Of a stretch of 64,000 nucleotides of DNA, positions 1 to 64,000 are shown piece by piece. Location of the stretch: assembly GCA_030295235.1 (NCBI GenBank), contig AP026128.1:434001-498000 (forward strand), read 5' to 3'. A program made the translations under genes and the position numbers. The notes beneath the pieces were generated by a model, which saw only the letters and a program-made list of their open reading frames with translations, searched no databases and had not been told where the DNA came from. The DNA comes from Fistulifera solaris. Lineage: Eukaryota. Numbering within the stretch: position 1 is the first letter of the stretch; each line of letters starts with the position of its first letter.

Positions 1-1
1 G

Positions 2-103
2 CTTGCCGGCCTAGCAGAAGGTCCCATTGTCGTCGAAGTGTGTGGGGGCAGTGGAGTCAACATTGACTTGTTGACTCAATTGAAGAAAGAATTCTTGCAA
101 TAG
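2..103 (+). CDS. C-terminal end of a probable L-serine/threonine dehydratase (partial, runs off the window)
   Basis: Frame 2 reads LAGLAEGPIVVEVCGGSGVNIDLLTQLKKEFLQ*; VVxVCGGS followed by a terminal helix resembles the serine dehydratase C-terminus. Confidence 0.6.
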   Translation, partial: LAGLAEGPIVVEVCGGSGVNIDLLTQLKKEFLQ

Positions 104-651
104 TTTGTAAAAAGGTAATGCTACCCTAGAGACTTTAACTAAATTTGAGGCAAGTCATCCTGCCGGGATCAACATAGTTTGCAATTGTTGCACGTAAATA
201 ATTACGAGGGTGGCGGAGCACCATGCTCGGGCAAGATAAAAAGGGCAGTGAATACGTTTGATTTCATCAAAATTATCCGCAGCGACAACGTCGATAATGG
301 CAGGATTAAAGACTGTTCATTTATCGGTCAACAGGCGTCAAAGCAGGGTGTTTTTTTGTCCCAAGAATACTTTACCGTCACCATCCGCCATTTCCGGGAC
401 TGAATTTTGGTTGAGTCGCCACGCTTAGAACCTACACTTTACACCATAGTTCATACGCACTCTAGACGGGAAAGTAAAGACAAGACCAGCACTCGGAACT
501 CCAAACAAGACGAGAAGACGAGATGCGAGATTCATGACAACAATAACGAGAGGCATATCCGCATTGTCATTGTATTACTCGAAAGTCGATCAACTCGGAA
601 TACTATCTTACTTTTAAGCTTCTTTTCATTATCCAAACTTTCATATTGCCT

Positions 652-3600
652 ATGACTGTCGCCCCAGAACAATCCCGTGTGGAGGAATCTTCCCCCAATG
701 ATCAAGGACCCCGCGACGACGTCTCGCGCATGTCCGATGTCTCGACGACCAGTCGCGCTTCCGCCATTTCCCGTCTGTCACATGATATTGCATGTGTTCT
801 GTCTCAGTCTTTGTGTATATTGAAAGGAGAAAGTCCGATCGTCGAAGAGAATGATGAGAGTGAAATCCCGCTGCAAGTCACGACTTCCTGCGGCGGTGTC
901 GACGAAAGTCCCTTGACCGACGCGTTGAGTCCTCAGAGCGCTGAGGAGCCATTTCACAAACGCGACAACGGAACGAATGAAAATGCTGCAGAAGGAATCA
1001 ATTTTCTCAAAGATCTTCCGAACGAAATGACGTGGGGTCGACGTCTTGCTTTATTTTGTATGAAACGATATCCTTGGTATAATCCGCGTTTACGTCCGCA
1101 AAAAGAAGAACCGACTGATGAATCCCCACTTTTTGATAATCTTCCACGAGAAACCTTTCATGCGTATCCCTTTGATATCAGTCGGCGTGAGAATCCGAGC
1201 TTGGAGAAAGCGTGGGCGTACTTTGAACACGTGACGCTTTCACGGTACGTTGTTCCTCCCGAAGATCAAAACAAGACGAAGAAGAGTCTTTTGGTACGAA
1301 TCTTTCGACGGCTGTTTTGTAAAGGTGGACAACAGCTGCGACGAGCCGAGCCGGGGGAGAAAGACTTTCCCACTCGTTTGTACAAACCCATTTTTACGCC
1401 CCCATGCGCAGCTGGGAGACTTTGGTTTGGGCTTGGGAATGTACTTTTCGACGCTTCGAGCACTCACGGTGATGACACTCATCGCTGGACTACTGAATCT
1501 GCCCAATATCCTTTACTTTGTGAGTGATGACTACAATGTAGCAACGAACCAGAAGGAAAATGTCAATTCTTGGTTTGTCCAAGGATCAGCAATCTGTGTC
1601 GATACCACATGGGTACCTTGTACCGACTGCAACGGGACGCTCTCGGATTCTCGGGTCTTGCAAGCTACGAATGGGACCAAAGAAATTACTTTTGCGTTGA
1701 AAAACAACTGTGATGGTGCAATCGAACAAGTGGCTTTTATCAACTTGGCAACATTGGCTCTGATCTTCTTCGGAACGATCGGTCTCAATCTGTATCTGCG
1801 ACGGATGGAGATTATATACGATGAGGATGAACAGACAGCACAAGACTATTCTATTGTTGTTCAGAACCCTCCAGGCGATGCCACCAGTCCCGAAGAGTGG
1901 TTCAAGTTCTTTCACGAAAGTTTCGATGGGGCACACATGACTGCCTGCACGATCGCTGTGGATAACGACTTGTTGGTTCGATCGCTGGTGGAACGACGAG
2001 AACTTCTTCGTAGAATCGAGATGATGGTCGATCCTGGAACATCTCTGGATACGCTCACGCTGGCGCGAATCGCAGCGAAGGAGGCGAGAAAGCGTCGCTG
2101 GTGGGCTCGCTGGAAGGCGATGCTCGTCAAGGGGATTCCTGAATTATTTGGAAGAGTGGTTGTACTGAATGCGCTGGTGCAAGGCTTGGCTCAACAAGAA
2201 TACCCCGCAACCAAAGTCTTTTGCACTTTTGAGACAGAAGACGATCAGCGGAAAGTTCTAGCAGCCTTGAGTTATGGGGACTGGCAAGTCTCACGACAGA
2301 ACAAAGCTGCTGCAAGAGACCCCCGCCATCTATTTCGCGGTGAGCACCTTCTATCAGTACGCGAAGCGGAAGAACCGAACACGATCCGATGGCAAGACTT
2401 GAACGAGAAGCTCCGAACAATGTTGAAACAGCAAGCTCTCACAATTTTTGCGACGATATGTGCAATTCTCGCCATCGCCTTCATCATTCGTGTCACAAAT
2501 GACTCGAGTGTTGTTTTTGCGGCGATCGCTATCTCTGTATTCAACAGTGTATTTCCTGTGTTCGCGAAACTGCTAACAGGGCTAGAAGCTCATTCCTCGG
2601 AAGGCGGTAAACAGCGCAGTCTCTACTTCAAAATTGCCTTATTTCGTTGGGTGAATACTGCTATTGTCATTACAATTATTACGCCATTTACCGATACTGT
2701 TGCAAGTGGAGGATTGATTGATCAGATCTACGCTTTATTCTTTGCCGAAATTGTTACGACCAACGCCATTCAGCTGGCAGATCCTATCGGGCATATTCAG
2801 AGACACTTTTTTGCCCCTCGCGCGGCAACGCAAGACGCAATGAATATCAATATGCAAGGTCAAGTGTTCGAACTAGCTGAGCGGTATACGAACATGACAA
2901 AGATACTGTTCTTGGCATTATGGTACTCGGCCATCTATCCCGCCGCCCTTTTCCTTTGCTCATTCTCCCTTTTGGTCAACTACTTTACTGATCGATTTAG
3001 TTTGATGCGGACTTGGAGGCGACCGCCTCACCTTGGAACGAAAATCTCACAGTTCAGTCGGCGATACTTCTTTTCCCTAGCGTTGGTTGCTATGGCTCTC
3101 TTGTCGTCCTACTACTGGTCGGCATTCCCTTTCGACAACTTGTGTGTCGATGCGACGATCGCCAATAATCAATACGCTGGTCAGTGGAGTTTTATTCAAA
3201 GCGACGGCACACTAAACGGAACCCAATCCGTTCAGCTGGATGATCCTCTGTACAAGTACTGTCTGCAAGACTTCTTCCGGTACCCTAAGGAAGAGTTGTC
3301 GTTTCCCTTCATTTCCCAAATGCAACCGGAGGATAGCAAATGGATGACGGAAGAACAAGAATTGATTGCTGATATTTTCGGCTGGACATCGGTTGGTGTA
3401 CTAGGATTGATCTTCTTGTCTTTCGTATGGGGGTGGCTCAAAGCAATCGTACACTACTTTCAAGGAAACTACATTCCAGTAGGGGAGAGCCAGAACATTC
3501 CGTTCAGTGAAGTCCCCTCCATCAGCTCGTATATCCCACAAGTGGAATCATCGGTCTTTTCCTATCCTCTACTAGCCTGCAATGTGGATGGCATCGATCA

Positions 3601-3751
3601 CAAGTTGCTCGAGTGGACCGATCCTGACCGCCCTGACTACAAGTTCTATGACTTGACCAAAGACGCAGAAGCATTATTACGGGGCACGGTGATCTCTTCC
3701 AAAGTGGTTTTCTCGCATGTGGGCTACTTTCCCCCGACAAAAGCCGATTAG
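652..3751 (+). CDS. CSC1/OSCA/TMEM63-like multi-pass membrane channel (one frameshift near 1400)
   Basis: ORFs 646..1527 and 1250..3751 join at the C run near 1399-1403 (...KPIFTP-HAQLGDFG...). Many TM segments; family-like motifs AQDYSIVVQNPP, AEEPNTIRWQDL, FELAERY, YFTDRFSLMR. Confidence 0.7.
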
Positions 3752-4433
3752 AGAGATGTCGAGCTTTTGCTTGGACCGACTTCATCACTCTCGATATGCA
3801 CTTTTTCCGCGTAACGGACTAGTTTTCATTTGCCTCATAGCTTTTCTTCTTGCTTTTTGACTTAAGTTGAATTCTCATAGGCAGTGTTTTCGAAAAAGTG
3901 CGACAGCCGTCGATCTTATCCCTTTTTGTCGTGCCCTCCGTGATTCGCTGGACGAATGTCGCACTGATGCATGTGTGGTACTACTGTCTTGTCCTACAGA
4001 AGAGAACATTCTGTGCCAAAGTCCCAAGACGGGCAATAGTAGGTATGGTTTTTTTAAATACAGTTTTACTATATGCTAATTCCCGTTTCTGATGCTTGCA
4101 ACTTCGTTGGGAGTGTTCCGGTACTTGGCGACAGTCTTCAGTCATCTTTGTCCTGGGAAGTCATCGTCCTCGTTCGGTGGCGGGCGGTTCACAACTTTCT
4201 TGGGTCTTGCGTGGGACGTTTTCCTTCGCAATTTCGTGTTGCGCTCGAAAAGGACTGTGAAGCATTTCTATTATTCAGCCAAACAACCAACAACAACTCA
4301 GTTCCTTGCATTCCATCTTCTTATTACCTTTCCCTTGCGCTTCTGATCCCCCCTAATTTTGGTTTCTGCTGCAAAGAGCTGCTTCATTTTTCAACACGAA
4401 TACTTTTTATCCCCGGAGACATATTTTCACAAA

Positions 4434-5078
4434 ATGGCCGTTGTAGAAGAGTCATCGTCATATAAAGCCGAATTGGCAGATCACAGCACCAGTTCACATT
4501 GCTCTTCATCGTCCATCGTAAAAGAAACAAAAAATTTGGCGCTTAATGATACACTGACGACAAAAATAAATCCAGCCAAGAAATTAACGGCGGCCTTCCC
4601 CAAAATCCAGAACGAGCCCGACGATGAAGACGACGAAGACTTTGACGAATCCAATCACAACTTTCTTTACAATCAGTTACTGAATCCAGCGAAAGCGGGT
4701 CACCTTCATGCGCCTCCGCAGTGTATGCGCGGTGCGCTGGAACGCAAATCGTCCTCTCGTTCCTTGCAGGACCTCAGTGGGCGGTCTCTAGATTTTGATG
4801 ACGATAAAAGCTGGCATACACATTCCTCCGTGCACAGCCGGAACGACTTGGAAGACGAAAAGTCCTGGCAAAAGCTCGATTCCGTACACAGTCGCTCCAG
4901 TGTCGCTCGCAGTGCCTGCTTTGATCATTCCGGTGAACTCGATGACAGCAACTCATCGAATGACTCGGAGACAAGTTTTGCTAGCTTTGACAGTGAGGGT
5001 GAAGAAGCGGAACTATCCGCTCAAAAAGCCGCTTTCACCAATTTGTCGGACGAGTCGACCCCCGTACGGTCCTCTTGA
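4434..5078 (+). CDS. Hypothetical Ser/Asp-rich, probably disordered protein
   Basis: 214-codon ORF from an AAA-ATG start; low complexity with an internal near-repeat (DDDKSWHTHSSVHSR / EDEKSWQKLDSVHSR); no recognised domain. Confidence 0.55.
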   Translation: MAVVEESSSYKAELADHSTSSHCSSSSIVKETKNLALNDTLTTKINPAKKLTAAFPKIQNEPDDEDDEDFDESNHNFLYNQLLNPAKAGHLHAPPQCMRGALERKSSSRSLQDLSGRSLDFDDDKSWHTHSSVHSRNDLEDEKSWQKLDSVHSRSSVARSACFDHSGELDDSNSSNDSETSFASFDSEGEEAELSAQKAAFTNLSDESTPVRSS

Positions 5079-5272
5079 CCACGCAACGGATGCGCAATAC
5101 GGGTTCTTCTCTTTCGTTCATTGATGAAAAGAGCTCTTTGGAGTAAAAGCGACTGTTGCAATGGTCTTGTTCTCCACCGGGATGGGTCGTTCCGCTATGG
5201 TCTTTCTACGGTTCAGAGTACATATTTTAACAAGGCTTTTAACGCTAGAACATCATTAGCATCCTTATGGCA

Positions 5273-8200
5273 TTAATCAATCCCGTGGCGGCGCTTCGCC
5301 GAACGGCCGTCGGCTCGACGACGTTCATCCACTTTGCGTTTACGTCGCTCCTTCTCTCGTTCGTGCTTCTGAATTCGTCGTTCCGCTGATTTTGCTGGAT
5401 TGAGCACGTATTCTGCCTTGGTCTTCTCTTTGCGTTTCGCAGCCTTCTCGCTAGCCTTCGACTGAACGGTGTTCATCACGGGTATAAAGGTGGCCGATGG
5501 TATCTTCTCTTCAAAAAGTTCCCACACTTCTTGAGCCAACTGCGCGTCCGGTCGTGGCTCATTGGAAGCCGTGGATGTAGTAAAGGACCCCACCGGAAGT
5601 TCGCTATTCCTTGATTCCATGATCGAACGATTCAGTGGAGTAAGAACTAATTCCAGCAAATACGGTTTGCTGGTGAAAACCGCATCCGCCGAAGCAAACG
5701 AACCAAAGCACTTGTACACTGCTTGTCGTCTCTTGATTCCCGGCAGTTTAGCGATGTTGGAAAGACGGGTAAGTAGCCAGATGGCGGGGTGGCGCTTGGG
5801 TGCACTGTTCTTGTCATCTTCCTTCTCATCAGTCGAGTCTTCGTCGGAGAGAGCCATGACTTTATCCGAATAGCTAATGTCGGGAAAACTATCCATGGCT
5901 TGTAGGCACCACGTCAAGCAGTTCACCGTACAAGTCACGAGCTCATCGTTTTGCTCTTCTTCGGGAGCACCGAGGTGAAAGCACAAATTGCGAACCAACT
6001 GAAAAAGCGCACCCGGCCACTCCAGTAAAAACGAGGTCTTCCCATTGTCGGCAAAGGATGTTGGAGACAGCGTTTGAAGGTGACCGTAAATGATCCTCGA
6101 ACTGGCTATTTTAATCCAGGCATTTTTCTCTGTGCCTAAATTTTGAACCAAAGTTTTCCATACCGCCGTTGCTTTCGCGGCAGTATTCGGGACAGTCGCA
6201 AATAGTTTCTCTATTGCAAGTATTGCAAAGTATCTTGGTTGCCAATCATCATTGGTGGACGATACTATGCCGTGCATATGACCCACAAAGCGGTGAGCTT
6301 GATCGTCCTTTTGAGCAAGAAGCCATCTTGGTACTCAATGAATATAATGTACAGTTTTGCGGCCAATAGCTGCAATTGACCTGAGCTTTGTGACCAGCGC
6401 TGCGCATAGGTGAACAACTTTTGAACAGTTTCCGGTGTCACCCGTTGCAAAAGGCTAGAGATGCACTTTGTCAGCAGCTGTCGGCAATCTTTGTTCTCCT
6501 CGTTCCCCATCTGAAGCGCTAAGGGTAAAAATATAGTTTCAACGTGTCTTTCGACGACTGCGGAAGGAAATGCCTCAATAACGAGCAATAGCAGGCGGCA
6601 TCCAGAGAGACGCCCATCGGAATACTCGTACTGAAGGTTAAGTAGTATCTGTTGCAAGTGCTGCTCGACTCGCTCATCTGAGAGAGGATAATTGATGAGA
6701 AATGAAACCACCGCAGATGCGCTCTGTTCGCGTAAGGAAACTTTACTGCTTCTGACGGTGAGTATGAGTAGAGTCTCGGCCAAGTCATATATTTCCGGTG
6801 CTATATATCGACGGGACAGAATGGTCTTCACTAGCCCCATAGCCGGGGTGTGCTGCTCGGAATCAGCCAATGACGCCTTTAAGAAGGAAATAAGAACCTC
6901 CATTTGACTTGAGTTCAAGGGAAGATCGGGGTTGTGACTCATGTCTTCGCTGTTGCCTGCTTCCTTTTCAGAAACAAACGACAATGACTTGCCTGAAAAC
7001 TTCTTGTGAGTGAGCAAATACGTAAGCATTTTGAAGCTTGATTGCAGAAGGTCAGGATCGACGCTTGAAGACGGGCCTGCAGTAGTGAGCAGTTCGAGTG
7101 TCTTTGATGCTAATGCTTGTGAGCTATTCTGCATGGAAGGCAAGTCAACTTCAAGTAGCAAACCCAAACATTTCAGCGATAGTAAGACAATATCAGAGTC
7201 TCTACTTCGGCAGTAACAGTAACTCAGCCAGCCGACAAAAGGATCTAGCATCTCTCTAGAAATAGCGAAACTTTTTCTTTTTTTCAGCGTTGAATGAAGC
7301 ATACGTAGCCCAAAGCCCACAGCGTATGTATTCGATTTGTGGTCATCAAAGGTGGTGCTTTGAAGGTGGTTAACGTGTCTGTCGCTGCCGGTCAATTTAG
7401 GTGCACTGTATCCATCTTGAACCTGCTGGTCTTCGCGCAACCGACTCGCTTTAGCTTCTTTCGCCTCGCTTGCAGATTTCGCTGTTCCTATGCTAGTTGG
7501 GTTCCATTCGACTACCATCCCTCCTTTCAGGCTGGCATCGTTCTCCTCACTTTGATCGAAGTCAACGGCAGTGTCCTTCACGACATCTCCGACGCAACGA
7601 CCTTCCAAAAAAGGCCGCAGAGTAGCGTAAACGAAGGGTAAAACAGCCTTAGGAATAACAGTTGGGTTCCTGTTTAGACCAATCACAATTCTTGAAAGAC
7701 ATTCTTTTGCCCTTTTGACGTCGTTGTTGCTCGCATTGCGCACACGAAGTTTTTCTAGAAACGGTGTAACCAGTGCGTGAATCGATGAAATTTCTTCCGG
7801 AGAAGATGGTGTTGGGTCAAAGGTAATCATGGACGCAATCAACTCTATAGAATGATAGCTCTTCGAGCCAACAGCCTCTTGTACATACGACACGGCATTG
7901 TCTGCATCCTTTCTTTCTTGGGCAACACCAAAGAGATCTTGTTGGATCAAATCCATCAATGCGATAACTGACGAGTCAAAATGCGGTCGATCTTGTCCAA
8001 CAATAATCCCTGTTGGAACGTACACGGTTGATAGTTTAAGGATTACGGAATGCAACGCAGCCGCTCGAACATGCAGCCTGTAGCCCTCTTTCAAAGTAAG
8101 GGCCAATTCCCGAGTTATGTCGGCGAGATATTTCATGCCAATCTCGGCCGCCACCTTTGCAAGCGTTTCTCTCCCTAAATCTCTTACTTTGATGTCGCGT

Positions 8201-11200
8201 CCTTTCAGGGCATCACAAACAACAGTCAGTAGCCTGGGCACCCTCGACTCTAAGGTCTCAGAGGATAGTTTTTGAAAAGCTTTACCATCGCCAAAACGAT
8301 AGAAGGACGAAGAGTCTTGCTCTTGTTTCCCTTGCCATCAACAACATCCTTGGTCAAAAGTTCTTCCAGTTTTGGTAATATTCGATTATTGAGGGCCCGC
8401 TGAACTGCATTCTGCAATTCAGTACTATCGTTGGAATCCTTAACAGCCGTAGAGAAATGAAACGCGTCCAGAAGCGAACAAATCACCCCGATCAAATACG
8501 TTTCTTGATTGGGATGGCGTTGAAATTGATTTAAAGTAGTCCAAAGAACCTCGTTATACTTGCTCCACGATAAATGCTGTGCTAAAGCACCAACAGTAGC
8601 CACCCCTTCTAACGCAAGGGCACTATCCACTTTCGACGCGGCTTCGTATGCAGGGTGCATCGCAATTGGAAGAAGAATATGAGATAGAGACTGGGCTGTA
8701 AAGCAACATGCACCGTCATCATTTACAAGGTCTTTTCTTAGTCGTTGAAACGCTTTGGCACGACGGTGTATCTGGACGTGAGTAATTGCGAGAAAAAAGT
8801 CTAAGTCGGGCTCGTCATCCCTGATCAACTGTACCAAGTCACCGTGCAAATTAGCTGAAGATAACCCGACAGCCAAGCCAGCAAGTTCCCTGATGAGAAG
8901 AATAAAAACTTTCTCACCGCAGCATTTTGTGAAGCAACTCCCGCTCTACAGTGCGGAACAATGCAACCTTCAAGTAGTTTTTGAAATTTCTCGCACGCCG
9001 AAGTTTTCACCATATCAATCGAAATCTCAACAAGTGTTTTGAGCGCCCGAAACGATGTTCGAGCAACAACACCGTCTTCACAGTAAAGATGAAGGAAGCA
9101 GCAATTTACCACGGGAAGGATCAGAAACGGGGCGCTCCCATCGTCTGTCTTGTATAAATTATTCCACGAAACTGGGCTTTCTACGTCACTAAGGGCAGAA
9201 AGAGTCAGAATTACAGTCTCTGCATCAGTCTCGTCAACCCGCTTCTCGTTCAGTTTATTCAAGCTGACAAGAACCTCAGCAGCTGGCTTGGCAGCTTGAC
9301 ACAATCCGCTTGTTAATGACACAACTAGATGTGCCATGTTCAATCGAAGGCCTTTCGACATAGTCCCAACACCCCCTTTTGAAGGTCCAAAAACTTTAGC
9401 TAGTTCCTGATAGTGCTTTTCTGCTGTCTCCTTTGACAAAACTTCGCTAAACCGTTTCAATATCGACACGATATTCTCCTTTGCATCGTTAGAGCATCTA
9501 GAGCCATGAGAAAGATAAGGCGTAAGCAGCACACAAATTCTTTCTCCAATCTCAGTCAGCTTGTCCTGATCAGAATCAAATTCAATCAATTCGCTAACTC
9601 GGCACAAAACTTTTAACTCGCGAAACCAATAAGCCTTTCTGTTTTCCATACTGCTGTCGTTGAGTCTTGCTTGAAATCTTGTGAGCAGCATTACCGCACG
9701 CTTTTCAACAAGTGCAACTCCTTTTCGTCATCGCATAACAAGTTTTCAATAAAAGAGAGGCAGTTATCAATTGTCGAAGCACTGCTTGCTGCGTCAATGC
9801 AATCAATAACAGCTTGAATAGCATAGTCGTGGCGTTCTAACAACACAATCATATTAGACTGTGAGGAAATCGTTTTGAGAAGACCCAGCAATGCAGGTGC
9901 TTTATCTGCAATCACACCCATCCTCGGAAGAATTCGAAGCGCTTTATCTAGTGTTCTCCAAATATTCTCTGAGAAGCACAAGAAATCAATACTTTCGTAA
10001 TACGAGTGAAAAATATCGCCAAGTCGCCGATAGCAGAGAGCCCTAATTTGTCCGGTTTTTTCTATGGGTTTTGTTTCAACCTCTTCCTCGTTCCAATTAG
10101 CAAGGTCGCTTTCTTCATGATGAAGTTCAGCGTTTTGCTCAATACTGATATCTCCAATTTCGTGAAGGCTGCACACTTTTAAGACAAGAGTGACAAAAAG
10201 CGGAATGAACGGTCTAACGCCTTGGCCAAAATGGGTAATAACAGCACCCAATGTATTTAGAAAACCCTGATGCACCGGAATCGGTAAATGCTCAAATACT
10301 GAAAGCGACAACGATTCAACCTGATCTTGTAAGGCAAGAATGTCTTTCTCTTCTTGTAACCCGCTCACCAGGTTTGTTTCCCACTCTAAAACATATGGGC
10401 GTATCATGAGATTGACAAAAATAAATCGCTCCTCGAACGTCCGACACATCGAAGATAAAAAAGACATGATAGCGTTTCTTCGTGCTCCAGGAGAATCTTT
10501 AGATGATCCTGACGTTGCTTTAGCTGACAATCTTCCAAATAGAATTCGCGATAAACATGCCAAAAGGTCAGCCCTATGCTCTGTCGCAATGTTACCATCT
10601 TCATCTGCCGACCTAAGCTCGAGTAGGCCTTCTCGAAGTTTTCCTTTAGACAATAGTTTTCGAAGATTTTCAGCATATGGTGACAAAGCCGGAGGCTTAA
10701 AGCGCAGAATGCAAGACAAGGCAAGGTCTGCAATCGCGTAATCAGGATGACCCACAAGTTTCGAGTGTACCGAATAAAGTAGTTCGTGTTTAACAAGCTG
10801 CTGGGGCCCTCGCACTACCGCCAAAGCTTTTAGAATTAGCTTTAAGTGGCTCACAACGGCGTGTCGGTCAAAAGATAGCGTGCCTTTAACGACGCTGCAA
10901 CAACGGTAGTGAGCGGAAAAATTTTATCACGATGAAAAACATAGTCGTCGGTGTAACTTACTTTTTCGCTGCTACATGATCAGAAAGTTTGAGCTCTCTA
11001 GCATCAGGATCTCGCGGAGAGATGGCAAAGTACTGAAGATGCAAGAACTCTATTACCAACGGTATCAATTCTCTTGAATGCTGAATCCAAAGGTCAGGAT
11101 ACTCTTCGAAAATACCCCACAAGGATTGCAGTACGGTTAAGTTATCTGTTCTCGAGTGCCGTGACACATTACCTGTGTCTGAAGCAAATTTCGTAGTTGC

Positions 11201-13938
11201 TGAAAACAATTGAAAGTCTCGCCCTGAAGACTCATCCCACCGGCTGCAAAAGTCCAACAAAAGCATAAGGATTTGTTGCTACGGTCTCGTGCGTAACGAC
11301 CTCCGGATCCTGTTGTCTAACAGCGGGGGGAAATATTCTTACTCGACATGAAAGGACATTCCATAAAAAGGGCCAGCTGTACTTGGTGTGTACTTTAAGC
11401 AAAGCAACGAGGGCTTTTATACACGCAGACCACAAAGGAGAGAATCTAATATTGAGTACGCCCAGCATATGACTCGATGCAGCTTCTGCATAAACAATTG
11501 GCAATTTGCCGCTACGTGCTGTCACCTCAACTTTTGAGGCCAAAGAACAAATGTGCCTTTCATTTTGTAAACATAGCGTTGTTGTTTCGATCTCAAGTAG
11601 TGTATCAATGATATGACAAATCCCAACAGGACCTTTTGATGAGGCGAGACCTGTACTGGGAGCTGAGGGCTCTTCGTCAAGATCACCGGATAAATCAAGA
11701 TCAGAATGATCCACCACGAAAGGCTTCTTTGGTAAGCTAGAGAGAATCTCAAGTGAATGCTGGCGAATGAAATGGTTTTCGTGGTGCAAGTTGGGAATAA
11801 GTAGTTCAAAAAGCAGTTCGGTGTTGGGAGACAAGGTATGGCCACATTCCTTGCCAGCGCGTACAAGAGATGATACGGCCTTCAAAGTGAGCAATGATCT
11901 GGGATGGCACTTCAAACAATCAAAAATAATTTTATTGATACGGTCAAGAGCGGCTTTTACGGTTGTCGGCTTCCCCAGAAGACAACATGCTTGGTATGAA
12001 AGGCAACCAAAAGCTTCTATTGTCAAGTTCAAGATTTGATTCGGGTGCTGCGATCCAACCGCTCGCTGGGAAGCTTTCTCGATATTCAGCGTAAGCCAAT
12101 CGGCAACATATTTATACGATGCAAAACTTTCCGATTTTTGGGTGGCCGATTCTGGAACGAGACAAACGAAGCAGGAGGTCTGAGCAGCAATCGCTGCCTC
12201 AACGCATTCTTTTTCGGAAAGCCCTTCTTCGATCCTGGCATTCATAAAAACATTTAGGAGTTGTTGCTTGTCGTCGGATGATAAATAGCAAAACTGAGCG
12301 TTTTCCAAGAAAAGGTATCGATCGTCGTCGTAGTACATTTCGTCATCTATCTTGCATCGTGTAGTCAACAACGAGTGAACCATGGCCAAAGCCATTTTCG
12401 CATTAGACTTTGACACTCTTGTTGCAGCAGATAAAACGAGGCTCCCGATCTGCGGCATCGCAACCTCTCGGGGCAACTCAGATATCAAATCCCTAACAAT
12501 CACCCCCAACGGCGAGTCTTCTGTTGGATACGTTCCAAAGCTACACGACTCAACTAGAACCTCGCACAATTGCTTCCCAATACCGTCTCTATGACAAGAG
12601 TCCGGGGCCATTTTCCACACGTCACAAAGCAGCCGAATAGCTGCTTTTTGATTAACGAGCGGAAGGACGGTAAAGAATTGATTTGCTAGAAAAAGATCTA
12701 GCAGGCTGATCAATTGTTCCATTAAAGACTTTTCTTCTCGACCGATGTCACCCCGTTTCATCCGTGCCTGTACTAACTCACTAACAAGCTCAGTGACATG
12801 TAAAAGAGCGGGGAACTTATTGAGTTCTTTCAGATTTTCAGTACAAAGGGCTTTCGCCACACGGACGACATCAAGAACAAGCTGTCGAGCCTCTTCGCCT
12901 TTTAAATGCGTAAATAATTTGTTGAGAAACGCGGAAATGACGCTCTTGAGCAGATCCAGATTGCCTTTGACCATCGTCCCTCCCACACAATCCAGTGCGC
13001 ACTTAATAACCACGTTTCCTTTTGAATGTAGCTTCCCCGAAGTTCCTCGACAAACTTGAAATAAAAGCTGGGAAATACCATCAATCGCGTCTTCCTGTAA
13101 TCGTTTCGCCGCTTCCGTTCGAGGTTTGTCGGCAGCGGCCAGCGCTTTCAAAACCCTTTTTAGATGCCGTTTCCTCGCCGAATCCGATTTAAGCTTTCGT
13201 ATCAAAGGAGCAAAGGTTTCGGCCGATAAACGACGGATTAATTCGCGACGGTGGGCCAACGTCCGACCGTAATACTGCCGCATCTGTTCCAAGCAGGGTT
13301 CGTCCCCGTCACTGACGATCGACTCGCAGTCGTATCGAAAAATGTAGGATAACGTGCGAAAGACAGCCTCGACCACCGTGACATCCATAGGACGTTGCTG
13401 TTGATCTTTCGATGGACAAAGCAGATCATCCAAGAAACGTGGCAATATTTTTGGTATGGAGGAACTTGTGTATTTCGTGCCGCATATCCCTAGCAAACAC
13501 CGCATAGAGGTGTAAAATATCGGTGGTAGCGTGGTTGATTGAGAAAGATCGAGCCTCTTCCCCGTCGTCATCTGGAGAAAGTAGATATTTGTTCAGTATA
13601 TCAACGATAGCTTCTGCATGATGCAATACCTCGGGAAGCGATCGGACCAAATGCCATATCTCGCGATAAAATCTACCGAACACTTCCGACGCATTCCTAT
13701 CCATGGCAATATCCAACTCTTCCGCCAAAGTGGATGCAGAGTCTTCTGTACCTTTTTCATCGTCCTTTCGTTTCGAATGAACCTGTTCCTCCCGAACGGC
13801 GGCCGTCGTCACGCCATATTTTCGTTTGTAGTTTCGGTAAATATCCGCGGAAGCACTTTTGGCGCGTTTACGGGATGAAGCGAACCGGAGACGCGTCTTG
13901 GAACGCCCGTCCTGATTGAATGTCTTGGTTGTTTCCAT
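5273..13938 (-). CDS. UTP20: U3 snoRNP / SSU processome component UTP20 (HEAT-repeat protein), split by several frameshifts and at least one intron
   Basis: Chain of consecutive minus-strand ORFs totalling about 2800 aa; motifs HVQIHRRAKA, LKEGYRLHV, LLNLQYEYSDGRLS and basic C-terminal NPAKSAERRIQKH. Probable intron about 10895-10961 (gtaag...gcag). Confidence 0.85.
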
Positions 13939-14545
13939 TTCTTGTTTCAATATTGATGTATTTGTGATTGATTCCAGGAAGGATTCCAAAAAGGAAATAA
14001 TGTGAGAAGCAGATCAAAAGAAAAAAGCTTTGGGTGGTGACAATAATTGCGATAAGTTATCGGTTGACGACAGACGCAGATCCTTATTCTTAGTAGTTCT
14101 CAATAAATCACGAATGAATAGTCTCTTCCCTCGCGGATACCAGGTAGCGGCGGCAAACAAGCTATCGAGCATATCACTTTGACCCAATCTCTAGGTTGAC
14201 AAAGATACAACAAATGCCTACATTGATTGTCTATTAGTGGCGTGGCTACCGAGAAAATAGCGAAGATCCCAACAACTTACAGAGAGAGGAGACTTTAATC
14301 TCCTTCACATCCACTTACGGCGTAGCTGACAAAATTTCACTGCTACAAATAATGAGACAACTAGACTTGCTTAGCTCATCGTTTATAAAAGCGCTGCTTT
14401 TTGTATTCATTACCTTCTCATTGTCATTGCAACGAAGTGTTTCTTCTTTACATCGATTCCGCATGTCATAGTATGTACGAGTTCGATGCTCGTGTACATG
14501 CACACACCATCTTTTTGTTTGTCGATCGCTCTAGTCATAAACGAT

Positions 14546-15041
14546 CTATTCTCGGTTCCATCCGCGAATACGTCTGGCAAGTTGCATGTCTTTGGGCATA
14601 ATGGTAACGCGCTTCCCATGAATGGCACAATGGTTAGCATCCTCAAACAAGCCAACCAGGTGAGCCTCGGCGGCTTCTTGCAAAGCCAAAATGGCTGTTC
14701 CTTGCCATCGATAGGCAGTTCGGGACATTCCCTGCTGTATTTCACGAACGAGTCGAGCAAACGGCAATCGTCGAAGAAGTAAATCTGTCGACCCTTGAAA
14801 TTTGCGGATTTCTCGTAATGCCCGTTCACCTTCATTAGAAAGTTCTTAGTGTGTGAGAAATCTTAAACAACCAACGCTCGCTGATTTGATAATTTTACGT
14901 ACCTGGTCTCATGCGTCGCGTTCGTTTCACCCTGGGTTGGCGCTGACCAGCTTCTTCGAAAGTTGGGCCACCTCGTGATCGACCTTGTCCTACTAAGCTA
15001 CCGCGTCCACCTCGACGCGCTTGAGTCTTGTGTCGAACCAT
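14546..15041 (-). CDS. CENH3: Centromeric histone H3 variant CENH3/CENP-A; exons 15041-14903 and 14829-14546
   Basis: Splicing a 73-nt GT-AG intron (14902-14830) gives [14 protein letters not shown]...[63 protein letters not shown]...; divergent tail, PFAR instead of PFQR, RWQ instead of RFQ, longer loop 1. Confidence 0.9.
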
Positions 15042-15509
15042 ATTGGGATACAAATAATCAACTTAGTTTTAGCGAATGAGACCTTGCAATGGAGAAAGAC
15101 TTCGATTTATCAGGAAAGCTTTTACTCCGCTGGAAAAGTGCTGCTTGTCGGTAACGCCTCGCTGCGCAGACTAGAAAAAATACGTTGCCGTATTTTTTCT
15201 AGGCGCAGAATGGGGGCAGCAAGCGTAACGTCTGGCCGTTAAAGTCCCCTAAATAATTAGCTTTCCCGACAAGGCGCGAAAAATATTATCAGGTTTATTG
15301 TAGATGACATTTGATAGTATATATGACAACGGAAAGTTAATTTCGAACAAACCGCACCTCGTGTCAAGAGAAAATTTTTCTTAACGACTGACAACTGACA
15401 AAAGTGAAGAACTATGAACGACACTCGTAGCCTTACCTGGAAGCAAAAATGCCTGGTAGGAAAGGAAAGATGAAACGGAAAGGACGATTTCTAGACTAAT
15501 ATAGCAAGC

Positions 15510-16693
15510 TTACTTTTTGATACTAGCAATAGAACGTTCGTGCTTCCTCTTCAGCTCGTCGTGCCAGCCTAAAAACCTAGCAAGTTCCTTTATTCGATCA
15601 TCGCAGTCGCCTTGAACAAATAAGTTGCCTTTTCTCGTAAAATCTCCGACTAGATCACGATTGATTAACGCCTTCTTTGAACCAGAGGCCATTGACGGGA
15701 TCATCGATACCTAATTTGCCGATACGAGACATCAATGAGCAGGTTTCAACAAGCAACTGCTTGTCCACTCAAAGCAATGAAATGACTTACCGGGGCTACT
15801 TGTAAGGACGTTCCCATGACCAACACCAAATCCGTTTTCTTTACATCTTTATGCAAAGAAGAGTGAAACCGCTCTGGGAGATTCTCTCCGAAGAAAACAA
15901 TGTCCGGCTTGACGTAGGAACCACATATATGACAAAGTGGCACTTTACCCAGTTCCACGATCGACTGCTTCACCTTTTCTGCATCCGCTGGTTTGCGACA
16001 CGAGATGCACGTCGATGTTCGGTAATGGCCGTGGCATTCAATCAGAAGTTCTGCGGGTGTGTCGGCTAGATACTCCAATCCATCAATATTTTGCGTGTAA
16101 TTTCGTAGCAATTTCTTCTTCTCTGCCAGGAGTGCAATAAACGAATGCGTCAACGTCGGAACATGTTTTAGTCCGGGCCACATTTCTTGGGCCAAGGAAC
16201 AGAACGGCTGGGGCTTTTTGCGAAAAAAGTCGAGCTCAAAGACTGCTTCTGGATAGGGGAGGCGGAACTTTTGCAGGTTATCGTACTGTAATAAACCGAA
16301 ACGAAACATGTTAGACCGCTGTCAGCTCCCCGCTGAAATGATGCTATATAAATAAAGATGATGCAAACTCACCAAACCGGATCCCGGCGTACGAAAGTCG
16401 GGTATACCCGCTGACACACTAATGCCAGCCCCCGTCAAAACGAGTATATTCTGCGATTCTTGAATCCACAAACCCAATTGCTTGACCGATTCAGGTAAGC
16501 TCTTGATCCATTTCTCGTGAGCTTCGAGCGTATCTACTATTTGGAGTGATTCGATTTGATTCTGCAGCGCATCCACGTCGCTTTCCGAGCTCGAGTCACT
16601 TTCCGTAGGTCGAAGTGTGCCATCCGACCGTGCCGTTTCATCTGCTCCGGATACACTGCTTTCCGAGCGTAACGTATTTTTCAGCGAAGTCAT
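15510..16693 (-). CDS. Sir2-family NAD-dependent deacetylase (class I, SIRT2/Hst2-like); exons 16693-16373, 16285-15791, 15710-15510
   Basis: GAGISVSAGIPDFR, YTQNIDGLE, CHG, two CxxC pairs, KPDIVFFGE, GTSLQVAP, LINRD; GT-AG introns restore the frame. Confidence 0.92.
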
Positions 16694-16968
16694 GAAAGAA
16701 GATTGAATGGAGTATAATGTCCTCGAACTATTGACAGAGCGTATAGGACCGAATGAGCAGAGCCGACGTCGATAAGAAAACGAAACGCTGTTGATGATGC
16801 TATGATGCCGGAACAAGACCTGGGACTTTTTCCCCTTTAACATATAAATCCAAATAGGAAGCAAGCTTGATCTGCAGAACGACCGATAGTTTCAAAATAA
16901 TAATAGAATGTTTGTTGACCAAGTGCTCGCAGTCGCGATGGTTGCGGAGGGGCATGGTTGTCATCGTA

Positions 16969-17353
16969 AAATTCGAGGATCGGCTCCTTGAATTTTTACT
17001 ATAAAACGGAGTGTTGGTTTACGCCAGCCAAGACTTGATTGTACAGTAGTCATGAATCATCATGAACCGAACAACAAAAGGTTCCGTTTGCGTCTCTCAC
17101 ACCCGTCCATTGTCATTCAACTGCGAATTCAATTATAAATAAAGAAAACTAAAGTCGCAACAATGATGATTCTGGACTTCTTATTAAGAGTTTTATTTAT
17201 TTTCACGTCGAAAAATCCGAGGATCGGCTCCTTAAATTTTTACTATAAAACGGAGTGTTGGTTTACGCCAGCCACGACTGGATTGTGCAGTAATCACGAA
17301 CCGAACAACAAAGGGTTCCGCCGTTTTGCGTTTCTCGCATCCGTCCATATTGT
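16969..17353 (+). repeat. Imperfect direct duplication of about 140 bp (16969-17113 and 17213-17353, offset 244) in the Sir2/HD-protein divergent intergenic region
   Basis: Both copies read gaggatcggctcctt-aatttttactataaaacggagtgttggtttacgccagcca-gact...gaaccgaacaacaaa-ggttccg. Confidence 0.9.
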
Positions 17354-17370
17354 TAGCACCTTTCGACGTG

Positions 17371-18177
17371 ATGTGTCGATCCTTCCTTGTATTACGAGTG
17401 TTTCTTATCTTCTTGGCTCAATCAGCATACTCTCTGACAAACACTATGAATACAGCCAGCGGCGCATTATCGTTCGTCACCGACATTTGTGGTGCACTGA
17501 AAGAACTGAAACGGACGGGATGGGTGATGCGTCACGTGCCCTTTCCGGAATCCGACAGCGATCACATGCATCGGTGTGCCATGTGTGCACTTCTTTTGAG
17601 TCAACCGGCGGATCCGTTGGATGATTATTCTTCTGAAAATAGTCGGTATCATCCCCGTCAGGTGGACAGCGTCAAGTTGTTGAAAATGGCCGTCACGCAC
17701 GATTTGTGCGAATCGCTGGCCGGTGACATTACACCCTTTTGTGGAGTGGATCATAGTGATAAGCATGCGAAAGAAATGGCGGCCATGCAACGGATTCGTA
17801 ACATTGTGGGTGATCCTCTGGGAGAAGAACTTTTCAACTTGTGGATGGAATATGAAACACAAGAAACTGTAGAAGCCATCTATTGTAAGGACATTGATAA
17901 ATTTGAAATGGTCGTGCAAGCCTATGAATACGAGAAAAAGTATTTACAAATCAAGTCGAAGGATGTGGACCCATTACAGGATTTAATGGAAGGCGAGGAA
18001 CTGCCTTCTGTGATTGACCAGCCGCTGCGTCGCTTTTTCAAAACAACCAATTCTGTTTTCCGAACGCCACTATTCCGACGTTTAGATAATGAGCTTCGAG
18101 ATAAAAGAGAAGCGATGCTAAAAGAGAAAGGAGGGTGGTGTGTAACACAAGAAGAGCGACAGATGTATGCAAGTTAA
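17371..18177 (+). CDS. HD-domain 5'-deoxynucleotidase, HDDC2/YfbR-like
   Basis: LKELKRTGWV, ESDSDHMHR, MAVTHDLCESLAGDITP, LWMEYE, KDIDKFEMVVQAYEYE; hydrophobic N-terminal extension (alternative start at 17447). Confidence 0.88.
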   Translation: MCRSFLVLRVFLIFLAQSAYSLTNTMNTASGALSFVTDICGALKELKRTGWVMRHVPFPESDSDHMHRCAMCALLLSQPADPLDDYSSENSRYHPRQVDSVKLLKMAVTHDLCESLAGDITPFCGVDHSDKHAKEMAAMQRIRNIVGDPLGEELFNLWMEYETQETVEAIYCKDIDKFEMVVQAYEYEKKYLQIKSKDVDPLQDLMEGEELPSVIDQPLRRFFKTTNSVFRTPLFRRLDNELRDKREAMLKEKGGWCVTQEERQMYAS

Positions 18178-18423
18178 CGATGAAAAGACTGTATGTCGAA
18201 CAGAAAATATTAAGTTGATGCGGTCGCCTTGTTCTAGTCTACATCAACTAGTCACTCGCATTCGCTCTTATCAATGTATACGGAGAGTTAAAGCTAGCAA
18301 TGGCCTAGAAATGGCGACGAACGATAGTATAGATGAACAAAGGAACACGAAAGAAACAGTCCGCGCATTCAAATCGCAAAAAGTTGATGTATTTATACTG
18401 TTAGTTGAGGTCTATTGAGTAAC

Positions 18424-18787
18424 CTAAACAGTCAGAGGAGGTCGAGGAATATTCTCAATAGCATCCAGTTGAATATCTCGCGGCAATGTGGCCCGCTTTC
18501 GACGCTTGGCCAGGGGAGAATCCGGGTACACCAGTTCAAACAAATTGGAGCATTTCGGAGTCTGAATATTCGAACAATCGAAACCCGCTGGTACAGGACT
18601 CGCAGGAGGAATTTCCCGAAGAATGATCGTATCTTCTTCCTCACCATCGGAGTGGTAACTGAAAAACTCGGAAGATTCGGAGCATTCCACCGTGGCCAGC
18701 GTGTTTTGCGACTGCTCGAGCGAATTGTGTGCCTTCGGTTTGCTCGCTGGATCAAATTCCACCGAGAAAGTCTCTGAATTGAACATA
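18424..18787 (-). CDS. Small hypothetical acidic/Pro-rich protein
   Basis: Open frame of about 120 aa (MFNSETFSVEFDP...SPLAKRRKRATLP); no recognised domain, start uncertain. Confidence 0.4.
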
Positions 18788-19697
18788 CTTGACGTTAATG
18801 ATTCATCCAACGTGGGAAGCATCTGAGACAGCTTCCTTCGACGCTGCGGCGCTCCCGTCGATTTGTTATCTGTCTTTTGAAATTCAGTTTACTAAAGCCA
18901 GCGATGATTGCGTTTGCGGTGTTCAGTCCCTGGGTAGTCATGTTGTTATCACAATGCAGTATTCTAGAACAAGAAAGGATAGGAACAATAATATTCGATT
19001 GAATACGTTTCTTTTTCGTGTCAATGGTGTCGTTTTGCTTTTTGTTCTCCAGCAGCAGCCGCACCTCTTTTCCATCAATTCACGCGCGACTTTTTGCTTT
19101 TTGCTTTGTTTTTGTTACTGGTTCGGAGTGTGTTTCCTCCTACTTTTACGCGTATACTGCGAAGCCTTGGTGGGAAAAACGAATGCGCCGTTATTGTGTG
19201 GAAATTATACGAGAGAACTAGTAGAACAAGACATTTTTCATGAGAAAACCTTTCATCGCTTTTCTTTCCGCTACTATTTGTAAAAGTGTTTGGAAATCAT
19301 AGAACTGAGAAAGTAATTATGCCATACATGAAAGTACTGGCATCTGGCACCATGACTCTCTACTGTCGGATTTCGAGTGCTAATTCCGATTTTCAACCTG
19401 AGTGACGTCATACTCGAGACTCGGAACGATAGGAGTGCGAGAATGAATATTTTCAACCTCGTCAGTCAGCAAGCACACGCATGGCACACGTCAACCAAAA
19501 AAACAAGAAAGAGATCATGAGGTGAAACAAAAGAATGAATCATCAACTTTCCACCCCGCTTTGACGTGGAAGCCGAAAAGTCCACTTCAGAGAGACGTGG
19601 CTTTGAAGTCCGTATCAAGACGCGGCTCGTAGCATCTTGATCATTCAGCCTTTTCACTTTCATTTGAATTCAAAATCTTGAGTTCAATAGGAGGAAA

Positions 19698-21542
19698 ATG
19701 ATGATTCATTCCAGGTATCGAAAAATGGAGGTGCCATTCATGTTTCTGCTGCTAATCGGAATACTATTCAGCGATGAATCTCTTTACACAACTGCTTTTT
19801 CGATGTCAAGAATCGTGTCTTCTCACACACAAATCAGACCGCACAGTCTCAGAATGAGCCATTTACCGATAGCAACGAAAGATGAGAGCGACACTGCCAT
19901 TCATAACGAATACTTGCAAGAGGATATATTTTTCGATGAGATCGAATCGCCCAGCGCGAGTGCACAAAAGCAATTGACAACACTGGCCACAGCCAGCGTG
20001 GTTGGTGTCTTGACCGGCGTGAACATTGTTATTTTCAAACGATCGATCGAGATCATGCGTGAATTTTGTTACGGAGACTCGTATATTGCGAACCATTTTC
20101 CGCTCTTTTCGATTCCGATGATTGGAGGAATAGCGGTGGGATTGGTCTTGTTGAGTGGGGAATTACCTCCTGGTTTACGACAAACAGTGACTGAGGTGGA
20201 CCGTGACAGTATGGCTTCGATGATGCCCGAACGCTCCGCCGAACGATCACCCTTGCGTCAGCTCCAACAAGGAGCGCGGAAAGCCTTTGCCGCGGCAACA
20301 ACATTAGGGTCAGGAAACAGTCTGGGACCCGAAGGACCTTCCGTGGAAGCTGGTATGACAATGGCTCGTGTTGTATCCAATTTTGTAAATGACGATCGCA
20401 CACGGCGGTTTCAAGAGAATGCCCGCAAAGTTCTGGTGAGCCGAGGTGAATTATCCGGCAAAGACCGAGGATACTGGTCTCAGTTGGACGACAGTCCCAT
20501 CCTTCACGAAGCGATCAAACGGCGGCGTTTGTTTTTGTCCTGTGGAGCCGCGGCGGGTGTCTCCGCTGGTTTCAATGCGCCTTTGGCAGGAGTGTTTTTT
20601 GCCTTGGAGGTGGTGCAACGGGCTCTCCTTTCTGCCAGCGAAGAAGACGATGACACACCCAACAGTAAGACGCAAGACTCCCTTACAGTCGATTCGATTA
20701 GTATAAGTGCAATTCTTCTTTCCTCAGTGCTCTCTGCACTTGTAATTAAATTCCTTTTGGGGAGTGAAGAAGCGCTGAGAGTCCCCTCGTTTTCTCTAAC
20801 GAATCCGCTGTTTGAGCTTCCGCTTTACCTTCTGTTGGGTTCTTTTGCTGGAATACTGGCGGCTTCCTTCAGTGCGTTCGCGAAACTGACCAAGTCTGTT
20901 TTTGTTGGGGAGCTTGGTCCTGAATTTGTGAGGTACTTTTTCAAAACGATACCCAAGAACACGAAGCCCTTGGTTGGTTCTTTGTTTTGTGGGTTAATGG
21001 GTGTCGCCTACCCACAAACTCTTTTCTTTGGTTACGAGACACTCAATGGTCTTTTGGCAAGTAAAGTATTTCCAACGCAGGACGCATTATCGCTACTGGC
21101 TGCAAAATTCTCCACCACTGCGGTGGCTGCTTCCTCTGGCTTGGTGGGCGGTACGTTTGCTCCTTCCATTTTCTTGGGCGGGATGCTGGGGGCGGCCTTT
21201 CACAACTCTGCGGAAGCCTTTGCTCATTTCCTGACGAACACGTTTCCCCAAATCAGCCCACTGGTGTTTGACGTCTCCGACTTACCCGCGTATGCCATGG
21301 TCGGCGGCGCTAGTGTACTAGCTGCACTGTTTCGCGCGCCGCTTACGGCCAGTCTGCTTTTGTTCGAAAGCACAAAGAACTATGATGTGATTCTGCCGTT
21401 AATGGCTAGCGCGGGCATCGGAAGCCTCGTTGGCGACATCGTTGAGCAATTATTAGAGGAACAACGGAGAGATCTAGACAATGTTTCTTGGGGTGATTTG
21501 GCCATGAAAAATGCACAAAAAGATGATGAACAATCAAGGTAA
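19698..21542 (+). CDS. CLC-family chloride channel/antiporter (CLC-e/f-like, probably plastid-targeted)
   Basis: LGSGNSLGPEGPSVE, GAAAGVSAGFNAPLAGVFFALE, GGTFAPS, FRAPLTA; N-terminal hydrophobic stretch followed by TAF and a Ser/Arg-rich transit-like region. Confidence 0.92.
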   Translation: MMIHSRYRKMEVPFMFLLLIGILFSDESLYTTAFSMSRIVSSHTQIRPHSLRMSHLPIATKDESDTAIHNEYLQEDIFFDEIESPSASAQKQLTTLATASVVGVLTGVNIVIFKRSIEIMREFCYGDSYIANHFPLFSIPMIGGIAVGLVLLSGELPPGLRQTVTEVDRDSMASMMPERSAERSPLRQLQQGARKAFAAATTLGSGNSLGPEGPSVEAGMTMARVVSNFVNDDRTRRFQENARKVLVSRGELSGKDRGYWSQLDDSPILHEAIKRRRLFLSCGAAAGVSAGFNAPLAGVFFALEVVQRALLSASEEDDDTPNSKTQDSLTVDSISISAILLSSVLSALVIKFLLGSEEALRVPSFSLTNPLFELPLYLLLGSFAGILAASFSAFAKLTKSVFVGELGPEFVRYFFKTIPKNTKPLVGSLFCGLMGVAYPQTLFFGYETLNGLLASKVFPTQDALSLLAAKFSTTAVAASSGLVGGTFAPSIFLGGMLGAAFHNSAEAFAHFLTNTFPQISPLVFDVSDLPAYAMVGGASVLAALFRAPLTASLLLFESTKNYDVILPLMASAGIGSLVGDIVEQLLEEQRRDLDNVSWGDLAMKNAQKDDEQSR

Positions 21543-21640
21543 AAAGCAATGCATTAGACTTTTGTTAGATTTCTTGTACATTTGCAATTTAAAAAGCTTG
21601 ATCGTTGACGATCAAACACGTTAGGGGAATGCAATGCGCT

Positions 21641-21918
21641 TTTTTACTATAGTCCCAAAGTCTTGTCCGTTTTTCACCAAGACTGGTTTCAGTAAGTAAA
21701 AAGAAAAGGCTATAACTCGCTCTTGTAATCCTTCCATTCCCAACAGCATCTTCTTTCTATCTCAAAACATACTTTGGCTATTGAGTTACATGAACTTATC
21801 ATTTCCAATGCCCAGCTTGATCATTGATGATGAAAACATGGTGGAATAGTTCACTTCACATATTTACTATACCAGGTAATCCCAAAGTGTGATCCGTTTT
21901 CACCAAGACTGGTTTCAG
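21641..21918 (+). repeat. Pair of dispersed-family repeat copies (21641-21693 and 21862-21918)
   Basis: Both contain tttactata...cccaaagt...tccgtttt(t)caccaagactggtttcag; offset 226. Confidence 0.8.
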
Positions 21919-21980
21919 ACACGAGAAAACCGTCCATTTCTGACCTTCACCCGTCACCGCGTGAAATAAAGAGCGACAGC

Positions 21981-22522
21981 TATTGATGGTAACCTCTAGA
22001 TGATGATAAGGTGATCTCAATTATTATGAGCTACGAGGTTGCTATCGAATGGTCGCTCCGAATACTGGTGGATGCCGTGATCCGAGAGGGTTACGGGTTG
22101 GTCGGTTGACGTACAGAAACTGGCAAACCACCACGTACGGAACGGATAGCACCAGCATTTGCATACACTTGCCGTTTCAGGATGCGCAAAGTATATGAAG
22201 TGGGGCGTCCGGGGATGACATCCAGAGCCCTGTTGGGAAACTGGGGGAAATTGGGGTCGATGGTGGACATTGCACTAGTGGCAACAACGACGACACAACT
22301 CACGGATTGACGACTGTTGTCGGTGAATCAATTCGAGAGAGATAAAGGAAAGAAAAAGATAATTGAGATCTATTGATGGTAACCTCTAGATGATGATAAG
22401 GTGATCTCAATTATTATGAGCTACGAGGTTGCTATCGAATGGTCGCTCCGAATACTGGTGGATGCCGTGATCCGAGAGGGTTACGGGTTGGTCGGTTGAC
22501 GTACAGAAACTGGCAAACAACA
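21981..22522 (-). mobile_element. Internally deleted LTR retrotransposon (copia/CoDi-like): 5' LTR 22522-22371, PBS 22370-22359, gag stub from 22270, 3' LTR 22128-21981
   Basis: 148 bp identical direct repeats; minus-strand termini TGTTG...CAATA; 5-bp TSD ACAGC at 21976-21980 and 22523-22527; MSTIDPNFPQFPNRALDVIPGRPTSYTLRILKRQVYANAGAIRSVRGG resembles diatom copia Gag N-termini. Confidence 0.88.
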
Positions 22523-22591
22523 ACAGCCTCTCCTCTTGCAGGCATTGCTTCGATCTAACACTGCTGAAGTAATAGACCATTGCTTGCCATC

Positions 22592-23985
22592 ATGTTAACT
22601 TGCGAACTATCTGGAGAAGTAATTGTCGAAGGAGGCGTGGTGACGCCCTCCGGTCATGTTTGCAGCCGTCGAATCTTGCTGCAAAAATTTCAAGAGAACG
22701 GTGGATTGGACCCTTTCACCCAAGCACCGCTGTCGGAAGATGATCTCATTGAACTCAAAACCAGCACCAACGTTCCACCACGAACAGCTGCGTCATTTCC
22801 ATCCATATTAAAGCATTTACAAGAAGAGTATGACGCCGTCTTGTTGGAGTTGATCGACACACGGGCGGCCTTGCAAGAAACGCGCCAAGAGTTGTCGACG
22901 GCCTTGTATCAAAATGATGCGGCGATTCGAGTTATTGCCCGACTTTCCGCGGAACGGGATGCTGCGCGGAATACACAAATGGAACAACCACCACCGGAAA
23001 AGAAACGAAAGGTTGCGGCGGCTATCGAGTCGCAGAATTTGTCGGAAAAAGATCTGCAAGAGATGCAGGACGTCTGGGAGTCACTCAAATCGACACGAAA
23101 AGCTCGACAGAAGGAAGCAAGTGATAAAGCGTGGAGTCCTGAACAGCATGCAGCTCTGCAAGTCTCTCAACAAAGCATGACGTTGGAATCGCCCACTAGT
23201 TTGGCTGTATCGGCATCATCAATAGTCGGGTGCAGTCATAAGCAGTTGCTGCTTTACGACGCTCAACAGCACAAAGTGATTGCTTCGGTGGATGCGAGCT
23301 TGTCAACGGTCGATATCGATTCAAAGCACATTGCTGGAGGCTCCGACTCGGGGCTTTTGTCGATTTGGTTGTACCAAGAAGGTATCAAACTGGCGCATTC
23401 TGTTTCGGTAGATCAAGCCATTGTGCATGTCCAGCTTCATCCCAATCAGACGCACGTCATTGTTACAACACAGGATGGTGTGATTCGCATCTTTCGAATC
23501 GAAGAATCGGTTCCGCTGGTGGGAGTCTACAAAAACGAAGGGGCTACTCTTACAACCGGTGCGCTGCACCCGGATGGTTTGATCTACATTGTAGGGACGA
23601 CTACGGGAACGTTGGCTATTTGGGATCTCAAAAACCAAGTTCTTGCTGGAACGATGGGCGGGGGGTCACCGGTCGTGGATGTTGTTTTTCCAACAATGGA
23701 TATCACATAGCGGCAGCGCACGAAAACGGCGTGATTGTCATTTGGGATTTGCGAAAACAGAAAGAGGTGACTCGGTTAGAGACACCCGGTGTTTCCTCCG
23801 TGTGTTTTGATGCTACTGGGAAGTTTCTAGTGTATGGGAAAAAGGAAGGGGTTTCGATTACCGCTGTCAAGCAGTGGGATAAAAAGGTCACTATTCCGTG
23901 TCCGGGGGTAGAAAGAATAGTCTGGAGTGAAGATTGGTTGGTCGTATCGACGCCTTCGGGAGTCCAATTTGTTGCACCCTCTTAA
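22592..23985 (+). CDS. PRP19: Pre-mRNA processing factor 19 (U-box, coiled coil, WD40); frameshift near 23690
   Basis: MLTCELSGE...TPSGHV U-box, LQEEYDAVLLE...TRQELSTALYQNDAAIRVIARL, LHPDGLI, FSNNGYH, IWDLRK. Confidence 0.92.
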
Positions 23986-24650
23986 TCAAAGCCTGTAATT
24001 AATCGACAATACAGATGCCAATGCGCGTATGTAATCGCTTTTTGTATGAAATTCTTTTTTATTACTACTTCCGTCGCTGGCAGATCAGTTTCGGATGTGC
24101 GAAAGTACTGTAGATGTTGTAGGAAAAACGTCGTGGTAGTCAACAAAGTGATTGTTAACGATGAACCGTCGATGATGTGGGTTTAGTGAAAGTTCGAAAC
24201 CAAAAAGTTTCCTAGAGTAATTTTTGTTGCCCCAGGTAAAAAGCGGCACCTTCTAAGGGCTAACCTTCGTTAACAAATTATTTGCCAAGTTTCATTGAAA
24301 TATTTTAATTAGTTTCCCGAGCCATGCCTCGTCGTATCCTAACAGCAACAAGTCTTCGAAAAAGTGCAATCTAAATCCCGGTAAGTGAATTACAGCAATG
24401 AAGAAAGGCGACGGGCAATCAACAAAAAGAGAGCCAGGTTAATTGTTTCTTAAACTAGCTGCGTTTGCATGCGATTCTCGCCGCAATCTAGGGTTCTGTG
24501 AGTACTAGTACAGTCGTCGAATATCATCTTGTATCTGACAGTGGCACAAACCGAGACTGCGACCACGTATTCGATTTGATTCTACTTGTAGCGTAGCTCG
24601 TCGGCAACAAAAGAGAACGAAAAGCGATCGGTCGAATTTCAAGAAACGGC

Positions 24651-25565
24651 TCAAACAAAATCTTGAGTTGGAACATCCTCTGTCGGTAGTCCACTCCATT
24701 CTTCCCCGACGAGCGACTCTTCGGTCCCTCGTTGTCGAAATCGTCGCATCATCCGCATCCAAAAGCTCCTGATGGGTTCTACTGCAGAAGGAATCGATGA
24801 AACCAATGGCGTCCCGGTCGCTGGAACGAATGACGGACTACGCGTCAGAATGTTCACGAAGGGCCACTCTTCCATCGTTTGGAGGCGACGTTCGTCGATC
24901 ATGAGTATGCCATCGAAACATCCCGCACTGTGGAGGAACCCCGTCACAATACCGGACAAATGGCCGTAAAAGGAAATGTTGGGCAAGATCAATTGCAGTA
25001 CCGACAGTCTTTGGACGGTGGTGAGACACAAGCAGTGGAAGCACAAAACATGCCACGACGATTCTGCTTACAATGCAAAGGGATAGAACAACGGTGGCAC
25101 CTCGATTATTCCGAACAACGAACGAGGTTGCGAACTGCTGGTCACGTCTAGCACCAGCATGTGAAATAGAACTCCCGAAAAACCGACCGAGTGCTGCAAA
25201 TACAGATCGTTGTTGCCGATAACCAGGAAAAGCAAGGATATTGCGATATAAACCATGGATATCATAACAATCGACATGAAGGTGGAGAAAAGATGGTACA
25301 CAGTTCCGACTCGTTTCTCGACCGCGGAGCTGATAGCAAAAGCGGAAAGCATGTTCAGCGCAATATGCAAAAAGTTTGCATGGAAGAATGCGTGTGTGAG
25401 GATGCGATAGACCTCCCAATGCTCCACAATCCGTTGCGGACAGAGAGTGAACGTTTGCAGCGGCAAATTCAAGATTGTTTGGCAGCCGTACACGACGACG
25501 CAGAACGCTATCACCGTCAACGTGGACGGTGGGACTAACTGCACTTCTTCATTCAATCGCGACAT
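24651..25565 (-). CDS. Rhomboid intramembrane serine protease (RHBDD1-like); exons 25565-25072 and 25008-24651
   Basis: YRILTHAFFHANFLHIALNM, catalytic VGFSGVLF and GHLSG; a 63-nt gtaag...aag intron (25071-25009) restores the frame. Confidence 0.88.
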
Positions 25566-25713
25566 AATACAATGATTGTACGGTTGATTGGCTGGAAAAG
25601 CTCTAACTTTAAGAAATGGTTTGCGGCCGGTCGTGAAGTGAACAACATACCAGGTAATAACAAAAAAATCCCAATATTTTTTGGCAAGACGACTTGCAAA
25701 CAGCACACACCTA

Positions 25714-26175
25714 CATTATTTTCTGGACACGTAAAATACAACTGGTCCAGATTTTCTGGACCAGTGTTATTAATACCACACTCCCAGATTTCCTGGGAAC
25801 GTGGAAAATACAACTGGTCCAGATTTTCTGGAGCAGTGTAAATATCAAACCCCAGATTTCCTGGGAACGTGAAAATACAACTGGTCCAGATTTTCTGGAC
25901 CAGTGTTATTAATACCACACTCCCAATTTTTCTGGGAACGTGAGAATTACAATTGGTCCAGATTTTCTGGACCAATGTAAATATCAAACTCCCAGATTTT
26001 CTGGGAACGTGAAAATACAACTGGTCCAGATTTTCTGGACCATTGTAAATATCAAACACCCAGATTTCCTGGGAACGTCAAAGTACAACTGGTCCAGATT
26101 TTCTGGACCAGCGTAAATACCACCAACCCACATTTTCTGGATACGTGAAAACCACTTCTCCACATTTTCTGGACG
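25714..26175. repeat. Tandem array of 67-72 bp dimers, each carrying two palindromes
   Basis: GGTCCAGA-TTT-TCTGGA(C/G)C at 25744, 25816, 25883, 25955, 26023, 26091 alternating with CCCAGA-TTT-YCTGGGAACGT; degenerate at both ends. Confidence 0.95.
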
Positions 26176-26267
26176 CAGGTGAGAATGACCGCAGAGGAAT
26201 TCTTTTTCCTGGCTTTGTCTTATCTTAGAAGTGGCTCCTTCATATCTTAAACACAATTAACGGCTTT

Positions 26268-29200
26268 ATGATACACGATATACACGAGAGCGGCAACAAG
26301 GGAACTCGCGTTTGGGTCAAACGATACTTGTTTCCCTCAGAGTCTACCCGCAGAGTCGTCCGAGCGGCCAGTAACGATGAACTCGATCGTCGGTTGTCGA
26401 AAAAAAGCATTGTACGTTCTCACTCGGGAGACGAAGTATTTTCGCCAACTCGAAAGCGGTCCAATAATATTCGACTAGCATCCTATGGTGTCGAGGAATA
26501 TGAGTGGGCATTAGGGTGGATGAATGAACAAGAAACCGACGAGACCATTTCAATACGTTTGGATGACAGTGAGAACAAAAATGGCCTTATTAAGGTCACA
26601 ACGATAACGCTTTCGAGAGAGAGAATTGGAACCGAAGTTTTAATTGCGAATCCTACGCCATCGGCTCCGAACGACTTGGTCACATTAGATCATTTTCACG
26701 AACCGACGGTGGTGGAATGTTTGCGACGGCGATTCGCGCAAGGTCACATTTATACCAACACCGGGCCCGTTTTAATTGCTCTCAATCCCTTTCAAAATAT
26801 GACCGATTTGTACGGAGAGGATGTTATGCGCAGGTATTGGAATCATGCGGAACAACCAGCATTGGATCACGACGATCTCTTGCCCCCACATGTGTACGCG
26901 ATTGCCGACAATTCGTTCCGCAATATGATGCGTGGTTTAGAAATGAGTGTCTCCTCGTCCAAGAAAAATACCAATCAGAGTATTTTAGTGTCGGGAGAAT
27001 CCGGAGCCGGGAAGACCGTGACGACCAAATATATCATGAAATATCTGGCGGCTCTCTCGCAACGGGCGCATCAATCCGCGGCGGGACGAACGCGGGCCTA
27101 TTTGAACGTTCCGTCATCCCATTCATCGTCCGATTTAAATTCGTCCTTTTCCATCGAAGCGCAGGTGTTACAGAGTAACCCTATTTTGGAGTCGTTCGGG
27201 AATGCTAGAACTGTACGGAATGACAATTCGAGTCGATTTGGGAAATTCATTCAAATGCAATTTTGTGAAACGGGGCGTCTTTTGGGGACCGCGATTGAAA
27301 CCTATTTATTAGAGAAAGTGCGGGTCGTACACCAAAGTGAAGGAGAAAGGAATTATCACATTTTTTACGAGTTGTTGTCGGCTTCTGTACCCGAAGAAGA
27401 AAGTGTTCGACTGCAAACTCGGAATCGAATGCCCTCGGATTTTAAGCTGTTATCGAGTGGAACCTACGTACGGCGCGACGGTGTAAAAGACTCGGATACG
27501 TACCAGGAGCTGCAAAAAGCAATGAAGATGATTGGATTTTCGTCAGAAGAGGTATCGGATATTATGGCTGTAACCGCTGCTATAATGCACGCATCGAACA
27601 CAATATTCGATCCTAAGGTTGACGAAGGATGCTGCGTGGCACGGGATAATGCGCACGTGACCGCTGCGTGCCAACTTCTCGGCATTCCAATAGACGATTT
27701 TGAAGAGGCTTTGTGCTTCTTTTCTCGTATCGCAGGAGGGCAGGTCTATAGGTCCCCACAAACCGTGGAAAGAGCAAAGAAGGGTCTTGACGCACTCCTC
27801 AAAGCCACATACGGTGCACTTTTTGAATTTCTGGTAAAACGGATCAATAATTCCATCTGCGGTCACGAAAATGGTCATTCATCTGTGATCGGAGTTCTCG
27901 ACATTTTTGGCTTCGAATCGTTCACGACAAATTCATTTGAGCAGCTCTGCATCAACTACTGCAACGAAGTATTGCAGCAACAGTTCAATACGTTCATGTT
28001 AAAGAACGAACAGGCTGAATATATAAGCGAAGGCATCGATTGGGATTTTATCAAATTTCCCGAGAATCAGGATGTTCTCGATCTGATCGAGCATAAAACC
28101 GACGGCATTATGTCAATATTGGACGACATGTGCAAGGCTCCCGGGGCGTCGGACAAAGCTTTTGCGAGCGAAATCATTAAGCGGTGTGATAAACAGTCGT
28201 GCTTTACCGCGAATTTCAAAGACACATCGCCAATGTTTTCGATCAAGCATTTCGCTGGATCAGTCGAATACACAACGGATGGATTCTTAGAAAAGAATCG
28301 AAATGAGCTTCCCAAAGAAACGAGCGAATTGTTGAGAAGTAGCAGCAGCAAGTTTGTTCATAAATTGGCAGATATCATTGTGGACTCTTCATCCAATGGC
28401 AATGCCGAAGCTTCGAAAACACGGACAGTGAAAACTGTCGGTGGTTTCTTTCGTCAACAGGTGAAGGATCTACGACAAAAAATTGATGCAACGTATCCAC
28501 ACTACGTGCGATGTATCAAACCCAATGCCGCATTAGTTCATAGTGAATATGATTCAGCAATGGTCGCGCAACAGCTTCGATGTGGAGGTATTCTACAGGC
28601 CGTCAGCGTCACACGGGACGGATTTACATTGCATTATAGCCACGAGGATTTCTTGCAGCGGTACCAGGTTCTTGTTACCGAAACGGCCGGTAAAGTGACG
28701 GTTTCAAAACAAGCGATTGAGATCGAATGTAAGAAACTCGTCGATACTCTGCTCGCACGGATCGAGGAAGAAGAGCAGTATCACTCGAACAAAGAAAGTG
28801 CCGATGATCTAGCCACCGAAGAATCCGCCGTCGATACAACAGAGATTTCCGAAGAGGTGTTGATTCAGTTCGGCAAAACCAAAGTTTTATTGAAGCATCA
28901 TGCTTTCCTGTCTCTGGAGCGACAATTGGGTGCGGTCCAAAACCGCAATGCGACCATACTGAACACCGCATTCCGGCGGCACTTTTGTCAAACGGCGTAT
29001 CGCTGCGTTCGGGCGGCGTTTCGCGCCGAGCTGGCGAGTCGTGGGACGACCTTTGACGAGTGGTTCGAACATCGTGAAATCTATTACCGTCCCCGCGAAA
29101 AAGGCAGTCTGCGGATTCCGAACCTTGTGAGTCATCGCATGAAAATGTTCAATGCTGCCGCGGGTGGTAAGAAGAAGAAGGAAGTTGCCGATGATAGCAA

Positions 29201-29297
29201 ACGAATCGAATTGAAGAATCAAGTATGGATTCTTCAGGACGATGGTCTCTTTAAGCGCAATCCCGACTATGTAGGTGAATCAATCGAAGCCGAGTAG
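26268..29297 (+). CDS. Myosin heavy chain with a short tail
   Basis: IYTNTGPVLIALNPF, P-loop GESGAGKT, NDNSSRFGKF, DIFGFE, SFEQLCINYCNE, PHYVRCIKPN, FGKTKV; one degenerate IQ-like segment. Confidence 0.95.
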   Translation: MIHDIHESGNKGTRVWVKRYLFPSESTRRVVRAASNDELDRRLSKKSIVRSHSGDEVFSPTRKRSNNIRLASYGVEEYEWALGWMNEQETDETISIRLDDSENKNGLIKVTTITLSRERIGTEVLIANPTPSAPNDLVTLDHFHEPTVVECLRRRFAQGHIYTNTGPVLIALNPFQNMTDLYGEDVMRRYWNHAEQPALDHDDLLPPHVYAIADNSFRNMMRGLEMSVSSSKKNTNQSILVSGESGAGKTVTTKYIMKYLAALSQRAHQSAAGRTRAYLNVPSSHSSSDLNSSFSIEAQVLQSNPILESFGNARTVRNDNSSRFGKFIQMQFCETGRLLGTAIETYLLEKVRVVHQSEGERNYHIFYELLSASVPEEESVRLQTRNRMPSDFKLLSSGTYVRRDGVKDSDTYQELQKAMKMIGFSSEEVSDIMAVTAAIMHASNTIFDPKVDEGCCVARDNAHVTAACQLLGIPIDDFEEALCFFSRIAGGQVYRSPQTVERAKKGLDALLKATYGALFEFLVKRINNSICGHENGHSSVIGVLDIFGFESFTTNSFEQLCINYCNEVLQQQFNTFMLKNEQAEYISEGIDWDFIKFPENQDVLDLIEHKTDGIMSILDDMCKAPGASDKAFASEIIKRCDKQSCFTANFKDTSPMFSIKHFAGSVEYTTDGFLEKNRNELPKETSELLRSSSSKFVHKLADIIVDSSSNGNAEASKTRTVKTVGGFFRQQVKDLRQKIDATYPHYVRCIKPNAALVHSEYDSAMVAQQLRCGGILQAVSVTRDGFTLHYSHEDFLQRYQVLVTETAGKVTVSKQAIEIECKKLVDTLLARIEEEEQYHSNKESADDLATEESAVDTTEISEEVLIQFGKTKVLLKHHAFLSLERQLGAVQNRNATILNTAFRRHFCQTAYRCVRAAFRAELASRGTTFDEWFEHREIYYRPREKGSLRIPNLVSHRMKMFNAAAGGKKKKEVADDSKRIELKNQVWILQDDGLFKRNPDYVGESIEAE

Positions 29298-29597
29298 TAA
29301 CAATCAGCTCGCGGTTCTGATTGAAAATGCTAAGTAGATTAACTACGCTGATCATTGTATACGACTGAACGAATTAATCTTGGGAAGCTATATGTTTGGG
29401 GATGAACCCGATGATTTAACAACTCAAATTGCGCTTAGCTTGTGAGCCCAACTGACTATATTACTACAGGTACAAGGTTAGGATGGTTTACGCGAAGAGC
29501 ACAACCATACCAGCAATCATCGGTAGAATCGTTCTGTAGCAACAAGAGAAACGTGAGGTACTGTCGGAACCTACGAGACTTTCAAATCCATGATGAC

Positions 29598-30344
29598 TTA
29601 CAATCCGGATGCGGACGATTGTAGGCCGACCGTATCGGTATTCAAGTCCGAGACCGCCGTGGGATCCTCTTCACCGACGGGCGCCAGAACCACCGGAGAC
29701 GCCACGGGCGAAATTACGGGAGTAACGACCGGCGTCAGAATCGATGTTGGTAGAACGATCATGACCGGTGCTCCGCTGGGAACGTCACTGGGTGCATCGC
29801 TGAGGAAATCACTTGGGGCATCGCTGGGCGCATCGCTCACATCGGGTTCTACCGGCGCAATCGGTTCGACTACGGGAGACGGCACGGGCACCGGAACGGG
29901 AGCGGGCACCGGCACGGGAACATCGACAATGTCTTCACAAGCCAACGGAGCATATCCTGTAATTTCCACGTTGCGTTCTTCTCCCACGACCGAATTGTCT
30001 TGATCGATCAAAATTTGATAGGGATATCCGGCCGCATAATACGCAATGCGGCACGCCGCACCTTCTACGGGGCATCGCATGTAGCACAACGAACTGATTT
30101 CCGTCATGTAATCCGTTAATGACATGGCACCTCCTTGTGCGACACCATTTTTGACACGAATCGATTGGACCGACGGTGTATTCGAAATGCGATTCGTCGT
30201 CAACGTGAACTGATAGCACGGCGGTGGAGTGAACTTGTTGTTGTTGGTCGTCCATTCGCTCAAACCAGTCTCCCATCCGTCGGGGCATTGACTGAATGCG
30301 GCTGGTAGAAAAAGAAATGGAAGTAAGGTACACAGTTTCATCAT
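29598..30344 (-). CDS. Secreted Cys-containing protein with a Pro/Ser/Asp-rich (PV and SDAP repeat) tail
   Basis: Signal peptide MMKLCTLLPFLFLPAAFS; six Cys in the N-terminal domain; VPVPVPAPVPVPVPSP and SDAPSDAPSDFLSDAPSDVPS. Confidence 0.75.
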   Translation of the reverse strand: MMKLCTLLPFLFLPAAFSQCPDGWETGLSEWTTNNNKFTPPPCYQFTLTTNRISNTPSVQSIRVKNGVAQGGAMSLTDYMTEISSLCYMRCPVEGAACRIAYYAAGYPYQILIDQDNSVVGEERNVEITGYAPLACEDIVDVPVPVPAPVPVPVPSPVVEPIAPVEPDVSDAPSDAPSDFLSDAPSDVPSGAPVMIVLPTSILTPVVTPVISPVASPVVLAPVGEEDPTAVSDLNTDTVGLQSSASGL

Positions 30345-30956
30345 GGTAACAGAAATGAATTGTAGAGGAGGAGATGTGAGACGAAACACACATACAACAC
30401 GTCGACCTTTGAAAACGGTGCAGGTGCAAAAATGAGGCAATGTACTTGGATCGCTATAGCAATGCGAGGTACAAGAAACAAGAGAGTTGTTTGGCGCGTC
30501 CTACTCCGATTTGGCACTGTCTTGGAGCCGCTCTAAGAAAAAGACCGTTAAAACATTTGCAACGGAGAAATAACATTTGAAACGAATACAATCCTACTTC
30601 CAGTATCGTCATTAATTTTCTTTCAAAAAAATACCTTTGGATTAATTAAGAGATTGAATACCGCACAGCTCAGGTACTTACGAAGTGCGAATTTCCGTCT
30701 ATCCAGGTCCCGAGTCCAACGTCATCCTTCATTCAACACCTTCCGTCTTCACAACGCTCCACGCAACAAGCGCAATGATGCGTGACACGCCCGACGAAAT
30801 CGAACCATGATAGATTTTGGAGACTTCGTGCATTGCAAATCAAACCATCAACTTGTAGTCGTATTCCTGTAAACAAATCAGTGTACACACCTTTTCATTA
30901 TTGTTGGTTGATTGGAGCGAAACAGCGTGTCGAACGAGAGATTTCTTCGCTGCAAC

Positions 30957-33900
30957 ATGCCCACGGAAGAATCATCTTTGCCCCGCAGCGGAGCGTTACG
31001 TCCCCCCGGGGAATTGGGACACGCCTTATCTCCCAGCGAAAGTGATCTTTCGAAAGGAAAAGGAGGCAAACACTCCCAGGCACACCCCGCCGTCCTCCAG
31101 GCGGATCAAGAGGAACAAGCTGCGATCGAACGAAATCACCGCGCGCGACACGTTGCGCCCCCGCACCCGGCCATCGGTACCCTTTCGTTGGTGACGGCAT
31201 TGTGTTACAACGGAATGCCCATTGTGGTCGGCACAACGCGGCATGGATGTTATGTCATTTGTCCGCAAACTCATTATCTGTTGCAAACTTTGTCGCTCGG
31301 CAGTTCGTCCGAAATCATTGCCCTCGTTTCGTGCGATGAAACGGGTCTTTTGGTCGTCGCACACGAAGATGGGTACCTTCAAACCTATCTTCCGCAGGCT
31401 TGTGATCCGGCGACCGAAAATTTCGGTCCGTATCGTTGGTGGGATGCGGCCTATTATGACTGCAAGTCGTTGTTTTCGGCCCCACAGTTCCAGGGAGATT
31501 TGGATGTATCGTTGTCACACAATTACAAATTTCTGGTCGCACATTCCGATCAACTGGCGGTCCTCAGCATTCATGCATCGATCGATGCGCAAGGTCCCAT
31601 GAAAGAAGCGGAAATTGTTTGGACGACCCAACTTCCGGGAAGAGTCGCCCTGGCTCGCATCTCCGGCAATGCGCATTCCATTGCCGTGGTGTTGCACAAG
31701 AATGTTGACGACGATGGAGCGGAGGGGGTGCATACGTTTGATCGCGATTGGAATGATGGGAGTCAAGCCGATTCGTCCATACGAAGAGCAACATTGGTAC
31801 GATCGACGTCGGTGGGAATTTTGTACCGACCCGGTCCTTTTTTGGTGCACAATGCCGCCGTCACGACCCTGTCGTTTCGAGGACTCGGTCATTTGCATTC
31901 CGGGGGAGCGGGGAAATGATTTGCTGCTGACGCATTGTGCTCGTGACTCTGTGGCGCGGATCTTTGCTCAACACGACTGGAAAGAATTGGTGGATTGGAC
32001 GACCTTGCGAAATACACGTGTGGAATGGATCCGGGGCATTTCGGCGTTCACTTTGGGTGATCTGGCGAGTCAGCGATCCAAGAAAGGTGGCACGATGCCC
32101 CGGACCAAGTCGGAAGAAGATATGTACGAGATTATGGGAAAAGGGGCACCGACACATTCGGTTCCCAATCATGCGCAGCCATACTCGGGCGCTGGTGCAT
32201 GGATATCGGAATTGTCGTTTCAAGGAGCATTACCAACAATACGTCTTTCGCGATTAACGTATCTTCAGCGCGGAATCGATGAAGCTTACCCAACTTTATT
32301 TGAATGCGTGTCTTCGCTGGTGCCGCCGAATACTTTCTTTTCACATGGAATTTTAGACACGACAAGTTGTGGCTTTTGTGTACAAGCCATTTGGCCGGCG
32401 TGGAATCCCTGGTTATCCGAAACGAACAATAGAACGGATGACACGGATACGTTGCGTGGTTCTGCCATGTCCTTTTTGGGGCTGTCGACTGGAGTGAATA
32501 CAAACGGGGGGCATTTTGGTGGTTCACTACTAGGGATTACCGAAACTCCTCCACTCGAGCTCCGAATCACTTGTACGCACCCCACTGGTGGAAGGATTAT
32601 GTTAATTGATTTTCGCCTCCGAGGGGATGAAACAGCAATCGACATTGAAGTGCCCCGGAGGGCTGAACTATCACTAGCAGATCTTGATCGTTTTATAGGA
32701 TCGAAGATTGAGACTAACGCGCCTCAGGCTTCACGTCAACACGAGTCTGGTAGGATGTCAGCTCGCGTGTCAACAACGCTTCGATCGGTGGACGTTTTAT
32801 GGCATCGTCCTGGTACCGCTTCGTTTCTGCCGTCCACCTGGCAGCCCGAAGACGTCGATCGACTGGGCAAAGCACTTGCGGAAGCCACTGTTGTTCATGA
32901 TCAGGTTCATGATGAGAGTTTATTGTCCGTCCCACTTGTTGAATCCCTTTTTCATCTTCCGAAAGAACTCAGACATGAGTCTATCATTGATGTCTTGTGG
33001 TGGCCAATTCGCGAGCCAAAATTTGGCGGCCAGTCCTACCTGGCAGCAATTACTACAGGTGGCTCAATCGTCATATTTTCGGTACCTCCACCCTATGGGT
33101 TCATGGAAACAAGTATGCCAAACAAGGAGGAATGTTTCCCGGACGGAGATGAAGGGCGAATCTCTCATGCTAACTCATTTAAATCCGACAAAACTGTACA
33201 TACTCGATCCGAATACGAAGTTTTCATAACACCTGATCCAGATCACGGACTCGGTCTCCGTCTCGAGTCCAAAGTGGACGGCTTGTGTGCTGTTGCAGGG
33301 TCTTTCAAAAAGCATCCGTTGAATGGTGACATGCTTCCTGCAGAAAGAACTGGCATGATATGTCTGGGCGATGAACTGATTAGTGCGAACGGCATAAACC
33401 TGGAAAATCAGCGTTTCGAGGACATTATTGCTCGCGTGCGTGAAACCGGTTTGTCGGTGGGGCCGGGAAATCCGATTTGTCTAAAGTTCCGTCCACTCCA
33501 GCAGACCTCAGTTGTACAAAGTATTGCTTCGAGAAACACATTCGAATCTGGTGACGGTGGTCAAGCATCAAGTCAAAATGATTTAAAATCCTCAAGCTCC
33601 ATCGGAAGCATCAAATCCGCCTCGCAATGTGTCAGTTCCTTTGTGAGTATTGGAAGAGCAAATACTTCTTCGAATGTGATCGCTGTTCTCGAAGGTGCAC
33701 TTGCGACAAGTAGTTGTCAGCACACAACCGACAGTCAATTCGTACTTGTTCCTCTTTTCCAGTTGATAGACTCGTCAGAAAATGGTGCTTTATTCATAGC
33801 TCTCGATGGCGCAGAAATTCAAGTATTTTCTATTTTCTTTAACGATAGTGTTGATGGGGCTCAGTTTGAGAAGATCGAACATTTGAATGTATTCGAAGGT

Positions 33901-36900
33901 AGCGATCGCTGCTGCGCGTTGTCAACATTGAGAACATCCTTTGGTGGTGTTGAGCTAGCTCTTTGGGATGTCAAGGGTAAGCTCTCTCTTCTTCGAATCT
34001 TCATAGACCAAGGAAAAGATATGTACTTGGGTGTCTCTTTCAAGTTGTATGAGGGATTTCAGCTTTGTGAACAGCCATCTCTTGTAAGGGGATATTCATG
34101 TGCTCTGTTTGCGACGATGACAAATAGCGACGAAGGCCTTGGGAAATCTATCGTTGTCTATTCGTGCACATCGCATTCCTCAGGTCAGAAAGACGAAACG
34201 CAGTTCACGTCGCAGGAGATTAGGGTCGGCTCCGATTCTAAAGACGATCGGATAGTTGACTTTTGCTTCCTTTCGTCTGGTTATTTGGCGTTAGCACCGA
34301 TTCTCGTTGTCTTTTCGTTCACAGGGGTAATTGTTTATCGGAAAAGCCTGTGCTCATCGGAATGGGAACCGTCTCTGAAAATTTGGTACACGAAATTCAA
34401 AGATTCAAGCCCGTATCTCAATTCTACGGTTGATCTTGCTCTTTATGAGTTCGTTCCAGGAATCTCGATGAACGATTTGTTCCCTCATCTTCTGTCTGGC
34501 TTATCATTGACGCACAAAGCTAAAGACGAAGAAAATTGTCTATTGAATGATTGGAGCCCTGAATCTCTTCTTGCTTACATATGTTGTGAAGGTAAAGGGA
34601 TTAATCACGCGCTTCAGTCTTATGTGCCCGATATAGTGCGTTGGATTCATTCGCAATGCAAAAGTTCGGGGCATGAATTTCTGGTTAAGGCGCTTCCGTG
34701 CGCTTCAATCGACATCTGTAAGAAACTGAATCTTCTCAACGGTGATCACGAAAAAACGGCATTGCAATCCACCGTTGACCATCGTAACACCGGACGCAAC
34801 GACACGCTTGAAGATTTTTTTACAAGACATTTTAACTACCTTGGACGAGAAATGCCAGGTCGATCGGAAGGGTAGAAACGTCACAAACGACGCAGCACCT
34901 TCGAAAGTTGATAAAGGGCCAAATCCAAGACCGCGTTTAGAGTTTGACATGCGAATTTTCCATGCTATTAGTCAGCTTGCACTTGCACCCCCAAATTTCC
35001 AAGCGACTGATTCGTGTGGTGAGCTTTTTCTTTTGCTGCTTTTTTAATGCAGCAATTAGAAGAAGATGCAGACAACAAGCGCGAAGTATACAACGACTCA
35101 GAAAATGCGGTGAATGACATTACTCGACTGTCGCGCAAGGAGAATTCGACAGATTTTCACGTAGCATCGTCTGCTTGTCTAGCTGCTATGATCAGTGTAG
35201 ACCAAGAAATTCTTCTTGAGCGATGTCGACCATTAGGACAGAAGCTGAACTGGGATAACGCAAGAAAGCTCCGCATTCCTTTTTGGTTGCGATCGGACAA
35301 AGCTTTGGCAAAAGTTTGCGAGGAAATTGGGCAAACATCGTTTCGAGAAGGCAGAGATGTCATGGAATGTGCAATTTTCTTCATTGCCTGTGGTAAGCTT
35401 CGGACATTAACAAATCTTGCAGCAACTGATCAAAGCGAAATGGGTAAAAAATTTCATAAATTTCTCACGTCCCACGACTTCGAAAGCACAAAAGGCCGTC
35501 TTGCAGCTGAAAAGAATGCCTTTAGTCTGCTACGGAAAAACAAGCATCGTGCCGCTGCATCATTTTTTCTTCTTTCAAAACCTCCGTCTCTAAAATCAGC
35601 AGTGGAGACCATCCTGACTAAACTTAACGACATCGATCTAGCCTTCCTTGTCATGAGGCTCATGACAAATAGTTACGAATGCAAGGATACTAGTCCGTCA
35701 CTTCTATCACTTGGAGGAGGATATGCGGCCGCTGGCGCTTATAAAGTCGGAGTTTCAGACCAAAAAGAAAATCAGGAGCCTGACTTTCAAGAGTGGTGCT
35801 CAGGATTGAGCATCACTGCAAGAAATTTTCTGGTTGATCGATTGTTACCGATGACAGTGGAAGATAGTGCTTTAACGTCCGTGATACTTTATTGGTTAAA
35901 CGAAAAGACCTTTCTCCTTGGATTCTTTCCAAGACCGTGGGTATTGCTTTCGATAAGCAAGGGGGGCATTCCATTTTCAAAAAGGACACCATGGAGTGGA
36001 TACCATCAGGATCATTACCGCGATCTTGCTTGATAAGGAATGTCGACGTTGTTGCAAGATCAAATCGAATCATTGATATCGTGTCTAGACCGACACTACT
36101 GCTGCATCTGAAATCACCAGACAAACCTCTGTTCGCCGCCGTATTGTCCACATCTTCGACTTTGTTAGCAAGCGGGCTTGAATTAACAGCGCTACAAACC
36201 TTGTCAAAAGTCTCTCATCACATGCGGAATGAAGAAAAGAAGATTGCCGAAAGTCTTTCCAGCACTATGAAAGACATAAGTAAAGCTCCACAGAGAACTT
36301 CTTTTCTCAATGCTCCGTATTCCTCCGGTGCGATGGAGTCTTCAATTTTTGATGATTTCGCTGGTCCGCCAAAGCAAATCCAACAATCAAACCATTCTGT
36401 ATCTGGTGCGATGGAGTCATCCATTTTCGATGATTTCGCTGTCCCGCCAAAGCAAATTCAACAACCAATTCGTTCTACATCTGGTGCAATGGAATCATCG
36501 ATTTTCGACGATTTCGCTGGTCCGCCAAAGCAAATTCAACAATCAAACCATTCTGCATCTGTTGCGATGGAATCATCGATTTTCGACGATTTCGCTGGTC
36601 CGCCAAAGCAAATCCAACAATCAAACCATTCTGTATCTGGTGCGATGGAGTCATCCATTTTCGATGATTTCGCTGTCCCGCCAAAGGAAACTCAACAACC
36701 AATTCATTCTACATCTGGTGCGATGGAATCATCGATTTTCGACGATTTCGCTGGTCCGCCAAAGCTAATCCAACAATCAAACCATTCTACATCTGGTGCG
36801 ATGAAGTCATCCATTTTTGATGATTTTGTGGTTCCAACAATGCTGGTCGGCGGGACCTCTGCGTCTTTTCCGGGATCGACAAAGTTCAGCATGTTTCGCA

Positions 36901-39900
36901 ACAACAGGCTTCTTGTGGCAATAAAAATATACCTGAAATAGAGTTGCAACTGCATCTTTCAATCGAGCCTTCGCAGTCCCCCCAGATTTGGAACGAACTA
37001 GTGAGCGAGTTAAAATGTACGGGTGCCGCTAGAAGACGTAAGTTGTTCTTATGCAAAGTGAAATGCAGTGGGCTTGATTTCTCATCCTTTATTTGCAGTC
37101 CTTCGAGAAATTGCAAGAGTTTTTGATAGCTGCCAGATCGATCCAACAGAGTTTCCAATTGATCTTCTCGACAAGCAGAGTATACTTATGCCCGAGGTCT
37201 CAAGCGTTCTTCAGCTTCCTAGTGACGGAGAATCAATGCTAGCACAAGCCGAAGAGATATTGACTGACATTTCAAAGTGGTCTCAAATTGACTCGAGCTA
37301 CGTCATTCAGCGCGCTCTTTCAATTATCGAAGCTGCTGATAAGAACCGTCTTGTCTTCGAAGTCGTTTTATACTGCATATGCGGGCGAATGGATCTAGCC
37401 GAGTTGGCGGTGCGAGTAGCGTCGAGGGGCCAGATAGAGAGATGCTTTTCATTGGTGCGCAGTACTGACACGGGCAATCAAAAACGCAGTCCCGATTCCG
37501 ATTGTCCTCGCGAGTCCTACGTCGTAAGGCAGCGAGAATCAGCTGGCAGCTCGAGTTGTGCCTTTGGCTACATAGGGGCGATAGCTTTCCTCTCTCTCCT
37601 TTAGGCATTAAGGAGACTATCTGTGCGGTTCGACTTGGGCTGCTGATCGCAAGCTGGAACCATGACTATGCAAGCATACAAGCGCTAGTCGAAAATCCAC
37701 CGGATTGTCCCCTTGATGAAAACACTGGACGCTTATTGTGGACAAGCTTATGCTACAAAGATTTTGAGAAACCTCTGGTCAAAGAAAAGGGAGGAACAAG
37801 CGGAGGATGGGAGTTTTTGGTAGACTGTAAGCGCTCGCAGGCTACCGACATGCTGAAAGACAGGCCCACTGGATGTTTCATTATTCGTCCACATACAAAA
37901 GATCATGGTGTGTTTACTTTAAGTTTCAAAACAAATTTAAAGCCAGTTAAGGAGGAAAAAAGAAGACGAAGGGGAAGCGAATGCAGAAAATCTTGGTGAT
38001 CAGCTGTCGGACCAAGAGACGAGTAACGTATTGACTGGGCAGGCGACTAAGTCGGCCAAGAAGAACGATGTCGTTCAGCACGCGATCATCCGACTCTCTG
38101 AATCTGGGTTTCGGTGTGGATCTTTTGGACCTTTTGCTTCCTTAATGAGTCTTCTAGAAGCAGTATCAGCATCGCTACCTTTCAAACTGCGTTTTGATAA
38201 GCCGCCAGCAAATCACCTAATTCTTGACGAAGGATCTCAAACATCCCCGAATGCGGTTTTATTCCACAAATTTGCAGCATTAGTAAAGGAGGATCATTCA
38301 CTTACGGATGAAATTTTTGTTGGCCCAGAAAATGCTTCCAGCACTTTGCAAAGCTCAGCGATATCAGGCAGGACGCACGTAAACGAGGCGGCACAATTAG
38401 ACAGAGTCAAAGTTTTTTCGAGTTTTTTAAATCTCATGAAAGTATTGTCGATGTGTCGTCAACTCACAAGTGTGGCAGCTGTTACGAGTGATAATGAATC
38501 AAAAACACTAGAATGCGTTGAAAATGAAACGGATTGGGACGTCAACGGTTGCAGACAGTATCAAGTGCTCGAAGCTCATCGAATACTTCATCCGTTCCTG
38601 TCATGGTGTCGAGCCGCTGAGATTCTTGTCCTGTCAGATTTCACGTCACATCCTTTCTGCACAATGAAACCCTCAGGAACTTCCGACGCTGTCGCTTCGG
38701 AGGAATCGCAAGAAGTTCAAGAAGTTGATCGGGACCTCAAAGGCGATGGGATGCTGAGGAAAATGATCCAGCAAGGTTCTGGGGTTGAGTTTTCGACTCT
38801 TCGACTTGTTGATGGCGGTGAATGCACGATGGTTGTGTTATTTAAAAGAAATGATGCTCTTGAATGGCTGGTTTCAGGCGGATACGACCAAAATGAAGTA
38901 GAGGCTGCTAATCGGCTAGCATCGATGGAAAATGCAAGATTTATTGAGCCAGTCGACTTGAGCAAGTTAAGACTCAAACACAAGGGCGCAGCAACAGAGG
39001 AAGTAGTAACATATCGCTTCATTGATCCTTGGGAGGTTGAGGCCCTTGAAAATCGCGACGCAGAAACTCGTGCTGCAACACTTGGACGCAGCAAAGTTCT
39101 TGGTTTTAGTTTGAAAAGAGTTTCTTTTGCTTTGGATCCACTCCTCTTGGCAATTGGAGGAGCTCCGCTGCTTGATCTGTGGAATAGCTTACAAGGGGGG
39201 AGTTATGTTGACCAAAGCGATTGCGTCTTTGCACCCTCCGTGGGAACGTGCAGCTGGGGGAGACTTGATTATCGGCAGTGAATCGTCTCAGTCCCCCTAC
39301 ATGAATAGTATTCGCAAGATGCTATACAGAGACTCGATCTTTCGAGCGCTACGGTTGCCCCAGCGTTTTATTACACTATTACAAGTGGAATTGCTGGACT
39401 TGAAAAATTTAACGTCGCCCGGTGGTTCACTCGCCTTGACTGTGTATGCATTGCTGCGACCCAAGCGAGCTGGCCATGGTGCGAACCTTACCAATAAGGC
39501 CCGCACACTCGATAGTGCCGCTACGCAGCCAGTTAAGCTGACAAAATCGACAGGACCGAATGCACCTGCGTCTTGGGGGAGTGTTGTCCGTTTCCGTTTT
39601 GGTCTTCCGGAAGACGTATCCATGGACGGCACGAGTAAAGATTCCGACCAAGAGAGTATATTTAAGGGCCCACCAACTTTCCTGCAATTGTCCGTGTACG
39701 AAAAGAAGCTATTGGTCGATCACTTACTTGGTTCTGCAGATGTTTCTATGGATGGTCTTTGGCCCGGAGGCCAACTGGAAGAGTGGGTACCACTTCGATC
39801 GGACAAAAGCAGCATTACATGGTTCGCCCGGATCCGGCTGACCCTCCGATTTGAATTGATGTGTTTAGCCGAGAAAGGGTCCGAGGCACCGGACCGGGAA

Positions 39901-40032
39901 GCTCCCAGTGTTGGTTTACGACGAATTGAAGAGCTGAGTCGAGCTGGGGGTGCCGCTCATGAGGAAAGTTTCGAGAAGCGGTCACTGAGTTCCCCGGATT
40001 TACTCAGTTACTTTGAAAGTATGGTTTATTAA
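30957..40032 (+). CDS. Giant Rav1/DMXL (rabconnectin-3 alpha)-like protein with PDZ, SH2, DEP-like and C2 modules; multiple frameshifts
   Basis: Overlapping plus-strand ORF chain of about 3000 aa; Rav1_C-like LNWDNARKLRIPFWLRS...AAEKNAFSLLRKNKHRAAASFFLL; PDZ GLGLRL...GDELISANG; SH2 W...RSQATDMLKDRPTGCFIIR...FTLSF; C2 LQLSVYEKKLLVDHLLG...EEWVPL. Confidence 0.72.
36324..36836 (+). repeat. Coding minisatellite, about 6.6 copies of 78 bp (26 aa SGAMESSIFDDFAGPPKQIQQSNHSx)
   Basis: ATG of each unit from 36333 to 36801 at exact 78-nt steps. Confidence 0.95.
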
Positions 40033-40946
40033 AGTGGATGGGTGAAAGTCTATTCTCAATAAAGTATAGTGATCGTGTACTTTATGCCTGTGCCCTCACC
40101 ATTTATATTCGTAGACGGATAACGGGTCGCCCCCCGAATTTGACACAAATATTCTTGTCGATCATGCTCAGAAGTGCCATCGGATTATAGCCATTGCGTC
40201 AAATGGAACTGAATCATTGACAAGACGTTGGCTGCTCTTACATTTCGCTTCCAGTCCGGGATCTTCTTTCTACGCTATACTAAAATAATATTGTTCCGAT
40301 GTCACGAATGAAAGTGACGCTAATTCATTATTAACATATCAAAGTCAATGAAAACAACCGAATTATTACCGTACTTGCCATTATTTATTGGTCTCCACTT
40401 TTATTTTGATTATTTCAAAGTCATATTTTACTGAACTTTCAATGAACATATTTTCCGGGACTGCAATCAAATGGAGTCGGACTCTCGTAAACCAACATTC
40501 TACGCTATAGTCAAAATTGGTGAAATTCCATGAAATGAAATTGACGCTAATTCATTGCTAAAACATGATCAAGATGGGCAACAACGGCACAGTAGTAGAT
40601 TTATCACATGATGGATAGCATCTATTGCTTTGAAACAGTGATTAGGACGTAGTATTACCCTGAAATGGTCACCGACGACAAGGGACGGGACTGAAAAATT
40701 AAGTCAGACTGCGTTGAACCTACAATAAACGGGATAGTGTAGAATCAGATTAATGTCGCAACGTAAAGTGCTGCCTGTCGTCCGTCGTTTCGAAGGATTT
40801 TTTCAGTGGTCCTTGTTGGCTTGATTTGCGCACCTTGCAACTAATTTGTGCGTGTCGGTCGGTGACCGTTGCCGCTCGAGAGAGAGAGCTTCTCGATTCG
40901 ATTGGCTTTCTAGAGTCTATCTTTCTATTTCGTTAACACGACGAGC

Positions 40947-42581
40947 ATGTTTCGAACGGCCTTTTCGAAAAGCCGAGGAGCGGCATGGGCTTTGGGCGCG
41001 ACGGCGGGAAGTGCCGTTACTGGATGGGTAAGTACGATTTTGAATTGTTGTGAAGGCGCGATTTGTAGAAAAGACTGAGTAAGCTCACACTTGTTTTGTT
41101 GTTTCAGATCTGGACGTCACAGCAAGAGACACCTGCGTTCTGCAGCAACGACAACAGCTCTGTATTGGGAATGCTGCAACAAGTGTCGCAACGATTGGAA
41201 CATCTCGAACATCTGGTCGGCGGCAAAAGTATCGCCAGCCAACGTTCCTCCACCAAGGATTCACCCCGCATCGATATCGTCCTCGGCGCACAGTGGGGTG
41301 ATGAAGGAAAAGGAAAGCTGGTCGACATGCTTTCGTCGGGAGGATACGACGTTTGTGCGCGTGTCGCGGGCGGATCGAATGCGGGGCACACCATTGTGGT
41401 GGAAGGCAAAAGTACAAATTTCATCTTTTGCCCAGTGGAGTATTGAATCCGAATGCCGTCTGCGTAATTGGTAACGGTGTTGTGGTGCACATTCCGTCGT
41501 TTTTGAATGAACTCGACAGTCTCACGGCCGCCGGTGTCGATTGGAAGGGACGGGTCCTCTTGAGTGATCGAGCGCACTTGGTGTTCGATTTGCATCAGGA
41601 AGTTGATGGCATGTCGGACGCGGGATTGGGACGACACAAGTTGGGAACGACGAAAAAGGTATCGGACCCGCGTATGCATCCAAGATCAATCGCACCGGAC
41701 TACGCGTGGGAGATTTGCAAGATGACAGTTGGGATAACTTTGAGAGACGCTTCCGGAACTTGGTAGAATCCCACAAGCAGGCGTTCCCTTCGTTAGAAGT
41801 GGACATTGACGAGCAACTCGCCTACTACAAGGCCGTTGCCCCTCGCGTACAAGAAATGATGGTGGATACCATTCAGTACACAAATCAACAATACGACCAA
41901 GGCAAACGCATTTTGGTCGAAGGTGCGAATGCCACGATGCTGGACATTGATTTCGGTACCTACCCGTTCGTAACAAGTAGTAATCCATCGGTGGGATCCG
42001 TGTTGACTGGATTGGGTGTCAGCCCCAGAAAGTTGGGAGGCATTTACGGGACGGTCAAGGCTTACTGCACTCGCGTGGGAGAAGGACCCTTCCCCACCGA
42101 GTTGCCCGTGGAAAAGAACAGTCCCGGCTTTCACCTTGGCCACGTGGGTGCCGAGTACGGAACAACGACCGGACGTCCGCGTCGCGTGGGATGGTTGGAT
42201 ATCCCGCAAATGAAGTATTCGGCTACATTGAATGGTTTCACCAGCTTGAACTTGACCAAAGTAGATGTCCTCACCGGACTCGAAACAGTGAAATTGGGAG
42301 TTTCCTACAAATACAAGGGCAAATATCTGGACTCGATGCCGGCCAACTTAAAAGTTCTTGAGGATGTTGAAGTGGAATTTGAAGAACTGCCGGGATGGAA
42401 GGAAGACATTTCATCGTGCAGGACGTTCGAGGAGCTACCAATGAATTGTCAGACTTACATTCTGCGAGTACAAGAACTGATTGGCGTGCCCATTCGGTGG
42501 ATTGGCGTGGGCCCGAATCGGGCGGATGTCATTGATCGCGGAGTCGGATGGGACTTATCAGAGTCACCATCTCAATCATAA
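40947..42581 (+). CDS. purA: Adenylosuccinate synthetase; exon 1 40947-41027, exon 2 from 41108; frameshifts near 41410 and 41655
   Basis: [70 protein letters not shown]; both shifts lie in A runs. Confidence 0.95.
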
Positions 42582-42612
42582 AATTATAGCAACCCATTCT
42601 ATGCTCTTTATC

Positions 42613-44289
42613 AACGTGCACAAAATGCGCCTGTGACTCGAAGCACTAGGTCAAGAATTTCTAAACCAATCACACAGAATTTCTGTTCGACATAAAACCA
42701 CGGTTCACGGATTTTAGATTTTCTGGAATTGGCACAAAATGGCTGTAATACTCAAAACAATAATTCCAGACGATTGGGAACGCCCACAGCATTTCTGTTG
42801 GACGCAAAACACCAACATTAGCTTACCTGAAACGTGCACAAGATGCGTGTGTGACGACTCGAAGCACTAGGTCCAGAAATTCTGGACCAATCACACAGAA
42901 TTTCTGTTAGACATAAAACCACGGTTCACGGATTTTAGATTTTCTGGAATTGGCACAAAATGGCTGTAATACTCAAAACAATAATTCCAGAAGATTGGGA
43001 ACGTCCACAGCATTTCTGTTGGACGCAAAACACCAACATTAGCTTACCTGAAACGTGCACAAGATGCGTGTGTGACGACTTGAACCAACAGGTCCAGAAA
43101 TTCTGGACCAATCACACAGAATTTCTGTTCGACATAAAACCACGGTTCACGGATTTTAGATTTTCTGGAATTGGCACAAAATGGCTGTAATACTCAAAAC
43201 AATAATTCCAGACGATTGGGAACGCCCACAGCATTTCTGTTGGACGCAAAACACCAACATTAGCTTACCTGAAACGTGCACAAGATGCGCGTGTGACGAC
43301 TCGAAGCACTAGGTCCAGAAATTCTGGACCAATCACACAGAATTTCTGTTCGACATAAAACGACGGTTCACGGATTCCAGAATTAATGGAATTGACACAA
43401 AATGGTTGTAATACTCAAAACAATAATTCTAGAAGACTAGGAACGTCCACAGCATTTCTGTAGGACGCAAAACACCAACATTAGCTTACCTGAAACGTGC
43501 ACAAGATGCGTGTGTGACGACTCGAAGCACTAGGTCCAGAAATTCTGGACCAATCACACAGAATTTCTGTTAGACATAAAACCACGGTTCACGGATTTTA
43601 GATTTTCTGGAATTGGCACAAAATGGCTGTAATACTCAAAACAATAATTCCAGAAGATTGGGAACGTCCACAGCATTTCTGTTGGACGCAAAACACCAAC
43701 ATTAGCTTACCTGAAACGTGCACAAGATGCGTGTGTGACGACTTGAACCAACAGGTCCAGAAATTCTGGACCAATCACACACAATTTCTGTTAGACATAA
43801 AACCACGGTTCACGGATTCCAGAATTAATGGAATTGACACAAAATGGTTGTAATACTCAAAACAATAATTCTAGAAGATTAGGAACATCCACAGCAATTC
43901 TGTTGGACGCAAAGCACCAACATTAGCTTACCTGAAACGTGCACAAAATGCGCCTGTGACTCGAAGCACTAGGTCCAGAAATTCTGGACCAATCACACAG
44001 AATTTCTGTTCGACATAAAACCACGGTTCACGGATTCCAGAATTAATGGAATTGGCACAAAATGGCTGTAATACTCAAAACAATAATTCCAGAAGATTGG
44101 GAACGTCCACAGCATTTCTGTTGGACGCAAAACACCAACATTAGCTTACCTGAAACGTGCACAAGATGCGTGTGTGACGACTTGAACCAACAGGTCCAGA
44201 AATTCTGGACCAATCACACACAATTTCTGTTAGACATAAAACCACGGTTCACGGATTCCAGAATTAATGGAATTGGCACAAATGGCTGT
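42613..44289. repeat. Satellite array, about 7.6 copies of a 221-bp unit
   Basis: Units start (aacgtgcac) at 42613, 42831, 43052, 43273, 43494, 43715, 43936, 44154; periods 221, or 218 where a 3-nt deletion is present. Confidence 0.97.
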
Positions 44290-44651
44290 TTTTCCTAAAC
44301 AGCGATTTCGGAGGATTTGGAATTGGATTTGGGATTTACACAGAATTTCTATCGGAGCCAAACAGCGATGCACAAAATTTGGGTCTGACGCAAATCATCA
44401 GCTATTCCATAATATCTGTATAGTAGACTAGTCGGAAGCTAGTCTATGTGTGATCATTTGAAACTTTCGGTGCATAAAATTGACATTACTACGTGCTCAC
44501 TGTTGTATCAATTCATTCTTCATCACTCTATTCTTTCGCAATCTTAGTTTTATCATCGTTTGTAATTTCTGAGTTTATAAAAAACAACTGTTTCCATTAA
44601 AATTTACGGAGCAGTTTATAGGCCAGGAAGTCACCCTTGCAATCCTTCCAT

Positions 44652-44749
44652 TGAGTCACGTGCATTACGTCAGTGCATTCGAACATTTTCGACCCGCGAT
44701 CTGCGATCTTCCAACCTCAACTGGATCGTACTCTTTGGTCGTTACGTCA
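44652..44749. promoter_or_regulatory. Cluster of bZIP/bHLH-type motifs upstream of Lhcr
   Basis: TGAGTCA 44652, CACGTG 44657, TTACGTCA at 44665 and 44742 (TGACGT on the minus strand), 120-220 bp before the ATG. Confidence 0.5.
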
Positions 44750-44871
44750 CTGAGGTGTGTGTAGATTTTCTACCAGCCGCTGGATCGCGACATGACCCAA
44801 AGCCAACGACAAAAGCAACCCGTTGCAGTTCAACTCTCTTACCTTTTTCATTACATCCTCAATTCCTCAAC

Positions 44872-45718
44872 ATGAAGACTGCTATCCTCGCCTGCTTGTT
44901 GTCTAGTGCCGCGGCCTTTGCGCCCGCACAAAAGGTTAGTGAACGACTGTGCAGCATAGTCATTCGAACGCAATCAACAAGGATCGCCTCTGCTTTACGC
45001 AAAAGGACTTCAAGTCTCTGAGAGCTGATTTGCTCTGTTTTGAAGCCTTTTGTTCGGTCTCGTTGAGTTCGAAGAGGCAGATATTTTATCCGGCTTGATT
45101 GAACTATATTGCTAGTCATGAATGTTTTCGAATACAGGTCTTTTCTCACGAAACTTGTTTCACTTTCTCGTCTTATCACAGTCGGCAAAGACTTCTGCCT
45201 TGAACGCGGAGATGTCCAAGTCGATCCCTTTCTTGACCGCCCCCAAGAACACAGCGGGATGGGTTGGTGATGTCGGCTTTGACCCGCTCGGTTTTTCGGA
45301 CTACTTTGACATGAAATGGTTGCGAGAATCCGAGATCAAGCACTCGCGTGCGGCCATGTTGGCTTCCCTTGGTTTCATGGTGCAGCAGTTCGTGACCCTT
45401 CCCGGCATGCCCGATGTTGATGACTCCATGTTGGCTCCCGCTGCCGTAGGACCCAGCCCGATGCTGCAAATTTTCTTCGGACTCGGAGTTTTGGAATTTT
45501 GGTCCAACAACGGAAAGGTCACCATCGAAAACATGTTCTCAGACTCGAGCCGAGTTCCCGGAAACTTCGGTTTTGACCCTCTCGGCATGGCCAAGGGCAA
45601 ATCGGCGGAGGCCATGGCCGATATGGAATTGAAAGAGATCAAAAACGGCCGACTTGCCATGTGCGCCATTGGAGGTATGATGGCCCACAACATTGTCACC
45701 GGTGAACCTCTTTTCTAA
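44872..45718 (+). CDS. Lhcr: Fucoxanthin-chlorophyll a/c light-harvesting protein, Lhcr type; exons 44872-44934 and 45182-45718
   Basis: Bipartite presequence MKTAILACLLSSAAAFAP; SKSIPFL, GDVGFDPLGFS, LRESEIKHSRAAMLA, GFDPLG, KEIKNGRLAM; 247-nt GT-AG intron. Confidence 0.93.
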
Positions 45719-46064
45719 GTCGGTTATGCACAACCACGCAGTTGGTGGAATTGCCATGTTGGGCTTTACCATAATGGCGAGACCATTCTAAGAGGATAGA
45801 GCTAGTGCAGCCATAGTACCATAGTTTCACTTTTTCTCTTCTGTTATTCTTTAGTCTGCTAGACGCATCTTTTCAGTCAGTTGTGTGTCAATGCGTTGAG
45901 CTGCTGTTCGCGTACGGGAATGACGAGTACGATAAAGCTCCCCGCAAGCTAGACGCCGAAGCCGGCTTGTGTTAAGAAACTAAAGAAACGAAATGCGACG
46001 TCAACTGAAAATAAATTCATCAGCATTTCCGTCTGCCTTGAGAGAATAACCACCGTTTCTGCTA

Positions 46065-46531
46065 AGGTACAGCCCCAGGTGTACCCTCTATTTTCCACGA
46101 CTGCAGTTCAGTCATGAATCAATATTCTTTCAGACGACAGAGTTACGTTCAATTCGTTCTTTTGCCAATTAATCTTGCTCTATTTGTTTTGGTTGCAATG
46201 ACAAAAGTTCTAGCAGCATTTTGATTAAACACCTTGATCTTTTTACGTCGTAAAGCCTGCGAAACGTTTTACGTATTTTACTATGATTCACATGTTTGAC
46301 CTGGCAGCGGTTCCGTGGTCGGTGGATTTCATCCATTGTCCACTGGGTCAGTTGTGTTTCTCTAACTTGTATTAGGGATTCGGTTCTCTTGTAGGGATAG
46401 GACGTAAGCATAGTAAATTCTAGCCATTTTATAGATCAAAGTGGTGTCCGTTTTTCACCACGACTTCACTTCAGTCAAGAATCAACATTCTTCCGAGCGA
46501 CAATGCTACCTACAGTTCGTCCGTTCAGCAA
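46065..46531 (+). repeat. Pair of dispersed-family repeat copies (about 46065-46165 and 46427-46531)
   Basis: ccacgact...ttcagtca(t/a)gaatcaa-attctt...cgaca...ttcgt in both; offset 363. Confidence 0.7.
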
Positions 46532-47003
46532 ATTGTCTTTTCTTTGTCTGAGCCAGATTGTCATCTCGCCAACAAAGTCTTGAGTATTCTTTTAATCAGA
46601 AGACTATGCAGTCACGTTTGCCCTATAACATCCTACGGCAGCTACGTCATGTCAGACGCGCGTAGACTTTCGGCACATTGTCCTGTTGATTTTCTCTGTG
46701 TTTCAAGTAAGAATGAGTTTCGCTTTTTGGTGCGAGATACGCTTTAGCTATGTTGGAGAAGTTTCAAATGACTAAAAAATAGAGGTGAAAATGGTGTGGT
46801 CGATAAAATGCCTACGGCAGCTACGTGGACGTCACGTAGACATTCGACACAGTCCTCTTCCGTTGTCGCAGCAGTAATGAAAACGTCATCATCGGGTTTA
46901 CCGTTCGTTTCACTTTACTAAAAATCAACTGCACCGCTCGATTCTTTATTCAAGCTTATCAAAGTGAGGAAACTGATTCAACACAACGCCAAGATATTCA
47001 AAA

Positions 47004-47798
47004 ATGAGCTACCGAGGAAACAAACGCATTTCTACCAAGCGCAAATTCGTCGCTGATGGTGTCTTTTACGCCGAACTTAACGAACTTTTGATTTCCGAGT
47101 TGGCCGAGGATGGTTATGCCGGTGTCGAAGTTCGCACCACTCCCCACCGCACCGAGCTCATTATCCGTGCCACCCGCACCCAGAATGTTCTCGGTGAGAA
47201 CAATCGTCGCATCCGTGAGTTGACCTCTGTTGTCCAGAAGCGTTTCAACTTTGCGGATGGTGCCGTTGAATTGTACGCCGAACGAGTTCAAAACCGTGGT
47301 CTTTGCGCCCAGGCGCAGGCGGAATCTCTCAAATTCAAGCTTCTCGGAGGACTTGCTGTCCGTCGTGCTTGCTACGGTGTTGTTCGTTTCGTCATGGAGG
47401 CCAGCGCCAAGGGTTGTGAAGTTATCGTCACTGGAAAGCTTCGTGGTCAGCGTGCCAAGGCAATGAAATTCGGCGACGGTTACATGATCAAGACGGGTCA
47501 TGCCGGACAAGTGTACACCGATGTTGCCGTTCGCCACGTACTCATGCGTCAGGGTGTTATTGGTATCAAAGTCAAGATCTTTTTGCCCCAGGACCCCAAG
47601 GGAGTCATCGGACCCAAGATCCCACTCGATGATGTTGTCACTATTTTGGAGCCCAAGGAGGAATTGAGTCCTGCTGCTATGCTCGCCCAACAACAAGCTG
47701 CCGCTGTTGCTGCCTACAGTGCTCCTCCTCCCATGATGGAGGCTAGCATGCCGGTGGATGTTATGGGAGTCGACCCCGCCGCTCAAGCAGGTTTCTAA
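47004..47798 (+). CDS. RPS3: 40S ribosomal protein S3 (uS3)
   Basis: [57 protein letters not shown]. Confidence 0.98.
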
Positions 47799-48044
47799 AT
47801 CGTACTAAGAAATAGTTGTTTATCACTTCTTGCCTTTCTTCGTTGTATCATTCGTTGTGAAAGATCGGATAGTGTTACATTTTAGCTTGTTTAGACTACT
47901 GGTATCCAAAAGGATACGATGAACCTTTCAATCAATAAGGTGCTTACCTAAGACTTGGTGAATTGCGTAGACGATGCTAAAGCCTGCTTCGGCTTGGTTG
48001 GATCAACCTTAAAATTCAAATATGAAGCAAGGAAGCTCAAAAAA

Positions 48045-48383
48045 TTGATGAACGAACGAATATTGTAGTTAGACATAGAGCATAGAGCATTGTCGCTCAA
48101 AAGAAATTTGATTCATGACTGAAGCGCCGTCGTGGCGAAATACGGACGACCCTTTGGTCAATAGTGAAATACACAAACAGCGTTTCGTTGGCTTTTCGAC
48201 GTTGAAATACAAAGCGTGCAGTAGAAACCCTGCTAATAGCCTATTTGATCGCAACAACGGCAGATGGAATTTAAAACTTGGCGAACGAACAAATTGTAGG
48301 TTGCATTGTTACTCGCAGAAATTTGATTCATGACTGAATTGCAGTCTTGGATAAGGTGAGGGACACTTCAGTCTATAGTAAAA
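48045..48383 (-). repeat. Pair of dispersed-family repeat copies in reverse orientation (48045-48169 and 48278-48383)
   Basis: Reverse complements read ttt(c/t)actat...cca(c/a)gac...ttcagtcatgaatcaaatttc...acaatgc...ctaca...ttcgttc; offset 215. Confidence 0.75.
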
Positions 48384-48739
48384 TACTGCTTGAAGATTCC
48401 AGATTCCCCCGAACGACACGCGGTGCTGCGCGCAAACAGCAAACGCAACGTCGTCCCAACGCCAGAAGCTGGTTCAAAGCGATCATCTGTTCCAAACCGT
48501 GAAGTGTCGCCAACTGTGTACCCGCTCCACGACAGCTATAGCCCGTACGTAAGTATTTTCGCGCAAAGAAAAGGTGGCGAACACATTCTCTTTTCTCTCT
48601 TTGTCGTCAAACAGATTGCCTTCCAAGATACTTTTGATTCACCAATCGACGAACAAAGGTTTTTCTTCTTTGCGGTTCGCATCAAAAGATCCCATCAATC
48701 TGCCAATCCAGTCATAAACTGCACGCAAACAACAAAACC

Positions 48740-49525
48740 ATGAAGTTCTTCTCTGCCGTCTTCCTTTTGTGTACGTCTACCTTGACCAGTGCATTCGTTG
48801 CACACCAGCCGTCGTTCGTACCGAAGACACAACTTTTCGCTACCCATCCAGATGCCAGTGCTGCGATAGAGGCCGCCGTAAAAGCGTCGAAAACGTACGG
48901 GCCTACTTCTCCGGAAGCACGTGTGGCTTGGGAAGTCGTCGAGGATATTGCTGCTTCGGACAACAGGTAAGACGCCTATTTCGCACCAGTGAAACGAATT
49001 TTGCATTTACTCACCGATCGATCGTATCCTTTTTCGCCGGCGAATGATAGTGCCGCATCCAAAGGAACTCTCGACGAAGAATGTGACTGGATGGACGAAA
49101 ACAATCGTCTATGCATGGAATACGACACGAAGAAAGAGAAGCTTGCGGAGGCTATCAAGTCAACATTTGATCTCAACGCTATGCAGAAGCAACTGGAGCG
49201 TATCAAGGCCATGGCGGAGGAAGTGCAAGCCATCAAGATTCCAGTAGCAGCTTCCCAGCCCAGCAAGACGACTCCACAAACGGCTGCTGCTTTACAAGCG
49301 GCCAAGGATGCCGTGGCCAAATACGGTGCGAGCTCCAGCGAAGCCAAGATGGCTTGGGAGGAGTTGGAAGAGATTGCTAGTTCCGGTTTATCCAATTCCA
49401 TCGGTAAGCGACTTGACGAGGAATGCTTAGTAGAAACAGCCATGGAAGCTTGCATGGCGTTGGAAGAATTGAACCGCGTGATGAACTTGGATAAGACCAA
49501 GAACGATTCTGGATTGAATGCCTAA
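48740..49525 (+). CDS. Plastid-targeted protein with two CP12-like domains; exons 48740-48966 and 49051-49525
   Basis: Signal ending TSAF; ARVAWEVVEDI and AKMAWEELEEI, each followed by LDEEC...C; an 84-nt gtaag...tag intron restores the frame. Confidence 0.85.
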
Positions 49526-49947
49526 AGAGGATGCGCAACCATCGACCTTGAGTAATTTTTTCCTTTAGTGTAGATTCAACCGATAGCTTTGAAAAGAACG
49601 CCTTATTTCGAGCTGTTATAGTTCTTGTTTGTCAATGCTTTTGTGAAGGAGATGAAAAGGAGCATCGAGTGAATTTCTCATTTGTGTCACCATGATCCAC
49701 GAGAGCTATTTTTTCTCCAATGTTTCTCGTCGAATGGTTATACTTGCCATGCTACCAGTATTGCAGGTTGCTGCATTTGAAGAGATGTTTATTATTCTTA
49801 CACTAGTAAAATGGACAAGGCAAGAAACAACTAGAATATCGATAAAAGGATCAAAACTCAGACGGCCAGCACTTTGCTGTTATTACACAATACGGAGTAT
49901 TTACTAAATTGTGAGCAATTCACTTATTAAAAGCGTACCGTGACCCA

Positions 49948-50958
49948 TCATTGCATAGCACTGGTATCCGAGTCTGGTTGAACGGGTAAATCTTTCATAC
50001 TGTCCATTTCATCCAAGGCCGCCCGAATCTTCGCGACAGCCGCTGGATCGTTCTTTTCCATGGCTATACGAAGTGCCGCTTGCAGTTTGTTGATTTCAAA
50101 CACGCGTTCCACAGCAATGGCAGGTCGTTGACTGGTCTGTTGCAATTTGTTGGCACTTCGATACATAGGAAATCGTTTTTGAAGGGCTTCCAAAGTAAGA
50201 AAGGATGCTTCCAGTTGTGGATTTACTTTCATCGATATCGGCGCCCGGTAACGCAGAGCCAATGCTATCGATAAAAACGCAAAAGACACTTGTGGACGAA
50301 AGTCGTAACAAATTTTCTCCAAGGTCGAAACCGTCGGCTGCAGCGATATGCGCCCCAGATGCTTCACCGAACACCGCCACGTAAATTGTTTGTCGTCTTC
50401 CACAATGATTTCATCTACCGTCGCTACCGGCAACGATATACGTGACTGTCCCCATTCATGCAATTCTCCATACGTTTCTACACCATCGGGAAGCTTGTTG
50501 TGTACGATTTTTAATACTTCGTCCGCCACGGAGGCATCGCATTGTCCTTCCTCACACGAAAGCACCGTCACACGGGCCAAAAGATCCGGAGGCAAGATCG
50601 CACCGGCCATGTCGACATTCGCGAGCAATTGTAAAATCGTCAATGCTTCCGGAGATGTCGCGGCACCCGTATCGGCAATGCTATCCGTGACACGGAGTGG
50701 ATAGTAGGCATTTTCTCCCGCACGGAGCAACACCCAAAAGCCCGTCGCCGACACGGAAACGCCCGCCAAGGAAACACGCTGCAAACGCATGACTTCCATG
50801 TTGTCATTGTCATCGGCGTATCGTAATGTCATTCGGGTTCGTTCCGCATTTGTCGTGGAATGAAAGGGAGTGAGAAAGGCATGGCTCATGCCGCTCAGCA
50901 GAATGACCAATGCCAACAACTGTCGCCGGAAATGGGTGTGATACGAACTGAAATACAT
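49948..50958 (-). CDS. Probable plastid protein, bifunctional-nuclease (DUF151)-like with a C-terminal UVR-like motif
   Basis: Signal ending SHAF; SIALALRYRAPI; C-terminal LQAALRIAMEKNDPAAVAKIRAAL. Confidence 0.55.
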   Translation of the reverse strand: MYFSSYHTHFRRQLLALVILLSGMSHAFLTPFHSTTNAERTRMTLRYADDNDNMEVMRLQRVSLAGVSVSATGFWVLLRAGENAYYPLRVTDSIADTGAATSPEALTILQLLANVDMAGAILPPDLLARVTVLSCEEGQCDASVADEVLKIVHNKLPDGVETYGELHEWGQSRISLPVATVDEIIVEDDKQFTWRCSVKHLGRISLQPTVSTLEKICYDFRPQVSFAFLSIALALRYRAPISMKVNPQLEASFLTLEALQKRFPMYRSANKLQQTSQRPAIAVERVFEINKLQAALRIAMEKNDPAAVAKIRAALDEMDSMKDLPVQPDSDTSAMQ

Positions 50959-51795
50959 TTTTACACAGTATTGATTTGTGCACGATCAAAGGAAAAGGAA
51001 TAATGTTTGACTTGTGATAACGTTTAATGATGTTAATTCTCTTTTCTGCTTCGAAGCTTTCGCAATGCGAAATTTTGGCATTTGTCTCGAATTCGAAGAA
51101 ACGTGCAGAATTTCGGCAACCGTTTTGTGAGCCGCATTTTACTATTCAAAAGATAGTAGGCCTATCTTCGATTCAGCAGAATTCCAGTCACGACTATGGA
51201 CTGCATGAATCATTTCAATGCCATCAAGCAAGCCTAGGACATATTTAGACCTTGAATATGCTTTATTCTTAACTTAAGAGGGCGTCCGTGATATTGATAC
51301 TAATGATGTTATAAGGATAAAGGAAGAATCGGGTCGATTTGCTTTACCTGAGCAACTACTTAAAGTAATTGTAGGCTCCCTTTTTCTTCGAAGACCCGAC
51401 GACTCGAACGACTTGAGTTCCGACTATGAACGACAGAAAATATCTATTAAACCAAATCTATCTAACAAGGTTATGTGTAACAGATCAATTCATTTCTCAA
51501 TGGAACGACGCGCCAAGATCTCCCCACAGCACTTTATCTGTTTGTATCGTTAAACAGATAGTCTATCACATTTATTTTAATCACAAATTTTATTTAAGAT
51601 CACTCTTTTCAACACCACCAACGCCTCAATGCAATTGTCGTTCGGGTAAAATTCAACAGCGCTGGCGGTGTTTCACGTGACTCGTTCATATTATGTACTG
51701 TATGTCTGATTTAGGTGAGTCAGTTGATGCATGTACACGCGTGATGATCTTATTCATTCAGAGTTTGGCATTCGTCAAAATCAACTCGTCGGTCT

Positions 51796-52922
51796 CTAAT
51801 CAAGCCTTCTCCGTTTGGATGCCTGGATGTTAGGGTCAATCGATTCATTCATTTTCGTCGTCGATACTTTTGACTCGCTTTCGTTCTCAGATTCATTGGC
51901 CGATGCGAGACCTCCTTGCAGTACGTGAAGTGCAATCAATTCCCCGTGGTGCAAGCTCTCAATCGAACCAGCACCGACGGATTCATTATCGGGTGCACCT
52001 TCTACGGCCGATGCTTCGTTGTTCTGTGCCGCCGACTGTTGCCTACGCCTTAGTTGTTCTTGTAACTGTCGGTATCGGACTCGCAAACGCTCCAACGTCA
52101 AGGTCACTTCCGCTTGCACGGTTTCTGGTTGCGCCAGAATGCGTTCCGCCTGTCGGCGCACCGAGAGCGGCATATTGTCGATCGACACATCTTCCACACG
52201 GTGCTGCACATGGCTGCTACTGCACGTACTGGTACCTTCGTCCCCCAAACTTTTGAGTTCTCCATTCGGATCCTCTTCCTGCAGTTTCTGTAGCCGAACA
52301 AAATACTTTTGCGCATGCGAGCGCACTTGCGCGGAAGACCGTGATGGGATCAAGGTAGCGACTTTCTTCCATTCGCGTCCGTGTATTTGCAAGCCTCGCA
52401 AGAATTCTCGGTGTTCTCGGCGGTCCACCGTCCCGTGGACTCGTTGGACTTTTTTCTTGATTTGGTTTTATTTGTTTTTGCGGATGCGGCACGCTTGTGC
52501 TTTGGGTTGTTGACTAATAATAAAGTCGACTGGACGGGCATTGGGAGACGGCTTCTGTTTGAATCGTGATCCTTCGAAACAGACTCTTCCCGTTGACCCT
52601 CGTGTTGGTCGGAATCACCGACATCCGCACAAAGCGAATTGAATTTACTTTTCTCTGGGAGCAACAAGACCTGAAACGTGACTTCAGATGCAAGACTAGC
52701 TCCATTTTGTTCTTCGCTTTCTAGGGTTCTCTTCGGCAACAAAGGGCAAGGTAACACTGTATTGTTGTCTGCTTTCGCCATTTCGTCGCTTTCAAGTGTA
52801 CTGCGGTCTTCAAAAGGCGGATTCGGGAGGTTTATTGTATCCCGACGATAGTTCAGAGGGGCAATTTCTGATGCAGAGAGGTCCGACGGAGGAGAATTGT
52901 TCGTTTCTGGCGAAGGAGGCAA
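51796..52922 (-). CDS. SHAQKYF-class single-repeat Myb transcription factor; frameshift near 52415, start uncertain (possibly 53002 or 52781)
   Basis: Joining two ORFs gives STGRWTAE-EHREFLRGLQIHGREWKKVATLIPSRSSAQVRSHAQKYF. Confidence 0.88.
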
Positions 52923-53936
52923 ATTGTTCGTTTGACAGCAAAGCTCTTCTTTCTCTTCCTTTTGTGCTTGTCAATGTCTTCTGTGATACGTTCCTCCTCC
53001 ATCCTGAATCATTCCCTTGTCACCACGCAAGTTAAGTAGTTGAAAATTGGTGTCTGGGGGTGTGCGGCGTAATTTTTTCTTTGTTGCAAGACAGAGTGCC
53101 ACGAAAGAGGTGATTGCTGACTACTACTTGTACTTGATGCCCGTACACTTTTCTACGGACGAAGTGGCGATCTTCTCACTTCGACATGACGGCCATCAAT
53201 TTTTTATTCTTTTCCGAAGCGGAAAAAGCGATGTCTTCGAAAGTTCCTTCCGTCTGGCCGTTGCTACGGGTTTTCACGATCGCATCAGCTCGCGGACGTG
53301 TCACTTGTGACACATAATACGCCCAAAGTCTCAACTTTAACAAGACTCATTCTCTGCGCATGGACAGACGACGAAGCATTCTCTGTCATCACGGAAAACG
53401 TGGGACACCTTTCCAAAATCGTTCGCTGGGTGCAACGTTGTTGGTGTTCCTTTTGGCCAGATTGCGCCTTTTTATTGCTTTACAATTGTATTTGTCAATA
53501 AGAAGATAAGCAGCAATTGCGTCGCCATTGCAAACGCCGAAACAGCACGACGTGAGAAAAAGAAAAGCGTGTGACGATTGATTGCTTGGAACGAAGTGTG
53601 CTGCGGAGAGTAAGTACGAAAGTGAGAGAACCCGGAAGTTGAAAAAGATTTTGCGTGTGTCGCACAACTTCAATGCCCCCTCCTCGTCCATCAGCCGTCA
53701 TCGGATTGCGGATTTCTACTTTTGCATCTTGCATTGCCGGAAAGGTATTGTTGGAGCTATACTTGATCCGGAAGTCGACCCCTTTCATGCGATAGTTATC
53801 CCGATTCTTCTGCCTTCACTAACGCCCTGCTTTACCAGACTCGAATTCCTCATTCAATTAGCAGAGACTACTCGTTTACCATCTTTTTGTTGCCGAAGAA
53901 AGAAATCCAGATCCTTGATCTGCCCCCTTCCCGATT

Positions 53937-54320
53937 ATGCAGAACTTGTCGCAAGGCAAGCTGGATGAAGGCACCGTGACGCTCTTTCCACCCTTGGATG
54001 ACGATCATGAGGGTCTTCCGGCTCACTTGGCGGAGCAATTTCATCGCATGAAGCGTCGATCGTACAAAGACGAAGAAATGCGTGAGCTAGCCTTAGAAAC
54101 AGCTGTTCTAGTGCACAATGAAATACAACACATGCAAAACTCTATTGCTGAATTAGAAAACATGTTAAGACAACCGGCGGAGAGAGGCGACGGCGCTTTG
54201 AATGGATTCGACGACTCGGTATCCAGGACCGGTAACAATGAAAGCGAAATTTTGATTGCGAAACCAGAGATTTCTTTGAAAAGTGCGCCTTCCTCAGAAG
54301 GTTCAACTGCGTCAGATTAG
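53937..54320 (+). CDS. Small hypothetical coiled-coil protein
   Basis: 127-aa ORF with heptad-like stretch MRELALETAVLVHNEIQHMQNSIAELENML. Confidence 0.5.
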   Translation: MQNLSQGKLDEGTVTLFPPLDDDHEGLPAHLAEQFHRMKRRSYKDEEMRELALETAVLVHNEIQHMQNSIAELENMLRQPAERGDGALNGFDDSVSRTGNNESEILIAKPEISLKSAPSSEGSTASD

Positions 54321-54487
54321 GTTGGCACAAAGAAAAACACTTGTAAAATTTTGTATTATTTACACATAATTCTCAAAGTAGCGCCAAAAAATCAATCGAC
54401 GCAATGGCCTACAAAAGGCATCGATAGTGACGAGCCAGTAACAGAGCATCAGCGATTCCATGAACTGGGTATAGCATCGAGCCTTTC

Positions 54488-56855
54488 TTAAACAATCAAT
54501 GCTGTTTTCTCTGACATATAAGCATCCGTATTCGTAACAGATGAGGCTCCGTCGTCAAGGATCGAGTCGTCTATTTCGTCGTCGCTGACACTCACATCGT
54601 CCCCACAAATCCGAAATGGATTCAATTCTTCACTGAGCTCTTTCAGTCCTTCTCGAACATATAATATGGTTTGCTTAGCCGCTCTTCCATCAAAGGAGGC
54701 AATTCGATCCTCAATACTAAGGATCGCTTCATCGTCATCCACCTTCTCCGACTGCCCAGAAATCGCTCTCTGTGCGTACGATGCAAGCTCTGCTTCCATT
54801 GCATCTTCGTCTTTTGGCAGCCATTTTATCAGAAAAAGCAACTGTACGGCGCTAATCATCCAGAAAAGGATGATCTAAACAAACGGGTAAGGTGATTTCT
54901 TTCCCTTGTGACAGACTTGGCAACAAAACACAAGCTGGAGCGTACCGTGATGTTAAAAGCAGACTTTCGAGAGCAGCCGTAGAAAACGCTCAAAAGAGTT
55001 ATACAGCTCGGCCCGACCCCCGACCTAACGTTATAAGAAGATTTGCCGCCGTCAATGTGGCTCCTCTTGTCTCAGGTGGATTCACGTTGAGCAAACAGGG
55101 CCTCACACTGACAGCTGGTAATGAAGCAATCAAGCCTGAGGCAAAAGATAACAGCAGTCCTTGGGCGCTGCGTGCCCTGGTGAATTGACCATTAATAAAC
55201 CCATAAAGAGGAATGATTCCAGCTGCCGTTGAAACGGCCATGAAAAGTGGAAGATACGACCGCTTGACAGAATGGAGAATTTGACCGATGTACCCGCCCA
55301 AGATACCTCCAACTCCACTACCCGCAGCGAATATGAGAATCAAGAATGTGGCGTCCGGGACCGAGAAACCTCGTTCTTGCGATAAAAAGTCATTCAAGAA
55401 AACGAAAATGATTCCCCACGGAAGATTCGAAAAGAATCCTTGCCAAAGAAGAATCCAGTTTGAATTGTTGTGTCGAATAGAATGGACAAATCCAGACCAC
55501 GTCAATTTCCGATCATACCGCTTGCCAGTCTTTTGAAACATGTCTTGCAATATGGCCTCCTTTCCTCCGCGAATGGGTTCTGACACTAAGCATCCACATA
55601 AAAGCGCACAAGCAAGCGAAAAGCACGAAGATACCCAGAATACATGTCGCCAACTGTCTCCAAGGTTGCTTCCTGCATAGACCTGCCCAGCAAGAATACC
55701 TATACCCATACAAGCAGTAAGTCCAGAGCTCGCCGCGTTTCTCTCATGTGCTGAAAATAAGTCGCCCAAGAAACTGAAAGCTACAGGAACACTACCAGCC
55801 ATGAATCCACCGGTGACGAGACGAGCCGCTATAAATTGTGTATACGACACTGCTGCCGCAGCACCCGCAGTAGCCAATCCGGTTCCGGCAACTGTGGCAA
55901 CAAATAAGTGTTGCCTGTGCTTAGTGAGATCAACAGCAACACCAATGGCCGCGGCAATCGGGAAGGAAAACACTCCCGTCGCTAGCGCACAATAACTTCC
56001 AAGGTACAGATCGCGGTCGGCGGCATCCGTCCAGCCAAAAGTAGAAGCTATCTCCGTCAAGTTTGGTGCCATAATGTTGCTACTTGACCATACGGCACAA
56101 AATGCAAGACCGAGGAGAAGGGACTGGGCATGCCGCGTTTCGTGTGGCTTTCGTTTTCTTGAAACTCCCGATCTCACTGAGTCTACGTCACCATTTTGAT
56201 ACGACATGGCTAATGCTGGGGTTTCGATAGGGTCTCTACGCTTGGCCTCCTTCCTCTCGCATGAATGAGAACCTACTCTTCTGCTTTTCTGTTCGGTTGA
56301 AAGATCTCGAGCTCGTTTCGAAAAAATTTGAAGCCACTTCTTGCGGTGGCCACTTCTTTCGTGGTCATCCTGTGGTCTCGGCCAAGCCAAAGTGCCCGAA
56401 ACAGGAGAACCAGGGGGAGTTAGATCAATCTGTACATCACTGGCGTCTATCTGGTATAAGCAACTTTCGGATCGTAGAGCATCATAGGACTCCCTTTGTC
56501 GCCGCCCTTTCCTCTGTCTCTCTCGTTCTAATACCGACATACCCGGAGAAAAGTCCGGTGATTGAGATGATTCCCAAAGCCCAGCACCTCTTCGCTGGTC
56601 GTGTATTGCTTGTTGAATCTCTTGCCCGAAAATGGACCGTCGTCTTTCCGACGGTGGCACAGTCAAGGGCGGGGAGGGAAAGGGCTCCGCATTGCGATTC
56701 GAAATAATGAGTGTTGCAGCGTCCGACGTGGTGTGCGCCAGTGAATTCAGAGTATAAGCTATAGATGAGTCTTCAGAATAGGAGCGAGCATTTGAAGAAG
56801 CCGGGGTTTGCAGCGATTCTGGTGCCGTACGATGGTTCAAAGATGTCGAAGTCAT
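54488..56855 (-). CDS. Major facilitator superfamily transporter (Spinster-like) with a long N-terminal extension; frameshift near 55015 and a probable intron near 54860-54930
   Basis: About 12 TM segments; NIMAPNLTEIA, ARLVTGGFMAG, LGDLFSAHERNAASS, EPIRG, LLNVNPPETRG. Confidence 0.85.
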
Positions 56856-57630
56856 TGCAGTAAAAATCGATATCAATACCGCGGTCACTTGACTTAGTGA
56901 TCCTTCCTCAACAGGTGTCACCCGCAAATCCTCTTTCCATTCGATCTATTGTTTTTACCAAATAAAATCAGTTATCACATTAAAGACCTTGAGCTTGTCT
57001 AGCTAGACTACTGGTAAGCATTTGTTTCGTTTACCTTTCACTTCGACGAGATCGCGCGTGTTCCGATCGCGTCGTGCATTCATCGCGAACGTTTGCACGA
57101 AGGATCGAGATCAAGATGAATGCATTCGGTACCCCGTAACCTTATTGGTTCAATGAATTCGCCTTCAGACATTATATAATGTGTCTTACCGGCTAAAAGG
57201 ACGATCTTTACATTGGGGAAGGTACCGGTATAATAGGATGTCCGCAACGCGTGATGAAAATGGACTGTAGGCCAAGAAGTGGGAATCCTAAAACATGGCT
57301 GGTTCATCATTGCAAAAACTGTGACCCGTTCGTACTAAATACTATCAGCGTCCATAAGCTAGGAATTTCGCCAGGACAAGAAATGTCTCCTTTTTCCTGT
57401 CTGGGCGTGAAATGAGGCATTTGCCATCGAGTAAGTCTACGACCTGCATTGTGTAGTGAATGGGCGGATGGCGGAGGAGTTGAGTGAAATAAAGGAAAAA
57501 TACGTCGCGTTGCAGGGGATAGAGCATTATCAGACCTTCAGCTAGCGCCACGAAATCAATCATTCATTCCATAATCAACGCCGTCTTCGAGTTCCAGGTC
57601 AATATCATAGCCATACAAAGCCCAGCGAGC

Positions 57631-58353
57631 ATGGGTGCACCCGGCAAAAAAGTCCGATTCCCTGAGGATGATCAATTAGTAATACTGTTGAAAGAGGTGG
57701 AGAATCGAGAGGACTGGACTGAATCTGAGAGAGAAGCACTCTTTTTTAGTAAGCAGGACTACGCAAACAGTCGACGGTCAACAAAACTCGTCACTCTTCA
57801 CAGTGAGAAAAAAGGATACAGCATTCATTTGAAAGACGCTTTTTCGGAGAAATCAGAAGATGCCCAAGAACACCTAAATCAATGGTGTCTTCACGGCCAC
57901 GAGCACCGCGGATTAGAACGGTTAACATGTAAATCGCATGGCGAGCACAGGCACGAAGAGCAATTTCGCGCGGTCATGGCTGTTTTACAAACGCAAGATG
58001 AATTGTTAACCAAAGGCAAGGATGTTGACCCGCAAAAGCTACGCAAAGTCTCCTATAAAGCGACAAGAGCTGCTCGACACTTTGCACGTATGATAGCAAA
58101 AGCTGACATGTATGCTGTTGAGAACGAAGCGCTCGTGGAACTCGACGACGAGTCAATGACAACAACAACTGTGACATCCGCGTCCTCGGTAGTAGTCACA
58201 GATGATGAAATATCGCTCCCGCGCATCGATCCTTTACGAGATTCAATGCACGGACAAGGACAAGGGAAACGATTCTACCGTTTTAACTTCATGAACCGAA
58301 CACGGAACAAGAGAAAAGAGGCAGTTCCGGTGTCCCCTCACAAAGACAGGTAG
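57631..58353 (+). CDS. Hypothetical protein with KKVRF...RGLE...DP.KLR domain
   Basis: Intact 240-aa ORF; shares its motif pattern with 59825..61663. Confidence 0.75.
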   Translation: MGAPGKKVRFPEDDQLVILLKEVENREDWTESEREALFFSKQDYANSRRSTKLVTLHSEKKGYSIHLKDAFSEKSEDAQEHLNQWCLHGHEHRGLERLTCKSHGEHRHEEQFRAVMAVLQTQDELLTKGKDVDPQKLRKVSYKATRAARHFARMIAKADMYAVENEALVELDDESMTTTTVTSASSVVVTDDEISLPRIDPLRDSMHGQGQGKRFYRFNFMNRTRNKRKEAVPVSPHKDR

Positions 58354-59824
58354 TGCTATACGCAATCGCATGTTATTGCTGACAAAGCTCATTTTTCGTT
58401 TGTGGCAGCATGTACAAACACTTGAGCGACGAAAGGCGAAGAATATTTAGTTCATAAATATATGATATGGTATAATAATAGGTTACGAATCAAACATAAC
58501 AACAAGTATTTATCCGTTACACTGAAAGAAGTCGCAAAAAACCGATGGCCATCCCACTATGCGGAACGGGCAACCAGCAGAAGCCTGCAATTTAAGGATG
58601 CATAAGTACTTGGTAAACCCATTTACTTATGAAGGATGGGCCATATTGATATATAGTAATAAGCGTAAACATAATATTTGTTAGGGAGAAGGAAGCATGC
58701 ATTCTTTCCCCGTAAGTATGCAACCGATTTTTTCGTCGTCTTTCCGTTCGTTAATCAGCACTGATTAGAAACGCTTGTCGATTTGATGTCGTGTAGGAAT
58801 CCATTCAATTGTTTCTGCGCCGCAAAAGGCTGGGTTGCTTCACAGACCGACTACACAGGAGTGAATAGTCGTTCAATTTTTTAGGTTAACATTTTTGATC
58901 CCCCTTTCTCTCGCGCTGAGTTGCATTGATAACTTTCAAATACGTTGCCAGGAATCGACGAGTGGGAGAGGAGTTATCTCACGCGCTACATCAACTTACG
59001 ACACCACGAACGGAGTATTTCGTTGTTAAAAACTAGTTCTTTTCGAGTCGGTGGCGCGTAAGGAAAATGCTATCATACCCCTTTAAAGTCTCAACTCCGT
59101 TATCGACTCTCTTTTTTTGCTAAGGAGAAAACTTTTCTTTCATCACTGGGCATTACTACGTATTCTATTTTGGCGATTGCAAAGGAAACATCTTGCCTCG
59201 AGCCAATGAAAATCTGCGCTTTCGGCATTCTCATTGTCGTCGTCCAATCCTTTCCTTTTTTGCACCTCGTCCACGGTTTCACGGCGTTTTTTGTCACGGG
59301 GGGAAGATTTGAAGTACTCAATGTTGTATAGCACATAGTTTTCGCATCTGCTGTTCGGTTGCTACTGTGGCCAGAGTGTACCCTAACTTCTGTTTCTGGT
59401 TCTGCGAACCAAGATCTTGTGTACCGAACTTCAGTTCCGGTCTAACTAGTATCCTTTAAAAAGTAGACTCACGAGCCACATCATTTCCTCCGTTTTTGTC
59501 CTTGAAACGGACGATCGAACACGTAGCACGGCCCACGCGAGTCTCGTTCCATTATTCCGTTCGGTTCCACTTGTACTACGTGATCTTATACTGAAATGGA
59601 ATTGGAGGTACGCCGCCTGCACGCAACAACAGGACGACTTGCGGCGCAGTTTTTTTTTAACAAGTGCAAGTCCTCTTTCCACAGAACGCAACGCGGAGAA
59701 GACGTTTATTTCTTGAAAACAAGAAGCGCAGTGAATCTATTTCTTACTTTTAGCACATGCTCAATCGACAATAGGTTGGATACATTAAATTTGCAGGCAA
59801 TCGGTGACTCTATTTACGTGAAGA

Positions 59825-61663
59825 ATGTCGTTGGGTCTCCTTGCGAAAGATTCCATTCAGGACTTCACGTTGCTGCTGAAGGAGAAAGACGATACAGATT
59901 CAAACTGCGAAGATGGAACGACCCCTTTACATTCTTCCGATCTTGATGATTCAGTCGAGCATTTAGTTCCTACGGATCTTTCAACGGATGAGGGAGATTG
60001 CGAAATAGACACAACGAATGCATGTTCAGCAGCCCTCGAAGAAGGCTGCGAAACGGCAAGAACAGCTGCCGCGAATCCCCAACAGGCAAACGACGACAGC
60101 CGATCCGACTCTTCTAACAATACCCAGTACGCCGGTTTTGAGGCAGCATATCACTTCGATAGTCAGAATGATTCGAGCAAACTGGATTATTACCCGGAGA
60201 CTACGTTTTCAGTGCAGCAACACAATGCATTCTTCCCGAACTTGATACGCTGCCTTTTTCCTTGGGTGTTTCGAGAAAGTGAACACGAGGTGAAAGACTC
60301 AATTAAACCTAGAGAAGAAAATGGCGAATATGAAGTGAAGACAGATGATCAGGACTGTAAGAAGTCACAGGCAAACGGTTCACCGTTGAAGAAAGGAAAA
60401 ACAGAAGACGATGAACAATCTGCGAATAGTGACGCGCTAGGAGAGAAACTTTCTCGGAAAGACCGACAGGCTGTCCTTGCTCGCTTAGGTCTGGCTGAAC
60501 CAGGCACTGAAGCTAAGATTCTGAAAGAGAAGAAAGGGCTTTTGAATGGTATACCCACGTACGATACGTCTCCACTTGCATCCATTGAAGACTCACCAGA
60601 TTCATCAGAGAACAATGGAATTAAGGGTATTTTGAAACGCGCCTCTACGAAAGATTTATCTAATGCAAAGAAGATAGATACGGATGCTTCCAGCATCACA
60701 AGCAAGAATACAGCAAAAAGGCGGAGTCTCTTCCCTCAGTACGATACCACCCGTAAGGAAGGCAAAAAGCCCCCCGTTACATTTGCACCGATGGCACGTG
60801 TCGTTACCGTGAAATCCAAGAATGAGATGACACAAGAAGAGAAGGCGGACATTTGGTGGCAAAAGAGTGATTACGAAAATTTTAGAAAAACGGGGCGCAT
60901 GATCACCAAAGCCATTATGGAAGGCGGGAGCCAAATTTGGCTGTCTAATCAGTACCCCAAGGGTTCGTCTGCCATTGATTCCGGAGACACTCTCGGACAA
61001 GAAGGAGACAAGTGGTGGCACAAGTTTGGTCATTCAAGAAGAGGTCTTGAGCACGTTGTATCGCAGCAAGAAGGAAGAGAGCGTCAAATCAATGTCAGAA
61101 ACGCGATTCGAGCTGTTGTTGAAGAACACGCCCGCCAAAAAGCATACAAACGAGAAGATCCCGAGAAATTGCGAATAGTAGCGCTCAACCTGACATCCTG
61201 GGCGCGTGATCTGGCACTGGCCGCTGGATCGTCAGACGCTGATGCAGTCTCATCGTCCTTCTCTGCCGACCGAAAATCGCGTGAATTTTACTTATTGAAA
61301 ATGACGCGCGACAAGCAAAAGCCAATCGGCAGCATACCTGTTTTCATGCAGCCTCATCACCCTGGTTCGCCTCCTCCAAATGCAGTGGTGTGTGCGTTGT
61401 CGGACGCTCGGCAACAGCAGCGTCTTGACGCAAATACATCAGCTCAGTTACGGTTTCGTCAGCAAAGACGTGTACCATCGCTACCAACGTCAGAGGAGAA
61501 AGAGTCTACGGAACCCGTAAAAGAGCAAGGCCCATCCCAAAAAGGCGAAAGTCTAGCTCATCGCGCAGCGGGATTCTTAGTAAACGGCGAGAAAGTAGAT
61601 GCGTCGGGTGTTCTTGCTGGAATGGGTGTCCTGTCGAAAGAGCCTACTGCTGTGGCGACTTAA
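59825..61663 (+). CDS. Hypothetical protein, acidic disordered N-half plus the same VxF...RGLE...DPEKLR domain
   Basis: Intact 612-aa ORF; PVTFAPMARVVTV...IWWQKSDY...RRGLEH...DPEKLR. Confidence 0.78.
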   Translation: MSLGLLAKDSIQDFTLLLKEKDDTDSNCEDGTTPLHSSDLDDSVEHLVPTDLSTDEGDCEIDTTNACSAALEEGCETARTAAANPQQANDDSRSDSSNNTQYAGFEAAYHFDSQNDSSKLDYYPETTFSVQQHNAFFPNLIRCLFPWVFRESEHEVKDSIKPREENGEYEVKTDDQDCKKSQANGSPLKKGKTEDDEQSANSDALGEKLSRKDRQAVLARLGLAEPGTEAKILKEKKGLLNGIPTYDTSPLASIEDSPDSSENNGIKGILKRASTKDLSNAKKIDTDASSITSKNTAKRRSLFPQYDTTRKEGKKPPVTFAPMARVVTVKSKNEMTQEEKADIWWQKSDYENFRKTGRMITKAIMEGGSQIWLSNQYPKGSSAIDSGDTLGQEGDKWWHKFGHSRRGLEHVVSQQEGRERQINVRNAIRAVVEEHARQKAYKREDPEKLRIVALNLTSWARDLALAAGSSDADAVSSSFSADRKSREFYLLKMTRDKQKPIGSIPVFMQPHHPGSPPPNAVVCALSDARQQQRLDANTSAQLRFRQQRRVPSLPTSEEKESTEPVKEQGPSQKGESLAHRAAGFLVNGEKVDASGVLAGMGVLSKEPTAVAT

Positions 61664-61928
61664 TCACCTAAAGACTTCTCACTCTCTCTGACTTCTAGGA
61701 ATGAAGCCCAGGGTCTGTTTAGCCATTGAAAGAGACAAAAAATAGATACGGAGTAGTTATTATCGTTCACCCACCGCTGAGAACTTCGCATAGCGCCCGC
61801 TACTAAAATGGAAACGCCAGTAGCTGCTTGAACATCTAAAAAAATATAAATAGCTATGTGTTATCTATCACCCACACTACTATCTCTAACGTACCAATAA
61901 TGTTAAAATGGCGTGATGGCGACTATAA

Positions 61929-62653
61929 CTAGTCATCTCGGAGATACACGCTGACGAATTTCTCGCCATCCGGACCAACCGCCTCCTCAATCCAAAAGTT
62001 CCCGTCAAAATAAGCTGATTGTACACAATTTGACCTTCCTTGAAGCAACCCGAAGAAAGAAACACCGACGTTCTTGAAACCGAATACATCGGTGGTAATC
62101 TTGTCATAAACAAACGTAATAACCCCTCGTGCGTCCCCGGTCCACTTGCTTTGAGCCGTTATCGCATCCAAACCGAACGTTTTTTCGCTGAAACGAAGTG
62201 AATAGTTCATATCGGATTCGTCCACAAAGTGCAAATACACAGTCGCATCGTTCGGAAGAGCCCCCAGCGTGACGGCTTCCGTGCTGAACACGAGTCGCCA
62301 CGAAGATCCCGGTAGTTGCGCCGCTACACTCGACAGTGCTATCGGTGAGGGTCGCTTGGCAACAATCTGGCGAGCGTAATTAACAAAGGCGGCTCGGGTG
62401 ATAGGATCCAACTCTTTGGAACTAATTCCCTTGGCTTTCATAGCATTCAATTGAGCACGCAATTCTTGCAACTCGAATTCGCAACTATCCTTAGATGACT
62501 CTTTTGAGCTGCCAGATTTGTAGGATACGGGGATTGATGAAACCATCTTGTTGAGGATGGCGCCATGGGAAAACCAGAATTAGCGTAAAGGAAGCCCGAG
62601 GCCGCCATGTTCATAGAAAAGATCGCAAGGAGTCGGATGAAGCTAGTTCTCAT
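61929..62653 (-). CDS. PAP/fibrillin-like protein, probably plastid-targeted; frameshift near 62560
   Basis: Signal-like MRTSFIRLLAIFSMNMAASGF; LPGSSWRLVFSTE and SAYFDGNFWIE resemble fibrillin/lipocalin-fold motifs. Confidence 0.6.
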
Positions 62654-62871
62654 GTTGCTCCGTCAATTCGTAGTAAATGTATGTTTTATGACGCAGGCAG
62701 CAGCCGCACTTTGCGATTGGCGTCTCTGAGGTGGGTAATACGGTGGCACAGAAACAGCGTGTGCAACATTTGCTGCTCATGTCGACGCCGTAATTGAATG
62801 AAAATGAAACATTTGCGATGAGTGTATCTTGCGTCTTGCGTCGTAAAAACGTGGTCTTATAATCGTGACCT

Positions 62872-62931
62872 GTTCATGACTAAAATCAGTCAAGCGTCAA
62901 AAAAAGTAATCTACATTTTGAGACTATAGTC
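62872..62931 (-). repeat. Single degenerate copy of the dispersed repeat family
   Basis: Reverse complement actatagtctcaaaatgt...tttttgacgcttgactgattttagtcatgaac aligns with the 21646 copy. Confidence 0.5.
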
Positions 62932-63338
62932 CACTTCGAACTACACGCTTATGAATACATTTCGACATCGATAATCAAGTTGTGCATTGCAAAATGATGT
63001 AAATCAGAGGTAAATCTTGCAGCCTCCTCGAGAAAACAAGGCGAAATGATTACCATCGTGTACCAGGTATGTGAGAAGAACTTCTCCCTGATGAGGACTC
63101 ATGACTAAGATAGATCCAGTCTTGAAGAAGTGTCTTTTTGAACAAAAAACTAGGAAGGGTCGGAAGGGTACGATTCAGTGCGCCTTTCGACGATAAACAC
63201 CGATTTGTGTTTTGCCAGTTGACCTAGCGGAGTTGACACTCCATCAAGACGAGTATTAGATAATAACTTCCGACCAACATCCCGTATTGTTTATATCTCT
63301 ATTTATATCATGTATGTTTCGTGCGAGTGAGGATTGTT

Positions 63339-64000
63339 TCATTTCATGTGAACCATCATTTCAAAGGGATTGCTGAGTAATTCCTGCACTCGTACGTGAA
63401 ATCGCGCAAGCTGGGCCCCATCCACATATCGGTGATCAGCAGTCCACGTTATCGGTAAGATACTCGATGCAATTACTTCATCGTTCCTTCCGAATCGCGG
63501 GAGCCGTTGCAAGCGTCCTATAGCTCCCATGGCTAGTTGTGGCGGGACCAGTACGGGCTGCAAGGACAGACCGGCTCCTAGGGCACCAATATTTGACAAT
63601 GTAAACGTAGGACGTGTCGAGTCAAGTGCAATCTCATTACGGTTTTCTTTTAGCGAATCCAGTTTTTCTTGAATCTCGGCAATGGACATCGTGGCACAGT
63701 CTCCTAACACGGGAACGACAAGTCCTCTTGCCGTATCCATTGCAACTCCGATTTGATGTTGCGATTGCATGCGAATGGAACTTTCCGTATTCTTAGCAGC
63801 GTTCAAAACCGGAAAGTCCTTCAACGCTATACTGCACGCCTTGACAATAAAGGCCAGCAAACTAAGGTTCTTCGACATTGCTGAGTTAATTTCTTTCCGC
63901 ATCGCTAGCAGCTGTGTAACATCGATTTCGTCTCCCAGGCACATGTGAGGAATTTCCAGTGATTGCGTCATGGCTTTTGCCATTGCCCGTGTATAGCCCC
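63339..64000 (-). CDS. 2-oxoacid dehydrogenase E2 acyltransferase catalytic domain (branched-chain type likely; partial)
   Basis: IGVAMDTARGLVVP, TFTLSNIGA, catalytic WTADHRYVDG. Confidence 0.9.
   Translation of the reverse strand, partial: GYTRAMAKAMTQSLEIPHMCLGDEIDVTQLLAMRKEINSAMSKNLSLLAFIVKACSIALKDFPVLNAAKNTESSIRMQSQHQIGVAMDTARGLVVPVLGDCATMSIAEIQEKLDSLKENRNEIALDSTRPTFTLSNIGALGAGLSLQPVLVPPQLAMGAIGRLQRLPRFGRNDEVIASSILPITWTADHRYVDGAQLARFHVRVQELLSNPFEMMVHMK

Follow-up and report, generated by a model that had tools for sequence, protein, structure and literature searches.

The element described here lies on the minus strand of a 64,000-nucleotide stretch of Fistulifera solaris DNA (the window). 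Its neighbours are a CLC channel gene and a Prp19 gene whose ATG it precedes by about 65 bp. It is an internally deleted LTR element of 547 bp, made up of an LTR, a leader, 48 Gag codons and a second LTR, and is bounded by a 5-bp target duplication. Its features are listed in the order of the element's own strand, each with the evidence for it; P0002 is a 1611-aa Fistulifera solaris polyprotein, and numbers beginning with L denote related loci.

22523..22527, minus strand: 5' target-site duplication GCTGT; the same 5-mer stands on either flank.
22371..22522, minus strand: 5' LTR of 152 nt, TGTTG...CAATA; a direct repeat, with loose contig ends at 22522 and 22371.
22407..22520, minus strand: part of the LTR identical to the 3' coding terminus of the full-length polyprotein, with the stop TGA (22409-22407) within arm 1; its translation, LFASF...VAHNN and stop, is the P0002 C terminus.
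22415..22420, minus strand: Inr-like motif CTCATA, a candidate transcription start region directly 5' of arm 1; YCATA(A) is kept in relatives.
22403..22414, minus strand: arm 1, the putative self-primer ATAATTGAGATC; complementarity, and a homologous covarying arm in 45 related loci.
22382..22402, minus strand: ACCUU / GAGGU, a small hairpin inside the loop, immediately 3' of arm 1; it appears in the MFE fold.
22371..22375, minus strand: LTR terminus CAATA (family consensus CAAYA); kept directly before arm 2, and seen at LTR-flank junctions in L042, L043, L053 and L061.
22359..22370, minus strand: arm 2, the candidate primer-binding site (PBS) GATCTCAATTAT, offset 0 nt from the LTR; complementarity and covariation.
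22271..22358, minus strand: 5' leader of 88 nt, between the PBS and the Gag ATG.
22127..22270, minus strand: Gag stub of 48 codons, MSTIDPNF...SVRGG; translation, 100% identical to P0002.
21981..22126, minus strand: 3' LTR without its first ~6 nt, the junction with Gag lying at ~22127; repeat comparison and contigs of other copies.
22013..22024, minus strand: the copy of arm 1 in the 3' LTR; repeat search.
21976..21980, minus strand: 3' target-site duplication GCTGT; the same 5-mer stands on either flank.

The limits of the element can be read from contigs of three public runs: flanking sequence of other copies parts from the window at precisely 22522, 22371 and 21981. On the minus strand the 5' LTR terminates in ...CCATCAATA at 22371. 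The second LTR copy, compared over 22132-21981, differs from the 5' copy solely at LTR positions 1 and 4 (22132 and 22129), and a repeat search places the direct repeats of the element 390 nt apart. In the window the codons of the Gag stub run directly into this second LTR; other copies, in contigs from the same three runs, extend past 22127/22128 into Gag (...GAHGHLGVAM). One further contig links 21954 to 22567 with the element absent, representing the empty site. Taken together, the element-bearing and empty-site contigs and the full-length Gag continuations identify the window copy as an insertion that has suffered internal loss. By comparison with these copies, the missing part extends from Gag codon 49 through approximately nt 6 of the 3' LTR and includes pol and the polypurine tract, neither of which is left in the window copy itself. 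The window copy is a recent, internally deleted insertion whose 5'-side replication signals are intact. Its LTR also carries coding sequence: nt 3-113, when translated, give exactly the C terminus of P0002, so that in full-length copies the polyprotein frame enters the 3' LTR by 111 nt and stops at the TGA in arm 1.

An initial interpretation made from the DNA letters alone (the sequence-only reading) had likened the Gag stub to diatom Ty1/copia elements, and protein comparisons bear this out. The stub is 100% identical to the N terminus of P0002 and 93% identical to that of a 1585-aa paralogue, P0003, these two being the matches at E<=0.01 among 12 candidates. P0003 contains a copia-type reverse transcriptase (RVT_2, residues 1164-1354, E 9.8e-10), and an integrase SH3-like domain precedes the RT in all three proteins scanned (residues 731-776 in P0002), with scores that fall under the Pfam cut-off. 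Classification by INT/RT order, which the same reading had proposed, therefore points to copia. The copia-type RT, the integrase placed before it and the 5-bp duplication together make the element a member of Ty1/copia, and the TG...A termini of its LTRs and a polypurine-like tract seen in relatives are the further marks of that group found here. By these characters, the window element belongs to a Fistulifera solaris Ty1/copia family. The marks of the Tf1/sushi group (a gypsy-type RT, the order RT-RH-INT and a chromodomain) were not found: the RT is of copia type, the integrase precedes it and no chromodomain was observed in the family.

At the boundary between the 5' LTR and the leader, the minus strand reads ...GCTCATA ATAATTGAGATC ACCTTATCATCATCTAGAGGTTACCATCAATA GATCTCAATTAT CTTTTT... 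Positions 22370-22359, where a PBS would be expected, are a perfect 12-nt reverse complement of 22414-22403 in the LTR, with 32 nt between the arms (repeat search, 100%). Arm 1 begins 44 nt before the LTR end, and a TCA at 22419-22417 stands two bases upstream of it. The enclosed loop contains ACCT (22402-22399) and AGGT (22385-22382), which take part in an inner stem in the MFE fold. As RNA, 22417-22340 folds into the arm helix plus this inner stem of 5 bp, with an energy of -15.3 kcal/mol (z = -3.53) that 0 of 200 shuffles equal. These are the features from which the sequence-only reading had started (a 12-mer at the PBS position complementary to the element's own LTR, an initiator-like TCA just upstream and a small stem in the loop), and all of them proved to be present as described. 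In a published survey of priming, an element counts as self-priming when its 5' LTR contains 10 bp or more that can pair with sequence beginning 0-5 bp past the LTR (PMC6317226). In the window element, 12 of 12 nt are complementary at offset 0 and the PBS lacks TGG.

A match of this length within a single element could in principle be fortuitous. Allowing at most one mismatch, the 12-mer occurs three times in the 64 kb (at the PBS and once in each LTR) against 0.39 expected, and three or more occurrences were reached in 0 of 100 shuffles. The chance that the 12 nt following the LTR would find a perfect complement within it (141 positions, window base composition) is 1.2e-5, rising to 7.5e-5 when offsets of 0-5 nt are allowed. 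What speaks for coincidence is the AT-richness of the 12-mer and nothing else; against it stand the estimate of ~1e-5, the 100 shuffles and the recurrence of the pair in 45 related loci. We consider the probability of a chance match negligible, and reject it on the strength of the comparative results that follow: the pair in 32 of 32 loci with an intact junction, in 40 of 42 with a gag start, and covariation unmatched in 500 shuffles.

Relatives were sought with the INT-RT-RH part of P0002, which at E<=1e-10 retrieved 1309 related proteins among the 8000 candidates scored. The named close relatives all come from diatoms (Fistulifera, Cylindrotheca and Fragilaria); Cylindrotheca closterium and Fragilaria crotonensis are among the species that have such elements. 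An alignment of 32 relatives was then used to scan metagenome contigs, giving 628 matching stretches of which 509 were confirmed; the best 80 yielded 66 loci with 35-71% amino-acid identity. Terminal overlaps occur in 18 contigs and define a unit of 5.1-5.9 kb. These overlaps arise because the assembler collapses the two LTRs of an element into one, so that pol, LTR, PBS and gag become contiguous.

In relatives, a conserved PPT-like GGTGAGGG, itself belonging to the final conserved codons of pol, stands directly before the LTR start TGTTG. The TGTTG lies 60-165 nt upstream of arm 1, implying LTRs of approximately 120-205 nt, and together with the CAACA end it forms a terminal inverted repeat. 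Judged by these landmarks, the relatives show the canonical layout of PPT, LTR and PBS. In four loci the LTR is followed by unrelated sequence with no arm 2: L043 and L061, of the L044 family; L042, of the L023 family; and L053, of the L052/L056 family. In all four, identity ends exactly after CAAYA or CAGTA. LTR-flank junctions that lack arm 2 place arm 2 inside the element, at the PBS position, and make arm 1 part of the LTR. The LTR ends are thus fixed independently of the hairpin, by the 5-bp target-site duplication, the points at which contigs diverge and the four junctions in relatives.

The duplex recurs at the homologous place in 45 of the 66 related loci. Wherever a pol C terminus is followed by a gag N terminus within 1.5 kb, the longest perfect inverted repeat is the arm pair (32 of 32 loci, 9-13 nt, in a search that allowed arms up to 150 nt apart). 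Among the loci with a gag N-terminal match, 40 of 42 have the pair; of the two exceptions, L022 has just 90 nt of upstream sequence and L017 is without a 5' end, its hairpin being found behind pol. Beyond L017, the pair was also seen in L039, L046 and L052/L056, the last of these with one A.C mismatch, and L045 carries two mismatches beside the LTR end. As a null, 12 of 483 non-leader windows of 450 nt from the same loci reach at least 11 nt, several of the 12 being host-flank repeats, a microsatellite or the hairpins of L017, L039 and L046, which had not been flagged as leader. The surroundings are also conserved: YCATA(A) precedes arm 1 throughout the relatives, and the loop begins with ACC(T/G)TT in most of them and ends with CAAYA or a close variant, after which arm 2 follows immediately.

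The arms themselves vary together. The sequence-only reading had proposed asking whether LTR/PBS complementarity covaries across families, and the outcome, from 45 loci and the window with 34 distinct arm pairs, is positive. We aligned the window with 33 loci (MAFFT, 34 sequences), leaving out the near-duplicates L004, L008, L009 and L063 and the variant or degenerate loci L025, L045 and L050. In this alignment 96.8% of 404 cells pair, both sides have changed in 11 of the 12 pairs and 85 cells are double changes. The covariation score is 0.608, compared with 0.141 +/- 0.017 for shuffled alignments, and 0 of 500 shuffles score as high. Sliding the arms against each other by 1-3 columns lowers pairing to 26-38%, and RNAalifold independently predicts the identical 12-bp helix.

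A second, anchored count covers 46 hairpins with 34 distinct arm pairs and includes all seven loci omitted from the alignment. Taking as units cells and distinct arm pairs, that is, sequences and not evolutionary events, Watson-Crick pairing holds in 305 of 306 cells at pairs 1-9, where G-U is absent. It holds in 31 of 34 at pairs 10-11 and in 26 of 34 at pair 12, with a further two G-U; at pair 13 the figure drops to 9 of 34, a sharp end of pairing. These proportions carry a bias toward Watson-Crick cells because a perfect-match finder located the arms first, a bias that the MAFFT count and the use of the LTR terminus as an anchor partly counter. The modal contiguous helix is 12 bp and the modal loop 31 nt (range 19-61), and the first pair is C:G in 30 of the 34 arm pairs.

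The same variation bears on whether the PBS is instead bound by a host tRNA, tRNA half or tRNA fragment, with the LTR match being incidental (compare the internal tRNA-Met of copia and the plant lineages Bianca and Osser). Such priming would call for a host tRNA or fragment with AUAAUUGAGAUC and for family-specific matches to the other arms. Half-tRNA priming does occur in Ty1/copia (PMC6317226). In the diatom-type elements, arm 2 varies between families at nearly all positions, all 34 distinct arm sequences are complementary to their own LTR and, as the sequence-only reading had noted for the window, none begins with TGG. A PBS that differs so much between families and lacks TGG could not be served across the clade by a single host tRNA. 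A shared tRNA primer is therefore excluded on comparative grounds, and we regard tRNA priming in any of these forms as highly improbable. A search with ARAGORN detected no tRNA genes, either in the window or in 60 of the 66 loci, a result that says little as these loci contain little host DNA, and Rfam gave 0 matches at E<=1 across 21800-22700.

We therefore favour tRNA-independent self-priming, as the sequence-only reading had suggested, a proposal that covariation across relatives now supports. From the duplex, its position at sequence-defined LTR ends, its conservation and its covariation, all of which are observed, we infer the transcript start, the RNase H cut and priming itself: in this family, and in a large clade of diatom-type copia elements, reverse transcription probably starts by Tf1-like self-priming. 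Transcription would begin in the LTR at arm 1, or a few bases upstream of it, beside YCATA(A). With the remainder of R-U5 looped out (~31 nt), the first ~12 nt of the RNA would then fold back onto the 12 nt directly after the LTR and pair there. RNase H would cut behind the C that closes arm 1 on its 3' side and is nearly invariant (C|ACC), leaving a free 3' OH, from which RT could extend the primer across ~32 nt of R-U5 to give minus-strand strong-stop DNA. Later, plus-strand synthesis would copy the retained primer, so that the PBS would be re-templated in every cycle. Copying of the PBS from the primer each cycle would explain the strictly Watson-Crick arms; near-absent G-U and an abrupt end at 12 bp fit a copied primer better than an RNA stem under folding selection alone.

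Some details sit less easily with this mechanism. The conserved Inr-like CA sits 2-5 nt upstream of the first paired base and not at the first base of the duplex, so a start at the Inr-like A would leave a short unpaired 5' tail, unlike in Tf1. With R and U5 together spanning just 44 nt, R would be very short for strand transfer, at most 44 nt. An inner stem starting at loop nt 1-3 is found in 16 of 36 loops, a subgroup of relatives in which the stems are individually not significant, and the third duplex of the Tf1-type pretzel was not seen in the 36 loops examined. If contig starts are read as stand-ins for transcript starts, arm 1 is not the beginning of any contig; L004 comes closest, starting 12 nt upstream.

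The architecture of this region is compact. Approximately 70 nt would pack together the start-site motif, the self-primer, the whole of R-U5 (~44 nt) and the PBS, and in some families the polyprotein stop as well. We considered a pol stop inside arm 1 as a conserved feature and rejected it: with the pol frame of relatives taken as the longest open frame, its end falls no more than 12 nt from arm 1 in 13 of 33 sequences and far upstream in the rest.

Two other arrangements would also use the duplex. First, the hairpin spanning LTR and leader could be conserved as an RNA or DNA structure that serves a different purpose (for example packaging, dimerisation, control of translation or termination), with priming carried out by something else. 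Covariation demonstrates pairing and not priming; fungal GalEa copia elements also have, where the PBS would be, a conserved hairpin of unknown role (PMC5445492); and the Tf1 pretzel is not reproduced in diatom-type loops. Against this, no locus has arm 2 anywhere but exactly at the PBS position, conservation does not extend into the columns beyond it and so offers no alternative conserved PBS, and near-zero G-U with a sharp end at 12 bp would be unusual for a purely structural stem. On balance we think another role for the hairpin unlikely.

Second, arm 1 might be part of U3, the transcript starting further downstream. In that case the partner of the PBS would be the copy of arm 1 close to the 3' end of the same or a co-packaged RNA, giving a circularised genome primed from the 3' LTR copy. 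Arm 1 does occur in both LTRs, and in the window family the polyprotein frame crosses the LTR to arm 1, so that the stretch upstream of it is certainly transcribed in the 3' LTR. This arrangement is at odds with the conserved Inr-like YCATA(A) directly upstream of arm 1, where a start would be expected, and a start downstream of arm 1 would leave R under 32 nt, for which we know of no precedent. We judge it quite improbable, and retain self-priming from the 5' end of the transcript as the preferred explanation.

How new this is depends on what is compared. The sequence-only reading knew of no comparable description for diatom copia elements, and that part stands: full-text searches with few subscription journals covered turned up no account of a PBS or of priming for diatom copia elements, and the main text of the paper on CoDi elements is silent on priming ('tRNA' appears 0 times and 'PBS' once, as a buffer; PMC2806351). 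Its implied breadth does not stand, as Ty1/copia precedents in plants (Houba, Osr-1 and the TAR lineage) make the novelty smaller than had been assumed. The principle of self-priming is already known; judged from these comparisons, the novelty is in the lineage and in how strong the comparative evidence is. So far as is known, proof of self-priming is confined to Tf1-type gypsy elements, with predictions for a few plant and fungal lineages.

If confirmed, these results would extend tRNA-independent self-priming to Ty1/copia elements of stramenopiles, and in a clade that is large: of the 8000 candidates scored, 1309 are related polyproteins, and 509 stretches of metagenome were confirmed. It is conceivable, and we offer the idea tentatively, that self-priming arose here independently of Tf1/sushi and of plant TAR, in a minimal, one-hairpin form within a diatom-wide and environmentally abundant copia clade. 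The consequences would be several. First, annotation pipelines that seek tRNA-type PBSs would miss or misjudge such diatom elements. Second, host control through 3'-tRNA fragments that target the PBS would not apply to them. Third, the 34 natural arm variants provide a ready compensatory-mutation series for studying how RT/RNase H recognizes a self-primer. Finally, the clade bears on the published idea of early LTR elements primed by hairpins (PMC3601003). If self-priming is ancestral in diatom-specific copia lineages, this would support tRNA priming as a later development in LTR-retrotransposon evolution.

Among known systems, the likeness to Tf1 and Tf2 of Schizosaccharomyces pombe, and to the Tf1/sushi group, is one of layout: the PBS directly follows the 5' LTR and complements the element's own LTR, over 11 nt in Tf1 and ~12 here, with no tRNA complementarity (PMC7175516, PMC10085805). 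For Tf1 it is experimentally established that the first 11 bases pair with the PBS and that RNase H cuts between bases 11 and 12 (PMC7175516). The two systems differ in their proteins and in their RNA. Tf1/sushi elements are Ty3/gypsy chromoviruses, whereas those described here have a copia RT with the integrase before it. The primer region of Tf1 forms a three-duplex 'pretzel' (PMC10085805); in the diatom-type elements it would be one 12-bp helix over a ~31-nt loop, with R and U5 spanning 44 nt.

Other systems share single features. The CoDi elements are diatom Ty1/copia with short LTRs, and CoDi4.4 has LTRs of 153 bp against 152 bp here (PMC2806351); in host and LTR length the window element would be compatible with a place among the CoDi groups. 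Some CoDi families have only one stop, or none, between gag and pol (Maumus et al. 2009, PMC2806351). Fungal GalEa elements, likewise copia, lack a tRNA-type PBS and have a conserved structure in its place; this structure is a 9-bp local palindrome for which its authors found no LTR (U5) partner, whereas here the partner lies in the LTR, 19-61 nt away (PMC5445492). The YCATA(A) motif of the diatom-type elements resembles a stramenopile Inr, YCAYTYY, described for oomycetes (PMC3599244).

Counterparts within Ty1/copia itself are found in plants. Self-priming has been proposed for the copia elements Houba and Osr-1 and predicted for the whole TAR lineage (PMC6317226). Like them, the window element is a Ty1/copia element with the complementarity that this survey takes as its criterion (PMC6317226). 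They differ in host, land plants in one case and diatoms in the other, and in kind of evidence: for the diatom clade, covariation across 34 arm variants is added to complementarity.

The internally deleted Ty1/copia copy lies close to a host gene, and a second version of its insertion site can be recognized. One contig from a public run links position 21954 directly to 22567. The 612 nt that it skips exceed the combined length of the element and its target-site duplication by ~60 nt. This joint is an empty site lacking the element, representing an allele or the other subgenome. A Prp19 (U-box/WD40) gene, oriented opposite to the element, has its ATG ~65 bp from the insertion (22522-22594 of the window). 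This places the element upstream of that ATG, within the Prp19 promoter or 5' UTR. Elsewhere, the window carries three tandem repeat arrays:

25733-26148, tandem array of 34/68-nt units, upstream of a myosin gene
36246-36947, tandem array with a 78-nt period, inside an ORF
42635-44257, tandem array of 7 copies with a 221-nt period

On the minus strand, the polyprotein frame covers ~111 nt of the LTR (22407-22520), and its stop lies inside arm 1, the putative self-primer. Among 33 sequences, 13 have an inferred pol frame that stops no more than 12 nt from arm 1, and in the others it stops far upstream; overlap between pol and the LTR is therefore specific to certain families rather than conserved. 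Close to the end of pol, two related metagenome loci, L062 (1536-1567) and L066 (922-953), have in common a perfect 11-bp hairpin with a 10-nt loop.

Eighteen metagenome contigs (L001, L002, L004, L005, L008 and 13 others) have ends that overlap, with a unit of 5.1-5.9 kb; for L008, 3.9 kb is repeated. Such contigs are most simply read as assemblies in which the two LTRs have collapsed, although one-LTR circles or tandem arrays are possible sources of the same terminal overlaps. The host flank of another locus, L048, features dense clusters of a TTGACCAAATTGG-like 10-13-nt motif in direct and inverted copies (3197-3341 and 9577-9835).

A relative labelled as bacterial also emerged from the polyprotein search. 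P0016 (1075 aa), assigned to Marinobacter shengliensis, shares 53% identity with the diatom copia polyprotein; its probable source is a eukaryotic contig that contaminates the bacterial assembly. Of the two F. solaris polyproteins, P0002 is missing two segments found in P0003: one lies in the integrase region (~30 aa), the other in the reverse transcriptase (RT; ~40 aa), where it includes the VVDDF motif. In keeping with this gap, a domain scan of P0002 gave no match to the copia-type RT domain RVT_2. The cause is either a defect in this copy or a gene model that removed the segments as introns.

In at least eight related loci (L002, L004, L012, L016, L017, L019, L031 and L040), a single in-frame stop codon separates a gag of ~400 aa from a pol of ~1300-1400 aa, as in this example:

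L004, 97-5422, gag, stop codon and pol

This arrangement suggests readthrough. P0002 of F. solaris is encoded as one fused frame.
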